Source of the DNA: an uncultured Mycoplasmatota bacterium
GTDB taxonomy: Bacteria; Bacillota_I; Bacilli_A; RF39; UBA660
DNA length: 64,000 nt
Direction of reading: 5' to 3'
Assembly (NCBI GenBank): GCA_947646095.1
Contig: CANSFI010000003.1
Location: 5,011-69,010, forward strand
Of the stretch, positions 1 through 64,000 are shown in pieces. How positions within the stretch are numbered: the first letter of the stretch is position 1; every line of letters begins with the position of its first letter. The notes under the pieces were generated by a model. That model was not told the origin of the DNA. It did no database searches and saw only the letters and a program-made list of their open reading frames with translations. The position numbers and the translations under genes are program-made.

Positions 1-381
1 TTATTAAATAAAAAAATTGAAGAATCTAAACATTTAATCGGTTATTCAAAAGGTTCTCTTAAACCAGATAATACTATATTTACAAGTATTATATTAGTTG
101 ATGATTTAATATATAAAGCAGTTGACAGAAAAGTTGAATATTTAGAAAATCAAAAAGATAAAATTGATAAAGTATGGGATTATGTTAATTGTATGCAAGG
201 AAATATAAGAAGTGAAGCTGAAAGAATAAAACAATTACCTCATATAAAAGATACTGCTAAAGATGAAATAACTTTTAAAATAAATGACGAAATGTTTACT
301 TTAACAAGTAAAATAACAGATGAAGAAGGAATTAATTTTTATAATAAAGTTGTTAATGATATTTTAGAACTAATTAAATAA
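1..381 (+). CDS. hypothetical protein, 5' end outside the window
   Basis: Frame 1 is open from base 1 (LLNKKIEESKHLIGYS...) directly into the listed 193..381 ORF; stop TAA 379-381; no recognisable motif. Confidence 0.45.
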   Translation, partial: LLNKKIEESKHLIGYSKGSLKPDNTIFTSIILVDDLIYKAVDRKVEYLENQKDKIDKVWDYVNCMQGNIRSEAERIKQLPHIKDTAKDEITFKINDEMFTLTSKITDEEGINFYNKVVNDILELIK

Positions 382-393
382 GGAGCAATATTT

Positions 394-1758
394 ATGGAAG
401 AAACTTATTATTTTAACTATATGTTTCAAATGAATCGCAAATCAACTACTGATAAAATTGAAAATATGAATGCTATTATTAATAAATTAATAGAAGAAAT
501 CCAAAGTAAAAATTTATCTCCCATAGAACAAGTAATGTATGTGTATGATTATGTAAAAAGTTTTGAATTTGCAAAAAATGATACATCAATAGAAAAAAGA
601 CAAGTTGATTGTGTACTGACTGATAAAAAAGCAGTTTGTGCTGGATTTTCAGACACATTTAATGAAATATTAAGAAGAATGGGATTTAAAACAGCAATAA
701 TTGAAAGTTTTGTTGGTGATGTTTCTCACATGAATTCCATTGTTGAAATAATTGATCCTAAATACGAAATAAATGGTATTTATAATTTTGATTCAACCTT
801 TGATTCATCAAATGAAAATAGTTATGCATTTTTTGGAAGAACAATGGAAGAGTTTAATTCGTTAAAACAAAAAAGAAAAGGACGTGGTTGTTCACTTGCA
901 TTAACAGAAGGAAATACTGGCAATAATTTAGATCAAGTGTTAAATGAATTGCCACTTAGAACTATGAATATAATAAATGGATTTTTCCCAACCCAAGAAA
1001 ATTTTGATTACTTGAAAAAAATATATAGTGAAGGTAATGATAAATCAAAATGGAGAGAATTAAATAATCAATATTCATTTCAACTTTTTAATTTAGGATT
1101 TAAGGTGCGACGTTCTGAAAGAATTCCAACAGATATTTTAGAAAGAATATTATATAATGTTTGGAAAACTAAAATTTCTTCAGAAGGGTTAGAGACTAAA
1201 ATATTTAAAATTAAGCAGGAAACTAATTCAAATTTTGAAAAATATTATAGTGATCCACGATTGATATTTAAAATAGAAAATGAAAATTATATCAAAGAAG
1301 TTGATTATGAATCATATATGGATAGAATTGATGAAATATTGGATGGTAAAGAAGAAAATGATGAGATTATTTCCATATTTGAATTTGTAAACGGGCAAAA
1401 TAGCACAGTAGTTCATCGATTAATTAAAAATAGCAATGATAGTAAGGAAATCTTATTAGAATCAGAATTTGACAATAATTATGATTTTTGGAAAAAACTA
1501 TTATCGCCAGAATTAGAAAGATATATTAGTAGATGTGATTTTCCTGTTGGTGAAATTAGTAAACCAGAATATGTAAATTTTAATATTAGGGATTATAGAA
1601 TGAATTCGGCAAACGGATTATCCTTATCTATAGAGGCATGTGATTTAGAATACCTTAGATCGTTGGATATTTATATTAAGAAGAAATATATAGCACAAGA
1701 AATGAGTCAAGAATCTTTGAATAAATACACCGATACTAATTCTAGTATAAGAAAATAA
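394..1758 (+). CDS. transglutaminase-like (papain-fold) cysteine peptidase domain protein
   Basis: aaggag RBS just upstream; KKAVCAGFSDTFNEILRRMGF ... SHMNSIVEI ... YNFDSTFD fits the Cys/His/Asp core of transglutaminase-like enzymes. Confidence 0.55.
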   Translation: MEETYYFNYMFQMNRKSTTDKIENMNAIINKLIEEIQSKNLSPIEQVMYVYDYVKSFEFAKNDTSIEKRQVDCVLTDKKAVCAGFSDTFNEILRRMGFKTAIIESFVGDVSHMNSIVEIIDPKYEINGIYNFDSTFDSSNENSYAFFGRTMEEFNSLKQKRKGRGCSLALTEGNTGNNLDQVLNELPLRTMNIINGFFPTQENFDYLKKIYSEGNDKSKWRELNNQYSFQLFNLGFKVRRSERIPTDILERILYNVWKTKISSEGLETKIFKIKQETNSNFEKYYSDPRLIFKIENENYIKEVDYESYMDRIDEILDGKEENDEIISIFEFVNGQNSTVVHRLIKNSNDSKEILLESEFDNNYDFWKKLLSPELERYISRCDFPVGEISKPEYVNFNIRDYRMNSANGLSLSIEACDLEYLRSLDIYIKKKYIAQEMSQESLNKYTDTNSSIRK

Positions 1759-1859
1759 TGTTCAAAACATAATATCAATTAATTTGAAAAACTAATATAT
1801 TCTATTATTAAATAATTTTGAATAATTTATAGAAAATTAACAAAAATAGTACAAATATA

Positions 1860-1888
1860 TTGTTACTTTCATATTTATTCGGTAGAAT
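1860..1888 (+). promoter_or_regulatory. sigma-A-like promoter TTGTTA-N17-TAGAAT in front of repeat copy E
   Basis: Hexamers and 17-nt spacer read directly; AT-rich background makes chance matches common. Confidence 0.35.
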
Positions 1889-1930
1889 TATAGTAAAAAT
1901 TGATACAAATTAGTATTAATTCCTAATTTA

Positions 1931-2032
1931 GTGAAAAAGTTATAGATACCAACCACTATCACACTATTAGAAAATTTGTTTGAACTATTTAAACTTTTAG
2001 ATATAGAATCAATTCGATTGAATTATTTTTCT
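1931..2032 (+). repeat. copy E of the tRNA-Thr-trailer-like structured module (hairpin, CAC-A box, spacer, terminator hairpin + T-run)
   Basis: Aligns by eye to 21950-22030, 24857-24971 and 26651-26755: GTTATAG..CTATCAC hairpin 1939-1962, ..ATTAGAAAATTTGTTTGAACTATTTA.., hairpin ATCAAT/ATTGA and T-run ending at 2030. Confidence 0.6.
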
Positions 2033-2111
2033 GTTTTTATAAATTAATAAAGTTTAGTTTTAATTATTTTTAATTTATGGTAAAATATTTATAGAAAAAG
2101 GATCGATAAAT

Positions 2112-3116
2112 ATGGAATTTATAAATATTGAAGAAATAACTAAACAAAAGAAAATTAAATATGAAGAAATTTATGATAAAATATTAAAACAAACTTTAAG
2201 TTTATTAAATAAAATAATGAATAAAAAAAATATATATTTAGAAATATCAATGGATAAAATAGATTTTGATGAAATAGAATATATATTAAAAAGAGAAACT
2301 ATTTATTTTGAAAGTGTTTTAATGCTTATAGGTTCATTAAAAAAATGGAATAAAAAAGGTAAAACAAAGGAAACTAAAAAACAAAAAATAATCAAATATG
2401 CTAATTTATATAACAGTTCTTTAATAGAATTAAATCATTATATCAAAATAGAAACAGATATAATAGAATATGGATATAATATTATTGAAAAAAATAATAT
2501 AGATAAATTAATAAAACTATTTAAAGAAATGCTAAAATATAAGAATAAAGAATATAATAGTAATTCTTTTAAAGATTTGCTAGATTTCATAGATATAAGC
2601 TATCATTATTATCATAAAGAATTACAAAAACTATCTGATATTATATTTAATAATGAAGTATCAATAGATAACATAAATATTAAAGTAAATGATATAGAAA
2701 AAATAATTAGTTTAGAATATTTATATAATATTTTAACAGAAGAAAAAAATGATTATAAAAATTATGCTTATTATTATAAAGAATTTGAATTAAATAATGG
2801 TAAATCATATAAAGATTTATATAATAATTTAAAAGATAAATTAATAAAATTATTTAAAGAAATGCTAGATTATCTAAATATAGACTATGATAAAAATAGT
2901 AATGAGCTTGAATATTTCCAAGTATTAATGATGAATTATTATCCATATTATATAGAAACATTAGAATATTTAGATAAAATCATTTATAACCCCAATCAAA
3001 CTTATATAGAACTATTAAATAATTTAGAAAACATATATAATAAGTTTTCTAAAGATTTTAAAAGTAACAAACAACTATTAGAAGATTACCAAAAACTTGT
3101 TGAAATAAAAAAATAA
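2112..3116 (+). CDS. hypothetical K/N/Y-rich protein with an internal duplication
   Basis: ORF with RBS aaaaagga; DKLIKLFKEML..Y...Y..NS occurs twice (aa ~131 and ~242; nt ~2502 and ~2835). Confidence 0.45.
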   Translation: MEFINIEEITKQKKIKYEEIYDKILKQTLSLLNKIMNKKNIYLEISMDKIDFDEIEYILKRETIYFESVLMLIGSLKKWNKKGKTKETKKQKIIKYANLYNSSLIELNHYIKIETDIIEYGYNIIEKNNIDKLIKLFKEMLKYKNKEYNSNSFKDLLDFIDISYHYYHKELQKLSDIIFNNEVSIDNINIKVNDIEKIISLEYLYNILTEEKNDYKNYAYYYKEFELNNGKSYKDLYNNLKDKLIKLFKEMLDYLNIDYDKNSNELEYFQVLMMNYYPYYIETLEYLDKIIYNPNQTYIELLNNLENIYNKFSKDFKSNKQLLEDYQKLVEIKK

Positions 3117-3216
3117 AATGTAGAAATATGTATATTTATTAAATGATAAATATACTTTTTTTGACTTTTTTCTTAAAAATATTTAGATATAATAACCATA
3201 GAAAAGAGAGATCAAT

Positions 3217-4143
3217 ATGAAAAAAAACATTCTTATTTTATGCTTATTATTTTTAATACCAATTAAAGTAACTGCTATAGATAAAAAACCAACTATAGAA
3301 GGAAATATAGTATATGCTAATGGATATGCAATTACAATAAAAGAACGTAAAGATGGACTAGATGGAGCTACTATAAGCTGGAATAACGGTTCATTTAACG
3401 TAGACGATAGTGCCATTATATTTGGAGGAGGTAAACCAATAGAGTCTTATGTTGGAAGTAACATAACAATGACAGGAGGAACAGTTTCAACTATATATGG
3501 AGGTGGTAACGGAACTGTAAACACAAATAGTGATGTTGGTACTAGTTACATAACTATAGATGGAGGCGTAGTTACTAATGCTGTATATGGTGGTGGGCAA
3601 GGTTACTCTCATGTTGATAGAACAAGTATTTTAGTAAGTGGAAATGCTGAAATACCTTATTTAATAGGAGGCGGTATTGATGGTAGAACCGATGAAATAA
3701 TAATAGAAGCTATGGGAAGCAATATTAAAGTTATGCAAAGTTTTAATAGAGGAACTATTGGTAATGTTAGTGCTAAAATTAATGGTGCTAATATAAATTA
3801 TTTATATACACTAGGCGATAATACTGATACATCTGTAACAGGCAAAATAGATGATACTGCTAATATAAAATTAGATATTACCAGTGGTAAAATAAACAAT
3901 TTAAAATTAGGTATTAATGATACAGAAATACCTACAGATACTTCTAAAATTTACATTACATATATAGATAATACAATTGATAATATTGAAGAAAAATTTA
4001 CCAATTTAGATTTAATAACTCCTACTATAAATCCTATTTTAGATGATGTACCAAAAACAGGAATAACTAAAAAAATATCTTTTGAAACCATTATATTAAC
4101 TTTTATATTAGGCGTATTTTTAAAAATAAAACTAACTAGATAA
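3217..4143 (+). CDS. sortase-anchored surface protein with Gly-rich beta-helix-like repeats
   Basis: N-terminal signal peptide (MKKNILILCLLFLIPIKVTA); repeated (Y)GGG motifs; C-terminal VPKTG followed by a hydrophobic stretch and KIKLTR tail, which is a cell-wall sorting signal. Confidence 0.7.
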   Translation: MKKNILILCLLFLIPIKVTAIDKKPTIEGNIVYANGYAITIKERKDGLDGATISWNNGSFNVDDSAIIFGGGKPIESYVGSNITMTGGTVSTIYGGGNGTVNTNSDVGTSYITIDGGVVTNAVYGGGQGYSHVDRTSILVSGNAEIPYLIGGGIDGRTDEIIIEAMGSNIKVMQSFNRGTIGNVSAKINGANINYLYTLGDNTDTSVTGKIDDTANIKLDITSGKINNLKLGINDTEIPTDTSKIYITYIDNTIDNIEEKFTNLDLITPTINPILDDVPKTGITKKISFETIILTFILGVFLKIKLTR

Positions 4144-4144
4144 A

Positions 4145-4852
4145 ATGCATAAACGTTTAATAATTTTATTACTTTTATTAATAATAACAATGGTTTTAAA
4201 AAATATAAGTGATACTAAAATAGTTCATTATCCAACTAAAATAGAAGTATTAAATCCTGTAGTAAATAGTAGTGAACCTAATTTAATTAGGAAAATGGCT
4301 ACAGAAAATAATCAAATATATGGTTGGATTAATATAAATGATACTAAAATAGATTATCCTGTTATGTATAGTGGAGATGATTATTATTTAAATCATGATT
4401 TTTATCACAATAAATATGATTATGGTAGTTTATTTATTGATAAACATAATAGTATATATCCAAGAGATATCAATTTAATAATTCATGGTCACAATGCTTC
4501 TAATGGTACTATGTTTGGAAGTTTAAAAAAATATAAAGATTATAATTATTACTTAAATCATAAAACATTTACATTTGAAACAGAAGAACAAAAGTATGAA
4601 TATGAAATAATAGCAGTTTTTTTATCAAAAATTTATTATACTACTGATAATAATTTTAAATACTATAAATTCTATAATACTAATAGTGAAAATATTTATA
4701 ATGAATTTATTAAAAATGTAAAAAAGCTAAGTTTGTATGATACAAAAATAACACCTAAATTTCCAAACAATTTAATTACTTTATCTACTTGTGATGATAA
4801 TAATGAAAATGGAAGATTAGTAGTAATAGCTAGAGAAGTCACTACCATATAG
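4145..4852 (+). CDS. srtB: class B sortase
   Basis: N-terminal TM; GWININDTKIDYPVMY, IHGHN and TLSTC motifs, then a conserved Arg (GRLVVIAREV); starts 1 nt after the substrate gene. Confidence 0.8.
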   Translation: MHKRLIILLLLLIITMVLKNISDTKIVHYPTKIEVLNPVVNSSEPNLIRKMATENNQIYGWININDTKIDYPVMYSGDDYYLNHDFYHNKYDYGSLFIDKHNSIYPRDINLIIHGHNASNGTMFGSLKKYKDYNYYLNHKTFTFETEEQKYEYEIIAVFLSKIYYTTDNNFKYYKFYNTNSENIYNEFIKNVKKLSLYDTKITPKFPNNLITLSTCDDNNENGRLVVIAREVTTI

Positions 4853-4907
4853 TGATTTTTTTCTATACATTTAAATTATAAAATGTTATAATTAAAGAGG
4901 TGATATA

Positions 4908-6038
4908 ATGATATATTTAGATTATTCAGCAAATACTCCTATTAATAAGGAAGTTTTAGATAGTTTTTATAAAGTATCCTTAAATTATCCAGGTAATCCT
5001 AATTCTTTACATAGTTTAGGAGTTAAATCCAAACAATTAATTGATGCTTCAACTAAACAGATTTCAGATATTTTAAAAATTAAACCAGAAGAAATAATTT
5101 ATACAAGTGATTCTTCAGAAGCTAATAATTTAGCAATTAAAGGAATAGCATTTAAATATCAAAATAGAGGTAAACACATAATAACAACTCCATATGAACA
5201 TTCTTCAATATATGGACCTTTAAATTATTTACAAACATTAGGTTTTGAAGTAGATTTTGTACAAATGAATGAAGATGGTACTGTTAATATAGATAATTTA
5301 AAAAAACTACTTAGAAATGATACTATATTAGTAACAATTAACTCAGTTAATAGTGAAATAGGAATCAAGGAACCATTGGAAGAAATAGGAAAAATAATTA
5401 AAGAAAATTCAAAAGCTTTTTTTCATGCTGATATTACTCAAGCAGTTGGTAAAATTGAAATAGATTTAACTAACATTGATTTAGCTAGTTTTACAGCTCA
5501 TAAATTTTTTGGAATTAATGGGATTGGATGTTTAATTAAAAAAGATAAAATAATGCTAGAACCATTAATCCATGGAGGAAAAAGCACAACCATTTATAGA
5601 AGTGGAACTCCTTATTTAGGACTTATTGTTTCAATGTCTAAAGCTCTAAGAATAGCTTATGAAAATTTTGATCATAAATATAATCATGTACTAGAACTAA
5701 ATAAATATTTAAAAGAGCAATTAAAAAAATACAAAAATGTTCGCATTAATAGTATAGATACTTGCATACCACATATATTAAACTTTAGTGTCATTGGTGT
5801 TAAACCAGAAACTTTATTACATGCTTTGGAACAAGATGAAATCTATATTTCTACTAAGTCAGCATGTTCTAGTAGTAATTCTTTTTCTAAATCAGTATTA
5901 GAATTAACTAAATCAATGGAGCAAGCTAAAAGTAGTCTTCGAATAAGTCTTTCTTATATAACAACTAAAGAGGAATTAGATATATTTTTATCTTCTTTTG
6001 ATAAATATTACAAACAATTAGTTCATGAAAATAAATAA
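4908..6038 (+). CDS. cysteine desulfurase (class V aminotransferase, NifS/IscS-like)
   Basis: MIYLDYSANTP start, PLP-lysine context SFTAHKFFG, catalytic Cys context STKSACSS. Confidence 0.85.
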   Translation: MIYLDYSANTPINKEVLDSFYKVSLNYPGNPNSLHSLGVKSKQLIDASTKQISDILKIKPEEIIYTSDSSEANNLAIKGIAFKYQNRGKHIITTPYEHSSIYGPLNYLQTLGFEVDFVQMNEDGTVNIDNLKKLLRNDTILVTINSVNSEIGIKEPLEEIGKIIKENSKAFFHADITQAVGKIEIDLTNIDLASFTAHKFFGINGIGCLIKKDKIMLEPLIHGGKSTTIYRSGTPYLGLIVSMSKALRIAYENFDHKYNHVLELNKYLKEQLKKYKNVRINSIDTCIPHILNFSVIGVKPETLLHALEQDEIYISTKSACSSSNSFSKSVLELTKSMEQAKSSLRISLSYITTKEELDIFLSSFDKYYKQLVHENK

Positions 6039-6645
6039 TCCTAAAATAAATAATTTAGAACAAAATAAATTAGTATTTAATAATGAAATAATAACAGGTA
6101 GTTTTAATAAAGAAGAATTAGAAAACTTAAATTTTAAAGATATAGAATTTAATGAATGTAGTTTTAATAACTTTTCAATAATTAATTCAAATTTATCTAG
6201 AAGTTTATTTATAGATATAATATTTAAAAACTGTGATTTATCTAATACTAGTTTAGAATTATCGTCATTTAGAAGAATTATATTTGAAGATTGTAAATTA
6301 ATAGGTACAGACTTTAGTTCATCAGGATTAAATGATATAAGTTTTATAAATTGTAAATTAGATTATAGTAACTTTTCACTTTCAAAATTAAAAAATGTAG
6401 AATTTACAAATTCTGAATTGATACATGTTAGTATTAACAATTCTAAATTAGATCAAGTTTATTTTAATGAATCAAAACTAATAGATATAGAATTTATTGA
6501 TACTAGTTTAAACAAAATAGATTTATCTACTTCTGATTTAGAGGGAATAAATATTAAAAACAAAGATTTAAAAGGTTGCATTGTAAATATAGAACAAGCT
6601 TTATATTTAGTAAGTTATTTGGGAATAATTATAAAAGATAGGTGA
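6025..6645 (+). CDS. pentapeptide-repeat protein
   Basis: Long run of A(D/N)LxX-type five-residue repeats (NLSRSLFIDIIFKNCDLSNTSLELSSFRRIIFEDCKL...). Confidence 0.8.
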   Translation: MKINNPKINNLEQNKLVFNNEIITGSFNKEELENLNFKDIEFNECSFNNFSIINSNLSRSLFIDIIFKNCDLSNTSLELSSFRRIIFEDCKLIGTDFSSSGLNDISFINCKLDYSNFSLSKLKNVEFTNSELIHVSINNSKLDQVYFNESKLIDIEFIDTSLNKIDLSTSDLEGINIKNKDLKGCIVNIEQALYLVSYLGIIIKDR

Positions 6646-6649
6646 TGTT

Positions 6650-6910
6650 ATGAAAATAGTTAAAATAAGTGCAATATGGTGTGGTGGTTGCCTAGTTATG
6701 AATAAAGCATTTAATAATATTAATAAAAAATATGACGATTTAGAAATAATTTCTTTAGATTATGATATAGATAATGAAGAAGTAAAAAAATATAATATTG
6801 GAGATATTTTACCAGTAATTATATTTTATCAAAACGATATAGAAATAAAAAGAATAAATGGTGAAATAAAAGAACAACAATTAATTAATATAATAGAGGA
6901 ATTAAAATGA
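6650..6910 (+). CDS. small thioredoxin-like protein
   Basis: WCGGC active-site motif at the N-terminus, 86 aa. Confidence 0.7.
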   Translation: MKIVKISAIWCGGCLVMNKAFNNINKKYDDLEIISLDYDIDNEEVKKYNIGDILPVIIFYQNDIEIKRINGEIKEQQLINIIEELK

Positions 6911-8118
6911 AAAAATATTTATTAATTTTTTTTACCATTTTATTCTTTCCTTTTATAGCAAGTGCTAAAGAATACAAAGATGTTGTCGCTCCTATAGTAG
7001 GATTAAATACAAGTGATAATATAACTATTTATTTTTTTCATGGTGATGGTTGTCCACACTGTGCTGATGAAACAATATTTTTACAACAATTAAAAGCTGA
7101 ATATAAAGATAAAATTAATATTATAAAATATGAAACTTGGTACAACGAAAGTAATGAACAACTTATGAATAAAGTAAAAGAATATTTTAATTCATCTGCT
7201 AGAGGAGTTCCTTTCACAGTAGTTGGTGAAGAATACTTTAGTGGTTATAATTCATATATAGGTGAAGATATAAAATCTGCTATTGATGATTACTTTAATC
7301 CCAAATCAAGTGATAAAAATGAAGAAAACAATACTGAAACAAAAAATAATGAAGAGATAGAAAATAATAAAGAAACAACTATACCTATTTTAGGTAAAAT
7401 TAATATGAAAAAAGTATCAATCCCTATAGTAGCTATTATATTAGGTATTTTAGATGGCTTTAATCCATGTGCTATGTGGATATTACTTTTCCTAATTAAT
7501 ATGCTATTTACAATGAAAGATAGAAAAAAAATGTGGGTTTTAGGTTTTACATTTCTATTTACATCAGCATTCGTTTATTTTTTAGCAATGTTAGGATTAA
7601 ATGTAGTTTTATCATTTACAACTATAAATTGGGTTAGATCTTTAATTGGTATTGTAGCTTTAATAGGCGGAATAATTAATATTAGAAGCTATATTAAAAC
7701 TAAAGAAGATGGATGTCATATTGTAGATGATAAAAAAAGAAATAAATATTTTAATAAAATTAGAAAATTTACATCAGAACAAAGTTTCATTTTATCTTTA
7801 ATAGGAGTAATAACTCTAGCTGCATCTGTTAATTTAGTTGAACTAGCTTGTTCTACTGGTTTTCCTACCATATTTATAGAACTTTTAAATATTAATAATT
7901 TAACTCAAATTCAAGATATACTATATATTTTACTTTATATTTTCTTTTTCTTAATAGATGATTTAGTTGTATTTATAATCGCGATGACTACTTTAAAACT
8001 TACTGGTATCTCTACTAAATATAATAGATTATCTCATTTAATAGGTGGTATTATTATGGTTTTAATAGGAATAATACTTATATTAAAACCAGAATGGTTA
8101 ATGTTTAATTTTAGTTAA
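6907..8118 (+). CDS. membrane thiol-disulfide oxidoreductase (secreted Trx-fold domain fused to a polytopic CcdA/DsbD-like domain)
   Basis: Signal peptide, CPHC motif, then ~6 TM segments containing GFNPCAMW; overlaps the Trx gene by 4 nt. Confidence 0.6.
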   Translation: MKKYLLIFFTILFFPFIASAKEYKDVVAPIVGLNTSDNITIYFFHGDGCPHCADETIFLQQLKAEYKDKINIIKYETWYNESNEQLMNKVKEYFNSSARGVPFTVVGEEYFSGYNSYIGEDIKSAIDDYFNPKSSDKNEENNTETKNNEEIENNKETTIPILGKINMKKVSIPIVAIILGILDGFNPCAMWILLFLINMLFTMKDRKKMWVLGFTFLFTSAFVYFLAMLGLNVVLSFTTINWVRSLIGIVALIGGIINIRSYIKTKEDGCHIVDDKKRNKYFNKIRKFTSEQSFILSLIGVITLAASVNLVELACSTGFPTIFIELLNINNLTQIQDILYILLYIFFFLIDDLVVFIIAMTTLKLTGISTKYNRLSHLIGGIIMVLIGIILILKPEWLMFNFS

Positions 8119-8144
8119 AATAACAGATTAATTCTGTTATTTTA
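8119..8144 (+). terminator. intrinsic terminator
   Basis: AATAACAG-attaatt-CTGTTATT followed by T's directly after the stop at 8118. Confidence 0.6.
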
Positions 8145-8349
8145 TGTTACAATTTCATTGTTAAATTTATAATAAAATATAGACAAAGTAAAATTAATAT
8201 AATAGGTGATAACAAAAAACGATTATATTAAAAAGCAAATACAATAAAAGTAGTAAAACCACTACTTTTTATTATGTTAATTAAACATTAAAAATTAAAT
8301 TATTGAACAATCATAAATATTAGTGATATAATATTATAGAGGTGTTAGA

Positions 8350-11215
<2,866 letters not shown>

Positions 11216-11312
11216 ATAATCACCAATATTAATATATCATATTAAATAATGTTTGACAAATAAACAAAAAAAGTATAAAATGATATTAGCGTACAAGATG
11301 GAGAGGATATGT

Positions 11313-11510
11313 ATGAGATTAGATAATAAAGGTCAAGCATTAGTAGAATATTTACTTATTATAGCTGTTATAAGCGTTGTAGTAGTAAGCTTAGTTAAAT
11401 TATTAGGTGGATATTTACAAGATTCTGTTACCAAGTCTTCATGCTCATTAATAGATAAAGTTTATGTTGAGGGTAGTAAACCAGGTGAAGGTCAATGTGT
11501 AGATAAATAG
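11313..11510 (+). CDS. Flp/Fap-type (type IVb) prepilin-like protein
   Basis: Internal ATG at 11313 has RBS ggagagga; MRLDNKG/QALVEYLLIIAVISVVVV matches the Flp G/xxxxEY processing motif plus a hydrophobic helix. Confidence 0.6.
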   Translation: MRLDNKGQALVEYLLIIAVISVVVVSLVKLLGGYLQDSVTKSSCSLIDKVYVEGSKPGEGQCVDK

Positions 11511-11583
11511 CATAATATTTTATGTTATTTTCTTTTGAATTTAAGTAATATATGTTATAATGGCATAGGAGGGTATAGGTAGT

Positions 11584-12807
11584 ATGGATGTAAAAGAAAA
11601 AGCTTTAATGTTTGCTGTTGAAGCACATAGAGGTCAAGTTAGAAAAAATGAACCAGATAAACCTAGAATTATTCATCCTATTAGTGTAGGTAAAATACTA
11701 GAATTTTATGGTTGTGATGATAATGTTGTAGCTGCTGGGTATCTTCATGATGTAGTTGAAGATACTAAGTACACTTTAAAAGATATTAAGGATAACTTTG
11801 GAGATGATATTGCACATCTTGTTGATGTAGCAACTGAACCAGATAGAACTCTTTCTTGGGAAGATAGAAAACAATATAAAATAGATTTATTTAAAACTTT
11901 ACCATTACGTGATATATTAGTACCAACTGCTGATAAAATCAACAATATAGAAGAGATAAAACTTTGCTTTACTCGTAATAATAATAGAGATTTTTCTAGA
12001 TTTAAAAGAGGAGAAGAAGCACAATGTTGGTATTATAAAAATGTATACAAAAGTTTAGTAAATGGTGGATATGAAAATTTACCTATGTTTAAAAGATTAA
12101 AAGAAGGAATAGCTAAAGTATTTGATTATAAAGAAAATAATCATAATAAGAAAGGTTCTATAAAATTAAATATAATAAATGCAAAAATAAAAGAATTATC
12201 TAATTTAAGAGAACTTTGTACTTTAGATAAACCACTTATAGTAGAATTTATAGGGACACCAAATACTGGTAAAACAGCCATCATTAATAGCATTGATACT
12301 CTTTTAAAAATAAATTCTTTTAAAAGTAGTACTATTTCTAATGATAAGGTAATAAATGAACAGCTTGAACATTATATGAGTATTTTTAATGATGTGATTT
12401 TAATTGATAAAGGCTTAGGAGATACATTAATTTGGGCATATAGTTTAGCTAGTAAAAAACTAATGAATCCAGAATTAACTAATAAGTTTATAATTGAAAA
12501 TATTGATTATTTTTTAAATTTGGTTGATACATTTATTATAACTTATGGTAATAATCAAACAATGTTAGAAAGAGAAAGAAAGTCTTTAAAAAATAGAGGA
12601 TTTGTTACTCTAGATAATATAGAAGAATATAATAATAATCTTATGAAATACGGTGATTTGATCCAAATATTAAGGAAAAAAGATTGTTTAACTATTAATA
12701 CAGATGATTTATCTATTAATGATATATCTTTATTAGTAACTGATAAAATATTGACTAAAATGAAAACTAAATATTTAGATAGCTTTACTAAAAAGTATTA
12801 TAGATAA
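11584..12807 (+). CDS. RelA/SpoT-type HD hydrolase domain fused to a P-loop NTPase/kinase-like domain
   Basis: N-terminus HRGQVRK..PRIIHP...YLHDVVEDT (HD motif); C-terminal half GTPNTGKT Walker A and VILIDKG Walker-B-like. Confidence 0.6.
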   Translation: MDVKEKALMFAVEAHRGQVRKNEPDKPRIIHPISVGKILEFYGCDDNVVAAGYLHDVVEDTKYTLKDIKDNFGDDIAHLVDVATEPDRTLSWEDRKQYKIDLFKTLPLRDILVPTADKINNIEEIKLCFTRNNNRDFSRFKRGEEAQCWYYKNVYKSLVNGGYENLPMFKRLKEGIAKVFDYKENNHNKKGSIKLNIINAKIKELSNLRELCTLDKPLIVEFIGTPNTGKTAIINSIDTLLKINSFKSSTISNDKVINEQLEHYMSIFNDVILIDKGLGDTLIWAYSLASKKLMNPELTNKFIIENIDYFLNLVDTFIITYGNNQTMLERERKSLKNRGFVTLDNIEEYNNNLMKYGDLIQILRKKDCLTINTDDLSINDISLLVTDKILTKMKTKYLDSFTKKYYR

Positions 12808-13157
12808 AATTTATATCAGAACTAGAAATAGTTCTTTTAATAATACTTTCTATAATAGAACTTACAATATCAGTAATAATGAACATGATAGAAATTTTAA
12901 AGATATAGTCACAGGATAATAAAAGTAGAAAAATATATTATGCATATAAACTATTAACTATTTAGGTAATGACAAATAATTCTTTTTATAGTTATTTAAT
13001 TTCAAAAAAACAGATAAAGTAGCATTCATCTTATTATAAAAATATATAAAGCAATTATTTTAAAATTACTAAATAATTAGTAGTTTTTTTTTGGATAAAT
13101 TTATGTTATAATTTATATTAGAATATGACAATATTCGACAGACAATTAGGAGGTTAT

Positions 13158-13598
13158 ATGGAAGTAAAATTTAGAAAAGCTACATTTGATGATGTAGAAA
13201 AAATAATTACATTGTGTAATGAATGTTTTAATGAACAAACAAGTTTAGAATATGCTAAAAAAGTTTATAAGGAAACAGAAAATGATAAAAATCAAATATA
13301 TTTAGTTGGTTTAGTAGATGACAAAATAATTGCACATACTAAAATAACAATTATTCCAACAATATATGAAAAAATGAATACATATTCAATACTAAATCAT
13401 GTTTGTGTTAAACCTGATTATAGACGTGGACACATTGCAACTAAAATGCTAGAAGAATGTGAAAAAATTTCTAAAGAACAAGGGTGTGTAGCTATAGAAC
13501 TATGGTCTAATAATTTTAGACAACCAGCCCATGCTTGTTATAAAAATTTTGGATTTGAAGTAAATGATGCTAAATTCTTTTCAAAAGAAATAAGATAG
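13158..13598 (+). CDS. GNAT family N-acetyltransferase
   Basis: ATG at 13158 has aggagg RBS; VCVKPDYRRGHIATKMLEECEK is the acetyl-CoA-binding motif A region. Confidence 0.8.
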   Translation: MEVKFRKATFDDVEKIITLCNECFNEQTSLEYAKKVYKETENDKNQIYLVGLVDDKIIAHTKITIIPTIYEKMNTYSILNHVCVKPDYRRGHIATKMLEECEKISKEQGCVAIELWSNNFRQPAHACYKNFGFEVNDAKFFSKEIR

Positions 13599-13606
13599 GA
13601 GAAACT

Positions 13607-14794
13607 ATGAAAATAAGTAATGTTTATATAGGTGGTTGGTTTCAAAGAACAATGTTACAACTATCTGAAATATATGATTTTTTAAGGGAGTGTAAAACTC
13701 AATTAGATCTTGACCAAGATAAATTAAATGAATATCGTAAAGCCTTAGAAATAGGCAAAATTGATTATGGCGTAGCTGGTGTAGAGTATATTGAATTTAC
13801 TACTTCTTCAAATATGGAAATAAAAATTTTTGAAGATGGTTTAATAGTTTTAAACAATCAAAGTGTAAGTGAAGATACTTTATTTTCAGATATAGATAAA
13901 GTACAAGATTACTATGAAAATAAATTATCACCAGCCTTCAGTTATCTATTTAGTTTAGGAGCACCTGTACCTAAAGAACTGGCTAATATAGAAACTGTTT
14001 ATCCATATTTTGTAATCTGTGACAATTCAGATAAAGAACAAATTGATTTATTATTATCTAGAACTGAAAAACAAAAATATTTTGGTGTTTCAAACAGTAA
14101 ATATGATGTAATTAGAGGAGACAAATATTATTTTATTAATAATAAATCACAATCTATAGCCAACATAGAAAGATATATTGAAGAACAAATATTTATTCGT
14201 GAATATAAAGGACAATTACATAGATATTTAAATTTACATCGTATTATTTGGGAAAAAATTGATAAAGTAAAAGAAAATGCCAATGTTAAAGGCTCTGATA
14301 TTATTAAATTCAACGCTAAATTAGAAGGTTATGCTAAAACAATTAACCTAATTGATGGTAGAATTAATCAAATGAGCACATATTTACCTACAAGAGAAAA
14401 AATAGCTAAAAATGATAAAGAACTAGCTGAATTTTTATCTATTTCTGGTTACCGATATGAAACATTAAAAGATACTTTAGATTATATTAAACATCTATGG
14501 ACTATGACTAAGAACTATGTATCATCTGCACAAAAACTATTTTCAGATTTACAAGGAGAAGTTACTAATAAATCACTTGACAGCTTAACAATTGTTACAT
14601 CCATGGGGGTAGGAGCATCTTTATTAGATTTATTTACTGAATCATCCCCAACTTTTAGTTCATTTGGATTTATATACTTCTTTATATTAGCTTTCCTTGG
14701 ATGGAGTGTCAACAAATTAATGACTACTATTTCAAGTAAAAGAAAATATGAAATCAACGATATTGAATATGACAAGGATATAGATTCCAAATAA
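13607..14794 (+). CDS. hypothetical protein with C-terminal membrane anchor
   Basis: 395-aa ORF with RBS; C-terminal hydrophobic segment FGFIYFFILAFLGWSV; no recognised catalytic motif. Confidence 0.4.
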   Translation: MKISNVYIGGWFQRTMLQLSEIYDFLRECKTQLDLDQDKLNEYRKALEIGKIDYGVAGVEYIEFTTSSNMEIKIFEDGLIVLNNQSVSEDTLFSDIDKVQDYYENKLSPAFSYLFSLGAPVPKELANIETVYPYFVICDNSDKEQIDLLLSRTEKQKYFGVSNSKYDVIRGDKYYFINNKSQSIANIERYIEEQIFIREYKGQLHRYLNLHRIIWEKIDKVKENANVKGSDIIKFNAKLEGYAKTINLIDGRINQMSTYLPTREKIAKNDKELAEFLSISGYRYETLKDTLDYIKHLWTMTKNYVSSAQKLFSDLQGEVTNKSLDSLTIVTSMGVGASLLDLFTESSPTFSSFGFIYFFILAFLGWSVNKLMTTISSKRKYEINDIEYDKDIDSK

Positions 14795-14797
14795 AAA

Positions 14798-16534
14798 ATG
14801 AAAAGATATTTTGATATATTTAAAACACTACTTAGAATTGCTAATAAAAGAATGTTTATTATAGTTCAAATGTTTATAAGTTCAGGATTAAATAATATAT
14901 CAAGTCTTTTACCACCAATAGCCACATCTGGAATTGTAGCAATGGTAACTGCTAATAACTTTAATGGTATTTGGATTTATGTACTATTATACTTAGTGTT
15001 TTATATAATTTATTTTGAAACTTTACATTGGAATTACTATACTTATACCTTACTTGCAGATTATTATCATTTAGAAGTACAAAAAATGCTTTTTGAAAAA
15101 GTTGCAAATAATGATGATATATTTAAAAAAGTATCTAAAGGTAAAATAGTTGATACTTGTAGTGATGATATTAGATATTTAGTTGATGTAGTTGATTGTG
15201 TAGTAAAAGCTACGATGAGTATTGTAAAACTTTTAATTATTTTCCTAATATTTATATATTATAACGTATTTGTAGGAATAATAGCTCTTGTACTCGATCT
15301 ATTATACCTTATACTTATGAACGATAATTCTAAAAAAGTATCTAAATATTATGAAGGAACAAGAAAATATGAAGATAAAATATTAGATATTTTAAATCAA
15401 ATGCTTACTAATTTAAGACAGGTAAAAACTCTTAATTTAATGCCTAACTTAAATGTTAATTTAGATAAAACAAGAAAAAATTGGAGTAATCAATATAAAC
15501 AAAAAAGATCAAACTTAACTATAAGATATTGTATTATACCATATTTAGTATACATTGGTAAAATAATGCTTTATATCTTATTAGCATACTTAGTAATTAA
15601 TAATAAAATGACACTTGATAAATTAATATTGTTAATTAGTTACTTTGAAATGACTATTACTTGTACTGATTCAATGCTTGAAAACTTACTTAATTTAAGT
15701 AATTATGGAGTTCGTGTTAATAGAATTAAAAATATATTAGACTATATGCCTAAAAAAGAAATGGATTTTGGAGATATAGATAACGATTATATAAATGGGA
15801 CAATACAATTTAAAAATGTATGTTATGAAATAAAGAATAAAAAAATATTAAATAAAGTTTCTTTTAAAATATATCCAAATGAAATAAACACTATTGTAGG
15901 CCATAGTGGAAGTGGTAAAACAACTATTGTAAATTTACTTTATAGATTAAATAGAGTTAAGTCAGGAGAAATTCTTATTGATAATGAAAATATCAATAAT
16001 TACTCTAAAAATGTATATTTTTCAAATGTTTCAGGTGTGTTTCAAAAACCATTTGTATTTGAAATGAGTATTAGAGACAATTTATCATTAGTTGATAAAA
16101 ACAAACAAAATCAAATAGAAGCCTGTAAAAGAGTAGGCATTCATGATTTTATATTATAACTTCCAAAAGGTTATAATACTATAATTGGTGAAGAAGGACA
16201 TCTACTATCCGAAGGTCAGAAACAACTATTAGTTATAGCTAGAGCACTACTTTCAAAAGCTGAAATATTACTTTTAGATGAAGTTACAAGTAATATTGAT
16301 CCCGCTACTACAACTGAAATTGGCAAACTATTACAAGATTTAAAAGCAGATCACACTATAATAATGGTAACACATAAACCTGAGATGATGGATTTAGCAG
16401 ATAGAATAATAGTAATGGATAAAGGAAAAGTACTTGCTAAAGGAACTAATCAAAATGTATATGATAAATGTGAATTATATAGAGAATTAAAAAATAGAAC
16501 ATTTGCTAGTATAAGTATAAATGAAAATAATTAA
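14798..16534 (+). pseudogene. ABC exporter (fused permease-ATPase) interrupted by one in-frame TAA at 16157-16159
   Basis: TM domain plus Walker A GHSGSGKTT before the stop; the same frame continues [22 protein letters not shown] (signature), ILLLDE (Walker B) and VTHK (H-loop) to TAA at 16532-16534. Confidence 0.75.
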
Positions 16535-16629
16535 CATATATTGCTTTGTGATATATGTTTTAATTTGATTTTATAAATATTTTGATGAAAAAATAGTTAA
16601 TAAAAAGCATATTATTACTAGGTGATATA

Positions 16630-17379
16630 ATGAATCAAGTAATGTATGCTTTTTTAATAACTACTTTAGCAGGTCTTTCAACAGTTATAGGAAGTTTATT
16701 AATATTTACTAAAAGAAAAACAACTAATATTATTTGTTGTTCTTTATCGTTTGCTGCTGGAGTGATGGTATGTGTATCTTTGACAGATTTGCTTCCAGAA
16801 GCTACTAATTTACTAATGGAAAAATTATATTATATACCAGTAATACTAATATGTTTAATATTTATAGTCGTAGGAATTATTCTTTCAATGGGAATAGATA
16901 AGTATTTACCAGATAATAAGAAAGATAATCAATTATATAGAGTAGGTATTATATCTATGTTAGCTATAATACTTCATAATATACCAGAAGGGATAGCAAC
17001 TTTTATGGCTAGTAATACTAATATGAAGCTTGGAATATCATTAGCTATAGCTATAGCGTTTCATAATATACCAGAGGGTATAAGTATATCAATTCCTATT
17101 TACTATTCTACTAATAGCCGTTTAAAAGCTTTTGGATATACTTTTTTATCGGGAATGTCAGAACTACTTGGAGCAATAATAACTTATCTATTTTTAAGTA
17201 AATTTATAAATCCAATTTTTATGGGAATTTTATTTAGTATGATAGCTGGTATAATGATACATATTTCAGTATATGAATTAATACCTACATCTTTAAATTA
17301 TAAAAGCAAAAAATTGACAGTTATATTTTTTATAATCGGAGTAATATTTATGTTTATAAATCATATTTTATTTAAATAA
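16630..17379 (+). CDS. zupT: ZIP family zinc transporter
   Basis: Two HNIPEG motifs, ~8 TM segments, typical ZupT length. Confidence 0.85.
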   Translation: MNQVMYAFLITTLAGLSTVIGSLLIFTKRKTTNIICCSLSFAAGVMVCVSLTDLLPEATNLLMEKLYYIPVILICLIFIVVGIILSMGIDKYLPDNKKDNQLYRVGIISMLAIILHNIPEGIATFMASNTNMKLGISLAIAIAFHNIPEGISISIPIYYSTNSRLKAFGYTFLSGMSELLGAIITYLFLSKFINPIFMGILFSMIAGIMIHISVYELIPTSLNYKSKKLTVIFFIIGVIFMFINHILFK

Positions 17380-17402
17380 AAAGAGATTAAAATCTCTTTT
17401 AT
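17379..17402. terminator. bidirectional intrinsic terminator
   Basis: AAAAGAGATT/AATCTCTTTT palindrome between convergent genes. Confidence 0.6.
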
Positions 17403-17412
17403 TTGGGTAAAA

Positions 17413-17631
17413 TTATTTGCAATCTCTTAATTCAAACGAATGATCTTCATCTGAATCTAATTCAAAAGAATCGCTATCTGAAACAAAGCCAACATTTTTA
17501 TGACTATCAGTTACATTACAAGATTGTTTATTACTAATCTTATTATTGTTTCTGTTAGTCATTTTATTTTGTTGTTTATTATTTACTTTGTTATTTGATT
17601 GCATTTTTTCATTTTTCTTCATTTTTATCAC
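17413..17631 (-). CDS. small N/K/Q-rich protein with an acidic C-terminus, hypothetical
   Basis: 72-aa ORF between a terminator and a plausible RBS; low-complexity composition. Confidence 0.3.
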   Translation of the reverse strand: MIKMKKNEKMQSNNKVNNKQQNKMTNRNNNKISNKQSCNVTDSHKNVGFVSDSDSFELDSDEDHSFELRDCK

Positions 17632-17735
17632 CCAATAATAGTATTAACTTAAAAACAAAATATATTCAATAAACTATTGTAAAAATTTGGAAATTTGATA
17701 TAATACCTAATCAAAGAAAAGAGTAGGCGAGTGAG

Positions 17736-18623
17736 ATGAAAAAAATTATAGAGTATTTACCATTATTAACCTTTTTTAGTACAATAATTGTTGCAATTAT
17801 CAATACTATCATTATATATTTTACAAAAATAAAACTTCAATACTTTGGTATATACACTAATTTAGATTTAAATTTAAATATATCTGTTATAATATGTGAA
17901 ATATTATTTGTATCTATTATTTTTATTTTAATAATGTTTTTTGCAAAAAGAATATGTGATTTAAAAATTTTAAAAATACATAATAATAAATCAATAAAAT
18001 TTAAAAATATATATAATTCTAATATATATACTATTTCAAAAAAACAAACAAATATTAAAGATAAAAAAATAATTAAAAATTATTATATTGAACTAGTAAA
18101 AAGAAATATTTTTTTAATAGCTTTCATTTTATTAATTTTATGTATGATATTTAAATTTACTTTTTTGTGGAATGATTTAATTTTTATTGTTATTTTTTCA
18201 ATAATTATATCTTTTATATCAGTATCATTTTATAAACAAATAGTTTCTGAATTAATTTCAGATTTCAATTTTTTATATAAAAACAAAGTTTATAAAAATA
18301 TAACAGTAGTAATGCTTTTAATTACCATTATAGTTGTTGTTATAATAATAATGTTTGGTTATGCCTATTTTGTTGAATTTAATATAAATAGATATAAGAC
18401 ATATAATTATATTTCTATTGAAGGTGAAATTAAAGCTATAATTTATGAAGAAAATAATAAATTATATGTTTTAGATACAAATTATACTTTGAAGGATTTT
18501 AAAAACACAAAGAATAAAATAGTATTATATAAAAACAAATATAAAATAATAAATAAAGACAATATTACTATATATTATAAACAATTCAAAAAAGTAGATA
18601 TAGTTAATATTAATAAAGATTAA
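17736..18623 (+). CDS. hypothetical polytopic membrane protein
   Basis: Several long hydrophobic segments; RBS gagtaggcgag upstream. Confidence 0.4.
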   Translation: MKKIIEYLPLLTFFSTIIVAIINTIIIYFTKIKLQYFGIYTNLDLNLNISVIICEILFVSIIFILIMFFAKRICDLKILKIHNNKSIKFKNIYNSNIYTISKKQTNIKDKKIIKNYYIELVKRNIFLIAFILLILCMIFKFTFLWNDLIFIVIFSIIISFISVSFYKQIVSELISDFNFLYKNKVYKNITVVMLLITIIVVVIIIMFGYAYFVEFNINRYKTYNYISIEGEIKAIIYEENNKLYVLDTNYTLKDFKNTKNKIVLYKNKYKIINKDNITIYYKQFKKVDIVNINKD

Positions 18624-18983
18624 TTAAATTTCTCCCACTTTGCTAAGTTGACATAATATATATTATACTAAGTTGTATATTTTTGAAATTTAACTATAAT
18701 TATATAACTAAAATGATTATAATAAATACATTATTAGTATTTATCTTTTTTATATAAATATAATTAAACATAATTTTGATAAAATTGATTTGATTAATAT
18801 TCCTTATTTAATAATTATAAATATTATACTTCCTTATTTAAAAATAAACAAATGATTAATAATTATCTATCTAAAACTAAAATTTAATGTTTAAATAGAT
18901 ATTATAAAATAAACCCTACTACTCCACTACTCTAAATATTAAAAAAGTATAGTAGGGGAAGTGATAACAAAAAAACCAGGATG

Positions 18984-19760
18984 TTAACTGGTTACATTTC
19001 TTGATTCAATTTCAGCCATTTTTCTTAAAATCTCAGAAGCGTTATCTTCTGTCATTGATACATATCCAAGTTCTTTTAAAGCTTGAGCCTTAATAGTATT
19101 TAATTCTAAAGTTCTACTTAATTGTTCTTCTTTTTTATGTTCAATTTGATTTACAAATCTACGATGAGATTCAGCAATCTTTGTTTTAGAAACTCCTCCA
19201 CTATTATATAATGACATAGCAGAGAAGAAGATACTTTCAAATATAAATTGTTCTTCCTCATTAAATTTAAATTCTAAAGGTTCTGTAAAACCAGCAGCTT
19301 TAGATATATATGCCAAAATATATTTTAATTCTCTAGATGTTTCTATTGTTTGTATAAAATGATACAAATATTTATAACTATTATAAATATTTTCATCTTT
19401 ATCATCTTCTAAATGTTCTTTAATAATATTCATAATATTTAAAAGTAATTCTTTTTGTTTTTTACCTAAAGAATTAAACAAATTATTATTTAAATCATTT
19501 TTACTTCCTGTTTGAACTATTGTATTAAGTCTTGATTCAACATCTAATATATAGTCAGTATCTACTTTTATATTATCAACTTCATTAGCAGATTTAATTC
19601 CTAATAAATTTAATAATAAAACTTTTTTATCCTTTGGCCATTTATTTATATCATCTAATTCTAGATAATTATATATCATTTGTCTTGAGACTCCTAAAAA
19701 CTTCGCTAATTTAACTTTGGATATTCCTAATTCATGCAATATTTCATTTAGTCTTTCCAT
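18984..19760 (-). CDS. XRE-family helix-turn-helix DNA-binding protein
   Basis: N-terminal LGISKVKLAKFLGVSRQMIYNYL HTH; long helical C-terminal region. Confidence 0.7.
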   Translation of the reverse strand: MERLNEILHELGISKVKLAKFLGVSRQMIYNYLELDDINKWPKDKKVLLLNLLGIKSANEVDNIKVDTDYILDVESRLNTIVQTGSKNDLNNNLFNSLGKKQKELLLNIMNIIKEHLEDDKDENIYNSYKYLYHFIQTIETSRELKYILAYISKAAGFTEPLEFKFNEEEQFIFESIFFSAMSLYNSGGVSKTKIAESHRRFVNQIEHKKEEQLSRTLELNTIKAQALKELGYVSMTEDNASEILRKMAEIESRNVTS

Positions 19761-19910
19761 TATTTAAACCTCCTACTATCATTTTATCACGTTTATGTCA
19801 ATTGTCAAGTGTAAAGTAATAGTATAAATATAAACTAATGTGAAAAATAAATAAAAAATATTGACAATATTATATCAAATAAAACTGATATAAAAAATAA
19901 AACACAATAT

Positions 19911-21017
19911 TTATAAATACCATGTTTTTTCTCCATTATTATATACTTCTTTAATTATTCCTCCACCTATACATTCTTCTTCATTATATAAAACACAGGC
20001 TTGTCCTGGTGTAACAGCTTTGACTTTTTTAGAATATTTAACTAATATATGTTCATCATCAATTATTTTAATTTCTACTTCATTATCTTTTTGTCTATAT
20101 CTAAATTTAGCAGTACATTTTTTAGGTTTATTATCACTGATCCAGTTCATTTGTTCTATTAGGGCACTATCAGTATATAAGTAATTGTTTTCATCACCAA
20201 TAGCTACATATAATATATTTTTATCCAAATTTTTACCTACAACAAAAAGTCTATCTGTATTACCACCTAAATTCAACCCCTTTCTTTGACCTATTGTATA
20301 ATACATTAATCCTATATGATTTCCAACTTTTTCATCAGTTTCAATATTAATTATATCTCCAGGGATATTAGGTAAATAATTTTCTAAAAATTTTTTAAAG
20401 TTTCTTTCACCTATAAAACAAATACCTGTTGAATCTTTTTTATCAGCTGTTATAAGTTTATATTTATTAGCTAGCCTTCTGACTTCACTTTTTTCTAAAT
20501 CACCTATTGGAAATAGTACATTTTCTAGTTGTTTTTTACTTAATTGTGATAGAAAATAGGTTTGATCTTTATTATCATCTATTCCTCTTAATAATTTGCC
20601 ATCTTTAATTCTTGCATAATGTCCAGTAGCAATATAATCAGCGCCTAATTTTTTAGCTTCTTTAATAAACATATCAAATTTTATATATTTATTGCACATA
20701 ATATCAGGATTTGGTGTTCTTCCACGTTTTAATTCATCTAAGAAATAAGTAAATACATAATCCCAATACTCTTTTACAAAATCGATTCTATGTAGAGGTA
20801 TTCCAATCTTTTCACATACTTTTAGTGCATCGTTATAGTCCTGTTCTTGTGGACAAATTTCATTATTTAGATTAGGATTACCTAGTATATCGTCATTGAT
20901 ACTACTATCCCAATTTCTCATAAATAAGCCAATAACATTATATCCCTGTTCCTTTAATATAATAGCAGCTACACTACTATCTACTCCCCCACTCATTCCA
21001 ATTACTACTGTTTTCAT
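19911..21017 (-). CDS. mnmA: tRNA 2-thiouridine(34) synthase
   Basis: [12 protein letters not shown]-loop, full-length MnmA layout. Confidence 0.95.
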
Positions 21018-21046
21018 TCAAAATCACCATTATTATTATATCATTT

Positions 21047-21676
21047 TTATTTTAAAATAGGAATTATTAATTTTATAACATTAGGTAATGCGAATGTTTC
21101 ATATAAAGAACAAAATGCTATTAATAATGTTGATACTCCTAATATAACCAAGTATTTGTTAGAAACTATTTTAAAATCTATTTGTTTCTTTTTAATAATT
21201 GTTGTGATTAATTTTAATGATAAAACTAATGAGTATGATACTACTAATAGTAATGCAAATAATAAAATTAAGTAATGAGGAAATATATAAATAAGTGCAA
21301 GTAATATACCCTTAAATTTATAAGTTATAAGTATACTAGCTAAAGAAAATCCTAAAGTAAATATTTGTGAAAAAAATAAAAACAATATTATTGGTATGCC
21401 TATAACTGATATTCCTAATAACCATATACCTAAAACTAATGCAATATTTGCAATTAAAGAACTTTTTAAAACTGATAAATATTCTATTTTATTTTGAGAT
21501 ATATTTTTAATAAAATTATTTAAGTACCCTACTATGATACCTTTGTCACTTTTATCTAACATAACTACTAATAAGGAACCTGATATAAGAGCTGCTACAG
21601 ATAAAATAATAAGAAATATAATAATTTTTTTGTTTAATTTTATTTTAGATAATAGTTTGTCCATTGTTTCTTTCAT
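21047..21676 (-). CDS. spoIIM: stage II sporulation protein M-like membrane protein
   Basis: Length, TM pattern and GISVIGIPIILFLFF segment parallel B. subtilis SpoIIM (GISVIGLPVIFIMIF). Confidence 0.65.
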   Translation of the reverse strand: MKETMDKLLSKIKLNKKIIIFLIILSVAALISGSLLVVMLDKSDKGIIVGYLNNFIKNISQNKIEYLSVLKSSLIANIALVLGIWLLGISVIGIPIILFLFFSQIFTLGFSLASILITYKFKGILLALIYIFPHYLILLFALLLVVSYSLVLSLKLITTIIKKKQIDFKIVSNKYLVILGVSTLLIAFCSLYETFALPNVIKLIIPILK

Positions 21677-21757
21677 AATTTAATCACCTAATAAATTTTA
21701 TTAAAAAGTATTTAAATTATTCCTAAAATATATTATAATATTAAATGAGGTGAAACA

Positions 21758-21862
21758 ATGCCAAAAAAACAAAATAAAAAAATAAATATTCAAAAGATAT
21801 TTACTATAATAATGTTATTAGCTATGATAGCAATGTTTATATCAAGTATAATATTTATATAG
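21758..21862 (+). CDS. possible 34-aa membrane peptide
   Basis: gaggtga RBS, MPKKQNKKINIQKIFTIIMLLAMIAMFISSIIFI, stop TAG; below the ORF-track cutoff. Confidence 0.3.
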   Translation: MPKKQNKKINIQKIFTIIMLLAMIAMFISSIIFI

Positions 21863-21881
21863 TTACAATACTATTTTATAA

Positions 21882-21955
21882 GCCATCTTAGTTAAGTGGT
21901 ATAACAAAGCCATGGTAAGGCTTAATTATAAGTTCGATTCTTATAGATGGCACCA
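21882..21955 (+). tRNA. tRNA-Thr (anticodon GGT)
   Basis: Hand-folded cloverleaf: acceptor GCCATCT/AGATGGC, D arm GTTA-AGTGGTA-TAAC, anticodon arm AAGCC-ATGGTAA-GGCTT, T arm ATAAG-TTCGATT-CTTAT, encoded ACCA end. Confidence 0.85.
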
Positions 21956-22030
21956 TTGGGAAATCTGTTCTAACTATTTAGAACTTTATATACAAAAAGT
22001 ATCAATTTCAAAAGAAGTTGATATTTTTTT
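21950..22030 (+). repeat. copy A of the trailer module (the genuine tRNA-Thr 3' trailer and terminator)
   Basis: GCACCA-TTGGGAAATCTGTTCTAACTATTTAGAAC..-AAAAAGTATCAA/TTGATATTTTTTT; reference sequence for copies B, C1, C2 and E. Confidence 0.7.
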
Positions 22031-22055
22031 GTGATTAGAGAAAGGACAGATAAAA

Positions 22056-22400
22056 ATGGTAAGTATAGTTAGTAAAGAATTACACTTTGATGAAGAACTA
22101 AAAAAGAAAATAGAATTTATATGCGATCTTTGTAATACAAAACCTACTATAATAAATGGATATATTAAAAACATAAAAAGAACAAATCTCTCATATATCG
22201 AACCTCATAGAGTTATTATTAAAGGTATTACTTTTCTAGTATTTAATTATTCTAAAACTATTTATATTGGAAATTTAAGAAATAGTATTGAAATTAAAGA
22301 TTTAGAAAGTTTTATTAAATCATTAGATAAATGTATTAAAAGTAAATCAACTTCTCTTAAAATGCCTTTAAATAGGCAAAAAATGGTAATTATGTCTTGA
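22056..22400 (+). CDS. hypothetical protein (first ~15 aa shared with the 25001 ORF)
   Basis: RBS aaaggacag; MVSIVSKELHFDEELKK parallels MVTITKKELEIEELKE at 25001. Confidence 0.4.
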   Translation: MVSIVSKELHFDEELKKKIEFICDLCNTKPTIINGYIKNIKRTNLSYIEPHRVIIKGITFLVFNYSKTIYIGNLRNSIEIKDLESFIKSLDKCIKSKSTSLKMPLNRQKMVIMS

Positions 22401-22424
22401 CTTTAAGATTTAAATATCTATAAT
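22397..22424 (+). promoter_or_regulatory. sigma-A-like promoter TTGACT-N16-TATAAT
   Basis: Near-consensus hexamers; followed by a leader with hairpin CAAAGACA/TGTCTTTG (22519-22549) and the recombinase 5' fragment. Confidence 0.45.
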
Positions 22425-22593
22425 AGGTAACCAAGAAACAAGTTTTATGTTTTTGGTGGTTAATATGAAACGAACTTTGAATTATATTAATACAACTTAT
22501 TTAGATTTTAAGAGGTTTCAAAGACATAAAAATATTTAATGTGTCTTTGTCACCTATTTTTAGGTTTCAAAGATAAAAAGGAGGATTAAAAAT

Positions 22594-22644
22594 ATGAATG
22601 AAGAAAAGAAAATTGCAGGTTTGTATATTCGTGTGCCGTTGTAA
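22594..22644 (+). pseudogene. 5' fragment (16 codons) of a serine recombinase gene
   Basis: aaggagg RBS, MNEEKKIAGLYIRVPL*; resembles the ..aiYxRVS.. N-terminus but breaks at the catalytic-Ser position. Confidence 0.5.
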
Positions 22645-22649
22645 TACAT

Positions 22650-23163
22650 AGGCAGATACATTGTCTTCTTTTTCTTCAAGTTCTTGTTTTGTGATTGTAA
22701 AGCCATATTTACCAAAGCTTGTGCCAATATCTAATTTTCCATTAGGTAGATTTTCGTTGATTAGTTCTCCAATTTTTAGAATAAATTTAATCTTGTAAAA
22801 ATCTTCTTCTCCATTTTCTGACTTTTCTCCAATAATAATTTTATCAACCATAGTATTAAATACTTCTTCATTAAATTTTGTCAGGCCTTTATATTGTTTT
22901 AGAGTATTTGCTATTTTACCAATTTGTTCTAACTTTTGTTTTCTAGTGAGTTCTATATTTTCAGTATCTTTTAGTTGTTGTTCATACTCTTTAATCTTGT
23001 TGGAAATCTCTTGATTTTTCTGATTCAATATCTCTTTTGAAATATAGCCATCAAGTTGTAAGTCAATCAAATTAGATAATTTATTTTCAAGTTTAGATAT
23101 TTCATCTTGTATTTTTTTATGATTAAGATTATCTTGTTTTCCATTGATGACTTCATAAATGAC
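22650..23163 (-). pseudogene. C-terminal fragment of a large serine recombinase, no N-terminal catalytic domain
   Basis: Frame open from 23163 (VIYEVINGKQDNLNHKKIQDEISKLENKLSNLIDLQLDGYISKE...VDKIIIGEKSENGEEDFYKIKFILKIG); coiled-coil ..L.DLY.DG.Is.e and terminal ..i.I.f pattern; a TAA lies immediately upstream. Confidence 0.6.
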
Positions 23164-23304
23164 TTATACGATGAAGATATACTTGATGATAATGAGATTA
23201 ATATAATACAAAATAATAAAGATAATGAAAAAGATGATTTTGAGAGATAAAATGATAGTGGTATAGTTGCATAAAATTACTTTTTATGGTAGTATATACA
23301 CCAA

Positions 23305-23374
23305 TCCAAAAAGGGGGATATTTGAATATGGCAACTAAATCCAAAAAGGGGGATATTTGAATATGGCAACTAAA
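23305..23374 (+). repeat. perfect 35-bp tandem duplication covering the RBS and start codon of the next gene
   Basis: TCCAAAAAGGGGGATATTTGAATATGGCAACTAAA occurs at 23305-23339 and again at 23340-23374. Confidence 0.95.
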
Positions 23375-24040
23375 TTAAAAGAAATGAAATGGAAATTACA
23401 TAAGAAAAGATATGATGAATTGTTTAACTATGGAGTAAAACATGGTCTAATTGGTGCTTATGATAAGAAATTAATAGAAAATTTAAGCCATATTTATTAT
23501 GGTGAACTTCCAGCATCCATATTATTATTAAATGGTAAATTAAGTAATGGTCATTGCTATGATAGAGGAACATTAGTGATACTAGGATTTGGTGATGATG
23601 ATTTTCAAGTTGTTGATGCAGATATTGATAGTTTAAGATTAAATCCACAATATATTGATGAATATAGGTCTGGGAATAGAAGTGAACATTTTGCTAATCA
23701 TTGTTTTGCAGAAAGAACATTAAAAGATGGTACAAAATTAGTCTATGGTACTTCTGTCGGATTAGTATTCGAAAAAAGTTTATATTATAAACTTGAAAAT
23801 CCTAAAATTACAAAGATTAATGATAAAGAAACAACTTTAAAATTTTTATATTATGATTTTCAACAAGATTCAGATATAGAAAGAGATAAATATGCCCTAC
23901 CTTTGATTTTACCTAATATAGAAAATTGTTTAGTGCCAACACAACCTTTTTATTTAGAACAATTAAAACAAGAAATTGATTATGATGATATATATAAAGA
24001 AATACATGCGGATATGAAAGCAAAAAGATTTTTGAGTTAA
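23363..24040 (+). CDS. papain/transglutaminase-fold-like protein, paralog 1
   Basis: ATG 23363 with gggggat RBS; SNGHCYDRG...DDDF...ANHCFAERTLKDGTKLVYGTS aligns with the Cys/His/Asp positions of the next gene (the Asp position is Gly here). Confidence 0.5.
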   Translation: MATKLKEMKWKLHKKRYDELFNYGVKHGLIGAYDKKLIENLSHIYYGELPASILLLNGKLSNGHCYDRGTLVILGFGDDDFQVVDADIDSLRLNPQYIDEYRSGNRSEHFANHCFAERTLKDGTKLVYGTSVGLVFEKSLYYKLENPKITKINDKETTLKFLYYDFQQDSDIERDKYALPLILPNIENCLVPTQPFYLEQLKQEIDYDDIYKEIHADMKAKRFLS

Positions 24041-24055
24041 TAAGGGGGAAATTAA

Positions 24056-24760
24056 ATGTTTGGAATTAATGAAATATTAGATAAAGTTATTTCTAAAAAA
24101 GAATTAACAGAAGAAGAAAAATTTAAAATATTACGATCTAAAATAATTGATACAAAAGTTGTAGAATATTTAATGAGTAAATTGAATAATTTACATATTG
24201 AGGTATTAGGTAAGTATGAAGGTTCTTTGTTTGAATTAATGCCAGTAGGAAAACTTGAAGGATGGTGTTGGCAAACAACAGAATCGGCAATAGTATTTTT
24301 AAATGATGATGATTATATTGAAAGAGGAAACCTAAGGTTTGATGAAAGAACACCAAAATATTATCATTCATGGATATGTTTTAAGTTTGATGGAACAGAA
24401 TATGTTTTAGATCCTTGTTTAAGTTTTTTATGCAAAAAGAGTGATTATTCAAAAATATTTGAAATCAATGTAAAAGGAAAAGTAAGTGCTAAAACAGTAA
24501 GAGAAGAACTAATTAGACAAGTTACTGTACCTAAAGAGGAAGATAGTTCAAAAGCTCACAAAGCATTTCAATCATTTATGAAAAGTTTTATGGGAGAATC
24601 TTGTGATAGTTATGTGGAAAGTAAAAAAGAAGAGGTTACAGTTCATGGACCAGAAGATGTAAATACTCCATTATACAGAAATGGTGCAGGTTATAAAACA
24701 GAAATAGAAAATGGAAAAGTTAAAAAATTAACAGTTCATTATTATTACACAGATTGTTAG
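24056..24760 (+). CDS. papain/transglutaminase-fold-like protein, paralog 2 (Cys-His-Asp intact)
   Basis: LEGWCWQTTESAIVFL...YYHSWICFKFDGTEYVLDPCL is a classic C...H.W......D.. spacing. Confidence 0.55.
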   Translation: MFGINEILDKVISKKELTEEEKFKILRSKIIDTKVVEYLMSKLNNLHIEVLGKYEGSLFELMPVGKLEGWCWQTTESAIVFLNDDDYIERGNLRFDERTPKYYHSWICFKFDGTEYVLDPCLSFLCKKSDYSKIFEINVKGKVSAKTVREELIRQVTVPKEEDSSKAHKAFQSFMKSFMGESCDSYVESKKEEVTVHGPEDVNTPLYRNGAGYKTEIENGKVKKLTVHYYYTDC

Positions 24761-24856
24761 TATTAAAAAATTAGAAAAATGTGTAAAATTATTTTTTAGA
24801 ATGGTTTATAATTTAGATATGAAGTCAGTACTATATGTACTAGATTACTTAAATTT

Positions 24857-24971
24857 GCGAAAAGTTGTAGATAACTATCACTATCGCACCAGTAAGCAAT
24901 CTGTCCAAACTTTTATAGTTTAGGGCTTAAATATATAAGTATCAATTTCTAAAAGAAGTTGGTTCTTTTTT
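24857..24971 (+). repeat. copy B of the trailer module
   Basis: GCGAAAAGTTGTAGATAACTATCACTATCGCACCA-GTAAGCAATCTGTCCAAAC...GTATCAATTTCTAAAAGAAGTTGGTTCTTTTTT; the match to copy A continues through the RBS into the first codons of the next ORF. Confidence 0.65.
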
Positions 24972-25000
24972 GATGTTTAGGAAAGAAAGGACAGGTTTAA

Positions 25001-25291
25001 ATGGTAACTATTACAAAGAAAGAATTAGAAATTGAAGAACTAAAAGAAGAAGATCATTCATTAAAAAATACATTGGAATTTTGGAAAGACAAGTTTTTAC
25101 AAGTTATGTCTTTAATCAAAGATAAGTTGTTTGGGAAAGAAAAAGAACGAGAAAGATCTTTTGATGTATTCAAAGACTTATATAAAAAAGGAATTATTAA
25201 AGAGGATACATTTAATGAATTAAAAGATAAATACAATTTTAGTAAAGAACATGATAGCAAGGAAAAAGATGATTTTGAGATAGAACTCTAA
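25001..25291 (+). CDS. hypothetical charged coiled-coil protein
   Basis: RBS aaaggacag; 96 aa; its last ~20 nt (GAAAAAGATGATTTTGAGA) recur at 23228-23246. Confidence 0.4.
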   Translation: MVTITKKELEIEELKEEDHSLKNTLEFWKDKFLQVMSLIKDKLFGKEKERERSFDVFKDLYKKGIIKEDTFNELKDKYNFSKEHDSKEKDDFEIEL

Positions 25292-25306
25292 TCATCCTTT
25301 TGTGCG

Positions 25307-26182
25307 TCAATTATTTGGTAATTCAAGTTTTAATGTTTTAGGACTAGAAATTGTTTTTAATTGTTTTTCTTTATCAATTAAATTTAAACAATTATCGATT
25401 CTTTCAACTAATCCAAACAAAGGTAATTCTCCTTTGATACATTTTACCATTTCAATTATTTTTGCTTCTGCTTGTTTTACGGATTCCATATTGAAATCAG
25501 AATTATCAAAACTAATAACTTTTTCAGATAAATTCTTGGCAATAGCATTTTGTGTAGAAGTAGCAAAATCCGAAACGATAATATTCCCACTATTTTGACT
25601 ATTAAGTGCTGGCAATAATAATGTGTTTGCAGTACTTAATAATGTAGGATTACTAGTTAAATCGATTTTAATGCCTTTTCTAGAATAGAAATTAGCACGG
25701 ATGCCCTTTTTTCTACTAACATCAAATCTATATGTTCCATTAATCTTTCCATTGCTTTTATGGGTATTAATTGCACCAGCACCCATTTCCAAACTATCAT
25801 CTGGATTTAATGCTGCTTCAAATACTACTGAAGCATTATTTTGCTTATTTTTTTTATCATATTTTTTTGCTATTCTTACTAATTTTATTCCTGTACTCAA
25901 ATCTCTTATTATTTCAATATCGTTGAATTTTTCTGTTAAAATGTTATCTTTTAATGAAATTGTAAGATAATCATATTTGTATTTTTCTCTCCAATTTCCA
26001 GTTAGTTGATCAAGAGTAATTGATATATCAAAGTCATTTGATAAAACATTAAATGTAGTATCATAGGAAATCCTAGTTGGATGTTGCAAAGTTTGTTTTT
26101 TTCCTACTTTAGCAGATTTAGAAAATTCAATAATACCATTATTGTTAAACGAAAAACGTCTTTTTGCTTTATGTGAATGCAT
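25307..26182 (-). CDS. hypothetical protein, probably the downstream part of a frameshifted ~400-aa gene
   Basis: This frame stays open ~60 nt upstream of the listed ATG (..NINFECEFGRIDWFGMHSHK) back to the homopolymer run at 26226-26231. Confidence 0.45.
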   Translation of the reverse strand: MHSHKAKRRFSFNNNGIIEFSKSAKVGKKQTLQHPTRISYDTTFNVLSNDFDISITLDQLTGNWREKYKYDYLTISLKDNILTEKFNDIEIIRDLSTGIKLVRIAKKYDKKNKQNNASVVFEAALNPDDSLEMGAGAINTHKSNGKINGTYRFDVSRKKGIRANFYSRKGIKIDLTSNPTLLSTANTLLLPALNSQNSGNIIVSDFATSTQNAIAKNLSEKVISFDNSDFNMESVKQAEAKIIEMVKCIKGELPLFGLVERIDNCLNLIDKEKQLKTISSPKTLKLELPNN

Positions 26183-26220
26183 ACCAAACCAATCAATTCT
26201 ACCAAATTCACATTCAAAAT

Positions 26221-26517
26221 TTATGTTTTTTCTCCTGTTAATGTATTATCTCCTACTAGAGTTTCTTTAGCAAGAGGTATTCCAATTCTATCCCCAGAAT
26301 AGTAAGCATTTGCTAATCTATATCTAGGCTCATATTTTCTTTCCATGTCTCTAACATCAGCTTCACCAATTTCACAATGCAATGGTAGGCAATGTGCATC
26401 CAATAATCGCTCATACCAGCAGGCATTCCAATTTTTGACATATTCTTCTGCCTTTTGCATTTCTTCCAGTACTTTTTCAACTGCTATCATTTGAGTTTCG
26501 TTATCTAAAGTTTCCAT
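26221..26517 (-). CDS. hypothetical Cys/His-containing protein, probably the upstream part of the same frameshifted gene
   Basis: RBS aagggggata; visibly less AT-rich than its neighbours; CWYERLLDAHCLPLHC; ends ..GEKT* inside GGAGAAAAAACATAA. Confidence 0.45.
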   Translation of the reverse strand: METLDNETQMIAVEKVLEEMQKAEEYVKNWNACWYERLLDAHCLPLHCEIGEADVRDMERKYEPRYRLANAYYSGDRIGIPLAKETLVGDNTLTGEKT

Positions 26518-26579
26518 AGTTATCCCCCTTAACTATTAATTATTATATCATAGCTTTTAATAAAATCTTATAAAAAATA

Positions 26580-26608
26580 TTCAACTTTTTTTAAAAATGT
26601 GCTATATT
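26580..26608 (+). promoter_or_regulatory. promoter-like TTCAAC-N17-(TGc)TATATT in front of copy C1
   Basis: Extended -10 TG at the correct offset; 17-nt spacer. Confidence 0.35.
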
Positions 26609-26650
26609 TTCATTAGTGATTGATTCCTATATCAATCGTTGTGGTAAAAA

Positions 26651-26755
26651 GTTGTAGATAACTACAACAACAGCACCAGTAGGAAATACATTCTAACTTT
26701 TGAATTAGAAGTTTAAAGTAAAAATCGACTTTCTAAAATAGATTGTTGATTTTTT
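26651..26755 (+). repeat. copy C1 of the trailer module
   Basis: Perfect hairpin GTTGTAG-ataa-CTACAAC, then AACAGCACCA-GTAGGAAATACATTCTAAC.., hairpin AAAATCGAC/GTTGATTTT and T-run. Confidence 0.65.
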
Positions 26756-26764
26756 AATTCTTAA

Positions 26765-26855
26765 GAGTTATAAACAGATATAACTCACTTACTATTGAGC
26801 AATCAATTCTAATTTTTGTTAAATTTAAACATATAGTATCAACTTCAAAATAAAT
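26765..26855 (+). repeat. copy C2 of the trailer module (terminator degraded)
   Basis: Hairpin GAGTTAT-aaacagat-ATAACTC, then ACTTACTATTGAGCAATCAATTCTAATTTTTG...AGTATCAACTTCAAAA. Confidence 0.5.
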
Positions 26856-26868
26856 TAATTATGATAAT

Positions 26869-27033
26869 ATGAAAAAAAGGTTTTGAGTTAATAGGGAGAA
26901 AAATGAAATATTAGAAAAAGTTATTTCTAAAAAAGAATTAGCAGAAGAAGAAAAATTTAAAATATTATGCTCTAAAATAATTGATACAAAGGTTATAGAA
27001 TACTTAATGAGGAAATTAAGTAATTTACATATC
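26869..27033 (+). pseudogene. orphan fragment copying the junction of the two papain-fold genes (3' end of paralog 1 and 5' end of paralog 2)
   Basis: Aligns to 24014-24200 at high identity by eye, with an ~18-nt deletion that removes the start codon; similarity ends near 27033. Confidence 0.7.
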
Positions 27034-27137
27034 AAGATTTATAATCGTATATTATTTTACAACTTTTTTGTCTATATAGCTATTACTAACACCAAATAAT
27101 AATTCTTATAATAATCTAAGTTCTTTTCTATAAATAA

Positions 27138-27169
27138 TATAATGACTTAAAATTATAATGACTTAAAAT
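27138..27169 (+). repeat. perfect 16-bp tandem duplication TATAATGACTTAAAAT x2
   Basis: Read directly at 27138-27153 and 27154-27169. Confidence 0.95.
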
Positions 27170-27278
27170 TTGTTTAAAGCTACAAAACTAATTATTAAAG
27201 TGTTTATTTTGAACAATAATTGTTTGACTTTATAAAAATTGTGTTAAAATAGTATTTGTTTGAAAGTGGGATTTATTT

Positions 27279-28760
27279 ATGGACAATAATTTTATAGCAA
27301 AATTACAGACAGAACAATATTTAATTGGAAGTTTCGATGCTTACTTAAATACAACAAAATCGTTAATAAAAGTCAATTCGAATATTTCTGATGAAGAAGT
27401 AAATATAATTATAGAAAACATGCCAACTATTTATAGAGCAGCTATAACTGATAAAAATGGCCAATATATTGGTTATATTGGTTTGTTTAATGTAGATGGT
27501 AAAAACAGTATAACATCTATAAGATTTGAAACAAGTAAGAATTTAAAACAAAAAGATAAAAATGAAATATTAAATGAATTCAAAAAGTATTTACTTAAAT
27601 CATTAAATATAACTGATATAGAAGAATTTATTTATAAAACTAACAACTTAACAGAAATTGAAAAAAAGGAAATAATTCCTAGATATAATGTCATTATACC
27701 AAATAAGTTATTAATACCTGGAATATCTAAAGAAACTTTAGAAAAATTTTCAAAAAACTACTCTATTCCTAAATTACATATGCCATTTACAATAAAAAGC
27801 AGCAATAAAATTATTGGAATAATAGGATTAAGTAATTTAATTTGGCCAAATAAAAGAGCAAATTTAAATATATTTTTAGATAAAAGTTTAGGTGGTGATA
27901 TATCTAATGAATTATCTGGATATATAATTGATGATTATATTAATTATGTACACGAATCAAATGTTCACAATATAACAATTTCAGTAAATAGCAGCAATCA
28001 AAACATGATAGATATATTAAATAATACTAACATGAATTATTATGGACAAATACCCTTTAGCGCTATTAATGGTGAAAGTATTGAATCAAATTTAATGTTT
28101 CAACATATTCCAAATATGAAAAAAGAAAATAATATTATTCCTGATGATAAATCGATTCCTTTTTCATTACTAGATACAGAAAAAAAAGAACTTTCTAAAC
28201 AAATTGAATTAAATAATGGTTTTAAATTAGTATCCCCTAAATTATTTGAAGATTTAAATATTGATTTAAATCAAATTTTAGAAGATCATATTAAAGCACT
28301 ACAAAATAGACAAGGGTTTACAATACCACTTGGTAATGATAAATATATATTACAAAAAGGTAATAAAAATTATGGCATTTATAAAACATTAATGAATTAT
28401 AATTATATTATTTTAAATGAAAGCAATAAATATTATGGATATATTAGCATATTAAGAAACAATGCTAATAAAAAAAATGCGGAAATTGAAATCGCTATTA
28501 ATCCAAGATTTACACACCAAGGGCTAGGAAGAATGGTTATTAATCGGGTTTATGAAGAACTTTTTTCAATTGGATATGCAAGTGTAACTAGTGCAGTATT
28601 TGAGTTTAATAATCCTTCATTGAAACTACACGAAAAGGTTGCTGAATTAAATGGTATAAGACTTGATGCCTATTATATTAATGGTAAACTATGGAATATG
28701 AATTTTTATTCTAAAACCAATGATTTAATTAAAGATAAACTGAATAGTAAACAAATCTAA
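27279..28760 (+). CDS. multi-domain GNAT-like acetyltransferase (two to three tandem GNAT-like modules)
   Basis: C-terminal module AEIEIAINPRFTHQGLGRMVINRVYEELF is the clearest; the middle module IGLSNLIWPNKRANLNIFLDK... and the N-terminal YIGYIGLFNVDGKNS... repeat the beta-strand pattern. Confidence 0.55.
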   Translation: MDNNFIAKLQTEQYLIGSFDAYLNTTKSLIKVNSNISDEEVNIIIENMPTIYRAAITDKNGQYIGYIGLFNVDGKNSITSIRFETSKNLKQKDKNEILNEFKKYLLKSLNITDIEEFIYKTNNLTEIEKKEIIPRYNVIIPNKLLIPGISKETLEKFSKNYSIPKLHMPFTIKSSNKIIGIIGLSNLIWPNKRANLNIFLDKSLGGDISNELSGYIIDDYINYVHESNVHNITISVNSSNQNMIDILNNTNMNYYGQIPFSAINGESIESNLMFQHIPNMKKENNIIPDDKSIPFSLLDTEKKELSKQIELNNGFKLVSPKLFEDLNIDLNQILEDHIKALQNRQGFTIPLGNDKYILQKGNKNYGIYKTLMNYNYIILNESNKYYGYISILRNNANKKNAEIEIAINPRFTHQGLGRMVINRVYEELFSIGYASVTSAVFEFNNPSLKLHEKVAELNGIRLDAYYINGKLWNMNFYSKTNDLIKDKLNSKQI

Positions 28761-28770
28761 ACACTATTAT

Positions 28771-28795
28771 AAAAAGAGAATTTACTTCTCTTTTT
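28771..28795. terminator. bidirectional intrinsic terminator
   Basis: AAAAAGAGAA-tttac-TTCTCTTTTT between convergent genes. Confidence 0.65.
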
Positions 28796-28816
28796 ATAAT
28801 CTATTTATATAAGTTT

Positions 28817-29998
28817 TTATTTGTTGTTATGTGTATTTTTTACGAATTTCATTCTTTTTTCACTTGTTTCTATAGATATATTATTATTTTCTTTAATTTC
28901 ATCCATTTCTTGTTCTTCATAATGAATATCCGATTTTTTATTAGTTGAATCATATAGAACCTCTTTATGTAATTGGGTTTCTGCTTGATTGTTTTGTTCT
29001 AGTATCATTTTTTCTTTTTCTTGTTTTATTTTTATAGATTCTAAATATAATTTAGTTTTACTAATATTTTGCATTATCTTATATAGTTCAAATCCTAATT
29101 TTTTTTCTTCATCTTCTGTTTCTATTAAAGAAAGTTTATCTTCACCTAATTTTTCATTAAAACTATTAAAAGTAGATATACTATTCTTTCTGTTATTTAG
29201 TCCATAAGTAGTTGCAACTACAAAGCCTATAATACCTGGAGAAATGATTTCTAAAAAACTAGTATGTAATTGCAAATCATTTAAAATCAATTCAAGACCA
29301 ACTAAGTTATAAATCATAAATGGTAATGCAAAACCTATCATGCCATAGCTAAAAAGATAATCAGATATACTTAATCTAAATCTTGCATTTCTAAATTTTT
29401 TTTGTAAAAACTTTTTAATAGAAAGTTTGTCTAATTTTTCCTCATCTTCAATTAAGATATTGTTGATTTTTTGAAATAAATCTTCTTGAGTTTGACAGTT
29501 TTCTTTTTCAGCAATACTATATTTTTCATAATAAATATTAAAAGGATATTTATCCGATTCTAAATCGGTGCAAACTTTATTTAAAATTTTATTTTTATTA
29601 ATAAGCTTTTCTTTTTCTATTTCGTATTTAGTGATTTCACTTAATAGATCTTTATTACTTTTAGCATTACTTACTTTTCTTAATTTTTGTTTACATTGCT
29701 TTTTCCTATATACTATTTGTTGTCCTATAAAACCCATTAAAGTAGGAATACAAATAGATAATGGTTGAATTAGTTCTATTGGAACTAAATTAAAATCAAG
29801 TATAGAAATATTAATTATTATAATAATTAATGAAATTAATCCAAAAGGAATACCTGTAACAAATTTTTGATTAAATGTATTTTCTTTAATAATGTTTATC
29901 TTATCTTCTAAACATTCTATTTTTCTTATATTCTCATTTAATTCATTTTCTATTATATTTCTTATTTTATCAATATCTTTCACCTTAAAACCTCCCAT
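28817..29998 (-). CDS. hypothetical membrane protein: two pairs of TM helices separated by coiled-coil segments
   Basis: Hydrophobic pairs at aa ~50-100 and ~215-265; K/E-rich heptad-like regions between and after them. Confidence 0.45.
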   Translation of the reverse strand: MGGFKVKDIDKIRNIIENELNENIRKIECLEDKINIIKENTFNQKFVTGIPFGLISLIIIIINISILDFNLVPIELIQPLSICIPTLMGFIGQQIVYRKKQCKQKLRKVSNAKSNKDLLSEITKYEIEKEKLINKNKILNKVCTDLESDKYPFNIYYEKYSIAEKENCQTQEDLFQKINNILIEDEEKLDKLSIKKFLQKKFRNARFRLSISDYLFSYGMIGFALPFMIYNLVGLELILNDLQLHTSFLEIISPGIIGFVVATTYGLNNRKNSISTFNSFNEKLGEDKLSLIETEDEEKKLGFELYKIMQNISKTKLYLESIKIKQEKEKMILEQNNQAETQLHKEVLYDSTNKKSDIHYEEQEMDEIKENNNISIETSEKRMKFVKNTHNNK

Positions 29999-30118
29999 AC
30001 ATGTTATATTATATCATAAAATCAATAATTTAAATTTATTTTTTAATATTATAAAAATTTTTAACAAAACTCTATAAACATCATTATATAATTAAAAGTC
30101 ATTTATTACTACCTTACT

Positions 30119-30151
30119 ATACGTTTAAGCGTTTTTTTAATACGTTTAAGC
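30119..30151. promoter_or_regulatory. candidate LytTR-regulator binding site: perfect 12-bp direct repeat ATACGTTTAAGC x2 with 21-bp periodicity
   Basis: Repeats at 30119-30130 and 30140-30151; the core ACGTTTAAG is close to the AgrA/LytTR 9-mer (ACAGTTAAG) with the usual 12-nt gap; a TATAAT lies ~30 nt away on each side (30182-30187 plus strand, 30083-30088 minus strand). Confidence 0.6.
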
Positions 30152-30193
30152 AATAAGTATTCTTTTTAAATAAAATTAATATATAATATTAAT

Positions 30194-30276
30194 AGAAACA
30201 AAAAAGAGATACATAAGTTGTCCGACTAAGTTCTCTTGGTTTCAGTATAAAAGCACTACTTGTGTTTTTATTTTTG
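30194..30276 (+). ncRNA. candidate small RNA convergent with the 21-aa mini-gene
   Basis: Starts downstream of TATAAT 30182-30187; hairpin AAGAGA..TCTCTT (~30205-30238); terminator AAAGCAC-tactt-GTGTTTT plus T-run (30250-30276); no ATG-initiated ORF; the ends are predictions only. Confidence 0.3.
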
Positions 30277-30333
30277 TAACATATATGATAAGAAAATTAT
30301 AAAGAAAATTAACGAAAAAGCCATTATTTCCAT
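30268..30333 (-). CDS. 21-aa hydrophobic peptide MEIMAFSLIFFIIFLSYMLQK (type I toxin-like or small membrane regulator)
   Basis: Own promoter TTGTAA-N17-TATAAT (30421-30393, minus strand), RBS GAAGGGG 8 nt before the ATG, stop TAA, and a terminator hairpin shared with the convergent RNA. Confidence 0.45.
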   Translation of the reverse strand: MEIMAFSLIFFIIFLSYMLQK

Positions 30334-30415
30334 GCTATCTACCCCTTCTATAAAAATATTTTATAGAACTTAGTATCTTATGTATCATAAATATTATAGT
30401 ATATATCGCATATGA

Positions 30416-31123
30416 TTACAACTGATTTTTAAATTTATTTTGAATATCTTTAATAGATCTAAAAGATAATAGATTAATTTCAATATTGTTATCAAAGGTA
30501 ATTGTTCGCATATTTTTATCTACAAATATAATTCTATCAGTATTTACTATACAAGCACGATGACTATATATAAATCTATCATCTAATGAATTAAATATAT
30601 CTTTTAGTGTAGAAAAAATAGAATAATGATTATTATCAGTAACAATTAAAATGCGATGATTATCTTTTTCTTTGGTTATATATAATATTTTGTCTAAATT
30701 AATTTTATATAATATATTATTTGATTTAATTTTTAAACAATTATTACTTAGTTTTTTAACTATTAAGGAAAGGAAATCATACAAAACTCTATAATTATTT
30801 TCATAATCAATAACACCTGATATCATAATTAATTCTCTATATATTTTTTGAAAAAACTTAGATGAATAATTAGTATTAAGAAATATAAAACTTTGAAAAT
30901 CATATTTGCGTATTTTTTTAGCAAATTCAAAAGCTTCTAATCCTAAAGAATCTATGTCTAGTATATATATTTTAGGTTGTTCTTCTAATTGAGGTATTTG
31001 ATTGATTTCTTTATAAAAATATATTTTATATTCTTGATTTAAATTATTCATAATTTTAAAGATAATAGTTTTAATTATTTTTTGAAAAGATATATTTTTA
31101 TCAATTATAACAAAGTTAATCAT
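30416..31123 (-). CDS. LytTR-family DNA-binding regulator with a degenerate receiver-like N-terminal domain, no adjacent kinase
   Basis: C-terminal LytTR pattern (ILYITKEKDNHRILIVTDNNHYSIFSTLKDI...FIYSHRACIVNTDRI); N-terminus has VIIDKN and IYILDIDS receiver-like strands. Confidence 0.75.
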   Translation of the reverse strand: MINFVIIDKNISFQKIIKTIIFKIMNNLNQEYKIYFYKEINQIPQLEEQPKIYILDIDSLGLEAFEFAKKIRKYDFQSFIFLNTNYSSKFFQKIYRELIMISGVIDYENNYRVLYDFLSLIVKKLSNNCLKIKSNNILYKINLDKILYITKEKDNHRILIVTDNNHYSIFSTLKDIFNSLDDRFIYSHRACIVNTDRIIFVDKNMRTITFDNNIEINLLSFRSIKDIQNKFKNQL

Positions 31124-31226
31124 GAAAATACCTCCTTCTTTATATATTTTATCATATTTTTGTTAAAAAGATTTAGTAATATTTTATTATTTAATGGATA
31201 TAATTAATTGTAAATGGGTGATATTT

Positions 31227-32594
31227 ATGGATAAGAAAAAATTATTTATTATTGGTAGTATAATTCTAGCATTTATAGCTTTACTATTATTATACTTATT
31301 TAAAAATAAAGATAAAGCTAAAACTAGTGAAATTGAAGCTACTATATTAACTTTAGAAGACAGTTACTTAACAGTTAAAGATCATGAAAATATTATTTAT
31401 ACTTTTGATATTGATGATATCGATGCTGAAGTAGGATCTGGTATTACTATCGAATATAGAGGTATATTAGATAAAAATAAAGAATTACAAGATGTAGAAA
31501 TTGTTAACTACACTATTACTCCAGTTATTAAAGATGAAAATAATATTTCATCTGATTGGTTAGATAAAGGAATATTTAGTGATTATTATGTCCTTGCTAA
31601 TAACAGACTTAAAAAGATGTCATTAGATGAAAAAATTAGTCAAATTCTTTTAGTTAGATATCCAGATACTAATCAAATAGAAGAATTAAAAAACTATCAA
31701 TTTGGAGGATATTTATTCTTTGCTAAAGATTTTAAAGATAAAACAATATCTGAGATACAAAATATGACATCTAATCTCCAAAAAGTAGCTAAAATACCTA
31801 TTCTTACAGCTGTAGATGAAGAAGGTGGTAGTGTTGTTAGAGTTAGTAGTAATTATAATTTAGTTAAAGAACCTTTTAAATCTCCAAGAGAATTGTATAA
31901 TTTAGGTGGTCTTGATAAAATTAAAGAGGATACTATTGCTAAAAGTGGTGTATTAAATAATTTAGGACTTAATCTTAATTTAGCTCCAGTTGTAGATGTA
32001 TCTACTGATCCAAGTGATTATATGTATAACAGATCATTAGGAGAAAACACTAGTATAACTTCTGACTATGCTAAAACTGTTATAAAAGCTAGTAAGGGTT
32101 CTCATGTATCTTATACTTTAAAACACTTTCCAGGTTATGGAAATAATGCTGATACACATACTAGTAGTGTAACTGATACTAGAAGTATAGATGATATTAA
32201 AAATAATGATTTACCACCATTTGAAGCAGGAATAGAAGCTGGTGCTGAAGCTGTTTTAGTAAGTCATAATATAGTTAATAGTATTGATTCTACTAATCCT
32301 GCTTCCCTATCTTTTAGTGTTCATAACTTACTTAGAAATGATTTAGGGTTTACTGGCATAATTATAACTGATGATATAGCTATGTCTGCTGTTTCTTCTA
32401 TTGATGATGTTGTAGTTAAAGCTGTTAATGCTGGTAATGATTTAATTATTACTACTGACTATAAAAGCAGTATATCAAGTATTAAAAGTGCTATAAATAA
32501 TGGAACTATTGGTGAAGATACTATTGATAGAATGGTTTTTAGAGTTTTAGCTTGGAAATATTATAAAGGTATGATGATTGAAAATCAAAAATAA
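31227..32594 (+). CDS. membrane-anchored glycoside hydrolase family 3 (beta-N-acetylhexosaminidase, NagZ/YbbD-like)
   Basis: ATG 31227 with gggtgat RBS; N-terminal TM; KHFPGYGNNADTHT and AVDEEGGSV motifs. Confidence 0.8.
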   Translation: MDKKKLFIIGSIILAFIALLLLYLFKNKDKAKTSEIEATILTLEDSYLTVKDHENIIYTFDIDDIDAEVGSGITIEYRGILDKNKELQDVEIVNYTITPVIKDENNISSDWLDKGIFSDYYVLANNRLKKMSLDEKISQILLVRYPDTNQIEELKNYQFGGYLFFAKDFKDKTISEIQNMTSNLQKVAKIPILTAVDEEGGSVVRVSSNYNLVKEPFKSPRELYNLGGLDKIKEDTIAKSGVLNNLGLNLNLAPVVDVSTDPSDYMYNRSLGENTSITSDYAKTVIKASKGSHVSYTLKHFPGYGNNADTHTSSVTDTRSIDDIKNNDLPPFEAGIEAGAEAVLVSHNIVNSIDSTNPASLSFSVHNLLRNDLGFTGIIITDDIAMSAVSSIDDVVVKAVNAGNDLIITTDYKSSISSIKSAINNGTIGEDTIDRMVFRVLAWKYYKGMMIENQK

Positions 32595-32620
32595 ACTCGT
32601 TAAATCAATAACGAGTTTTT
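32593..32620. terminator. bidirectional intrinsic terminator
   Basis: AAACTCGTT-aaatcaat-AACGAGTTT plus T's. Confidence 0.65.
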
Positions 32621-32624
32621 AGTA

Positions 32625-32870
32625 TTAATTTTGAGTTATTTTTTTAATAAAATTTTTTTTACTTTTTATTTGTTGCCTATTAATTTCTTTTCGTTGATTT
32701 TTAGACAATCTAATATTTCCTTGAATATGATCATACAATAAATCTTTAATTTGTAATGATTTGCTAGGATAAATTTCACTTTCTGAAATTCCATCACGGA
32801 TTAATAAATATCTTGATTCTTTAAAAACTAAATATGTAGATAAATCATTTATATTATACACAGTAGTCAT
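32625..32870 (-). CDS. hypothetical protein, possibly a 5'-truncated remnant
   Basis: The frame stays open ~130 nt upstream of the listed ATG (..IELIGVKNIEYIQVVLIVLDIILSKNEDISRNDIVRLI-M) with no ATG/GTG/TTG and no RBS. Confidence 0.3.
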   Translation of the reverse strand: MTTVYNINDLSTYLVFKESRYLLIRDGISESEIYPSKSLQIKDLLYDHIQGNIRLSKNQRKEINRQQIKSKKNFIKKITQN

Positions 32871-33041
32871 AATTAAACGAACTATATCATTTCTTGATAT
32901 ATCTTCATTTTTAGATAATATTATATCTAAAACAATAAGAACAACTTGAATGTATTCAATATTTTTGACACCAATTAATTCGATTATATTTAATAATTAT
33001 TCTATCACTCTCAAATAAAAAATTTGAGTTTTATATCTATG

Positions 33042-33118
33042 TGGTGATCCGTACGAGATTCGGACTCGTGAATGTTGCCTTGAGAGGGCAATGTGTTAAA
33101 CCACTTCACCAACGGACC
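33042..33118 (-). tRNA. tRNA-Glu (anticodon CTC) with an atypical T-loop
   Basis: Aligns position by position with B. subtilis tRNA-Glu (GGTCCGTTGGTGAAGTGGTTTAACAC...ACGGATCACCA); anticodon loop CT-CTC-AA; T-loop reads TCCGAAT. Confidence 0.75.
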
Positions 33119-33464
33119 AACTAAATAATATATTAATCAAAAGACATTACTATGTTATCATAAATGTATGGTTTCTTTCAATACCTTTCTTTATTTTTTT
33201 ACAAAAATCTTCTTACATATAATTATAAATCTAATATATTAATATCATTTTTAAAACTATCTTAGCTAACCTTATCTAGAATACTTCTTAATACTTTGTT
33301 TTTATAATAACCCATCTTTTAAAATAATTCTATTTCATCATAAAGTTTCTGATAATTTAAAGGAATTGTTTGTAAAACAATAAAAATGATGGATTGTCAA
33401 CTACTTAGTTTTTTATTATATAAGCTAGCCATTTATTCATATGTAAGTTTTTTTATTTATAATA

Positions 33465-35120
33465 TCAATTTAAATAAAAGACTTCAAATCTTTTTTTTAT
33501 TCTTTCTTTTCCTAATATCTTTAATATTTCATATAGATCAGGAGTAATTTTTTTAGTTGTTAATGCTACCCTAATAACTGTACTTATATCTGCTATACTT
33601 CCTTTATATTTATCAAGATTTAGTTTATATTCTTTTATATTAGATGCATATCCTAATTCTTCAGATAAAAGTTTTAATTTATTAAACCAAGTATCTTTGT
33701 CATCATTAATATCATAATATTTATCTATATAAGTTTTTAATATCTTTTCTATTTCTTTATGATCAGTTATTTTATCAAATTCATAGTTTTTTTCTTTAAA
33801 TAGTTCATCATACATATAACATATTTGATTTTTAATATCAGAAAAACATATAAAATCTTTTCGAGGATTTTTTTGTTCTCTTTCAATATTAAATATTTTT
33901 ATAGTATATTCAGGATACTTTTTTAATAATAATTCTAATTCCTTATCATATTTTTTGGACCAATTTAAAACTCTATTATATAATTCTTTAGCACTCAGTT
34001 TGCTAATATAATTTTTTGATATATTATTTAGTTTTTCAATATCATATAAAGCTCCACCAGTAGCAGACATTTTCTTAGGACTAAAGATAAAATCTAAATA
34101 TATTTTATCTTTATTATTATCATGCCAAGTTTCATAGTTAGAATTAATAATTGTCATTAAAGATTCAATAACTGCTTGGGTAGGATAACCTTTTTCTTCA
34201 TAGAAAGTCATAGAAGCTTCTGGATCTTTTCTTTTACTTATTTTCCTAAGATTATTACCTTCTTTTTTTAGTAATAAAGGTATATGAATATATTTAGGAT
34301 GTTTAGTATTAAAAGTTTGAAATAATTCTATATGAATTGGAACTGATGATAACCACTCTTCTCCTCTTACTACATGAGTAGTATGCATTAAATAATCGTC
34401 AACAAAATGAGCAAAATGATATGTTGGTAGTCTATCATTAGATTTCATTATTACAAAATCTTGATCATTTTCTGGTAGAGATATTATTCCTCTAACTAAG
34501 TCATTAAAATCAAATCTTTTATTATTATCACCACTAGATTTAAATCTAATAACATAAGGAATACCATTTTTAATATTAGATATTTGTTCATCAATACTTA
34601 AATTTCTACAATTTGCATGCCTCCCATAATAACCAATTCGTTCTTTGTTTTGTTCTTGTTTTTTTCTTTTGTTATTTAATTGTTCTTTAGTACAAAAACA
34701 AGGATATGCTTTACCTATTTGAATTAAATATTTAATAAATGTATGATATATTTCTCTTCTTTTACTTTGAATATAAGGACCATAATTACCAACTATGTTA
34801 TTATTAAATTCATATTCATCTGGTTTTATGTTGTATTTATTTAAAACATCTACTATTTTATCAAAAGATCCATCTACTTTTCTGGATTGATCAGTATCTT
34901 CACATCTTAAATAAAAAATACCATTAGAGGTTTTTGCTAAAATATAATTTATTAAAGCTGTTTCAAAATTACCTAAATGAACAAAACCAGTTGGACTTGG
35001 AGCAAACCTTGTAACTTTAGCAGATTCATCTAAATTTCGAGATGGATACATATCTTTATAATATTCAATGCTTTTATTAATATCTGGAAATATTAAATTA
35101 CTTAAATCTATATTATTCAT
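33465..35120 (-). CDS. gltX: glutamate--tRNA ligase (long 551-aa form)
   Basis: RFAPSPTGFVHLGN (HIGH region), KISKRK (KMSKS region), class I Glx catalytic core; ~35-aa N-terminal extension. Confidence 0.9.
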   Translation of the reverse strand: MNNIDLSNLIFPDINKSIEYYKDMYPSRNLDESAKVTRFAPSPTGFVHLGNFETALINYILAKTSNGIFYLRCEDTDQSRKVDGSFDKIVDVLNKYNIKPDEYEFNNNIVGNYGPYIQSKRREIYHTFIKYLIQIGKAYPCFCTKEQLNNKRKKQEQNKERIGYYGRHANCRNLSIDEQISNIKNGIPYVIRFKSSGDNNKRFDFNDLVRGIISLPENDQDFVIMKSNDRLPTYHFAHFVDDYLMHTTHVVRGEEWLSSVPIHIELFQTFNTKHPKYIHIPLLLKKEGNNLRKISKRKDPEASMTFYEEKGYPTQAVIESLMTIINSNYETWHDNNKDKIYLDFIFSPKKMSATGGALYDIEKLNNISKNYISKLSAKELYNRVLNWSKKYDKELELLLKKYPEYTIKIFNIEREQKNPRKDFICFSDIKNQICYMYDELFKEKNYEFDKITDHKEIEKILKTYIDKYYDINDDKDTWFNKLKLLSEELGYASNIKEYKLNLDKYKGSIADISTVIRVALTTKKITPDLYEILKILGKERIKKRFEVFYLN

Positions 35121-35133
35121 AAAATCACCTATT

Positions 35134-35208
35134 TGGTTGCCCCAGTTAGATTCGAACTAACGCATGTCGGAGTCAGAGGCCGATGCCTTACCACTTGGCT
35201 ATGGGGCA
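35134..35208 (-). tRNA. tRNA-Gln (anticodon CTG)
   Basis: Aligns with B. subtilis tRNA-Gln (TGCCCCATAGCCAAGTGGTAAGGCA...TTCGAATCTAACTGGGGCAACCA); anticodon loop CT-CTG-AC; its 3' end lies 13 nt from the gltX start. Confidence 0.85.
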
Positions 35209-35239
35209 ATGTATAAATAATGAAAAAATAGTATTAAAA

Positions 35240-35659
35240 CTATTTCTCAATCATATTTAATAAATTTATTTTAAATAAATCCTTTTCGGAATGCTCTTTA
35301 GAAACCATTACACCTTTATAAGTTACCAATTCTTGTTGATGGCCTTCACTTAAAATATCTACAGGCATTATTTTGTCTAACATTACAATTTTTTCTGTTT
35401 CATAAACTAAATATATTAATTTTATATCACCATGTACTTTAGAAAACATAATATCAGTTGGTAATTTTAACTCATACGTTTTTGAACCTTGATTACTATT
35501 AGTAGAAACTAATTCCCCTATAAAATTACCTTCTTTAAGCTTAGGATAATATTCAAAATAAAGTTTTTTATATGCTAGCATATTATACTTTTTTAAAGAA
35601 CGTTCTAATTTTTTAAATTCATTTTCATTTATATACTCAAATACATAACTATCTTTCAC
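35240..35659 (-). CDS. hypothetical protein
   Basis: 139-aa ORF with RBS aaaaggaggg; weak RelE-like feel (IKLIYLVYETEKIVMLDKI) but not supportable. Confidence 0.4.
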   Translation of the reverse strand: MKDSYVFEYINENEFKKLERSLKKYNMLAYKKLYFEYYPKLKEGNFIGELVSTNSNQGSKTYELKLPTDIMFSKVHGDIKLIYLVYETEKIVMLDKIMPVDILSEGHQQELVTYKGVMVSKEHSEKDLFKINLLNMIEK

Positions 35660-35731
35660 AATATTACCCTCCTTTTTTATTAGTTAATCGTTTATTAATA
35701 ATATCATAAATACTAATAAAAGTCAATATTT

Positions 35732-36004
35732 TTAAGGCTTAATGTCAATTTCTACTATTGTACATCCATTATTATAGTAAAATGTTTTAAAAGCTATTAC
35801 TTTTTTATTATTTTTTAAGACTATATTAGTAGTTGTTCTAAGTATTCCGCTACCAATACCATGAACAATTGATACAAATTGGTGTTTTAATTTATAATTA
35901 TCGTTTATAAAGTCATTTATAGCTACTCTAGCTGTTTCTCTATCAAAACCATGTAGATCTAATTTAGGAAGATTGTCTATAAATATTAGATCATTTAAAC
36001 TCAT
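35732..36004 (-). CDS. Smr domain protein
   Basis: LDLHGFDRETA...IVHGIGSGILR Smr signature. Confidence 0.75.
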   Translation of the reverse strand: MSLNDLIFIDNLPKLDLHGFDRETARVAINDFINDNYKLKHQFVSIVHGIGSGILRTTTNIVLKNNKKVIAFKTFYYNNGCTIVEIDIKP

Positions 36005-36887
36005 TATAAACTTCTTTCATTTCTTCTATAGTTGGTATTGAAACTCTAGTACCTATTCTAGATACTGATATAGCTCCAGCTATATTAGAAAGTTTTAATA
36101 CTGTTTCAAAATCATATTTTTTAGCAATCCCATAAGTGAATGCTCCATGAAATATATCACCAGCCCCTGTTGAATCAATAGCTTTTACTTTGATTGAAGG
36201 CATTATTTTTAATTCATTATTTATTTTGTATAAACATCCATTAGCTTCTAATGTAACTACTATGTTATTATGAAATATGCTTTCTAATTTACTATACACT
36301 TCTTTTATATTACTATAATCTTCATTGAATTTAATTTCAGCAACATTTTCAGCAAATTCTTTAGAACAGACTAAATATGTAACTAATTTTGATAGTTCAA
36401 TTATTTCTTTTCTTGATCTACCAGCATCTATAATACTAATAGCGTTAGGATATTTTTCTAATATTTTTTTAGACATTTCATATTCTTGTCCATCCATAAG
36501 TATAACGTCTGGCTCAAAATCTAACGAAAAATCACTCATTTTCATATCACTAGGTCTATAGGTAAATGTAGTTCTACTACCATTAGAAGTATTAGCTAAA
36601 ATAAAACTTGATGTAGTTATATGCTGTTCACTCATTTCTAAGTATTTCGTATTAACGTGAACTAAATCAAATTCTGTTTTTATTTTTTTTCCATACAAAT
36701 CTTTACCTACAATACCAGCAAAGTAAGTTTCCATACCCCAACTTCCAAGTAAATAGGCGGCAGTTGCTGATGGCCCTCCACCACATTCAACACGATTATG
36801 AACACGATTTTTAGTATTTTCTAAGGGAAAATTATCTACTGGGATTGTTATATCATATGCTGCATGTCCTATACATAATATTTTCAT
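35991..36887 (-). CDS. PfkB-family carbohydrate kinase
   Basis: ATG 36887 with aggtgat RBS; GGGPSATAA and DSTGAGDIFHGAF motifs. Confidence 0.8.
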   Translation of the reverse strand: MKILCIGHAAYDITIPVDNFPLENTKNRVHNRVECGGGPSATAAYLLGSWGMETYFAGIVGKDLYGKKIKTEFDLVHVNTKYLEMSEQHITTSSFILANTSNGSRTTFTYRPSDMKMSDFSLDFEPDVILMDGQEYEMSKKILEKYPNAISIIDAGRSRKEIIELSKLVTYLVCSKEFAENVAEIKFNEDYSNIKEVYSKLESIFHNNIVVTLEANGCLYKINNELKIMPSIKVKAIDSTGAGDIFHGAFTYGIAKKYDFETVLKLSNIAGAISVSRIGTRVSIPTIEEMKEVYNEFK

Positions 36888-36979
36888 ACTATCACCTATT
36901 TTAATTATAGAACAAAAAAGACAAATAATCAATATTCATCTTCTATATTTTTATATTAATTTACATAATATTTTTGGCA

Positions 36980-37708
36980 TTATAAAGTTTTACTATGACA
37001 ATCAAATTCACTTGGAAGAGAATCCATGTAATCAGCATATTTTCTTAATTCTTCTTCACTATATAAACCAAATTGTTCATCTGGATCTATTTCATCATTC
37101 ATTTTAGATAAAACGAATCTTTCATAATTAGGTTTTTCATATTTTACTATGCTTTGTTTTAAATAATTAGGATTATTATATAATTCAACTCCTATAATTA
37201 GTGATCTAAATTGTTTATAATTAGATGCATATTCAAGTATTTTAAAATAACAAAATTCATTTTCATATTCATTATATAAATAATTATTTATCCATTCTGA
37301 TAACTTAAGAGTGAGGAAATTTTTTCCTTTTAAAAATACTATAAATCTAGGATCTTCTAATAATGGTAAAAATACATTATTCATAAAGTTCAAAAACTTA
37401 GAATTTTTAATGTTTATTTTTCTTTCATTATTATCAGAAATAGATTTTAAATCATGACTATTATTGAATATAGGATCTAATCTTTTTTCATACCCATTAC
37501 TAATATATGATATATATAATTTAGTTTTGTTATTAATAATTGCTTGATTAAAATCCAAAGTTTTCAGTAAATAACTAGGCTCTTTTCCTATTGTATAAGA
37601 ATCTATTGCCATTAAACTTGTTTTTTCTTTCAACTTCCCATTTTCAGGAATATCTATAATAACACTAGGCAAATTATTGAAACCAACCTTTAATGAATAT
37701 CTTCCCAC
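36980..37708 (-). CDS. hypothetical protein
   Basis: 242-aa ORF with RBS ggggggaaa; no motif recognised. Confidence 0.4.
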   Translation of the reverse strand: MGRYSLKVGFNNLPSVIIDIPENGKLKEKTSLMAIDSYTIGKEPSYLLKTLDFNQAIINNKTKLYISYISNGYEKRLDPIFNNSHDLKSISDNNERKINIKNSKFLNFMNNVFLPLLEDPRFIVFLKGKNFLTLKLSEWINNYLYNEYENEFCYFKILEYASNYKQFRSLIIGVELYNNPNYLKQSIVKYEKPNYERFVLSKMNDEIDPDEQFGLYSEEELRKYADYMDSLPSEFDCHSKTL

Positions 37709-37795
37709 GAATTTCCCCCCTATTTATAAATATTATAACATAAAAAAGAATGTAAGCAAATCTAAAATTACTGACTTTATCAATAATTTAAATTA

Positions 37796-38338
37796 TTAAC
37801 ATACATTGTAAATTTTTTGTTTATTTTTATAATCATTAACACTATCATATGTTATTTCTGTATCTATAGTTTCAGTTTCTATTATTTGTTCTATTTTCTT
37901 ATATTTGCTTAAAGTTTTATAATAAGTTTCTTCTATTTTTTTACGTTTTACTTCATAATTTTGATCAAATGGAATTGTTCCAAGTTCGTGATCAAGAATT
38001 TCCTTATTTAATTTATCTGTTATTATTGATGCTTCATCAAAGCTATCAAATAATCTATTTACTTTGGTATAATTAATACATTCAAAATCAAAATCATATT
38101 TGGGAACTGTTCTTTTAAAACCTCTATTAAAACATAAATGTTCCATTATATCTTTTTCTGACCATAAAAACACTACTTCAGCTACATACTTTACATTTTC
38201 ACTACCATATACATATTTTTCACTAACAACATAACATTTTGAAGTAATATAAAAAACTATATCATGTCCAAAATTATTGGCCTTTTCAAAGGACATAATA
38301 GCATATTTTATAGGATATTTCAATTTGCTTATTTCCAT
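37796..38338 (-). CDS. hypothetical protein
   Basis: 180-aa ORF with RBS gaggag; no motif recognised. Confidence 0.4.
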   Translation of the reverse strand: MEISKLKYPIKYAIMSFEKANNFGHDIVFYITSKCYVVSEKYVYGSENVKYVAEVVFLWSEKDIMEHLCFNRGFKRTVPKYDFDFECINYTKVNRLFDSFDEASIITDKLNKEILDHELGTIPFDQNYEVKRKKIEETYYKTLSKYKKIEQIIETETIDTEITYDSVNDYKNKQKIYNVC

Positions 38339-38351
38339 ATACTCCTCATTT

Positions 38352-40046
38352 CTATAATCGTTTAATTTTAGTATTTTCTGCTATAGCATTATCAGTCTGA
38401 TTAAAAAGATCTGTAATATAATTAACCTCTGTAGCAAATGAAGAAAATATTCTTTGAGACACATCTGATTTTTTAATATATTCTATATTTTCAGCTATTT
38501 TATCACTATTTCTTAACAGTAATGAATCAAATAAACTAATTATACTATCTGTTAAATTTAAAGCTTTATCTTCACTAATTTGAGATTGTATTACTTCTAA
38601 TTCGATAAGTGGAATTAAATTATTCTTAGTTACTTTTAAAGTGTTTACAGTAATAAAACAATTATTGATTTCTTGAATTACTTCAATTAATTTTTGTTCC
38701 ATTAAAATATTAGTTGTTGAAAAAGTAAATTTTTTATTTTGTAAATTTTTTAAAGTTGAGTTAACTATTGAAGTTTTAAAAATATTAGTCATTGAAGTTT
38801 CATTAATATCTTTTTTTTCTTCAGTTAAGCTTTTTAACTTTTCTATTTCATTAGTTTCTATTAACAAATATTCTTTATTTATTTTTAGAAAAGATTTTAT
38901 ATAATCACATAAATTTCCATATTCTTCTATTTCTTTTAATAATATTTGCATATTTTCTTCAATTACTTTTTTCAATTTATTAAGTAATTGAAGATTTACT
39001 TTTTTCTTTTGATCTATTCCAAAACATTCACATAATACATTTAAAAAACAATTTGGTTTAGAGTAAAGTTTATTTATAAATTTACTTATTTCCTCTACTG
39101 ATTTATTATGAGCATTACTTAATTTTAGTCTCGTAAATTCATCAAGTATAGTATTCGAATGAGGTATCAAAGAATTTCCAAATTCTAAAATACTAATATT
39201 ACTATTTATATCTAATTCATCAATTGTTTGTTTTTCTAAAAAAGTCTTTTTTTCTTTTATAGTTAATTCTGATAAATAGTCTTTTTTAGTTTCTATTTCA
39301 TATTTTAAAATTTCATTTGATATTTTAAAATGCTCTAATAAAGATAAAAAATTAGTATTTTCTAAACTTTTTAAAACAAAATATTCTATTGTTAAATTAG
39401 AAGAACTTATATCATCTAAATGGCAAATTATTTTAAATATTGTATCATCTATATCTATTTTATCCTCTTTTTTTTCTTTACTAAATTTTATTATATCTTC
39501 TTTTAATCCATAATAATTTAGTATTTTATTCAAAGTTAAATGATATTTTTCAAATATTTTTTTTACATCATTATCTGTTAAAAATACACTTAAAACAATA
39601 GATAAAGCAACAGCATCTTTTTCTTTAAATAATTTTTTAACATTGAATAATCTATCATCTCTTTGTTTTAAAATATTAGAATAAGTTTTAGCGACACTAG
39701 TTAAATAGTAATAAACATCAATACTAGAATTATTTAAAATGGTTTTAAACCTCTTTTTATTTACTTCTTCATTATATATATCATTTTTTTCTCTTAATAC
39801 TCGTTTTTTTATATTAGGATATTGTTTTCTAAGTTCTAATTTTTTCAAATACTTAGATATTTTTTCTTGTTTTATTTTATCACCTAAGTCAAATGAAGTT
39901 TCATCTTTCTTATTTTTATCATCAAAATAAGAAAAATCCAAAATAACATCATTATAATAATCCATATTTTGCATTTCCATATTTTTATTTTCATTAATTT
40001 CTGATTTAAAAAATGTATTACAGTCATTTTCTTGATTTGCTAACAT
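38352..40046 (-). CDS. hypothetical helical protein; N-terminal half has two Clp_N-like repeats, C-terminal half is TelA-like
   Basis: AVALSIVLSVFLTDNDVKKIFEKYHLTLNKI and LTIEYFVLKSLENTNFLSLLEHFKISNEIL resemble Clp N-domain repeats; the C-terminal long-helix pattern resembles the toxic-anion-resistance TelA family; both are impressions only. Confidence 0.35.
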   Translation of the reverse strand: MLANQENDCNTFFKSEINENKNMEMQNMDYYNDVILDFSYFDDKNKKDETSFDLGDKIKQEKISKYLKKLELRKQYPNIKKRVLREKNDIYNEEVNKKRFKTILNNSSIDVYYYLTSVAKTYSNILKQRDDRLFNVKKLFKEKDAVALSIVLSVFLTDNDVKKIFEKYHLTLNKILNYYGLKEDIIKFSKEKKEDKIDIDDTIFKIICHLDDISSSNLTIEYFVLKSLENTNFLSLLEHFKISNEILKYEIETKKDYLSELTIKEKKTFLEKQTIDELDINSNISILEFGNSLIPHSNTILDEFTRLKLSNAHNKSVEEISKFINKLYSKPNCFLNVLCECFGIDQKKKVNLQLLNKLKKVIEENMQILLKEIEEYGNLCDYIKSFLKINKEYLLIETNEIEKLKSLTEEKKDINETSMTNIFKTSIVNSTLKNLQNKKFTFSTTNILMEQKLIEVIQEINNCFITVNTLKVTKNNLIPLIELEVIQSQISEDKALNLTDSIISLFDSLLLRNSDKIAENIEYIKKSDVSQRIFSSFATEVNYITDLFNQTDNAIAENTKIKRL

Positions 40047-40097
40047 ATAAAATCCCCCTACTTAATTAGTATAATACATGAATAATCAAATAATACT

Positions 40098-41273
40098 TTA
40101 TATAGTTCTAATAAACGCCATATAAATTAAGAAAGCTGTAAACATTAAAGTTAAAATTAATCCATTTATTTTTTCGCTAGTAGTAGATTTATATTTAACA
40201 CCTACTGCCATTGAAACTAAAACTCCTCCAATTAGTCCCCCAATATGAGCTGATGTTCCAATGCTAGGTATAAATAAACTTAATGATAAATTCATAATAA
40301 TCAAGGGTATTATTTGAGATTTTATTACGCCACCTAAATATATTCTATAGTGGTATCCAAAATATACCATTGATCCAAGTAAGCCAAATATTGCTCCACT
40401 AGCACCTGCTCCTAATCTATCACTTCCTAAAAAAAGCATTGAAAGTAAATTACCTAATATAGCACTCATTATATAAATTATAAGATATTTAGTTTTTCCA
40501 AAAAAACTTTCTATTTGTGGACCTATTACATATAAAGCATACATATTCATAATTAAATGAAGAACACCTATGTGTAAAAAGGCACTAGTAAGTAGACGAT
40601 AGTATTCTCCAACTTTAATATATGGAGTATAACAAGCCCCAAAATTTAATAAAGTTTCTGTATTATGGCTACCTTTACCAAATATATACATCATAATAAA
40701 TACTAAAATATTAATTATTATTAAAGTATAAGTAACAACTGGCTTTTTCTTAGCGAATACATCTTCAGCTTTTATAGTTTCATTCTCGCTAGCTTTAGAA
40801 ATCTCTCTAGTTAATTTTATAAATAATTCCATTCCTTTTTCTTTAAAATCTGTTTTATTAGTTATAGTTGGAAATTCTTCTTTAATAAAATCATATTTTT
40901 TTAAATCTTCTATTGAATCAATATAAACACAATCAATATTATTTATTTTAGTATTATTAGTATCTACATTATCACCTAAATTAATAAAAATACTTAAGGT
41001 ATTCATTGATAATGACATAGTTTTTTGTTTTACTTTTTTCATTATTTGTTTTGTTTTAAATATATCAAAATCTAATTGTTCATTATTATGAATATAATTA
41101 CTAACAATACGAACTACTTTATGATTGTTATTTAAATTTTCAAGCCAAATTTCATTTTGAGCACCTTGTAAAATGATTGGGCTATATCCTTGTTCCGTTA
41201 TAAAGTAATGTAAAAGCTTCATAACTAATTCATCATGTTTATCTACTGTTCCTTCCATAAATCCTCCAATCAA
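40098..41273 (-). CDS. rhomboid-family intramembrane serine protease with an N-terminal cytoplasmic domain
   Basis: GASGAIFGLLG (Ser) and AHIGGLIGG (His) motifs, 6-7 TM segments. Confidence 0.85.
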   Translation of the reverse strand: MIGGFMEGTVDKHDELVMKLLHYFITEQGYSPIILQGAQNEIWLENLNNNHKVVRIVSNYIHNNEQLDFDIFKTKQIMKKVKQKTMSLSMNTLSIFINLGDNVDTNNTKINNIDCVYIDSIEDLKKYDFIKEEFPTITNKTDFKEKGMELFIKLTREISKASENETIKAEDVFAKKKPVVTYTLIIINILVFIMMYIFGKGSHNTETLLNFGACYTPYIKVGEYYRLLTSAFLHIGVLHLIMNMYALYVIGPQIESFFGKTKYLIIYIMSAILGNLLSMLFLGSDRLGAGASGAIFGLLGSMVYFGYHYRIYLGGVIKSQIIPLIIMNLSLSLFIPSIGTSAHIGGLIGGVLVSMAVGVKYKSTTSEKINGLILTLMFTAFLIYMAFIRTI

Positions 41274-41313
41274 TAATTATTTTACACTTTTTTATACATT
41301 TAGTAAAGTTTAA

Positions 41314-42210
41314 TTAATTTTTAAATTTATTTAAAATATTTGTGAATGTTTCAGGTAATTCACTAGAAAATTCTATATATTCTTTGGTTTTTGGGTGAAC
41401 AAATCCTAAAGTTTTTGCATGCAAACATTGTCCACTATCATCTATTAATTTATGTTTTCCATATACAGGATCATTAACAACTGGGTGATTTATATAATTC
41501 ATATGAACTCTTATTTGATGAGTTCTACCTGTTTCTAATTTAAGTTCTATTAAAGTTGCATTTTTATATCTTTCTAATACTTTAAAATGTGTTATAGCTT
41601 CTTTAGCATTTATATCAGTTACAGACATTTTTTTTCTATCTTTTAAATCTCTGCCTATAGGAGCATCAATTGTTCCTGTATCATTATTAATAACTCCCCA
41701 AACTAATGCTATATAGACTCTAGTAGTAGTTTTATTAGCTAGTTGATTAGCTAGAAATTCATGGGCATAGTTATTTTTAGCAACCATTAAAAGACCAGTT
41801 GTATATGCATCTATTCTATGAACTATTCCTGGTCTAAACTCATTAAAATTACTTAAATTATTAGAGTGATAGACAAGACCATTAACTAATGTTCCATGAT
41901 TATTTCCATTACCAGGATGAACTACTACTCCATTTGCTTTATTGACAACAATAACCTCGTCATCCTCATACACAATATTTAAATCCATCTTCTCAGGTTT
42001 AATATCATTACTTTCTTCTTCATAGTCTATTTCTATTATATCGTTTTCTTTTATTATATATCCTGGTTTTACTGGTTTATCGTTCACTAAAATATTTTTA
42101 TCTTTAATTAATTTTATTATTTTACTACGACTGATATTTTCTATTTCTTTGCTTAAATAAAAATCTAATCTTTCACCACTATTTTGCACTACTAAATTCA
42201 TTTTTTTCAC
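41314..42210 (-). CDS. rluD: 23S rRNA pseudouridine synthase, RluA/RluD family
   Basis: S4-like N-terminus, HRIDAYTTGLL, GRTHQIRVH. Confidence 0.9.
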   Translation of the reverse strand: MKKMNLVVQNSGERLDFYLSKEIENISRSKIIKLIKDKNILVNDKPVKPGYIIKENDIIEIDYEEESNDIKPEKMDLNIVYEDDEVIVVNKANGVVVHPGNGNNHGTLVNGLVYHSNNLSNFNEFRPGIVHRIDAYTTGLLMVAKNNYAHEFLANQLANKTTTRVYIALVWGVINNDTGTIDAPIGRDLKDRKKMSVTDINAKEAITHFKVLERYKNATLIELKLETGRTHQIRVHMNYINHPVVNDPVYGKHKLIDDSGQCLHAKTLGFVHPKTKEYIEFSSELPETFTNILNKFKN

Positions 42211-42673
42211 CTCTAAATATATCTAATATAATCAAGAATACAGATACTACAATACATATATCTGCGATATTAAAAATAGGAAAATCATAATTAAAGATAC
42301 AAAAGTCCAAATAATCGATAACATAGCCAAATATTAATCTATCAATTAAGTTACCAAATATTCCTCCAAACAATAATCCATAAGTTATAATTTCTATTTT
42401 TTTTAAATTCTTATTTTTAATAAAAAACATATATATAATTATTATTGATATAATAGCTACCATAATTAGAAAAAAACGATTACCATTAAAAATACTCCAA
42501 GCAGCTCCACTATTTGTAACATAAGTAAGGTTAAAAAAATTATTAATTAAAATAATACTTTTATTTAAAATTAAAGTTTTTGTTACTAATATTTTTACTA
42601 ATTGGTCAACTATAATACATATAAAACTAATTAAACTAATTTTTTTCATAATTTCACCATTAATATTATACAA
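42179..42673 (-). CDS. lspA: lipoprotein signal peptidase II
   Basis: NSGAAWS and FNIADICIV motifs, 4 TM segments. Confidence 0.85.
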   Translation of the reverse strand: MYNINGEIMKKISLISFICIIVDQLVKILVTKTLILNKSIILINNFFNLTYVTNSGAAWSIFNGNRFFLIMVAIISIIIIYMFFIKNKNLKKIEIITYGLLFGGIFGNLIDRLIFGYVIDYLDFCIFNYDFPIFNIADICIVVSVFLIILDIFRGEKNEFSSAK

Positions 42674-42682
42674 TAATTATAT

Positions 42683-42713
42683 AAAAAAGGAAACCGTAAT
42701 CCTACGAGTTTCC
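42683..42713 (-). terminator. intrinsic terminator after the 42767..43885 gene
   Basis: GGAAAC-loop-GTTTCC followed by T6 on the minus strand. Confidence 0.6.
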
Positions 42714-42766
42714 AAATGTATTATATTTTATAATACATTAAATTATATTTAATATTTTAATAATTA

Positions 42767-43885
42767 TTACTTAATACTATTTTTTCTCCTCTTTATTTTT
42801 TTACTTATTTTTAAATTTATTTTAAATAGATCATCAATATTTATTTGTTTTTTATTTAAAGCTGTTTGTAGTTTTATTTTTATTTTATCATTTACTAAAT
42901 ATAATGTATCTATATTAGAACATTCTATAAAATAGTTATAATTATCATCACTATATAATTCGTTTTCATTAGTACCACAAGTTGAACTAGTATCAAAAAG
43001 ATCATAATCATCTATATGTCCTAAATATGTAAATTTTTGAAAATATTCATTATTATATCTTTCATAAATATCATTTAAATCTATTTTTTTAATATCATTA
43101 TATATATTATTTATATATTTAGTATCGAATGTATAAGTTTTATTATTTATTTTAAATTCTACATAAGACACATTTTTAATTAATTTAAATAAGATTAGGC
43201 TATCCTGTTCTATATTTTTATAAATGTCCCCATAAGAGCTTTCTTTGTAATTTATAGTAATTCCATATGGTTCTTTTTTTGTGTGTAAAATAAAGTTATT
43301 TAAATATTCACCACTTGATATTTTATCTATAATATATCCAACAGCACTATTGTCACCTATATAAGAATCTTGATATTTTTCTAAAGTTTTATCTTCTTTA
43401 TAAAAATAAGATGTTGGTAATAAAAATAAATATGGAACTGTTAAAATACTTAGTAATAAAGATATTGTTTTTTTGCTTTTTTCTTCTAGTTCTACTTTTT
43501 TAAAAGATATTTTATAGTTTATAAAATAGATTAAAAAACCACATATTAATAATATTAAAAATACATAAATAAACGCTAATGGTTTATTAAATGGATTCCA
43601 AGCTAAAGGATAAATTAAATTATTATATAGAAAATCATTATTAGGAATAAATTGTGTTATTAAAAGAAGGAATGAACCTAATATATCTACTATAAAACCA
43701 ATAATCCATACTTTTAAGATAATATTTTTATATTTTTCGAACCAATTATTTAATTTTAATAATTTAAATCCTAATATTAATACTATACTATCTATTATAA
43801 AGTTAGATGGTATTACAAGTAATACTATAGGCGGCATTATTAAAATAAACCATATTGGGAATACAATATTATATAATTTTTTCAT
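42767..43885 (-). CDS. hypothetical membrane protein (N-terminal polytopic region plus extracytoplasmic domain)
   Basis: ~5 TM segments followed by a soluble Y/N/D-rich domain. Confidence 0.4.
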   Translation of the reverse strand: MKKLYNIVFPIWFILIMPPIVLLVIPSNFIIDSIVLILGFKLLKLNNWFEKYKNIILKVWIIGFIVDILGSFLLLITQFIPNNDFLYNNLIYPLAWNPFNKPLAFIYVFLILLICGFLIYFINYKISFKKVELEEKSKKTISLLLSILTVPYLFLLPTSYFYKEDKTLEKYQDSYIGDNSAVGYIIDKISSGEYLNNFILHTKKEPYGITINYKESSYGDIYKNIEQDSLILFKLIKNVSYVEFKINNKTYTFDTKYINNIYNDIKKIDLNDIYERYNNEYFQKFTYLGHIDDYDLFDTSSTCGTNENELYSDDNYNYFIECSNIDTLYLVNDKIKIKLQTALNKKQINIDDLFKINLKISKKIKRRKNSIK

Positions 43886-43976
43886 ATCATCACCATAATT
43901 ATTATATCAATATATTAAAAATTAGTAAATTAATTATTAATCTAAAAATTATTAAGAAAAATCTTAATAATTATGT

Positions 43977-45533
43977 TTATAGATTTTTAGATACCTTTAT
44001 AACAGGACGAACTCCACCATGTCCATAATTATGACCATCAGTACCACCAACTCCACCATTATAGTTCACATTGAAACTGTAGTAAGTATGATTAGAGAAT
44101 GCTGTAGATAACCAGTATTCATGTGGCTTACCTTCGGTATTTGCTTCACTTAAATTTTCATATAAATATTTTGGCATTGTTATTGAGTTGTTTTTTAAAT
44201 CAAGGACAATAAAATCTTCGATATCTGTTATAGATAATAATCTAGCTCTAACATTTGTTCTGGTTACCTTCTGATACATTGTTTTTGAACTTTTACCTTG
44301 TTGTTCTTCAATCTTCAATGGTTTGTCATCTTCTAAGGTATAATCATATGCAGGTATATTAGTCCAATTTTTAGTTAAATCTTCTAATTGATTTAATGCT
44401 GTGAGTGGACCTTTATTATTGTTTCCATATTCTCCATAATCACTTTCTGTTCCTCCTGCCTTAATATAATCTTCTTTAGAGATCCAAGCTACTTTTTCTC
44501 CTAAATTTCTATCCATAATTAATTCTATATATTCACCTGTATCATTTATGACATAAAAATCATAATTTTCTTTATTATTTACTCTTACCTTTACTTTGGT
44601 TCCATTTTCACATTTAGTAGTTATATCTTTTATACAATTATTAAGAGATATTAATATGTCTTTATTTATTGTTACTACTCTTGTTTTACTAATACTATTT
44701 CCACTACTATCAATAGCTGTATAAGTTATAGTATATTCTCCTGGTATTCCAAGACTGATATTACTTTTTACTTTTACACTTATATTTTCACCACTATTAT
44801 CTGTTACTGTTACTCCTTCTAATGGATCAAATGTTTTATCTATTATATTAAGTGTAATATTATCTGGTACATTTAAAACAGGTTTTTCTGTATCTCTTAT
44901 TATAACTGTTCTATTCATTGATACTGTAGTATCATCAGATGTTACTGTATATTCTATTGTATATTTGTTTCCTAATTTACTTGTATCGATTAAATTTTCT
45001 GAACCTGTTATTTTTGTTGTTACACTAGAAGTTATATCTTCTCCAGATCCGCTGGTTGCTATTACACCTTTTTCTTCATATGTACCATTAAGTTCTACAT
45101 ATGTTATACTATCTCCTTTTAAAATCATGTAAGGTTTTATATAATCACTACATTTATCTGTTTCTACTCCTGTATCTTCATTTACTTCATATATATAGTT
45201 TTTTTGATATCTAGTAATTGTTAAAAGCATATCATTACCAAAGCATTTATTATTTTTGGGATTTATTAGTTTACTTTCTATATACCCTCCTATTTTTAAT
45301 TGTCCTAATGTAAGTACGATGGATTCATTTTCTTTTATTGGTAATAATTTATTATTGTCTACTGCCCAATTTTTTAAACCTTCTTTTATTCCATTTATTT
45401 GAGCATTATACAAATCGTTTTTACTACCCTTAAGTATTTTATTAATAGATGGAGTTGCGATTAATAATATTATTCCTAATATTATTATCACTCCCATTAG
45501 TTCCACTAAAGTAAAGCCTTTATCTTTCATCAA
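43977..45533 (-). CDS. large type IV pilin-like protein with Ig-like and putative adhesin domains
   Basis: Class III signal KG/FTLVELMGVIIILGIILLIA; two Ig-like modules (..EYTITYTAIDSSGNS..); C-terminus YWLSTA...GVRPVIKV. Confidence 0.7.
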   Translation of the reverse strand: MMKDKGFTLVELMGVIIILGIILLIATPSINKILKGSKNDLYNAQINGIKEGLKNWAVDNNKLLPIKENESIVLTLGQLKIGGYIESKLINPKNNKCFGNDMLLTITRYQKNYIYEVNEDTGVETDKCSDYIKPYMILKGDSITYVELNGTYEEKGVIATSGSGEDITSSVTTKITGSENLIDTSKLGNKYTIEYTVTSDDTTVSMNRTVIIRDTEKPVLNVPDNITLNIIDKTFDPLEGVTVTDNSGENISVKVKSNISLGIPGEYTITYTAIDSSGNSISKTRVVTINKDILISLNNCIKDITTKCENGTKVKVRVNNKENYDFYVINDTGEYIELIMDRNLGEKVAWISKEDYIKAGGTESDYGEYGNNNKGPLTALNQLEDLTKNWTNIPAYDYTLEDDKPLKIEEQQGKSSKTMYQKVTRTNVRARLLSITDIEDFIVLDLKNNSITMPKYLYENLSEANTEGKPHEYWLSTAFSNHTYYSFNVNYNGGVGGTDGHNYGHGGVRPVIKVSKNL

Positions 45534-45617
45534 TGTTCACCTACTATCTAGTTTAATTTTACTATAAATATTTTTAATTGTAAATAAGTAAAAAGAAAAA
45601 ACACAAATGTGTTTATA

Positions 45618-46250
45618 TTACGGTTTATATTTTAAACTATTTTCCATATTTAACTCATTATTTAAATATCTATCAAATGCTACTTTAAGTAATTTAAGTG
45701 TTAAAGGAGCATTTATGCTATTCAAATAATTAATTATTTCTATTTTATCTTCAGTTTTTATTTCTTGATTTTTAATAATAAGTTTTGAATTTAATATTTC
45801 TTTTTCTCTTATTTTTATAATTTGATTTTTAACAAAAAAATCTTTTAATAATTGTAAATCTTGTTTTTGTAAAATTTTATGAGTATAATTTACCAAATTA
45901 CTATAATTTAAATCAGTTATTTCAAAATAATCTAGTATATCAAAAGGACGAATTTTATTTGTTCTGGAATCTAAAACTCCATTTTTTAAACCATCAATTA
46001 TTTTATAAACTTGTACAACAGCTTCTCCTTTTTTTAAAAGTTGTTTATTTTCAAGATAATCATAGTATTTTAAATATAAATTATTATCATACATTTTAAT
46101 AAAATATAGATTTTCCCAAAAATCACGCTTAGTAATACCTTTACTAAGTACAAACTTATCAAGAGACATATCAGCTTTTATAAATTCATTTATTAATTGT
46201 CTACAATTAGTTAATCTTTTATTGAATAATACTAAGTTCATCATTAGCAT
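45618..46250 (-). CDS. hypothetical protein
   Basis: The listed ORF starts at 46340, but its first 30 codons overlap the upstream gene; the internal MLMMNL start near 46250-46241 is more plausible. Confidence 0.35.
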   Translation of the reverse strand: MLMMNLVLFNKRLTNCRQLINEFIKADMSLDKFVLSKGITKRDFWENLYFIKMYDNNLYLKYYDYLENKQLLKKGEAVVQVYKIIDGLKNGVLDSRTNKIRPFDILDYFEITDLNYSNLVNYTHKILQKQDLQLLKDFFVKNQIIKIREKEILNSKLIIKNQEIKTEDKIEIINYLNSINAPLTLKLLKVAFDRYLNNELNMENSLKYKP

Positions 46251-46500
46251 ATTTAGTACAAATATCAAAACAATACTTAAATAATTGTCTATTTGCCACA
46301 AAGTAATCAAAATTATCAATATTAAAATTATTCTTAGCAAATGATTTTACTATATTATAAAAATAATTAATAATTGATTGATTTAAAAGTAATTCATCAA
46401 TTTCTATTAATTTTGATTTTAATGTTTTGATATCAATTTTCATATCAAAAAACAACATATATAATTCAAATTCTTGCTTTCTAATATCTATTTTTTTCAT
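46219..46500 (-). CDS. hypothetical protein
   Basis: 93-aa ORF with RBS aagggggta. Confidence 0.4.
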   Translation of the reverse strand: MKKIDIRKQEFELYMLFFDMKIDIKTLKSKLIEIDELLLNQSIINYFYNIVKSFAKNNFNIDNFDYFVANRQLFKYCFDICTKYANDELSIIQ

Positions 46501-46582
46501 ATAGTACCCCCTTAAGAATTTATATTATAAATCTTTTTTTAAAAATGTCAAATTAATAAAAAAAACACAATTATTTGTGCTT

Positions 46583-47122
46583 CTAATATTTTTTAGGACA
46601 AACTTTTCTTTTATTTTGCTTCAATTTCATTTTAGAAAGCCCATCTTCATATTGCTTCACCTGATATTCAATAGAGATATTTTTTAATAATACATGTGCA
46701 TACTCTCTACTAAATTCATTCTTTAAAATTTCAATATTTTTATATATTTGAGCTTTATTAAATCCATTATATTCACTAAGTATATTATTAATCATATTTA
46801 AATCTGAGTCACTTATTTTTCTTACCGCAATTTTTTCTAAATTAAAATATTTATTAACTTTATTTACCAAATTTTCTTCTTCAGAATTAAGTTCAACAAA
46901 ATCAGTTTCTTCTTTCATTTTACATTCAAATTTTGAAATTATGTTTGCCATTTCTATATCTAATTTAATCTGTAATAATTCTTCTTTTTCTTTTTCACTT
47001 AAATCTTCATTTTGTTTGTTTAATATATCTTCTAAATAATCTGGTACATATTCTAACCATCTTTTAATAAATTTATATTTACTTTTTGTTAATGTTGTTG
47101 ATACTGTGAACGTATTCATCAC
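46583..47122 (-). CDS. hypothetical protein
   Basis: 179-aa ORF with RBS gaaggggtg; terminator hairpin downstream. Confidence 0.4.
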   Translation of the reverse strand: MMNTFTVSTTLTKSKYKFIKRWLEYVPDYLEDILNKQNEDLSEKEKEELLQIKLDIEMANIISKFECKMKEETDFVELNSEEENLVNKVNKYFNLEKIAVRKISDSDLNMINNILSEYNGFNKAQIYKNIEILKNEFSREYAHVLLKNISIEYQVKQYEDGLSKMKLKQNKRKVCPKKY

Positions 47123-47166
47123 CCCTTCAATTATAATATTATTTCTAATTATACTTAAAATAAATG

Positions 47167-47703
47167 TTAAATTTTATAAATAACTATATTTTTACTACCA
47201 TATTTTTTTTCTTTAAATACTTTTAATTGTGTTTTCATTACTTCATTTTCATATTCACAAATAATGATACCGTCTTTATTTAAAAGATTATATTCTATTA
47301 TTAACCTAAGACATTTATTTATATAATTATTTTGATATGGAGGATCTAAAAAAATAATATCAAATTTAATATTTTGGTTTTTTAATTTTTTTAAAGCGTT
47401 ATTATAATCATCTAAAATAATGTAATGTTCTTCTTCTATTTTTAATTTATTAATATTTTCTTTTATTTTATCGATTACTTTTTTGTTATTATCAATGAAA
47501 TAACATGTATGTGCTCCATTACTTAAAAATTCAAAACCAATTGATCCACTTCCTGAAAATAAATCTAGACAAATACTATTTTTTATTTTATTTTGAATCA
47601 TTGATATTAAAGATTCTTTTACTCTATCCATTGTTGGTCTTGTTCCAATTATATTATATCCATCTATTTTTCTTCCTTTATATTTACCACTTATAATTCT
47701 CAT
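47167..47703 (-). CDS. rsmD: 16S rRNA (guanine966-N2)-methyltransferase
   Basis: Start MRIISGKYKGRKI at 47703; TRPTMDRVKESL, LDLFSGSGSIGFE, DPPY. Confidence 0.85.
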   Translation of the reverse strand: MRIISGKYKGRKIDGYNIIGTRPTMDRVKESLISMIQNKIKNSICLDLFSGSGSIGFEFLSNGAHTCYFIDNNKKVIDKIKENINKLKIEEEHYIILDDYNNALKKLKNQNIKFDIIFLDPPYQNNYINKCLRLIIEYNLLNKDGIIICEYENEVMKTQLKVFKEKKYGSKNIVIYKI

Positions 47704-47822
47704 AATAAAAATCAACTCCAATGTATAATTATTTAATAATGGAACATAATATGAATGTGGTTTAATCCACATTCTACTTCCCCTATAAACCTAGTTTATT
47801 AGGTTTTTTTAATTATACCATA

Positions 47823-48044
47823 TTATTTTAGAGTTGACATAATTGTTTCAAACATTTCGATATAATCTAATGCTTGACTTAAACGATCAGCTGGTCTTAA
47901 TTTATAATTAGCTTTTACTTCTTCTTCAAAAGTTTTAAAACTATTAGGCTCACGATTTAATATTTTATACCAATTTGAATTTTCCCTTAAATATCTTATA
48001 TATAAGGGATTATTTTTTATTTTAAATTGTGTATCTAAATTCAT
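47823..48044 (-). CDS. YlbE-like protein
   Basis: Small protein ..PLYIRYLRENSNWYKILNREP.. located next to rsmD as ylbE is in Bacillus. Confidence 0.55.
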   Translation of the reverse strand: MNLDTQFKIKNNPLYIRYLRENSNWYKILNREPNSFKTFEEEVKANYKLRPADRLSQALDYIEMFETIMSTLK

Positions 48045-48409
48045 TAGTCATCAAAATGTTTGTATAATGGTCTTGGTTTATATTCTTCTTTTGGTGTCTC
48101 TGTATTTTTATTAGTTAAATCGCCAAATACACCTAATACTCTTTGCAAGCTACCAACAGTTTCTTGAAGACTATCTAAATCAATAGTTTTAATGAAATTA
48201 AAGAAATCTCCAACTGATGAAGTTGCGACTGCTTCACTAGCTACAACTTTAGTCTCTTTTTTTAAATAATCAGCCCAAGCATTTTCATCTTCTCCATATA
48301 AATCATATATTTCATAAAACTTTTGCCAATTCATTTCGCCATTTTTAACAAATTTAATTAAGCTAGGATTTTTTCTAACAAAGGTCTTAAATTCTTCTTT
48401 CTTTTCCAT
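48044..48409 (-). CDS. YlbD-like protein
   Basis: EFKTFVRKNPSLIKFVKNGEMNWQKFYEIYDLYGEDENAW matches my memory of the YlbD family; synteny supports it. Confidence 0.55.
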   Translation of the reverse strand: MEKKEEFKTFVRKNPSLIKFVKNGEMNWQKFYEIYDLYGEDENAWADYLKKETKVVASEAVATSSVGDFFNFIKTIDLDSLQETVGSLQRVLGVFGDLTNKNTETPKEEYKPRPLYKHFDD

Positions 48410-48472
48410 GTTACCACCCTACAATAATATATGAAATATTATGGGTTTGTTTAACAAAAAATAAAATTTAAA

Positions 48473-49594
48473 TTATTTTATTGTTAAAATTCCAACATCT
48501 TGATCAATAGTATTCATGTTATATAAAATTAAAGCATCTTTGATATTTTTATTATTTTTAATATACTCGCTAATTTTTTCTTGGTAAAATCTAGGATCTA
48601 TAATATGGACCTTTTTAAAATGATTTACTAAAAATGGTATAAAACTATTAGCATAACTATCTTTGATAACAATTATTTCACTATTAGTTTTAATATCTTT
48701 GTTAGTAGTTATAATTAAGGGATGATTATTATCTAAAAATAAAGAATATTTATCTTTTTTATCTAAATATGAAAGTTCATATAAAGTATCTGTTTTTCTT
48801 TTAGAGTATACATATTCTACCTCATAATTATGTTCTTTTGGTATAAATAAGTGAATAGAATCTGGTTTCTTACTATAATCATTACTTTTAGAATATAATG
48901 TACCATTAAATTCTTTTGTTACTTCTTCTATTTTAAAATCGTTGATAGATAAATAATTAATATTATTTGCTTTAGAATATTCTAAATAAGCATAATAAGC
49001 GCCATAACTAGTCCAATGATGATCTAATCTATAATACATTTGATAATATTGATTTTGTTCTTTTAAGATATCATAAACATTTATTGTATTAAAACTAATA
49101 TTATCATAAATATAATTTAATTGTTTCATTTGATTTTTATAATCAACATTTTTAGGAAGGTTGTTATTATTGATACTAATACTAGTTGGTACTAACATTA
49201 AGTTTAAATTAACATAATTAATTTCTTTATAAAAGTTATTTAAAGTTTCAATAATTCTACTACTATTAATAGGATTGTTATATTTTTCAATTAAGTAATC
49301 ATTTTTACCAAAATAGACATTATTAATATCTTTCTTACCTAATAATTTATCAAATTTTGTTTTAATATTCATAAATTTATCTCTAAAAGGAAACTGATCA
49401 GCTAAAAACTCATCTATTTGTTCTATATATGTACCTTTTATTAAAGAATTTATTTTAAACTTAGGTAATAATTGTAAATATCTATTTTCATTTTCAGAAA
49501 AAGTTTGTTTATTCTTAAATATAAAAAGAACTGTTAAAAAGACAATTATTATACTTAAAATTAGAGCTAATATTTTGTTATAAAAATTTTTCAT
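48473..49594 (-). CDS. DHHW-motif protein (AlgX/AlgJ-like acyl-transfer partner of MBOAT)
   Basis: N-terminal TM; YYRLDHHWTSYGAYYAY. Confidence 0.75.
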   Translation of the reverse strand: MKNFYNKILALILSIIIVFLTVLFIFKNKQTFSENENRYLQLLPKFKINSLIKGTYIEQIDEFLADQFPFRDKFMNIKTKFDKLLGKKDINNVYFGKNDYLIEKYNNPINSSRIIETLNNFYKEINYVNLNLMLVPTSISINNNNLPKNVDYKNQMKQLNYIYDNISFNTINVYDILKEQNQYYQMYYRLDHHWTSYGAYYAYLEYSKANNINYLSINDFKIEEVTKEFNGTLYSKSNDYSKKPDSIHLFIPKEHNYEVEYVYSKRKTDTLYELSYLDKKDKYSLFLDNNHPLIITTNKDIKTNSEIIVIKDSYANSFIPFLVNHFKKVHIIDPRFYQEKISEYIKNNKNIKDALILYNMNTIDQDVGILTIK

Positions 49595-49642
49595 AGTTCA
49601 CCTTCTTTTAAAAGAAAAAAGCTTAATAAATTAAGCAATTTC

Positions 49643-50098
49643 TTATTTACATGTAGCGCCCATACTTTCGTATAGAGATTTAATACCATTTTTAAGCAAT
49701 TTATTATTTTTAACATATGTTTTTAAAGCTGGTTGATCTTTAACAAATTTTTCAATATCCATTTTAGAATAATCAATCTTAACTTTAGAAGTTACTTTAT
49801 CTGATTCTTTAGTTACTTTATAAGTGTATCCACCATAAGTTTCATTTGTTTTACTATAAGTATCATTTAAAGATGTTTCAAATGAATCTAATAATTCTTT
49901 AGAATCTGTAGTAACTGTTTCAACAGTTTCTACATTTTCAACAGTATCTCCTTTATAATTAATTTTATATTCAGATTCAAGCTTATAACCATTAACAACA
50001 TCATTTTGAGATAAAGTACATGTGATTGTTCCAGTTTTAGCTCCACAACCTGTTAAACATAACAAAAATGCTGGTATTAAAAAAACAAACTTTTTCAT
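49643..50098 (-). CDS. lipoprotein
   Basis: Lipobox LCLTGC at the end of the signal peptide. Confidence 0.6.
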   Translation of the reverse strand: MKKFVFLIPAFLLCLTGCGAKTGTITCTLSQNDVVNGYKLESEYKINYKGDTVENVETVETVTTDSKELLDSFETSLNDTYSKTNETYGGYTYKVTKESDKVTSKVKIDYSKMDIEKFVKDQPALKTYVKNNKLLKNGIKSLYESMGATCK

Positions 50099-50139
50099 AA
50101 AAATCCTCCTCTATATAATTATAACATAAAATTTAAAAT

Positions 50140-51534
50140 TTAAAACCTAAAATATAAAAAAGGATTATAATTATCGCTAACTAAATAAGAAATCGTAATA
50201 ATAATAAAGGAAATATATACAATTAATTCAATTAAAAATTTTATAAATTTATTTTTATTTAATTTTTTTTCTAAAATTGGATAAATTGGTGTAGAAAATA
50301 TTGAAGCAATTAACAAAATTACAAAATAATTATTTAAATAATAAATAAATTCAGAATTAATGATTTTTCCATTTAAACCAAACATTGCTTTAATATATTC
50401 ACCTAATGTATTAATATCAGGTATAGCAAATATTAGCCAACCAATAATTATTAATATTAAAGTATATATATGTTTTAATATATTAGGCAATTTATTTAAC
50501 AATTTTTTTAAAACAAATTTTTCTAATACTAATAATATACCATAGTAGATTCCCCATAATACAAAATTCCAACTAGAACCATGCCATAAACCAGTAAGCA
50601 TCCAAACTATCATTATATTACGAATATTGACGCTTTTTTTAACACGACTACCACCTAAAGGTATATAAACATAATCTCTAAACCAACTTGATAAAGAGAT
50701 ATGCCATCTACGCCAAAATTCTGTAATAGACTTTGATATATAAGGATAATTAAAGTTTTCTAAATAATTAAATCCTAACATTTTTCCCATTCCTATAGCC
50801 ATATCACTATAACCGGAAAAATCAAAGTAAATTTGCAATGTAAAAGCAACTATACCTAGCCATGATCCTAATACTGATATATTATTAGATGCACTCATAA
50901 TAGTCCATAAATAACCTACATTATTAGCGATTATTACTTTTTTAAACAAACCTCTCATAAATCTAAGAAGTCCGTTAGAAAAATTAGTAAAATTTATTTT
51001 TCTTGTCTTTAATTCTTCACTTACTGTTTCATATCTAACAATAGGTCCAGCAATTAATTGAGGAAACATAGAAACATAAGTCATGAATGTTAAAAAATTA
51101 TGTTCAGCTTTTACTTCACCCCTATATACATCAATACTATAGCTCATAGTTTGGAAAGTGAAAAAACTAATACCAATAGGAAGACCTAGTTTTAATAATG
51201 GTATTGATATATTAAAAATACTATTAATGCTTTGAATTAAAAAATCGGCATATTTAAAAAAGCTAAGTAAAATTAAATTAATAATAATTGAACTGATTAA
51301 AAAAATTTTTTTTCGTACTTTGTTATTATTATATTTTTCGATCATTCGTCCATTTATGTAATCAACTATTGATGAAAAAATCATAAGTAATATATATATA
51401 GGTTCCCCCCAGGCGTAAAAAATCAAACTAAATATTAATAATATTAAATTTTTATATTTAAATGGAACTAAATAATAAAGGAATAAAAAGATTGGAAAAA
51501 AGAAAAAAAGGAATGGAATGCTACTAAATATCAT
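50140..51534 (-). CDS. MBOAT-family membrane O-acyltransferase (AlgI/DltB-like)
   Basis: Polytopic; FWRRWHISLSSWFRDYVYIPLGG with the conserved His. Confidence 0.85.
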   Translation of the reverse strand: MIFSSIPFLFFFFPIFLFLYYLVPFKYKNLILLIFSLIFYAWGEPIYILLMIFSSIVDYINGRMIEKYNNNKVRKKIFLISSIIINLILLSFFKYADFLIQSINSIFNISIPLLKLGLPIGISFFTFQTMSYSIDVYRGEVKAEHNFLTFMTYVSMFPQLIAGPIVRYETVSEELKTRKINFTNFSNGLLRFMRGLFKKVIIANNVGYLWTIMSASNNISVLGSWLGIVAFTLQIYFDFSGYSDMAIGMGKMLGFNYLENFNYPYISKSITEFWRRWHISLSSWFRDYVYIPLGGSRVKKSVNIRNIMIVWMLTGLWHGSSWNFVLWGIYYGILLVLEKFVLKKLLNKLPNILKHIYTLILIIIGWLIFAIPDINTLGEYIKAMFGLNGKIINSEFIYYLNNYFVILLIASIFSTPIYPILEKKLNKNKFIKFLIELIVYISFIIITISYLVSDNYNPFLYFRF

Positions 51535-51543
51535 ATTACCTTC

Positions 51544-52020
51544 CTATTTTATATTTTTAATTTTTTCAATTACTTTATCATTATCTTTAGAAATAATATA
51601 AATATAATATTTACCATATTTTTCTTCAGTACGATTTTTAACTAAAACTTCTTCATCTGGAAAATAACCCATCATCCAAGCTTGATCATACTTTTCAAAA
51701 AAATCTTTTATTTCTTTTTCACAATCACTTTCTTTACCCTTCTTTGGTAAAAATATAGCATACATGCTAGAACTACTTAAATTATCTGAAGTTTCTACTA
51801 AAATTTCTTCAAATATATCTGTATTCATACCATATTTATCTTGTAATTTTTCATTATCCATTTTTTTATTATCATCAAATAATTTTATGTTTTGCCCATT
51901 TTCAGTTATTTCTAAATTATTTAGTTCTACTTCAATTTTTTCTAAATCTAAATTAATATCTTTATTACTACAGCCAGTAATAAAGATTATTGTGATTATT
52001 CCAATTAGTATTTTTCTCAT
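51544..52020 (-). CDS. lipoprotein (DUF4358-like)
   Basis: Lipobox FITGCS; its position upstream of the MBOAT gene is typical of DUF4358. Confidence 0.5.
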   Translation of the reverse strand: MRKILIGIITIIFITGCSNKDINLDLEKIEVELNNLEITENGQNIKLFDDNKKMDNEKLQDKYGMNTDIFEEILVETSDNLSSSSMYAIFLPKKGKESDCEKEIKDFFEKYDQAWMMGYFPDEEVLVKNRTEEKYGKYYIYIISKDNDKVIEKIKNIK

Positions 52021-52133
52021 AGGTTTCTCCTTTATTTTTTATATGAATTTTATATTATCTATGTATTAATAATATCAAAATTGTCGTATAATGTCAACGA
52101 AATCAAAAGAAATAAACTAATTGTTTGTCACTT

Positions 52134-52763
52134 TTAAATTAATTCATCTCGTTTAATTATATAAGTTTTATTCTTACTATGAAAAGCATAATAAACTTCG
52201 TTTAAAGTTAATTTTTTGTTTTCTAAAATATTTAAAACCCATTTGATATCTTTACCTAGTTCTTTCAATACTTCAAAATCTATTTTTCCATCTACTATTA
52301 TTGGCATAGGATAATCACTAGTTTTTCTAAAAACAGATAATTTGCCATTATTTTCTAAAATGGCATAATCTACTTCTTCAATACTTTTAATTCCTTGTTC
52401 ACGTAGTTGAGTAATTAAGTCATCTAATCCATATCTAAGTTTAGCCATTTCATTAAATTTAATTTTTCCAGCTTTAATAATAGTAGTTGGATTTCCATCA
52501 ATAAGTTTACGTATTTTATCACTTTTTAAAGATACATAACTTAACACTATTTGTATTATAACTAAAACTAATATTGGAATAATCGAAACAAAAATAGATC
52601 TTTCAGTACTTTCTATTGACATAGCTGCAAGCTCTGCAATTAAAATGGATACAATTAAATCAATTATACTAAGTTTACCTACTTCTTTTTTACCCATTAA
52701 TCGATATACTAAAACAATATAAAAATATAATACAAATGTTTTAAAAATTATTGAAATATACAT
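52134..52763 (-). CDS. DUF421 (YetF-like) membrane protein
   Basis: YRLMGKKEVGKLSIIDLIVSILIAELAA and a C-terminal soluble domain. Confidence 0.7.
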   Translation of the reverse strand: MYISIIFKTFVLYFYIVLVYRLMGKKEVGKLSIIDLIVSILIAELAAMSIESTERSIFVSIIPILVLVIIQIVLSYVSLKSDKIRKLIDGNPTTIIKAGKIKFNEMAKLRYGLDDLITQLREQGIKSIEEVDYAILENNGKLSVFRKTSDYPMPIIVDGKIDFEVLKELGKDIKWVLNILENKKLTLNEVYYAFHSKNKTYIIKRDELI

Positions 52764-52836
52764 ATAATCACCATTTTTATTATGTTCATAAGTATAATAT
52801 TTTATTCAAATTCATATAGTTTATTAGGGTGATATT

Positions 52837-53211
52837 GTGAATTATTTAAAAGTATTAGGGAAAAGTTTCATATATATACTAAGTATTTTATTTATTTCAA
52901 CTATTATAATTACTTTACTAAATTATATTAATTTTTTTGGTAATAAATTGGTTACATTATCTAAGATTATTGTCCCAATTGTCTCTATATTTGTTGGTGG
53001 TTTTATAATAGGGAAAAATTCTAAACAAAAAGGTTGGCTAGAAGGGTTAAAATTAGGCATGATTATTATATTAATATTGCTTATATTAAATTATATTATT
53101 TTAAAACAAAAGTGGGAACTGAGAAATTTAGTGTATTATTTAATACTTTTATCATCTAGTATTTTTGGAAGTATGGTAGGAATAAATAAAAAAATCGAAG
53201 AAAAAAAATAA
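52837..53211 (+). CDS. small membrane protein (4 TM)
   Basis: Hydrophobicity pattern only. Confidence 0.4.
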   Translation: MNYLKVLGKSFIYILSILFISTIIITLLNYINFFGNKLVTLSKIIVPIVSIFVGGFIIGKNSKQKGWLEGLKLGMIIILILLILNYIILKQKWELRNLVYYLILLSSSIFGSMVGINKKIEEKK

Positions 53212-53221
53212 AAAAACTTTA

Positions 53222-54385
<1,164 letters not shown>

Positions 54386-54431
54386 TTAAATATAAATTTT
54401 TTTCAATTGAAAAAGACCATATGGTCCTATA

Positions 54432-54971
54432 CTAACTAAGTTGTTTTGTTAAATTGTTTTCTTTTTTTTCTTTAGGTATTATTTCTTCAATTAATCCACC
54501 ACATACCTTATTATTAGGTATAGGAAAACAAATTACATCGTTTTCTTTACTATTGTAAACAGCTTTACCAAATGGTGATTCTATTGAAACATATTCAAAT
54601 TCATCATTACCTTGTATACGTATTCCTTCTATTAAAACAAATACACCTGTTTCAACATCTCCATCACCATAATCTAATGTTGCTCTAAATTTAGTACCAA
54701 TGTCTATTTTACTAGAATTATATTCATCTACAATAATACAATTTTGTAAAATATCTTTCAATTTTGACAATTCTTTTCTAACATCAGATAAATCATATAA
54801 TGTTGAAAAATCAGGGACTGATTCTAATTCTTGTCTATTTGGATAAATACCACGTTTTTCTTCATTATGAATTTTTTTGTTTAGAGATACTTTCTTATTT
54901 TCTAATTCATTTAATTTTTTCTCAGCATACTTTATTTGTGCTGGTATTAGTCTTACTTTTTCCATAAACAC
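54432..54971 (-). CDS. GreA/GreB-family transcript-cleavage-factor-like protein
   Basis: N-terminal coiled coil; C-terminal ..VSIESPFGKAVYNSKENDVICF.. resembles the Gre C-terminal domain. Confidence 0.55.
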   Translation of the reverse strand: MFMEKVRLIPAQIKYAEKKLNELENKKVSLNKKIHNEEKRGIYPNRQELESVPDFSTLYDLSDVRKELSKLKDILQNCIIVDEYNSSKIDIGTKFRATLDYGDGDVETGVFVLIEGIRIQGNDEFEYVSIESPFGKAVYNSKENDVICFPIPNNKVCGGLIEEIIPKEKKENNLTKQLS

Positions 54972-55004
54972 ACCTCATTCATGAGATTATTATAACATTA
55001 ATTT

Positions 55005-56327
55005 TTAATTTTTCAAATATGTTACTATTTTTTCTAAGTGCATCATTCTAGATCCTTTTACTAATATTGTTTTATTATCTATATTTATTGTAGATAAGTA
55101 ATTAATTAATTCTTCATTATTATTAAAATATTTATATTTTTTATTTTTGATATTTTTTACTTCATTACCAACTAATAATATATTGGTGTTTTTTAGTTTT
55201 TTTAGCTTTTTACCTATTTTTTTATGAATTTTACTACTATGATTACCTAGTTCTAAAATATCACCTAAAACTAATATTTTTTCACCTTTTTCTTTTTTTA
55301 AAACATCTATTGAGGCTATTACAGATTCATAACTAGCATTATAACAATCATCAATTATTTTAGTAGTATTTTTTAAATGGATATTCATTCTTTCTTTAGG
55401 CATTTCATAATTTTTGATGATTTCCTTGATATCTTCAATATCTATTTTGAATAATAATCCAATTTGAATAGCTATAATAAAATTCATAATTAGGTTTTTG
55501 TTACAACTATTATATTCAAATTTATGAACTTCATTATTTATTACTAATTTAAAATATGTTTTATCTGAAACTATTATTTTATAAGGTTTTAACTTTTTTC
55601 CTACCTTTATAATATTAGAATATTTGCATTTTTTTAATAGTTTATCCATACCATTAACAATAAGTAATCCATCATCCATACCATCTATTATTTCCATTTT
55701 AGCCTTTAAAATATTTTTTCTAGATCCTAAGTTTCCAATATGAGCTGTACCAATATTAGTTATTACAGCAATATTAGGTTTACTCATTTTAGAAAGTTTA
55801 GAAATTTCGTTCATATGGTTCATTCCCATTTCTAATACACATACATCATAAGTATTATCTAAATTAAATAAAGTTAATGGTAATCCAATATGATTATTAT
55901 AATTCTTTTCACTTTTTAAAACTTTATATTTTTTACTTAATACACTGCTGATTATTTCTTTCGTTGTTGTTTTTCCTACACTTCCTGTGATTGCAATCAC
56001 AGGAATATCATATTTATTTCTAAAAAAAGAGCCAAGTTTCATTAAAGAATCATAAGTATCTTTAACTAAAATTATTGGTATATTGGTTTTTATAGCTATT
56101 TTTTTGCACACTATTATACAGCTTGGTTTTTTATTTAAAACATTTTTTATATAATTATGACTATCATAGTTTTTACCTATTAAAGCAATAAATAGATCAT
56201 CTTTTTTTACACTGCGACTATCTATTTTAATTTCTTTTATTTTTCTTTTAAAACCACTATTTAAAAGTTTACCACCTACTATTTCTAAAAGAACATCAAT
56301 ACTCATATTACCTCCTACAACATTCAA
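55005..56327 (-). CDS. murF: UDP-N-acetylmuramoyl-tripeptide--D-alanyl-D-alanine ligase
   Basis: AITGSVGKTTTKE, Mur ligase middle and C-terminal domains. Confidence 0.85.
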   Translation of the reverse strand: MNVVGGNMSIDVLLEIVGGKLLNSGFKRKIKEIKIDSRSVKKDDLFIALIGKNYDSHNYIKNVLNKKPSCIIVCKKIAIKTNIPIILVKDTYDSLMKLGSFFRNKYDIPVIAITGSVGKTTTKEIISSVLSKKYKVLKSEKNYNNHIGLPLTLFNLDNTYDVCVLEMGMNHMNEISKLSKMSKPNIAVITNIGTAHIGNLGSRKNILKAKMEIIDGMDDGLLIVNGMDKLLKKCKYSNIIKVGKKLKPYKIIVSDKTYFKLVINNEVHKFEYNSCNKNLIMNFIIAIQIGLLFKIDIEDIKEIIKNYEMPKERMNIHLKNTTKIIDDCYNASYESVIASIDVLKKEKGEKILVLGDILELGNHSSKIHKKIGKKLKKLKNTNILLVGNEVKNIKNKKYKYFNNNEELINYLSTINIDNKTILVKGSRMMHLEKIVTYLKN

Positions 56328-56958
56328 TAAAATATGAAAATAGTTTATTTTCTAATATATCATATTCAATCATTGATTCTGGGTGCCACTCTACACCTAT
56401 GAAAAATTTTTTATTTTTATCTTCTATTGCTTCAATAATATTATCATCACTATAAGCTACTACATCTAAATTAGTATTTGTTACATAGTATTTATGCCTA
56501 CTATTAACATTAATTATTTGCTTATTTATAATTTCATATAACTTAGAATTTTTTTTAATATTTACTTTATGAACATATTTATCTAAAGTGTAATGACTTA
56601 AATTATTTAATTTTTTTATATTTCCTCCAAATAAGTATGAAATTGTCTGCATTCCTTGACATATTCCAAGTAATGGTTTATTTGTTTTGTAACAATAATC
56701 AATTATTTCTAAATCATAATCTAAAATCTCATCTCCACCTTGTGATATAATTCCATCACATAAATTTATTATTTTTTTTATTTCTTCAAATTGTTCTATG
56801 TTTAATCTTTGATACTTTTGTAATATATTAGGATTTATAGTTATAGTAATTCCACCATTTTTTACAACGGCATCATTTATCTCTTGATTAATATAATATA
56901 TTTTATTACCAGAATTTAATACTTCTGGTCTTGATACTACACCTATTATTGGTAACAA
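56308..56958 (-). CDS. class I glutamine amidotransferase / peptidase C26 (gamma-glutamyl hydrolase-like)
   Basis: LLGICQGMQ nucleophile elbow and VEWHPE. Confidence 0.8.
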   Translation of the reverse strand: MLPIIGVVSRPEVLNSGNKIYYINQEINDAVVKNGGITITINPNILQKYQRLNIEQFEEIKKIINLCDGIISQGGDEILDYDLEIIDYCYKTNKPLLGICQGMQTISYLFGGNIKKLNNLSHYTLDKYVHKVNIKKNSKLYEIINKQIINVNSRHKYYVTNTNLDVVAYSDDNIIEAIEDKNKKFFIGVEWHPESMIEYDILENKLFSYFIECCRR

Positions 56959-56987
56959 TTATTTTCCCCCTAACAAAAAAACAATGG

Positions 56988-57206
56988 TTAGTCCATATAT
57001 TTAGCCATTGTTTTCATCATTTGATTTACTTGTTTTTGACTAGGTGTTCTTCCCATTCCTGTCATCATTGCTTTTATCATTTGTTCATTAATTGGTGGGT
57101 TTTTCTTCATATATTTCTTCATATAAGTACGCGCTAAGAAAAATCCTGCAATTGCTCCTACAATAAATCCACCAAGTATTTGTAATAAATCTATCAAGAA
57201 TGCCAT
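56988..57206 (-). CDS. yneF: UPF0154 (YneF-like) small membrane protein
   Basis: TM followed by ..[29 protein letters not shown].. Confidence 0.75.
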
Positions 57207-57275
57207 ATTATCAATTCCCTTCTTTTAATATTTTACTAAAAATGGCTAGATAATTCAAGACTTATTTAATTATAT

Positions 57276-57680
57276 TCAATGAATATTTAAATCATACTGA
57301 TTTTCTAACCAAAAATAATCTTTATTATCAAAATCACAAACAAATAGATAACGATTATAGTAAAGCAAATATCGCATTATTTTAGGAATATTATATTTAG
57401 TTAAAACAATTATACATGATCTATGAATTTCAATTATTGTTTTTTCACTTCTTATATAATGTTTATTATGTATATAGTTATTAAATTTACGATAAAAATA
57501 ATTATTTAATATTTCTGGATTAAAAGTTAAACATAATTGATTATAAATAGAGAGTCCATAACCAAAATTTTTTAAATTTAATTTATATAAATTTTCTAAT
57601 GTTTTATATAAAACTAATGGATTATTTTTATATATTTTATAAAATTCTGTTCTAATTATAAAAATATAATACTTACGCAT
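57276..57680 (-). CDS. SirA/YneE-like protein (sporulation inhibitor of replication family)
   Basis: Start MRKYYIFIIRTEF at 57680 with ggtgat RBS; N-terminus and ..LFVCDFDNKDYFWL.. parallel B. subtilis SirA (MERHYYTYLIKEEF.. / FLAMDFNSKRYGWL); lies between tkt and yneF as in Bacillus. Confidence 0.55.
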   Translation of the reverse strand: MRKYYIFIIRTEFYKIYKNNPLVLYKTLENLYKLNLKNFGYGLSIYNQLCLTFNPEILNNYFYRKFNNYIHNKHYIRSEKTIIEIHRSCIIVLTKYNIPKIMRYLLYYNRYLFVCDFDNKDYFWLENQYDLNIH

Positions 57681-57822
57681 ACTATCACCATTAATAGTAT
57701 AAGGTATTATAAAGAAAATAAATGTCAAAAAAAGATGATTTTTAACATTAATCACCTCTTATTGCTTTTTAAAAATATTTTTTTCTATGGTATTTAATAA
57801 AAGAAATATTGTCAATTATATT

Positions 57823-59811
57823 TTACTTTAATAATTTCTTAATCCTATCTCTGATTTGATTATAACTAAAATTACAATATTCTAAAACTTCATCTTTAGT
57901 TCCACTTGTTCCAAATTTATCAATAGTAATTAAATAATTTTCATTATATACATATTTATACCAGCATGATGATGAACCTGCTTCTATTACAAAAGTCTTA
58001 TAACCTATTGGTATTAATGAATTTTTATATTCTTCGCCTTGTTTTTCAAATACTTCCATAGATGGCATACTTATAACCCTTAAATCGATTCCATTATGCT
58101 CATATAATTCATAAGCTATATGATAGGCTATATGGACCTCACTTCCTGTAGCAATTATAATTCCATGCAGATTACTTACTTCTTTTCTTACAATATATGC
58201 ACCTTTTAAAGTTTCTTCCATATTAGTAGTTTCTAACATTGTAACTTCATTTCTAGATAAAACTAAAGCTGATGGTCTGTTATTATTTAAGATAGATTGA
58301 TAACATCCTATTATTTCTTTTTTATCAGCTGGTCTATATACATCAAAATTAGGTATAGAACGTAACGAAGATAAATGCTCAATAGGTTGGTGAGTTGGAC
58401 CATCCTGACCTATATTAACAGAATCATGAGTAAATATATATGTTACTGGCAAATTCATTAACGCTGATAATCTAATAGCAGGTTTTAAATAATCTGAAAA
58501 TACTAGAAAAGTTGAACCAAATACCCTAAATGAAGATAAAGCTAGACCATTTAAAATAGATCCCATAGCATGTTCTCTAACACCAAACCAAATATTTTTT
58601 CCTTCATAATGACCATCTTTTATGTCACCACAATCTTTTAAATAGGTATTAGTAGAACTAGAAAGATCTGCTGAACCTCCAACTAAATTAGGTATGAATT
58701 TAGTTAATTCATTTAAAATATATCCATTACTAACTCTTGTAGCTTCTTTTTCTTCGTAATCTAAATTCCAATCATGATTAAATAAGTCTACTTTGATTTC
58801 ATCATTAAATAAATACTTTAAACTACTGTTGTCACCATTTAAATATGTATTAACATATTCATTATAATTACGACTAAAAATTTCATATTTTATACTACTA
58901 CGTTTAGAAATTTTAGCTCTAAATTGACTGACTAGAGAATCATCTACATAAAAAGGTTCATTAGGTAATAATAACTTCCCTTTGATATTATCGATATCTT
59001 CTTTATCCAAACATTTGCCATGAACTTTATTAGTCCCTTCCAATACAGAACCTTTTCCAATAACCGTTTTCACTTGAATTAAAGAAGGTTTGTTAGATCT
59101 TTTAGCTTTATCAATAGCTCTATCAATATCCTTGACACTATTTCCGTTTTTAACTAAATCAGTATGCCATCCCATTGACTTAAAACGTTCTAAAACATTT
59201 TCTGTAAAAGTATTAGAAGTATCCCCATCTAGACTAATATTATTTGAATCATATAAAACAATCAAATTATCTAGATTTAAATTTCCTGCTAAAGAAGCTG
59301 CCTCATAACTTACACCTTCCATTAAATCACCATCGCCACATAAAACATAAACTCTATAATCAATTAAACTGCGGCTACTTTCAAATGAATTGTTCTTTTT
59401 AAATTTATATTTGTTATTTAAAAGTTTACTAGCAAGAGCCATTCCAACTGCACTTGCTATTCCCTGACCCAAAGGACCTGTTGACATATCAACTCCAGGT
59501 GTCACTCCATATTCAGGATGTCCTGGTGTTTTAGATCCTATTTTACGAAATTTTTTTAAATCATCTAAACTTATATTATAACCAGCCATATATAAAGTGG
59601 CATAAAGTAATGCTGATCCATGCCCAGCTGACATTATAAAACGATCTCTATTAATCCATTTTGGATCATTAACATTAACATTTATATGATTGGCATATAT
59701 ACTATAAATAATAGGTGCTGCTCCAAGAACAATTCCAGGATGTCCACTACCAGCATTATTTATCATATCAATACCTAATGTTTTAATATTGCTAATGATT
59801 TTATTTTCCAT
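57823..59811 (-). CDS. tkt: transketolase
   Basis: GSGHPG, GDGDLMEG, THDSVNIGQDGPTHQPIEHL. Confidence 0.95.
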   Translation of the reverse strand: MENKIISNIKTLGIDMINNAGSGHPGIVLGAAPIIYSIYANHINVNVNDPKWINRDRFIMSAGHGSALLYATLYMAGYNISLDDLKKFRKIGSKTPGHPEYGVTPGVDMSTGPLGQGIASAVGMALASKLLNNKYKFKKNNSFESSRSLIDYRVYVLCGDGDLMEGVSYEAASLAGNLNLDNLIVLYDSNNISLDGDTSNTFTENVLERFKSMGWHTDLVKNGNSVKDIDRAIDKAKRSNKPSLIQVKTVIGKGSVLEGTNKVHGKCLDKEDIDNIKGKLLLPNEPFYVDDSLVSQFRAKISKRSSIKYEIFSRNYNEYVNTYLNGDNSSLKYLFNDEIKVDLFNHDWNLDYEEKEATRVSNGYILNELTKFIPNLVGGSADLSSSTNTYLKDCGDIKDGHYEGKNIWFGVREHAMGSILNGLALSSFRVFGSTFLVFSDYLKPAIRLSALMNLPVTYIFTHDSVNIGQDGPTHQPIEHLSSLRSIPNFDVYRPADKKEIIGCYQSILNNNRPSALVLSRNEVTMLETTNMEETLKGAYIVRKEVSNLHGIIIATGSEVHIAYHIAYELYEHNGIDLRVISMPSMEVFEKQGEEYKNSLIPIGYKTFVIEAGSSSCWYKYVYNENYLITIDKFGTSGTKDEVLEYCNFSYNQIRDRIKKLLK

Positions 59812-59873
59812 TTTTCATTCTCCCTCTTTATTATATATAAATTATATCAAATAATTCATATATAATAAAGACT

Positions 59874-60020
59874 TTATTTGATATTCATAGCAATTACTTT
59901 TTCTTTTGTTTCGCTATTTTTTTCTTCTAACTTATTAGAAATTCCAGCATTAATAAATATGGTTCCTAATAATAATACTGCTACTCCCATCATCATTTTA
60001 CTTTTTACTATCTCTAACAT
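59874..60020 (-). CDS. 48-aa single-TM peptide under a LexA-box promoter (candidate SOS effector)
   Basis: MLEIVKSKMMMGVAVLLLGTIFINAGISNKLEEKNSETKEKVIAMNIK; RBS AGGAGA 7 nt upstream; promoter TTGACA(60071-60066)-N17-TAATAT(60048-60043) whose spacer holds CGAACATCTGTTTG. Confidence 0.55.
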   Translation of the reverse strand: MLEIVKSKMMMGVAVLLLGTIFINAGISNKLEEKNSETKEKVIAMNIK

Positions 60021-60051
60021 ACTATCATCTCCTTGTGATTATATATTATCA

Positions 60052-60065
60052 CAAACAGATGTTCG
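60052..60065. promoter_or_regulatory. LexA (Cheo) box 1
   Basis: CAAACAGATGTTCG has one mismatch to CGAAC-N4-GTTCG; it sits in the spacer of the minus-strand promoter. Confidence 0.65.
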
Positions 60066-60080
60066 TGTCAATATAAATCA

Positions 60081-60094
60081 CAAACAAACGTTTG
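60081..60094. promoter_or_regulatory. LexA (Cheo) box 2, overlapping the lexA -35
   Basis: CAAACAAACGTTTG has two mismatches to the consensus; overlaps TTGACT (60092-60097)-N17-TATATT (60115-60120). Confidence 0.5.
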
Positions 60095-60149
60095 ACTTTT
60101 TTAATATAATATGATATATTGTACATGTAATGTAAAAGGAGGTTCAAAT

Positions 60150-60767
60150 TTGGAAAACTTAACTAAAAGACAAGAAGAAATATTAGATTATATAAAAAAG
60201 TATATTGTGTCCCATGGATATCCACCAACAGTAAGAGAGATAGGTGCTGATTTAGGTGTTTCATCTCCAGCAACAATTCATACACATTTAAGCAATCTTG
60301 AAACCAAAGGTTTTATTAAAAAAGAAGAAACTAAAAATAGAGCTATTGAATTATTAGTTGATAATGAATATGATATTAAAGAAGAAAAAGCTATAGATGT
60401 TCCTTTACTTGGAAAGATAACAGCTGGAAGTCCTATTGAAGCAATTGAAAAACCAAATGAATTTTTTCAATTACCAGCATATTTAATTCCTAAAAATAAA
60501 GAAGTTTTTACTTTACTTGTAAGTGGCGAAAGTATGATTAATGCTGGTATATTAGATGGTGATATTGTTATTGTTGAAAAAACTAATACTGCTAAAAATG
60601 GACAAATAGTAGTTGCTATGACAGATGAAAATGAAGTAACTTTAAAAACATTTTATAAAGAAAGTAATTATTTTAGATTACAACCTGAAAATGATACAAT
60701 GAATCCTATAATTTTAAATAATGTATCTATCTTAGGAATTGCTATTGGATTATACAGAAAAATATAA
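60150..60767 (+). CDS. lexA: LexA repressor
   Basis: TTG start at 60150, 7 nt after aggagg; winged-helix N-terminus (PPTVREIG), cleavage and S24 peptidase motifs (VSGESMINAGI, ..LKTF). Confidence 0.9.
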   Translation: MENLTKRQEEILDYIKKYIVSHGYPPTVREIGADLGVSSPATIHTHLSNLETKGFIKKEETKNRAIELLVDNEYDIKEEKAIDVPLLGKITAGSPIEAIEKPNEFFQLPAYLIPKNKEVFTLLVSGESMINAGILDGDIVIVEKTNTAKNGQIVVAMTDENEVTLKTFYKESNYFRLQPENDTMNPIILNNVSILGIAIGLYRKI

Positions 60768-60806
60768 TAAAAAAGTATGTTAACTTAATATAAGCTACAT
60801 ACTTTT

Positions 60807-61034
60807 TTATTGCTTATTTGATATAACTTGTTTAAAATAATTTTTAATTTTATCTACTTCTATTTGTTTTTGATCTTGCTTTATTAAGATACAGCCATCT
60901 AAATTCATTCCCTCTTTATCTATATTATCAAAATCATCAATAACTTTTACATCTCTTAGTATAGTTCTTGTCATATTTTTTTCATAGACAGTTTGAGGAT
61001 TTACTTTTACGACCATACTTTTTGTAGTGTTCAT
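60807..61034 (-). CDS. hypothetical protein, possibly the 3' remnant of a frame-disrupted gene
   Basis: The frame is open upstream of the ATG (TVLNGVLVRELFDNKKVFK-M..); more short in-line ORF pieces occur up to ~61210. Confidence 0.3.
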   Translation of the reverse strand: MNTTKSMVVKVNPQTVYEKNMTRTILRDVKVIDDFDNIDKEGMNLDGCILIKQDQKQIEVDKIKNYFKQVISNKQ

Positions 61035-61343
61035 TTTAAAGACTTTCTTGTTATCAAATAACTCTCTTACTAAAACACCATTTAAAACAGTTCATCTAAA
61101 ATCACCATCATATATTGTTTCAATATTTAATTATACACCTACCAATCCTGTAAAATCAAAATAAGCAAATAGTCCATATTATATATATTCTATTTTATCT
61201 TCATAGCTTAATTTACACATATAAAAACCTCGTTTCTATTTTGTATAAGAAATGGGGTTTTTATCAGTTTATATCTTAGTCTAATTTATATATAAATATC
61301 AATTATAATAGTTTTCTTTAATCTTGTATTTTTATTCTGGTAT

Positions 61344-63983
61344 TTATTTATTAGCCTTTTCACGAATACTTGCTTGTGCTGCGGAAAGTCTTGCAATAGG
61401 TATTCTAAATGGGCTACATGAAACATAAGTAAGTCCTATTCTGTGACAGAATTCTACACTTGATGGTTCTCCTCCATGTTCACCACAAATACCTAACTTA
61501 ATATCTGGTCTTACACTTCTACCTTTATCAGTTGCTATTTCAACTAATTTCCCTACTCCATTTTGATCTAATTTAGCAAATGGATCAAATTCATAAATTT
61601 TAGTATCATAATAAGAATTTAAGAATTTACCAGCATCATCTCTTGAAAAACCAAATGTCATTTGAGTTAAATCGTTTGTTCCAAATGAGAAGAATTCAGC
61701 TTCTTTAGCTATAGAATCAGCTGTAATAGCAGCTCTTGGTATTTCAATCATTGTTCCAATATGATATTCGATATCAGAATTTTTTTCTTGTTTTACTTTT
61801 TCAGCTGTTTCAACTACAATATCTTTAACAAATTTCAATTCTTTTCTTTCGCCAACTAAAGGTATCATAATTTCTGGAATGATATTATATCCATCCTCTT
61901 CTTTTACTTCAATTGCTGCTTCCATTAAGGCACGAGTTTGCATTCTAGCAATTTCAGGATAAGTTACTGCAAGTCTACATCCACGATGTCCCATCATCGG
62001 GTTAACTTCATGTAAATCGACGCATTTTTCTTTTAAATGTTCTACTGTAATACCCATTTCATCTGCTAAAGCTTTAATATCTTCATCTGTTGATGGCAAA
62101 AATTCATGTAAAGGTGGATCTAAGTAACGAACTGTCATTGGTAGATTTTTAAGTTCTTTATACATTGCTTTAAAGTCTCCTTTTTGGAATGGAATTAATT
62201 CATTTAAAGCTTTTTCTCTATCTTCAACTGTTTCACTTAAAATCATTTTTCTAATTTTTGGAATTCTATCTTCTTCAAAGAACATGTGTTCTGTACGACA
62301 TAATCCGATTCCTTCAGCACCTAATTCAATAGCTTTTTTTGTGTCACGAGGATTATCTGCATTAGTACGAACTTGAAGTTTTCTAAATTCATCAGCCCAT
62401 CCCATAATTCTTCCAAAGTTTCCTGAAACAGAAGCTTCTTCTGTTTTAATATCTCCTTTATATATTTTACCAGTTGTACCATCTAATGAAATATAATCGC
62501 CTTCATGGAATGTATAACCTCCTAAAGTAAATTCATGTTTTTCTTCATCTATTTTGATTTCACCACATCCAGATACACAACAAGTTCCCATACCACGGGC
62601 AACAACTGCTGCATGACTAGTCATACCACCGCGGACTGTAAGAATACCTTGAGAAGCTACCATTCCTTCGATATCTTCTGGTGTTGTCTCTAAACGGACA
62701 AGAATTACTCTTTCACCTTTACCACCAATACCTTGAACCTTTGCTTCTGCTGATTCAAATACAACTTTACCTGCTGCTGCTCCTGGAGATGCTGGAAGAG
62801 CACTACCAATAACCTCTCCATTTTTTAATGCCTCTATATTAAATGTTGGATGTAATAGTTGATCTAATGATTTAGCTTCAATTCTCATAATGGCTTCTTC
62901 TTTTGCAATCATTTTTTCATCCACTAAATCACAGGCAATCTGAATTGCTGCATGAGCTGTTCTTTTTCCATTACGAGTTTGTAAGAAATAAAGTTTTCCT
63001 TCTTGAATAGTAAATTCCATATCTTGCATATCACGATAATGATTTTCTAGTTTATTTGCGATAGTAATAAATTCTTCATATACTTTTGGCATATCTAAAG
63101 CAAGTCTAGTAATTGGTTGAGGTGTACGTACACCAGCAACCACATCTTCTCCTTGAGCATTTATTAAATATTCTCCATAAATACCTTTTTCGCCAGTTGA
63201 TGGATTACGTGTAAATGCAACACCTGTTCCCGATGTTTCTCCCATATTTCCAAATACCATTGCTTGAATGTTAACTGCAGTCCCCCAATTGCTTGGAATA
63301 TCATTCATCCTACGATATACATTGGCTCTAGGATTATCCCAAGAACGAAATACAGCTTTAATAGCACCCATTAATTGTTCTTTTGGATCTTGTGGGAAAT
63401 CTTCACCATTCATATTATCTTTATATACTTGTTTAAATCTTTTTACTAATTCTTTTAAATCTTCAACTGTAAGTTCTGTATCAAAATGGATACCTTTTGC
63501 TTCTTTTAATTCATCAATTATTTTCTCAAAGTATGATTTAGGTACTTCCATAACAACGTCTGAATACATTTGAATAAATCTTCTATAAGAGTCATAAGCA
63601 AATCTTGGATTTTCAGTTTTATTCGCAAAACCTTCAACAGCTTCATCATTAAGTCCTAAGTTAAGAATAGTATCCATCATACCTGGCATGCTTGCTCTAG
63701 CACCACTTCTTACTGATACTAAAAGTGGATCACTATTATCCCCAAATTTTTTTTCTTGAATTTTTTCTAGTTCATTCAAAGCTTCAAATATTTGATTTTG
63801 AATTTCATTAGATATTTCTTTGCCATTATTATAATATTCTGTACAAGCTTCAGTTGTAACAGTAAATCCTTGAGGTATAGGTAACCCTAAATTAGTCATT
63901 TCTGCTAAATTAGCACCTTTACCACCAAGAAGATTTCTCATGTCTGCATTTCCTTCTTTAAATGCATATACATACTTTGCCAT
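61344..63983 (-). CDS. ppdK: pyruvate, phosphate dikinase
   Basis: GGKGANLAEM, phospho-His region GGMTSHAAVVARGMG, C-terminal PEP-utilising domain GICGEHGG. Confidence 0.95.
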   Translation of the reverse strand: MAKYVYAFKEGNADMRNLLGGKGANLAEMTNLGLPIPQGFTVTTEACTEYYNNGKEISNEIQNQIFEALNELEKIQEKKFGDNSDPLLVSVRSGARASMPGMMDTILNLGLNDEAVEGFANKTENPRFAYDSYRRFIQMYSDVVMEVPKSYFEKIIDELKEAKGIHFDTELTVEDLKELVKRFKQVYKDNMNGEDFPQDPKEQLMGAIKAVFRSWDNPRANVYRRMNDIPSNWGTAVNIQAMVFGNMGETSGTGVAFTRNPSTGEKGIYGEYLINAQGEDVVAGVRTPQPITRLALDMPKVYEEFITIANKLENHYRDMQDMEFTIQEGKLYFLQTRNGKRTAHAAIQIACDLVDEKMIAKEEAIMRIEAKSLDQLLHPTFNIEALKNGEVIGSALPASPGAAAGKVVFESAEAKVQGIGGKGERVILVRLETTPEDIEGMVASQGILTVRGGMTSHAAVVARGMGTCCVSGCGEIKIDEEKHEFTLGGYTFHEGDYISLDGTTGKIYKGDIKTEEASVSGNFGRIMGWADEFRKLQVRTNADNPRDTKKAIELGAEGIGLCRTEHMFFEEDRIPKIRKMILSETVEDREKALNELIPFQKGDFKAMYKELKNLPMTVRYLDPPLHEFLPSTDEDIKALADEMGITVEHLKEKCVDLHEVNPMMGHRGCRLAVTYPEIARMQTRALMEAAIEVKEEDGYNIIPEIMIPLVGERKELKFVKDIVVETAEKVKQEKNSDIEYHIGTMIEIPRAAITADSIAKEAEFFSFGTNDLTQMTFGFSRDDAGKFLNSYYDTKIYEFDPFAKLDQNGVGKLVEIATDKGRSVRPDIKLGICGEHGGEPSSVEFCHRIGLTYVSCSPFRIPIARLSAAQASIREKANK

Positions 63984-64000
63984 CTTATCAATCTCCTTCT

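Follow-up and report, generated by a model that had tools for sequence, protein, structure and literature searches.

In a review of integrative mobilizable elements (IMEs), insertion at tRNA 3' ends is linked to tyrosine integrases and insertion at sites within genes to serine recombinases (PMC5704250). The literature that we examined credits tRNA-gene targeting to tyrosine integrases, and the single serine-recombinase precedent there is the tmRNA gene of Dehalococcoides. The ssrA-specific islands of that genus, with their serine recombinases DsiB and DsiA (McMurdie et al. 2011, PMC3146451), resemble the elements described here in several ways. They are mobilizable, carry a serine recombinase gene beside attL, insert at the end of the tmRNA gene (an essential small-RNA gene, entered at its 3' end and kept), form tandem arrays parted by copies of the gene 3' end, and include recombinase-less units that are thought to be mobilized in cis (PMC3146451). 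They differ in that ssrA is their sole target, the repeat spans 20 bp, insertion takes place in the T-loop, and the enzyme is CcrB-like and accompanied by a second, small serine recombinase (PMC3146451), whereas the large serine recombinase (LSR) family described here occurs at no fewer than 11 tRNA species plus tmRNA with a shared core of 5 to 6 bp at the CCA end, has no second recombinase, and comes with a MobV relaxase.

Other systems share part of this design. Tyrosine-integrase islands at tRNA genes, among them IMEs and ICEs with their CIME/ICE arrays, also target the tRNA 3' end, keep the gene intact with a copied tRNA end, grow by tandem accretion, and decay to nonautonomous units; they differ in enzyme class and in repeating a longer tRNA fragment than the 6 bp found here. 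In staphylococci, SCC elements (CcrAB or CcrC) occupy the 3' end of rlmH (orfX), and nonautonomous cassettes are moved by recombinases in trans. These cassettes, too, are LSR driven, sit at a conserved gene's 3' end, and form composite tandem arrays with repeated attachment cores, but their target is protein coding, Ccr enzymes are mostly paired, and there is no relaxase. Tn4451/Tn4453 (TnpX LSR plus a mobilization protein) and other serine IMEs of Firmicutes are likewise small, with one LSR, one relaxase, cargo, and a very short crossover. Tn4451 shows little target specificity and the other serine IMEs enter protein genes (PMC5704250), whereas the present family enters the CCA ends of tRNA and tmRNA genes and supplies a terminator.

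Here we analyze the DNA downstream of a tRNA-Thr(GGT) gene in a 64-kb stretch (the window) of the genome of an uncultured gut bacterium. An earlier note had described it as accessory DNA built by repeated recombination at the tRNA-Thr 3' end, and our results support that description. Positions 21956-26678 are very probably tandem decayed IMEs that arrived by site-specific insertion inside the last six nucleotides of the tRNA gene (GCACCA), and they are followed by older scars of the same family. What the note called established about tRNA genes holds for the 3'-end site but not for the enzyme class, which is LSR and not tyrosine integrase.

Results

The tRNA-Thr locus in conspecific assemblies

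Comparison of conspecific assemblies showed that 21956-26678 (4,723 bp) is a strain-specific insert (Table 1). The site is empty in eight of them (L095-L102), with flanks 99.3 to 100% identical, and there tRNA-Thr, ending in GATGGCACCA, runs straight into GTAGGAAATAC (window position 26679). Three assemblies (the source genome, L103, and L104) are occupied and carry the left end of element A. The earlier note had expected the content to vary between strains, and it does.

GCACCA, the tRNA 3' end, is the sole sequence common to the insert junctions. It defines attL (21950-21955) and attR (26673-26678), the breakpoint against the conspecific contigs is at 26673, and the natural empty site is precise in all eight assemblies. 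No displaced tRNA 3' fragment of about 15 bp or more is present as a direct repeat, and the right arm 5' of GCACCA does not match the tRNA T-arm. The only genome from the same genus has a different arrangement at its tRNA-Thr locus and does not give the ancestral state.

The insert is made up of two tandem decayed elements, A (21956-24891; 2.9 kb) and B (24892-26678; 1.8 kb). The tandem units are parted by copies of the target 3' end, with cores at 21950, 24886, and 26673 and a degenerate one at 26789. Neither unit has a recombinase gene, and the A-B junction was found in the source assembly alone. No tyrosine recombinase is encoded in 21956-27130, and the 64-kb window holds no intact integrase, just as the earlier note had said.

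Table 1. Features of the tRNA-Thr locus, in window coordinates
Feature	Position	Strand	Remarks
tRNA-Thr(GGT), CCA encoded	21882-21955	+	ARAGORN; Rfam tRNA, 66 bits
attL core GCACCA	21950-21955	+	Last 6 nt of tRNA-Thr, left half of attachment site; junction set by conspecific empty sites
Element A, left arm (P')	21956-22036	+	Hairpin GTTCTAA-CTA-TTTAGAAC, then terminator hairpin with T-run
Element A, small conserved ORF	22056-22400	+	114 aa here, 91 aa in most relatives
Element A, LSR remnant	22397-22634	+	Promoter, leader, RBS, 5' stub of gene
Nested second element, left end GCCGTTGTAATACAT...	22635 to about 23157-23160	-	Last ~170-190 codons of its own, different LSR
Element A, MobV relaxase end ("orphan tail")	23146-23250	+	Last ~35 codons, ...NEKDDFER-stop
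35-bp tandem duplication, perfect	23303-23372	+	RBS and start of first cargo gene; repeat D12, 100%
Element A, cargo	23363-24760	+	Two adjacent genes, 225 and 234 aa; Cys/His/Asp motifs
Element A, right arm (P)	24801-24891	+	Constant motif AAAAGTTGTAGATAAC; ends in core GCACCA (24886-24891)
Element B, left arm (P')	24892-24976	+	Hairpin and terminator; -18.4 kcal/mol
Element B, chimeric ORF	25001-25291	+	Small-ORF start fused in frame to last ~90 MobV relaxase codons
Element B, cargo	25307-26517	-	~390-codon gene broken into 98-aa and 291-aa ORFs
Element B, right arm (P)	26573-26678	+	Extended -10 (TGCTATATT), hairpin, AAAAGTTGTAGATAAC
Older scars	26679-27033	+	In all strains, including "empty" ones; repeats D1, D2, D3, D9
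Scar: left-arm module	26679-26762	+	tRNA trailer in empty strains
Scar: degenerate attachment-like site	26763-26817	+	Core TTACTA at 26789-26794
Scar: further degenerate arm	26795-26868	+
Scar: fragment of cargo-gene junction	26869-27033	+

Element A

The left arm of A (fold, -21.7 kcal/mol; z = -4.0) now appears to serve as trailer and terminator of tRNA-Thr. The small ORF behind it belongs to an alignment of 45 members with a mean column identity of 75%, and its AlphaFold2 model has a pLDDT of 94. It had no fold match in the PDB and no hit in Pfam, PHROGs, or NCBIfam, and we consider it a candidate accessory or directionality factor.

Of A's own LSR gene, a promoter (TTGACT-16-TATAAT, 11 of 12 matches in a promoter scan) and about 14 codons (22594-22634) are left: from the ATG at 22594, 13 codons (MNEEKKIAGLYIR) plus the GT of a Val codon. 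Comparison with an intact gene on contig C34 and with loci L046, L048, L009, and L026 places the break at this GT, in the catalytic R-V-S motif. A search of the rest of the genome, which the earlier note had proposed, found intact recombinases that match this 5' stub.

That note had also pointed to recombinase pieces in opposite orientations. They are present, with MNEEKKIAGLYIRV on the plus strand from 22594 and the nested fragment on the minus strand, and they belong to two different genes, A's own LSR and the LSR of an invader. The nested piece has 82 to 91% amino acid identity to the C terminus of an opposite-strand recombinase that sits between the tRNA and the host recombinase in five loci (L046, L048, L009, L026, and L042). 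Read whole in L046, a recombinase of the nested type has 593 aa with Resolvase, Recombinase, and Zn_ribbon_recom domains. The left junction, CGT GT/GCCGTTGTAATACAT, falls at the R-V-S codons, and L046, L048, L009, and L026 have this junction at the same host codon. The invader shows both marks of LSR elements that home into the recombinase genes of other elements, an LSR gene of its own and insertion at a fixed, conserved host codon. On the other side, a 12-nt microhomology (ATTGATGACTTC) joins the relaxase tail to the nested fragment, and the two homologies overlap there. The nested fragment is the remainder of a second element that inserted in A's recombinase gene and whose rest was deleted.

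The relaxase tail has 74 to 86% amino acid identity to the relaxase C termini of L039, L038, L032, and others. It contains GAAAAAGATGATTTTGAGA, which is found at 23228-23246 and again at 25265-25283, so the recurrence of the 25001 ORF tail was correctly observed. A papain fold had been suggested for the two cargo genes (23357 and 24056); neither has a match in Pfam, PHROGs, or NCBIfam. A 45%-identical homolog of the first is cargo of the L034 element. The right arm is 95 to 97% identical to those of intact elements (L046, L045, L041, L039, and L038). The decayed element, with the same deletion junction and the right arm up to the core, is also present in another sample (L106). The 35-bp duplication is missing from L106 and is recent.

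Element B and the older scars

The left arm of B is 79 to 86% identical to the left arms of L002, L009, L008, L022, L028, and others. The ORF at 25001 shares its RBS (aaaggacag) and first ~15 codons with the one at 22056 (repeat D8, 56 nt at 75%), and both follow the same trailer module, as the earlier note had recognized. Residues 4 to 96 are 84 to 86% identical to the relaxase C termini of L075 and L072. Homology to the left arm and small ORF reaches 25035-25054 and relaxase homology begins at 25019; the crossover lies within the common stretch GAAATTGAAGAACTAAAAGAAGAA (25019-25054, ~35 nt). This deletion took all of the recombinase gene and all but the start of the small ORF and the end of the relaxase gene, and the ORF is chimeric because it joined the small-ORF start to the relaxase end. 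Cassette exchange at the module had been proposed for these patterns; instead, the chimeric ORF and the orphan tail are products of microhomology deletions inside the elements, and the opposed recombinase pieces those of a nested element.

The cargo of B had no family match in Pfam, PHROGs, or NCBIfam and no exact copy on record elsewhere. The right arm is 80 to 82% identical to those of L075 and L072, and its terminal GCACCA (26673-26678) is attR of the strain-specific insertion. Neither A nor B holds an intact integrase (Resolvase, Recombinase, and zinc ribbon) or an intact MobV (Mob_Pre) relaxase, of which there are C-terminal remnants only; both are intact in relatives. Each unit would be unable to move alone, and any movement would depend on intact family LSRs elsewhere in the genome.

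The scar sequence stands, identical, directly after tRNA-Thr in L095-L102. Its right boundary is loose (27033 to about 27130). Within it, 24022-24198 is repeated at 26873-27032 (D1, 131 nt at 92%; D9, 44 nt at 73%), in agreement with the gene-junction duplicate reported before. The scars, fixed in the species, are probably remains of this element family.

The repeated module

The repeated module consists of GCACCA, a hairpin, and a terminator hairpin with a T-run. Copies begin at 21950, 24886, and 26673 (folds, z = -4.0, -2.3, and -2.3), and a fourth, degenerate copy begins at 26789 (repeat families D2, D3, D5, and D15; alignment). Copies overall are 65 to 79% identical, and those on either side of the breakpoint 76 to 79%. 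A profile of the module retrieved 15 copies in the 1.38-Mb genome (E ≤ 0.005), so its recurrence is not due to chance; 6 of the 15 begin in the final nucleotides of a tRNA gene. No Rfam family matched it.

A 55-bp unit, AAAAGTT...GCACCA...AACTTTT, is centered on the core (repeat D2), and AAGTT precedes GCACCA by 24 nt in right arms, whereas in the tRNA the AAGTT of the T-arm precedes it by 20 nt. LSR attachment sites have a very short crossover core (2 bp) and no long identity between attP and attB. An attP site is about 50 bp, with imperfect dyad symmetry and an outer motif farther from the center than in attB, a layout of which the unit and spacings seen here are no more than suggestive. As far as sequence can tell, the module is part of the mobile element, its left arm, and sits right of the crossover. 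The earlier note had made the module the crossover point: it does mark the joints, but the crossover point is probably the 6-bp core GCACCA inside the tRNA end and not the ~100-nt module. As a side observation, terminators of many tRNA genes in these genomes come from mobile elements.

The recombinase family and its targets

Intact relatives have the order left arm (hairpin and terminator), 91-aa ORF, LSR of ~630 aa with its own promoter, MobV relaxase, cargo, and right arm. The right arm carries the motif AAAAGTTGTAGATAAC, and its last bases, GCACCA or GCTCCA, repeat the tRNA end. With one LSR and a 91-aa nonrecombinase ORF, they have no second paired serine recombinase of the CcrA/DsiA type. 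In intact relative L041 the LSR was the only recombinase among the scanned ORFs of ≥60 aa, and no tyrosine recombinase was among them. At tRNA-Gly(GCC) and tRNA-Gly(TCC), the source genome has units in which the LSR (Resolvase, Recombinase, and Zn-ribbon domains) is intact and a MobV relaxase (Mob_Pre) is present; it also has an LSR truncated by the contig end at tRNA-Arg(CCT), a 7.6-kb contig bearing a joined right-arm/left-arm site, and about 8 tyrosine recombinase genes.

The LSR family is widespread in gut bacteria: genomes of gut Bacilli contain at least 544 relatives, and the targets comprise at least 11 tRNA species plus tmRNA. Of 80 loci in genomes of other gut Bacilli, 56 have a tRNA or tmRNA gene on the same strand that ends 519 to 773 nt upstream of the LSR gene; the small ORF lies between the two. 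Among the 54 attL sites examined, every left arm starts immediately after CCA. A P-arm profile located right arms 4.6 to 6.5 kb downstream of the LSR in 22 loci, and their end, GCACCA or GCTCCA, agrees with the target class. An extended -10 promoter is conserved in the right arms; their pairing is not conserved between subfamilies.

The LSR tree has 54 leaves; along it the identity of the target tRNA switches 34 times, and identical LSR proteins occur at Gly-TCC and Cys-GCA. Discriminator class, in contrast, changes only 4 times, against a shuffle mean of 17.8, and none of 500 shuffles was as low. The family appears to use many tRNA genes interchangeably inside one discriminator class. Where the target is tmRNA, position 71 goes with its own arm and divergence sets in right after A76, which confines the crossover to positions 72-76.

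Discussion

In our reading, the LSR would recombine the tRNA 3' end with the attachment site of the element, which consists of right arm, core, and left arm. Crossover would take place at a dinucleotide between tRNA positions 72 and 76 that most likely includes the discriminator base, and the tRNA would stay intact and gain an element-borne terminator. Each trailer acting as the right half of a later target would then be an old left arm, and new elements may therefore stack beside residents and form arrays. Recombination of attP with attL or attR is outside the repertoire of canonical LSRs, and we therefore put forward tandem-array formation as a hypothesis only. Element A would have decayed in two steps: an element with an LSR of the second kind invaded its LSR gene at the R-V-S codons, and a deletion at the 12-nt microhomology then left little of the invader and of the relaxase and no more of the LSR than its start. 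Element B lost the DNA from the small-ORF start to the relaxase end, in the ~35-nt overlap of the source homologies. The insertion junction and both deletion junctions were read directly in the sequence; the order of events we infer.

The left arms fold as a hairpin with an intrinsic terminator and probably do terminate the tRNA, the right arms conserve an extended -10 promoter, and the deletions in A and B are homology or microhomology events. All of this would also suit a functional RNA or regulatory unit (a tRNA trailer/terminator or small-ORF leader) spread by duplication and by homologous recombination or gene conversion among tRNA loci, the mosaic arising by ordinary homologous exchange from one module copy to another, with no site-specific recombinase. 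We think this improbable. The presence/absence breakpoint falls in the 6-bp core and not in the ~100-nt module, whose flanking copies are just 76 to 79% identical, and in 56 of 80 loci, which involve many tRNAs and tmRNA, the unit keeps a fixed distance from an LSR gene. Further, Rfam has no match for it, and right-arm pairing is not kept between subfamilies.

A misassembly, in which contigs were misjoined at repeated modules to give the tandem arrangement, is very improbable. The genome is a draft in 46 contigs, the conspecific contigs L103, L104, and L106 stop at or near the attachment core, and the A-B junction was not found elsewhere; against this, the module copies (65 to 79%) are too diverged for assembly collapse, attL is confirmed in two other samples, the interior of A with its deletion junction and right arm to the core in another sample, and the right side from 26673 onward in eight assemblies. 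We give even less credence to a classical tRNA-gene island array served in trans by a tyrosine integrase, with the serine recombinase genes as cargo or in some other role. tRNA 3' ends are the textbook target of such enzymes and the genome has its ~8 tyrosine recombinase genes, but none lies in the region or among the scanned ORFs of L041, the tRNA-end repeat is just 6 bp where tyrosine-integrase islands duplicate a longer tRNA fragment, and the LSR gene adjoins attL at a constant distance family-wide.

With serine-recombinase elements at the tRNA CCA end as the preferred reading, a broader proposal can be made tentatively, although, taking its parts jointly, we lean slightly toward doubt. Family LSRs may read an architecture common to tRNA and tmRNA 3' halves (T-arm, acceptor strand, and CCA) rather than one tRNA; the dinucleotide may include the discriminator base, and one enzyme could therefore enter any such RNA gene of the matching class (A73 or U73); and recombinase-less arrays such as A+B could be mobile as a block with family enzymes in trans.

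The locus is wreckage, yet it is a natural experiment: one species is found with and without the insert, and the joint of an LSR element is therefore pinned inside the CCA end of a tRNA. The finding affects island-finding software that presumes tyrosine integrases at tRNA genes, and it bears on gene flow in uncultured, reduced-genome gut bacteria. The family might also yield serine integrases for which almost all bacterial genomes offer natural landing sites.

A block of two decayed elements behind tRNA-Thr is present in some strains and precisely missing in others

An exact look-up of the neighboring SpoIIM-like protein gave us 10 conspecific contigs from other samples. In eight of them, the tRNA-Thr gene (...GATGGCACCA) runs straight into GTAGGAAATACATTC..., the sequence found from window position 26679 onward, and the flanks match the window at 99.3 to 100% identity; the breakpoints fall at 21983 (blurred by similarity between arms) and 26673. 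The remaining two contigs carry the left end of element A and stop there. Given these empty-site contigs and the identity of their flanks, the 4723 bp at 21956-26678, made up of elements A (21956-24891) and B (24892-26678), are strain polymorphic, present in some strains and precisely missing in others. Only GCACCA is common to both joints. The earlier note had suggested looking across strains for a conserved tRNA-Thr with variable content, and the eight contigs without 21956-26678 bear this out. The A-B junction was seen in one assembly only and had no match in a metagenome scan.

The oddities at 26679-27033 also occur in the "empty" strains and are older scars. The tRNA-Thr trailer and terminator of these strains is itself an old element arm.

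We rejected a genome of the same genus, G001, as an empty-site reference because its left flank lacks a following tRNA-Thr and is therefore uninformative. There, tRNA-Thr lies next to tRNA-Arg(CCT), 100 kb from the left flank, the two being divergent neighbors (G001:C3:258403-258484; L094). In the source genome (G000), tRNA-Arg(CCT) (contig C33) and tRNA-Thr(GGT) (contig C3) are apart, each with a large serine recombinase (LSR) element behind it, and the genes that lie behind the SpoIIM-like gene in G001 adjoin tRNA-Arg on C33. Comparison of the two genomes suggests a rearrangement whose endpoints fell at tRNA loci occupied by elements.

The end of the tRNA and a hairpin module are repeated at the element boundaries

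The final six bases of tRNA-Thr(GGT), GCACCA, recur at 24886-24891 and 26673-26678, and a degenerate copy of this core, TTACTA, lies at 26789-26794. Behind each core copy is a similar stretch of about 80 nt, a short hairpin followed by an AT-rich hairpin with a T-run; the module folds at -21.7, -18.4, and -16.1 kcal/mol, with z from -4.0 to -2.3. A AAAAGTTGTAGATAAC motif, unlike the T-arm of tRNA-Thr, precedes the second and third core copies. Rfam (E ≤ 1) returned no RNA family besides tRNA, and ARAGORN found no cryptic tRNA in the module copies; on these results we rejected a riboswitch, a T-box, or a tRNA-like RNA.

Features of the locus and of the nested element
Feature	Coordinates	Strand	Remarks
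tRNA-Thr(GGT)	21882-21955		CCA encoded in gene
Element A small ORF	22056-22400	+	behind left arm
Element A LSR promoter and leader	22397 onward		followed by first 14 LSR codons
Element B cargo gene	25307-26517	-	split near 26182-26221 into 98-aa and 291-aa ORFs; then right arm
Nested element	L046:1766-5990; L009, L026, L042, L048; window 22635-23157; G000 C7 around 53537-53947

Elements A and B are chimeric remnants

Within the catalytic R-V-S motif, the LSR sequence of element A gives way to GCCGTTGTAATACAT... at the GT of the Val codon. From there, the minus strand encodes about 190 codons with 82 to 91% identity to the C terminus of an opposite-strand recombinase gene found in five loci from other assemblies (L046, L048, L009, L026, and L042); in L046 this gene is complete and encodes a different LSR of 593 aa. 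The minus-strand fragment might be taken for the inverted C terminus of element A's own LSR, a reading we rejected because the fragment comes from that other LSR, carried by a nested element. Through a deletion at the microhomology ATTGATGACTTC, this invader fragment is joined to the last ~35 codons of the element A relaxase gene, and the identical junction occurs in L106, a contig from another sample that is otherwise 98% identical. At 23303-23372, the first cargo gene has its RBS and start codon in a perfect 35-bp tandem duplication, which is absent from L106 and so is very recent. Downstream in element A are two cargo genes and then a right arm that is 95 to 97% identical to the right arms of five intact elements.

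Element B has retained its left arm. In the ORF at 25001, homology to the start of the small ORF extends to about 25035-25054 and homology to the relaxase C terminus begins at 25019; the relaxase part shows 84 to 86% amino acid identity to loci L075 and L072. Judged by its sequence, this ORF is an in-frame deletion product spanning ~35 nt of overlapping source homologies. Family searches with the cargo genes of both elements found no match, and exact look-up of the 291-aa cargo protein of element B found no copy on record.

The features on which the earlier note had based its account were found in the sequence: the RBS and initial codons common to the ORFs at 22056 and 25001, the orphan tail at 23228 (the relaxase remnant), the duplicated gene junction at 26869-27033, and recombinase pieces in opposed orientation. 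Its interpretation stood in outline but called for correction as to crossover point, enzyme class, and origin of the internal chimeras.

A second recombinase element lies in the catalytic codons of the first

The nested element measures ~4.2 kb in L046, has a GT core, and carries the 593-aa LSR and an NTP_transf_6 nucleotidyltransferase. Its site is the R-V-S catalytic codons of a tRNA-targeting LSR gene. The identical junction at the identical host codon occurs in four loci (L046, L048, L009, and L026) whose hosts are associated with different tRNAs and different LSR subclades, so the element would seem to home site-specifically to the host recombinase gene. Past the right end in L046 (...TTCCGTA(A/G)GA GT), the host LSR frame resumes. 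Since this end re-creates an open frame (..RYMCSVRVSTEDQ; 666-aa ORF in L046), the host recombinase may still be expressible, possibly under control of the invader. The right junction in L026 (5890-6030) has an additional insertion of ~80 nt in the host LSR frame, between AGTTAGTAC and TGAAGATCAAGC.

Related elements occupy other tRNA genes in the source genome

A profile search with the module found 15 copies (E ≤ 0.005) in the source genome, a 1.38-Mb draft of 24% G+C. Six copies start within the last nucleotides of tRNA genes: Thr-GGT, Leu-TAG, Leu-CAA, Gly-GCC, Gly-TCC, and Arg-CCT. At both tRNA-Gly loci and on contig C34, the gene order is an ORF of ~90 aa, an LSR of 630 to 680 aa (identified by Resolvase, Recombinase, and zinc-ribbon domains), and a Mob_Pre (MobV) relaxase. 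Downstream of the tRNA-Arg(CCT) module is only an LSR truncated at the contig end, downstream of the tRNA-Leu(TAG) module only the small ORF, and downstream of the tRNA-Leu(CAA) module a Mob_Pre relaxase, the small ORF being absent. The genome has nine LSR genes, including four of this type.

The tRNA-Gly(GCC) locus (C15:3025-11596, minus strand) holds an intact-looking element with the small ORF, a 683-aa LSR, and a 460-aa MobV. Beyond its right arm, which ends in GCTCCA, lies another element, which differs in its left arm and carries a 128-aa relative of the small ORF (TNLQVIEP) and a 596-aa LSR, making contig C15 a live-looking tandem array. We considered the sequence behind the right arm as a native tRNA-Gly trailer; it is actually the left arm of another LSR element with its own small ORF. 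Contig C34 (7559 bp) is one circularly permuted element, its relaxase gene split over the contig ends, with a joined right-arm/GCTCCA/left-arm site at about 3340-3530. Either an excised circle or a tandem repeat could account for this contig, whose ends show no exact terminal overlap. Two degenerate attachment-like sites at window 1927-2014 and C3:2540-2745 (2.3 kb upstream of the window start) have the cores CACACTA and GCACTA, no adjoining tRNA, and a ~4.4-kb gene block between them, and a small-ORF pseudogene starting with ATA comes after the upstream one. The pair probably represents a further old array, its tRNA now lost.

A recombinase family associated with tRNA and tmRNA ends

We sought relatives in species-representative genomes with an alignment of four LSRs and retrieved at least 544, of which the best 80 were all from uncultured gut Bacilli or "Tenericutes" assemblies. 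In 56 of these 80 loci, a same-strand tRNA or tmRNA gene ends 519 to 773 nt upstream of the LSR and is separated from it by the small ORF; the other 24 mostly have no upstream sequence or lie 1 to 5 kb from a tRNA. The adjoining genes are Gly-TCC, Gly-GCC, Gly-CCC, Cys-GCA, Thr-GGT, Thr-CGT, Thr-TGT, Leu-CAA, Leu-TAG, Leu-GAG, Arg-CCG, and tmRNA. At all 54 attL sites (tRNA/left-arm joints) examined, the left arm starts directly 3′ of CCA. Right arms, with the AAAAGTTGTAGATAAC motif and a GCACCA or GCTCCA end, were located 4.6 to 6.5 kb downstream of the LSR at 22 loci, which implies an element size of about 5 to 7 kb. In the intact 6.8-kb element L041, ORFs of 60 aa or more comprise the small ORF, the LSR, a MobV relaxase, an alpha/beta hydrolase, a NUDIX protein, and two unknowns; the LSR was the sole recombinase among six ORFs scanned. 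A fold search with the small ORF gave no match at E ≤ 0.001.

Right arms (29 copies, e.g., window 26600-26678 and 24815-24891) have a conserved extended -10 element, TGCTAnAAT, ~70 nt before the core, with the promoter directed across the attachment site. The transcript of one right-arm subfamily could fold into an acceptor/T-arm-like minihelix ending in ACCA (GCGA...TCGC, with GTGA variants), a fold that we set aside because the other subfamilies do not keep it. A metagenome scan with the joined right-arm/left-arm site of element A had one match, in an unrelated island at tRNA-Thr. This human-gut contig (L105:3428-8231) holds a different 4.7-kb island at tRNA-Thr(GGT) that has no LSR and ends ...actatcGCACCA, followed by a left-arm-like hairpin; the AAAAGTTGTAGATAAC motif is absent.

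Proposed mechanism and mobility

Onto the observed joint positions, LSR association, arm structure, and strain polymorphism we place a model in which the LSR would recombine the joined arms of the element with the tRNA end. In tmRNA loci, target and right arm disagree at position 71, where each side keeps its own base, and the sequences diverge immediately past A76, which places the crossover within positions 72 to 76. On an LSR tree of 54 leaves, the target tRNA switches 34 times; Gly-TCC and Cys-GCA loci have identical LSRs, and the LSRs at tmRNA, Thr, and Leu loci are nearly identical. Discriminator class (GCACCA versus GCTCCA) switches only 4 times against 17.8 expected (0 of 500 shuffles), and the right-arm core agrees with it. 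This pattern fits, but does not prove, a crossover dinucleotide that includes the discriminator and an LSR that recognizes features common to all tRNA 3′ halves.

To our knowledge, canonical LSRs do not use attL or attR (the right-hand joint) as targets. In these arrays, an old left arm forms every right half-site, and left arms come in diverse types; arrays could grow if enzymes of a different arm type read an occupied site as vacant. Units A and B, which have no recombinase, are bounded by intact cores and polymorphic among near-identical strains; it is therefore plausible that family enzymes acting in trans could move them as a block.

A review of IMEs (PMC5704250) assigns tRNA 3′ ends to tyrosine integrases and sites within genes to serine recombinases, and reports no directionality factor among serine IMEs. 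As precedents go, the Dehalococcoides ssrA islands (PMC3146451) come closest. These have serine recombinases, insert at the 3′ end of tmRNA, form tandem arrays, and include units that lack a recombinase, but they differ from the present family in that they use a single target, show a 20-bp repeat, and carry a second recombinase. We found no description of the tRNA/tmRNA-end LSR family in the open-access text that we searched. The locus itself is a decayed remnant, and its value lies in the clean empty-site comparison and in the view that it opens onto an unusual recombinase family.

What the first reader, a model, noticed from the sequence alone, without database searches (positions are those of the whole stretch)
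30083..31123. Orphan LytTR regulator, a perfect 12-bp direct-repeat operator, a 21-aa hydrophobic mini-gene and a convergent hairpin RNA
Seen directly:
- ATACGTTTAAGC occurs twice with a 21-bp period (30119-30151). This is the spacing and near-sequence of AgrA/LytTR sites, which have 9-mers such as ACAGTTAAG 12 nt apart.
- Just downstream of the LytTR gene there is a fully equipped mini-gene: promoter TTGTAA-17-TATAAT, RBS GAAGGGG, and the peptide MEIMAFSLIFFIIFLSYMLQK.
- On the plus strand, 30 nt after the repeats, TATAAT (30182) has no usable -35, as expected for an activator-dependent promoter. It would drive an ~80-nt two-hairpin RNA that ends in the same bidirectional terminator as the mini-gene, so the 3' ends overlap.

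Established knowledge: Firmicute type I toxin-antitoxin pairs (txpA/ratA, bsrG/SR4) have this convergent 3'-overlap layout. Some LytTR systems (HdrRM, BrsRM) pair the regulator with a small membrane inhibitor.

Inference: this is either a LytTR-controlled type I TA-like module or a regulator plus membrane-peptide switch. No histidine kinase or autoinducer gene is nearby.
Basis: partly seen in the sequence, partly recalled or inferred. Interest (0 to 1): 0.62.

Follow-up and report, generated by a model that had tools for sequence, protein, structure and literature searches.

The report
Orphan AgrA-like regulator with operator
A mouse-gut bacterium carries a kinase-less AgrA-type gene regulator next to a textbook binding site for such regulators that points at a short non-coding RNA; the layout is credible but of a known kind, and neither the RNA nor the neighbouring 21-residue peptide gene could be shown to be expressed.

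Summary
The 235-aa protein (30416-31123, minus) is a receiver + LytTR regulator of the AgrA family. It keeps AgrA's three base-contacting residues. Its receiver pocket is degenerate (D9->K, conserved Lys->Tyr), and no kinase or agrBCD gene was found among the large ORFs scanned (16.6-42.2 kb), nor agrBCD by tblastn across the 64 kb.

The repeat ATACGTTTAAGC x2 is far beyond chance (about 0.02 expected per window). On the plus strand it has the known LytTR promoter geometry: ACGTTTAAG-12-ACGTTTAAG-8-(weak -35)-17-TATAAT. The ~82-nt plus-strand RNA predicted from it folds better than shuffles (z -2.7). Its terminator hairpin works only in the plus orientation.

The 21-aa ORF has a Shine-Dalgarno site better than the median gene. 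Its hydrophobicity and its promoter are what chance gives at 23.5% GC.

The module is species-specific, all metagenome copies are identical, and no usable RNA data exist. Expression, binding and toxicity are therefore untested.

My best reading is a kinase-independent AgrA-like regulator driving a small convergent RNA, as AgrA drives RNAIII and VirR drives VR-RNA. Calling it a type I toxin-antitoxin pair or a LytTR regulatory system (LRS) is not supported. It is a new member of a known kind, of moderate-to-low interest.

The parts
30416..31123 (-). 235-aa orphan AgrA-family regulator: receiver-fold N-domain with a degenerate pocket, plus a C-terminal LytTR DNA-binding domain
   Evidence: Pfam LytTR E 2e-13. 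phmmer to AgrA LytTR structures E 3e-7, with the H169/N201/R233 equivalents conserved. AF2 model pLDDT 82. Foldseek top hits are full-length ComE 4cbv (E 2e-15), AgrA LytTR (TM 0.9, rmsd 1.4 A) and ComE REC (TM 0.8). D8, D56 and T84 are kept; D9->K and the conserved Lys->Tyr. Pfam Response_reg is not detected even at E<=10.
30119..30151 (+). Two perfect 12-bp direct repeats ATACGTTTAAGC, period 21. The 9-bp cores ACGTTTAAG lie at 30121-30129 and 30142-30150 with a 12-bp spacer. Probable operator of the regulator.
   Evidence: It is the only pair in 64 kb matching a loosened form of the LytTR consensus ([TA][AC][CA]GTTN[AG]N) at a 19-23 bp period, and it matches on the plus strand only.
30159..30187 (+). 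Predicted activator-dependent promoter: -35 position ATTCTT (1 of 6 matches), 17-bp spacer, -10 TATAAT (30182-30187). The -35 position starts 8 bp after the proximal box.
   Evidence: Read from the sequence. The geometry equals that of LytTR-activated promoters tabulated in PMC6193735 (9-bp repeats, 12-bp spacer, 4-11 bp to the -35). The promoter itself is unproven.
30194..30275 (+). Predicted ~82-nt non-coding RNA with two hairpins: H1 30204-30237, and H2 30247-30271 followed by UUUU. No ORF of 20 aa or more starts within it.
   Evidence: Fold z -2.67 on the plus strand against +0.76 for the minus strand of the same region. H2 is -8.4 kcal/mol with a U tail in plus only. No Rfam match. No RNA-seq support was obtainable.
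30268..30333 (-). 21-codon ORF MEIMAFSLIFFIIFLSYMLQK with SD GAAGGGG (30348-30342), 82 nt downstream of the regulator's stop. Possibly co-transcribed with the regulator. Coding status uncertain.
   Evidence: SD -9.0 kcal/mol, rare among intergenic starts. No Pfam match. Identical in all 8 metagenome copies, so there is no evolutionary signal.
30393..30421 (-). Promoter-like TTGTAA-17-TATAAT overlapping the end of the regulator gene
   Evidence: It matches 10 of 12 positions, but such matches are no more frequent here than in shuffles.
30204..30237 (-). Hairpin H1 read on the minus strand, followed by UUUUGUUUCUAU. Likely terminator of the regulator/mini-ORF transcript. That would place its 3' end near 30200 and give about 75 nt of antisense overlap with the plus-strand RNA.
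   Evidence: -5.1 kcal/mol, 9 U in the 12-nt tail. This is inference; it fails the strict terminator scan.
30083..30088 (-). TATAAT on the minus strand, also 30 nt from the repeats. Alternative box-dependent promoter for the 393-aa gene.
Evidence: The boxes are in the non-canonical orientation for this direction.
28817..29998 (-). Lineage-specific membrane/coiled-coil protein. 393 aa from the ATG; more likely 388 aa from GTG 29983, which is preceded by GGGAGG. It has its own extended -10 TGATATAAT at 30016-30008.
   Evidence: No Pfam or NCBIfam hit. Only one 27%-identical relative, in an unrelated context. A nonsense variant occurs in one metagenome strain.

Best explanation
The 235-aa protein is an AgrA-family regulator (receiver fold plus LytTR domain). 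It has lost its kinase partner and two of the five conserved receiver-pocket residues, so it probably acts without classical phosphorylation. I infer that it binds as a dimer to the two ACGTTTAAG boxes (12-bp spacer). From there it would activate the promoter 8 bp downstream on the plus strand (poor -35, TATAAT at 30182-30187). The product would be a non-coding RNA of about 82 nt with two hairpins, ending at hairpin H2.

This RNA runs convergently into the 3' end of the regulator/mini-ORF transcription unit, whose own terminator appears to be hairpin H1. The two transcripts would then overlap by about 75 nt. The RNA could act in cis on the regulator/mini-ORF mRNA (feedback or control of the peptide). 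It could also act in trans as a riboregulator, as RNAIII does for AgrA and VR-RNA, VirT and VirU do for VirR.

Shown: domain identity, conserved DNA-contact residues, non-random repeat, promoter geometry, strand-asymmetric folding. Inferred: binding, transcription, RNA ends and any function of the RNA or peptide.
For: - Regulator identity. LytTR domain. The AgrA base-contact residues H169, N201 and R233 align with H, N and R in the alignment to AgrA. The model matches full-length ComE and AgrA LytTR.
- Family. Members at 33-36% identity are the AgrA of complete agrA-agrC / agrD-agrB loci.
- Receiver. D9->K and Lys->Tyr. No kinase or agrBCD found in what was searched of the window.
- Repeat. 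Expected 0.02 per window by chance. It is the only consensus-type pair in 64 kb, and it matches on the plus strand only.
- Geometry. 9-bp boxes, 12-bp spacer, 8 bp to the -35 position, as in the table of LytTR-activated promoters in PMC6193735.
- RNA. Plus-strand fold z -2.67 against +0.76 for the minus strand. H2 is a terminator-like hairpin only in the plus orientation, which implies a plus-strand transcript to terminate.
- Precedent. A LytTR regulator directly activates sRNA genes (PMC4877802).
Against: - No transcript evidence. Every run that holds the locus looks like DNA or is too shallow.
- No comparative evidence. The regulator's nearest homologues are only 36-43% identical and sit in other contexts. 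The downstream gene is an ORFan. GH3 orthologue loci lack the module. All copies are 100% identical.
- Promoter-like motifs are at chance density, and no hairpin passes the strict terminator scan.
- A TATAAT lies at the same 30-nt distance on the other side of the boxes, facing the 393-aa gene.
- No trans target stands out in the window.
Confidence: 0.42

Rival explanations
1. The boxes regulate the downstream 393/388-aa membrane gene on the minus strand, through the TATAAT at 30088-30083, or by repression or roadblock. The plus-strand 'RNA' is not made. The hairpins are simply the terminators of the regulator transcript.
For: The regulator and the membrane gene are adjacent, on the same strand, and both lineage-specific. 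A TATAAT sits 30 nt from the boxes on that side too (note e1-2858516). H1 looks like a minus-strand terminator.
Against: The boxes are in the reverse orientation for this promoter. All tabulated LytTR promoters read AC..TTA.. toward the gene, and the consensus matches only on the plus strand. The membrane gene has its own extended -10 (TGATATAAT) 18 nt from its SD. H2 is a good hairpin with a U tail only on the plus strand.
Confidence: 0.22
2. This is a type I toxin-antitoxin-like pair. The 21-aa hydrophobic peptide is a membrane toxin. The plus-strand RNA is its antitoxin, acting through a ~75-nt 3' overlap, with antitoxin transcription gated by the LytTR regulator.
For: A strong SD precedes a short hydrophobic ORF. 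The predicted transcripts are convergent and overlapping, with separate terminators. This is the layout of txpA/RatA and bsrG/SR4 (established knowledge).
Against: The peptide matches no toxin family. Its hydrophobicity is what any T-rich ORF gives at 23.5% GC. It has a single copy, no relatives and no expression or toxicity data. Its promoter motif is at chance level.
Confidence: 0.1
3. This is a LytTR regulatory system (HdrRM/BrsRM type). The 21-aa peptide, or the 393-aa membrane protein, is a membrane-bound inhibitor of the regulator.
For: A LytTR regulator is followed on the same strand by a small hydrophobic ORF, with no terminator between them, and then by a membrane protein. The regulator has no kinase partner.
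Against: LRS regulators are LytTR-only soluble proteins, whereas this one has a receiver-fold domain. LRS are defined by autoregulatory direct repeats just upstream of the operon's own -35 (PMC6193735). Here there are no boxes upstream of the regulator, and the only boxes lie downstream and face it. The LRS inhibitors described in PMC6193735 are proteins with conserved domains and predicted multi-segment membrane topologies, not 21-aa peptides.
Confidence: 0.08
4. The locus is a relic or a non-functional feature. It would be the remains of a decayed agr locus: the agrBD promoter with its AgrA boxes facing agrA, with agrB, agrD and agrC lost. Alternatively, the repeat is a recent local duplication with no regulatory role.
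For: In complete loci of the same family, the agrBD operon is convergent with agrA-agrC. That is the orientation of the box-driven promoter here. The receiver pocket is degenerate.
Against: No trace of agrB, agrC or agrD remains in the 230 bp between the promoter and the regulator (tblastn E > 10). The two 12-mers are perfect while the 9-bp spacer is unrelated, which fits selection on two protein-binding sites better than decay or slippage. The LytTR contact residues are intact.
Confidence: 0.15

Closest known systems
AgrA with the P3 promoter and RNAIII of Staphylococcus aureus
   Same: A receiver + LytTR regulator binding two 9-bp direct repeats 12 bp apart, just upstream of a promoter with a poor or mis-spaced -35 (PMC4227749), and driving a regulatory RNA. 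The three base-contacting residues are conserved. The box ACGTTTAAG resembles ACAGTTAAG (consensus recalled from Koenig et al. 2004, own knowledge).
   Different: There is no AgrC, AgrB or AgrD. The receiver lacks the second acidic residue and the conserved Lys. The predicted RNA is about 82 nt and non-coding, against 514 nt encoding delta-haemolysin. It is convergent with the regulator gene, not divergent from the operon. NCBIfam AgrA equivalog score is 30 bits against a cutoff of 400, so it is not an AgrA orthologue.
[quoted passage not shown]
   Same: A LytTR response regulator in a low-GC spore-former that directly activates small RNA genes through paired direct repeats (PMC4877802).
   Different: VirR has its kinase VirS and a phospho-acceptor-dependent mechanism. 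The VirR boxes differ in sequence and spacing. Those sRNAs are not convergent with virR.
LytTR regulatory systems (HdrRM, BrsRM; PMC6193735)
   Same: Kinase-less LytTR regulation. The repeat/spacer/-35 geometry is the same. A membrane ORF lies directly downstream of the regulator.
   Different: This regulator carries a receiver-fold domain. The boxes are not upstream of its own operon. The candidate partner is 21 aa or an unrelated 393-aa ORFan.
Convergent type I toxin-antitoxin pairs of Bacillus (txpA/RatA, bsrG/SR4)
   Same: A small hydrophobic ORF and a convergent small RNA predicted to overlap at their 3' ends by about 75 nt.
   Different: There is no sequence relationship. The peptide is much shorter. 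The antitoxin promoter would be activator-dependent. Nothing has been shown experimentally.

Membership tests
AgrA/ComE-type response regulators (REC + LytTR) | C-terminal LytTR DNA-binding domain with base-contacting His/Asn/Arg | tested here: met
   PF04397 E 2e-13. The equivalents of H169, N201 and R233 are conserved in the alignment to 3bs1/4xqq. TM 0.9 to AgrA LytTR.
AgrA/ComE-type response regulators (REC + LytTR) | N-terminal receiver fold | tested here: met
   The AF2 model has the alternating beta/alpha pattern. ComE REC domain TM 0.8, and full-length ComE is the top hit.
AgrA/ComE-type response regulators (REC + LytTR) | Complete phospho-acceptor pocket (acidic pair, Asp, Thr/Ser, Lys) | tested here: not met
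   D8, D56 and T84 are present, but D9->K and the nearly invariant Lys->Tyr in an alignment of 21 family members. Pfam Response_reg is not detected.
agr quorum-sensing locus | Adjacent AgrC kinase, AgrB and AgrD | tested here: not met
   No HATPase or AgrB domain in the neighbours scanned. tblastn with AgrB/C/D of related loci finds nothing in 64 kb.
LytTR-activated promoter | Two ~9-bp direct repeats separated by 11-13 bp, 4-11 bp upstream of the -35, read toward the gene | tested here: met
   ACGTTTAAG-12-ACGTTTAAG-8-ATTCTT-17-TATAAT on the plus strand, compared with Tables 2 and 3 of PMC6193735.
LytTR-activated promoter | Regulator binds the repeats and activates transcription | not testable with these tools
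   Needs EMSA, footprinting and reporter assays.
LytTR regulatory system (HdrRM/BrsRM) | Autoregulatory direct repeats upstream of the regulator's own operon promoter | tested here: not met
   No consensus-type pair lies in the 97-bp region upstream of the regulator, or anywhere else in the window. The single pair lies downstream and faces the gene.
LytTR regulatory system (HdrRM/BrsRM) | Co-transcribed transmembrane inhibitor protein | tested here: inconclusive
   A 21-aa hydrophobic ORF lies 82 nt downstream, with no terminator between. It has no homology and no expression data.
Type I toxin-antitoxin | Small membrane toxin belonging to a known family or shown to be toxic | tested here: not met
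   No Pfam hit at E<=10. Toxicity is not testable here.
Type I toxin-antitoxin | Antisense RNA overlapping the toxin mRNA | tested here: inconclusive
   The overlap is predicted from hairpin polarity and the fold. No RNA data exist.

The most novel reading that the evidence does not exclude
This is a type I toxin-antitoxin-like pair whose antitoxin RNA is transcribed only when an orphan, phosphorylation-independent AgrA-like regulator is active. The regulator gene and the 21-aa membrane peptide would share one mRNA, and the regulator-induced convergent RNA would silence that mRNA through a ~75-nt 3' overlap. That would make a transcription-factor-gated antitoxin with built-in negative feedback.
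Probability: 0.08. Interest if true: 0.65.

Novelty: new member of a known kind. Interest (0 to 1): 0.3.

Why it matters
If confirmed, it would add a kinase-less AgrA derivative with a degenerate receiver that controls a small convergent RNA in an uncultured, very AT-rich mouse-gut bacterium. Such a case would show how agr-type regulators are re-used after the quorum-sensing genes are lost. The perfect operator would also give a clean model for LytTR-DNA recognition. It would not change current concepts, because LytTR regulators that drive regulatory RNAs from paired repeats are already well known.

Tried and rejected
**Comparative genomics**
- Eight metagenome contigs that encode the identical regulator are 100% identical through the intergenic region, so they carry no signal.
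- The nearest regulator homologues (36-43% identity) sit between cotJB and tRNA-His, or inside complete agr loci. None has the mini-ORF or the boxes.
- The downstream 393-aa protein is an ORFan.
- GH3 orthologues at 61-69% identity show no synteny on the regulator side.
- Plasmid searches gave nothing relevant, by DNA or by protein.

**Operator scan of 596 Gb of genomes**
- There were 86 hits. Of the three inspected, two lie in coding sequence and one is a plasmid-like contig; the rest, from diverse phyla, were not examined.
- The window's own genome was not among the 80 loci listed, so the scan gave no regulon information.

**RNA evidence**
- Runs that hold the locus are DNA-like Logan contigs.
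- Mouse-gut metatranscriptomes that contain this organism's PPDK mRNA show no coverage of 30000-31200. They cover even gltX only in fragments, so they are uninformative.

**Other tests**
- Rfam: no family in 27-35 kb apart from a tRNA.
- Trans-target search of the predicted RNA against 58 translation-initiation regions was no better than with shuffled RNA.
- Relic-agr idea: there are no AgrB/C/D remnants.
The whole genome could therefore not be scanned for further boxes, kinases or agr genes.
Full report
**What is in the sequence**

The window has 23.5% G+C. It comes from a bacterium found in many mouse-gut metagenomes. The window encodes SpoIIM, so the organism is probably a spore-former, and its GH3 neighbour is most like genes of MAGs labelled 'Bacilli bacterium'.

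- ATACGTTTAAGC at 30119-30130 and 30140-30151.
- A 235-aa LytTR ORF at 30416-31123 on the minus strand.
- A 21-codon ORF at 30268-30333 (minus), preceded by GAAGGGG.
- TTGTAA-17-TATAAT at 30421-30393.
- A plus-strand TATAAT at 30182-30187 with no recognisable -35.

**The regulator**

Pfam detects only the LytTR domain (E 2e-13). The alignment to AgrA's LytTR structures keeps the three residues that read bases in AgrA: H169, N201 and R233 align with H, N and R (the residue roles are recalled from Sidote et al. 2008, own knowledge).

An AlphaFold model built on 21 homologues (pLDDT 82) matches three structures:
- full-length ComE (E 2e-15);
- the AgrA LytTR domain (TM 0.9, rmsd 1.4 A);
- the ComE receiver domain (TM 0.8).

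The N-terminal half therefore has a receiver fold, although Pfam's Response_reg model does not see it even at E<=10. In the family alignment D8, D56 (the phospho-acceptor position) and T84 are invariant and present. The second acidic residue is Lys, and the nearly invariant Lys is Tyr.

Family members at 33-36% identity are the AgrA of complete agrA-agrC / agrD-agrB loci. Others are orphans between cotJB and tRNA-His. In this window I found no kinase, AgrB or AgrD. I read this protein as an AgrA-derived orphan with a degenerate, probably phosphorylation-independent, receiver.

**The repeat**

An exact direct repeat of at least 12 bp with at least 4 G/C, within 12-40 bp, is expected 0.02 times per 64 kb in first-order Markov simulations. 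It is also the only pair in the window that fits a loosened form of the LytTR consensus ([TA][AC][CA]GTTN[AG]N; the published last position is [TG], which TACGTTTAA misses, giving 8 of 9) at a 19-23 bp period. It fits on the plus strand only.

Read on the plus strand, the architecture is ACGTTTAAG-12 bp-ACGTTTAAG-8 bp-ATTCTT-17 bp-TATAAT. The tables of experimentally studied and predicted LytTR promoters in PMC6193735 give 9-bp repeats, a 12-bp spacer (rarely 11 or 13) and 4-11 bp to the -35. All are written 5'-AC..TTA..-3' toward the gene. AgrA-dependent promoters likewise have sub-optimal core elements (PMC4227749). The box is therefore a canonical LytTR activator site facing the plus strand.

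For that promoter the boxes would be inverted. The gene also has its own extended -10 (TGATATAAT, 30016-30008) close to its SD and its probable GTG start at 29983.

**The plus-strand product**

No ORF of 20 aa or more starts within the predicted RNA; the only nearby one, a 37-aa TTG ORF at 30260-30373 with no SD, begins inside H2. The stretch 30194-30284 folds into two hairpins with z = -2.67 (2 of 200 shuffles as good). The minus strand of the same region is no better than shuffles (z +0.76).

Taking the hairpins one at a time:
- H2 (30247-30271) is -8.4 kcal/mol and is followed by UUUU on the plus strand. On the minus strand it is only -3.5 kcal/mol with a U-poor tail.
- H1 (30204-30237) has a U-rich tail (9 of 12) only on the minus strand.

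H2 would end an ~82-nt plus-strand RNA near 30275. H1 would end the regulator/mini-ORF transcript near 30200. Each transcript would read through the other's hairpin, giving about 75 nt of 3' overlap.

That H2 works only in the plus orientation is indirect evidence that a plus-strand transcript exists. Neither hairpin passes the strict terminator scan, although the terminators that do pass in this genome have only three G-C pairs. Rfam has no match. A search for trans targets among 58 translation-initiation regions in the window was no better than with shuffled RNA.

**The mini-ORF**

Its SD pairing energy (-9.0 kcal/mol) beats the median of long ORFs (-7.5). Of 232 intergenic small-ORF starts only four are as good, and the other three look like real genes. 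I estimate roughly a 5% chance of such an SD-plus-ORF arising in this spacer.

Other evidence does not help:
- Its hydrophobicity is uninformative, since nearly every T-rich spurious ORF reads the same way.
- Its promoter motif is at chance density.
- It matches no family.
- No terminator separates it from the regulator gene, so it may be co-transcribed.

I put its being a real gene at about 0.4-0.5.

**Why nothing more could be settled**
- The eight metagenome contigs that carry the regulator are identical through the whole spacer.
- No protein between 43% and 100% identity to the regulator exists among 5.8 billion sequences.
- The 393-aa neighbour is an ORFan.
- GH3 orthologue loci lack the module.
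- The runs that hold the locus are DNA-like or too shallow.

The module is species-specific and lies beside a mosaic accessory region (notes).

**Classification**
- It works like AgrA-P3-RNAIII and VirR-VR-RNA/VirT/VirU (PMC4877802): a LytTR regulator driving a small RNA from paired repeats.
- It is not an agr locus, because it has no AgrBCD and scores 30 bits against the NCBIfam AgrA cutoff of 400.
- It is not an LRS, because the regulator has a receiver fold and there are no autoregulatory repeats upstream of its own promoter.
- It cannot be filed as a type I toxin-antitoxin pair, because nothing about toxicity, translation or the antisense RNA has been shown.

**Verdict**

This is a credible and tidy regulatory module of a known kind, with one refinement (terminator polarity) and one addition (degenerate receiver, AgrA ancestry). 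Confidence in the mechanism is about 0.4. Interest is about 0.3.

Noticed in passing
L003:4382-4416 (= 393-aa gene, window about 29700-29740): One metagenome strain (ERZ15043546) differs from the others by only two SNPs in 6.7 kb. Both lie in the 393-aa membrane gene, and that strain's gene is called as split 91-aa and 174-aa ORFs, the first ending at the second SNP, which suggests a new stop codon. The gene seems dispensable in that strain.
   Followed up: partly
L064:2060-2215 (CAJUKL010000106.1, mouse-gut Clostridia MAG MGBC157731): A plasmid-like 3.6-kb contig encodes a replication-initiator-like protein (judged by eye, not scanned). It carries TATATACGTTTAAG twice at a 21-bp period, the same core and period as the window's boxes. 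Next to it is a tandem array of 21-bp iteron-like repeats, each containing ACAGTTAAA. This may be coincidence, or a LytTR-type site on a plasmid.
   Followed up: partly
window 23303-23375: A perfect 35-bp tandem duplication (AATCCAAAAAGGGGGATATTTGAATATGGCAACTAAAT) includes an SD and an ATG, so a gene start is duplicated.
   Followed up: no
window 27138-27170: A 16-bp tandem repeat (TATAATGACTTAAAAT x2) lies about 110 bp upstream of the 493-aa multi-GNAT gene.
   Followed up: no
window 21758-21862 (+): An unannotated 34-aa ORF, MPKKQNKKINIQKIFTIIMLLAMIAMFISSIIFI, has a strong SD (-9.9 kcal/mol). It is a likely small membrane protein.
   Followed up: no
L107:1398-4232 and L109:3501-6312: Homologues of the regulator at 33-36% identity belong to complete agr loci arranged agrA-agrC followed by convergent agrD (37-39 aa) and agrB, next to csp and hpf.
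   Followed up: partly
L009:3501-4345 and L010:3501-4345: The closest homologues (37-43% identity) are also kinase-less. They are conserved between cotJB and a tRNA gene that I read by eye as tRNA-His (not checked with a tRNA finder). P0003 has a TTTGCAA repeat at a 21-bp period upstream of its own gene.
   Followed up: partly
window 28817-29998: The gene most likely starts at GTG 29983, which follows GGGAGG. Five of seven contig annotations aa rather than 393 aa.
   Followed up: partly
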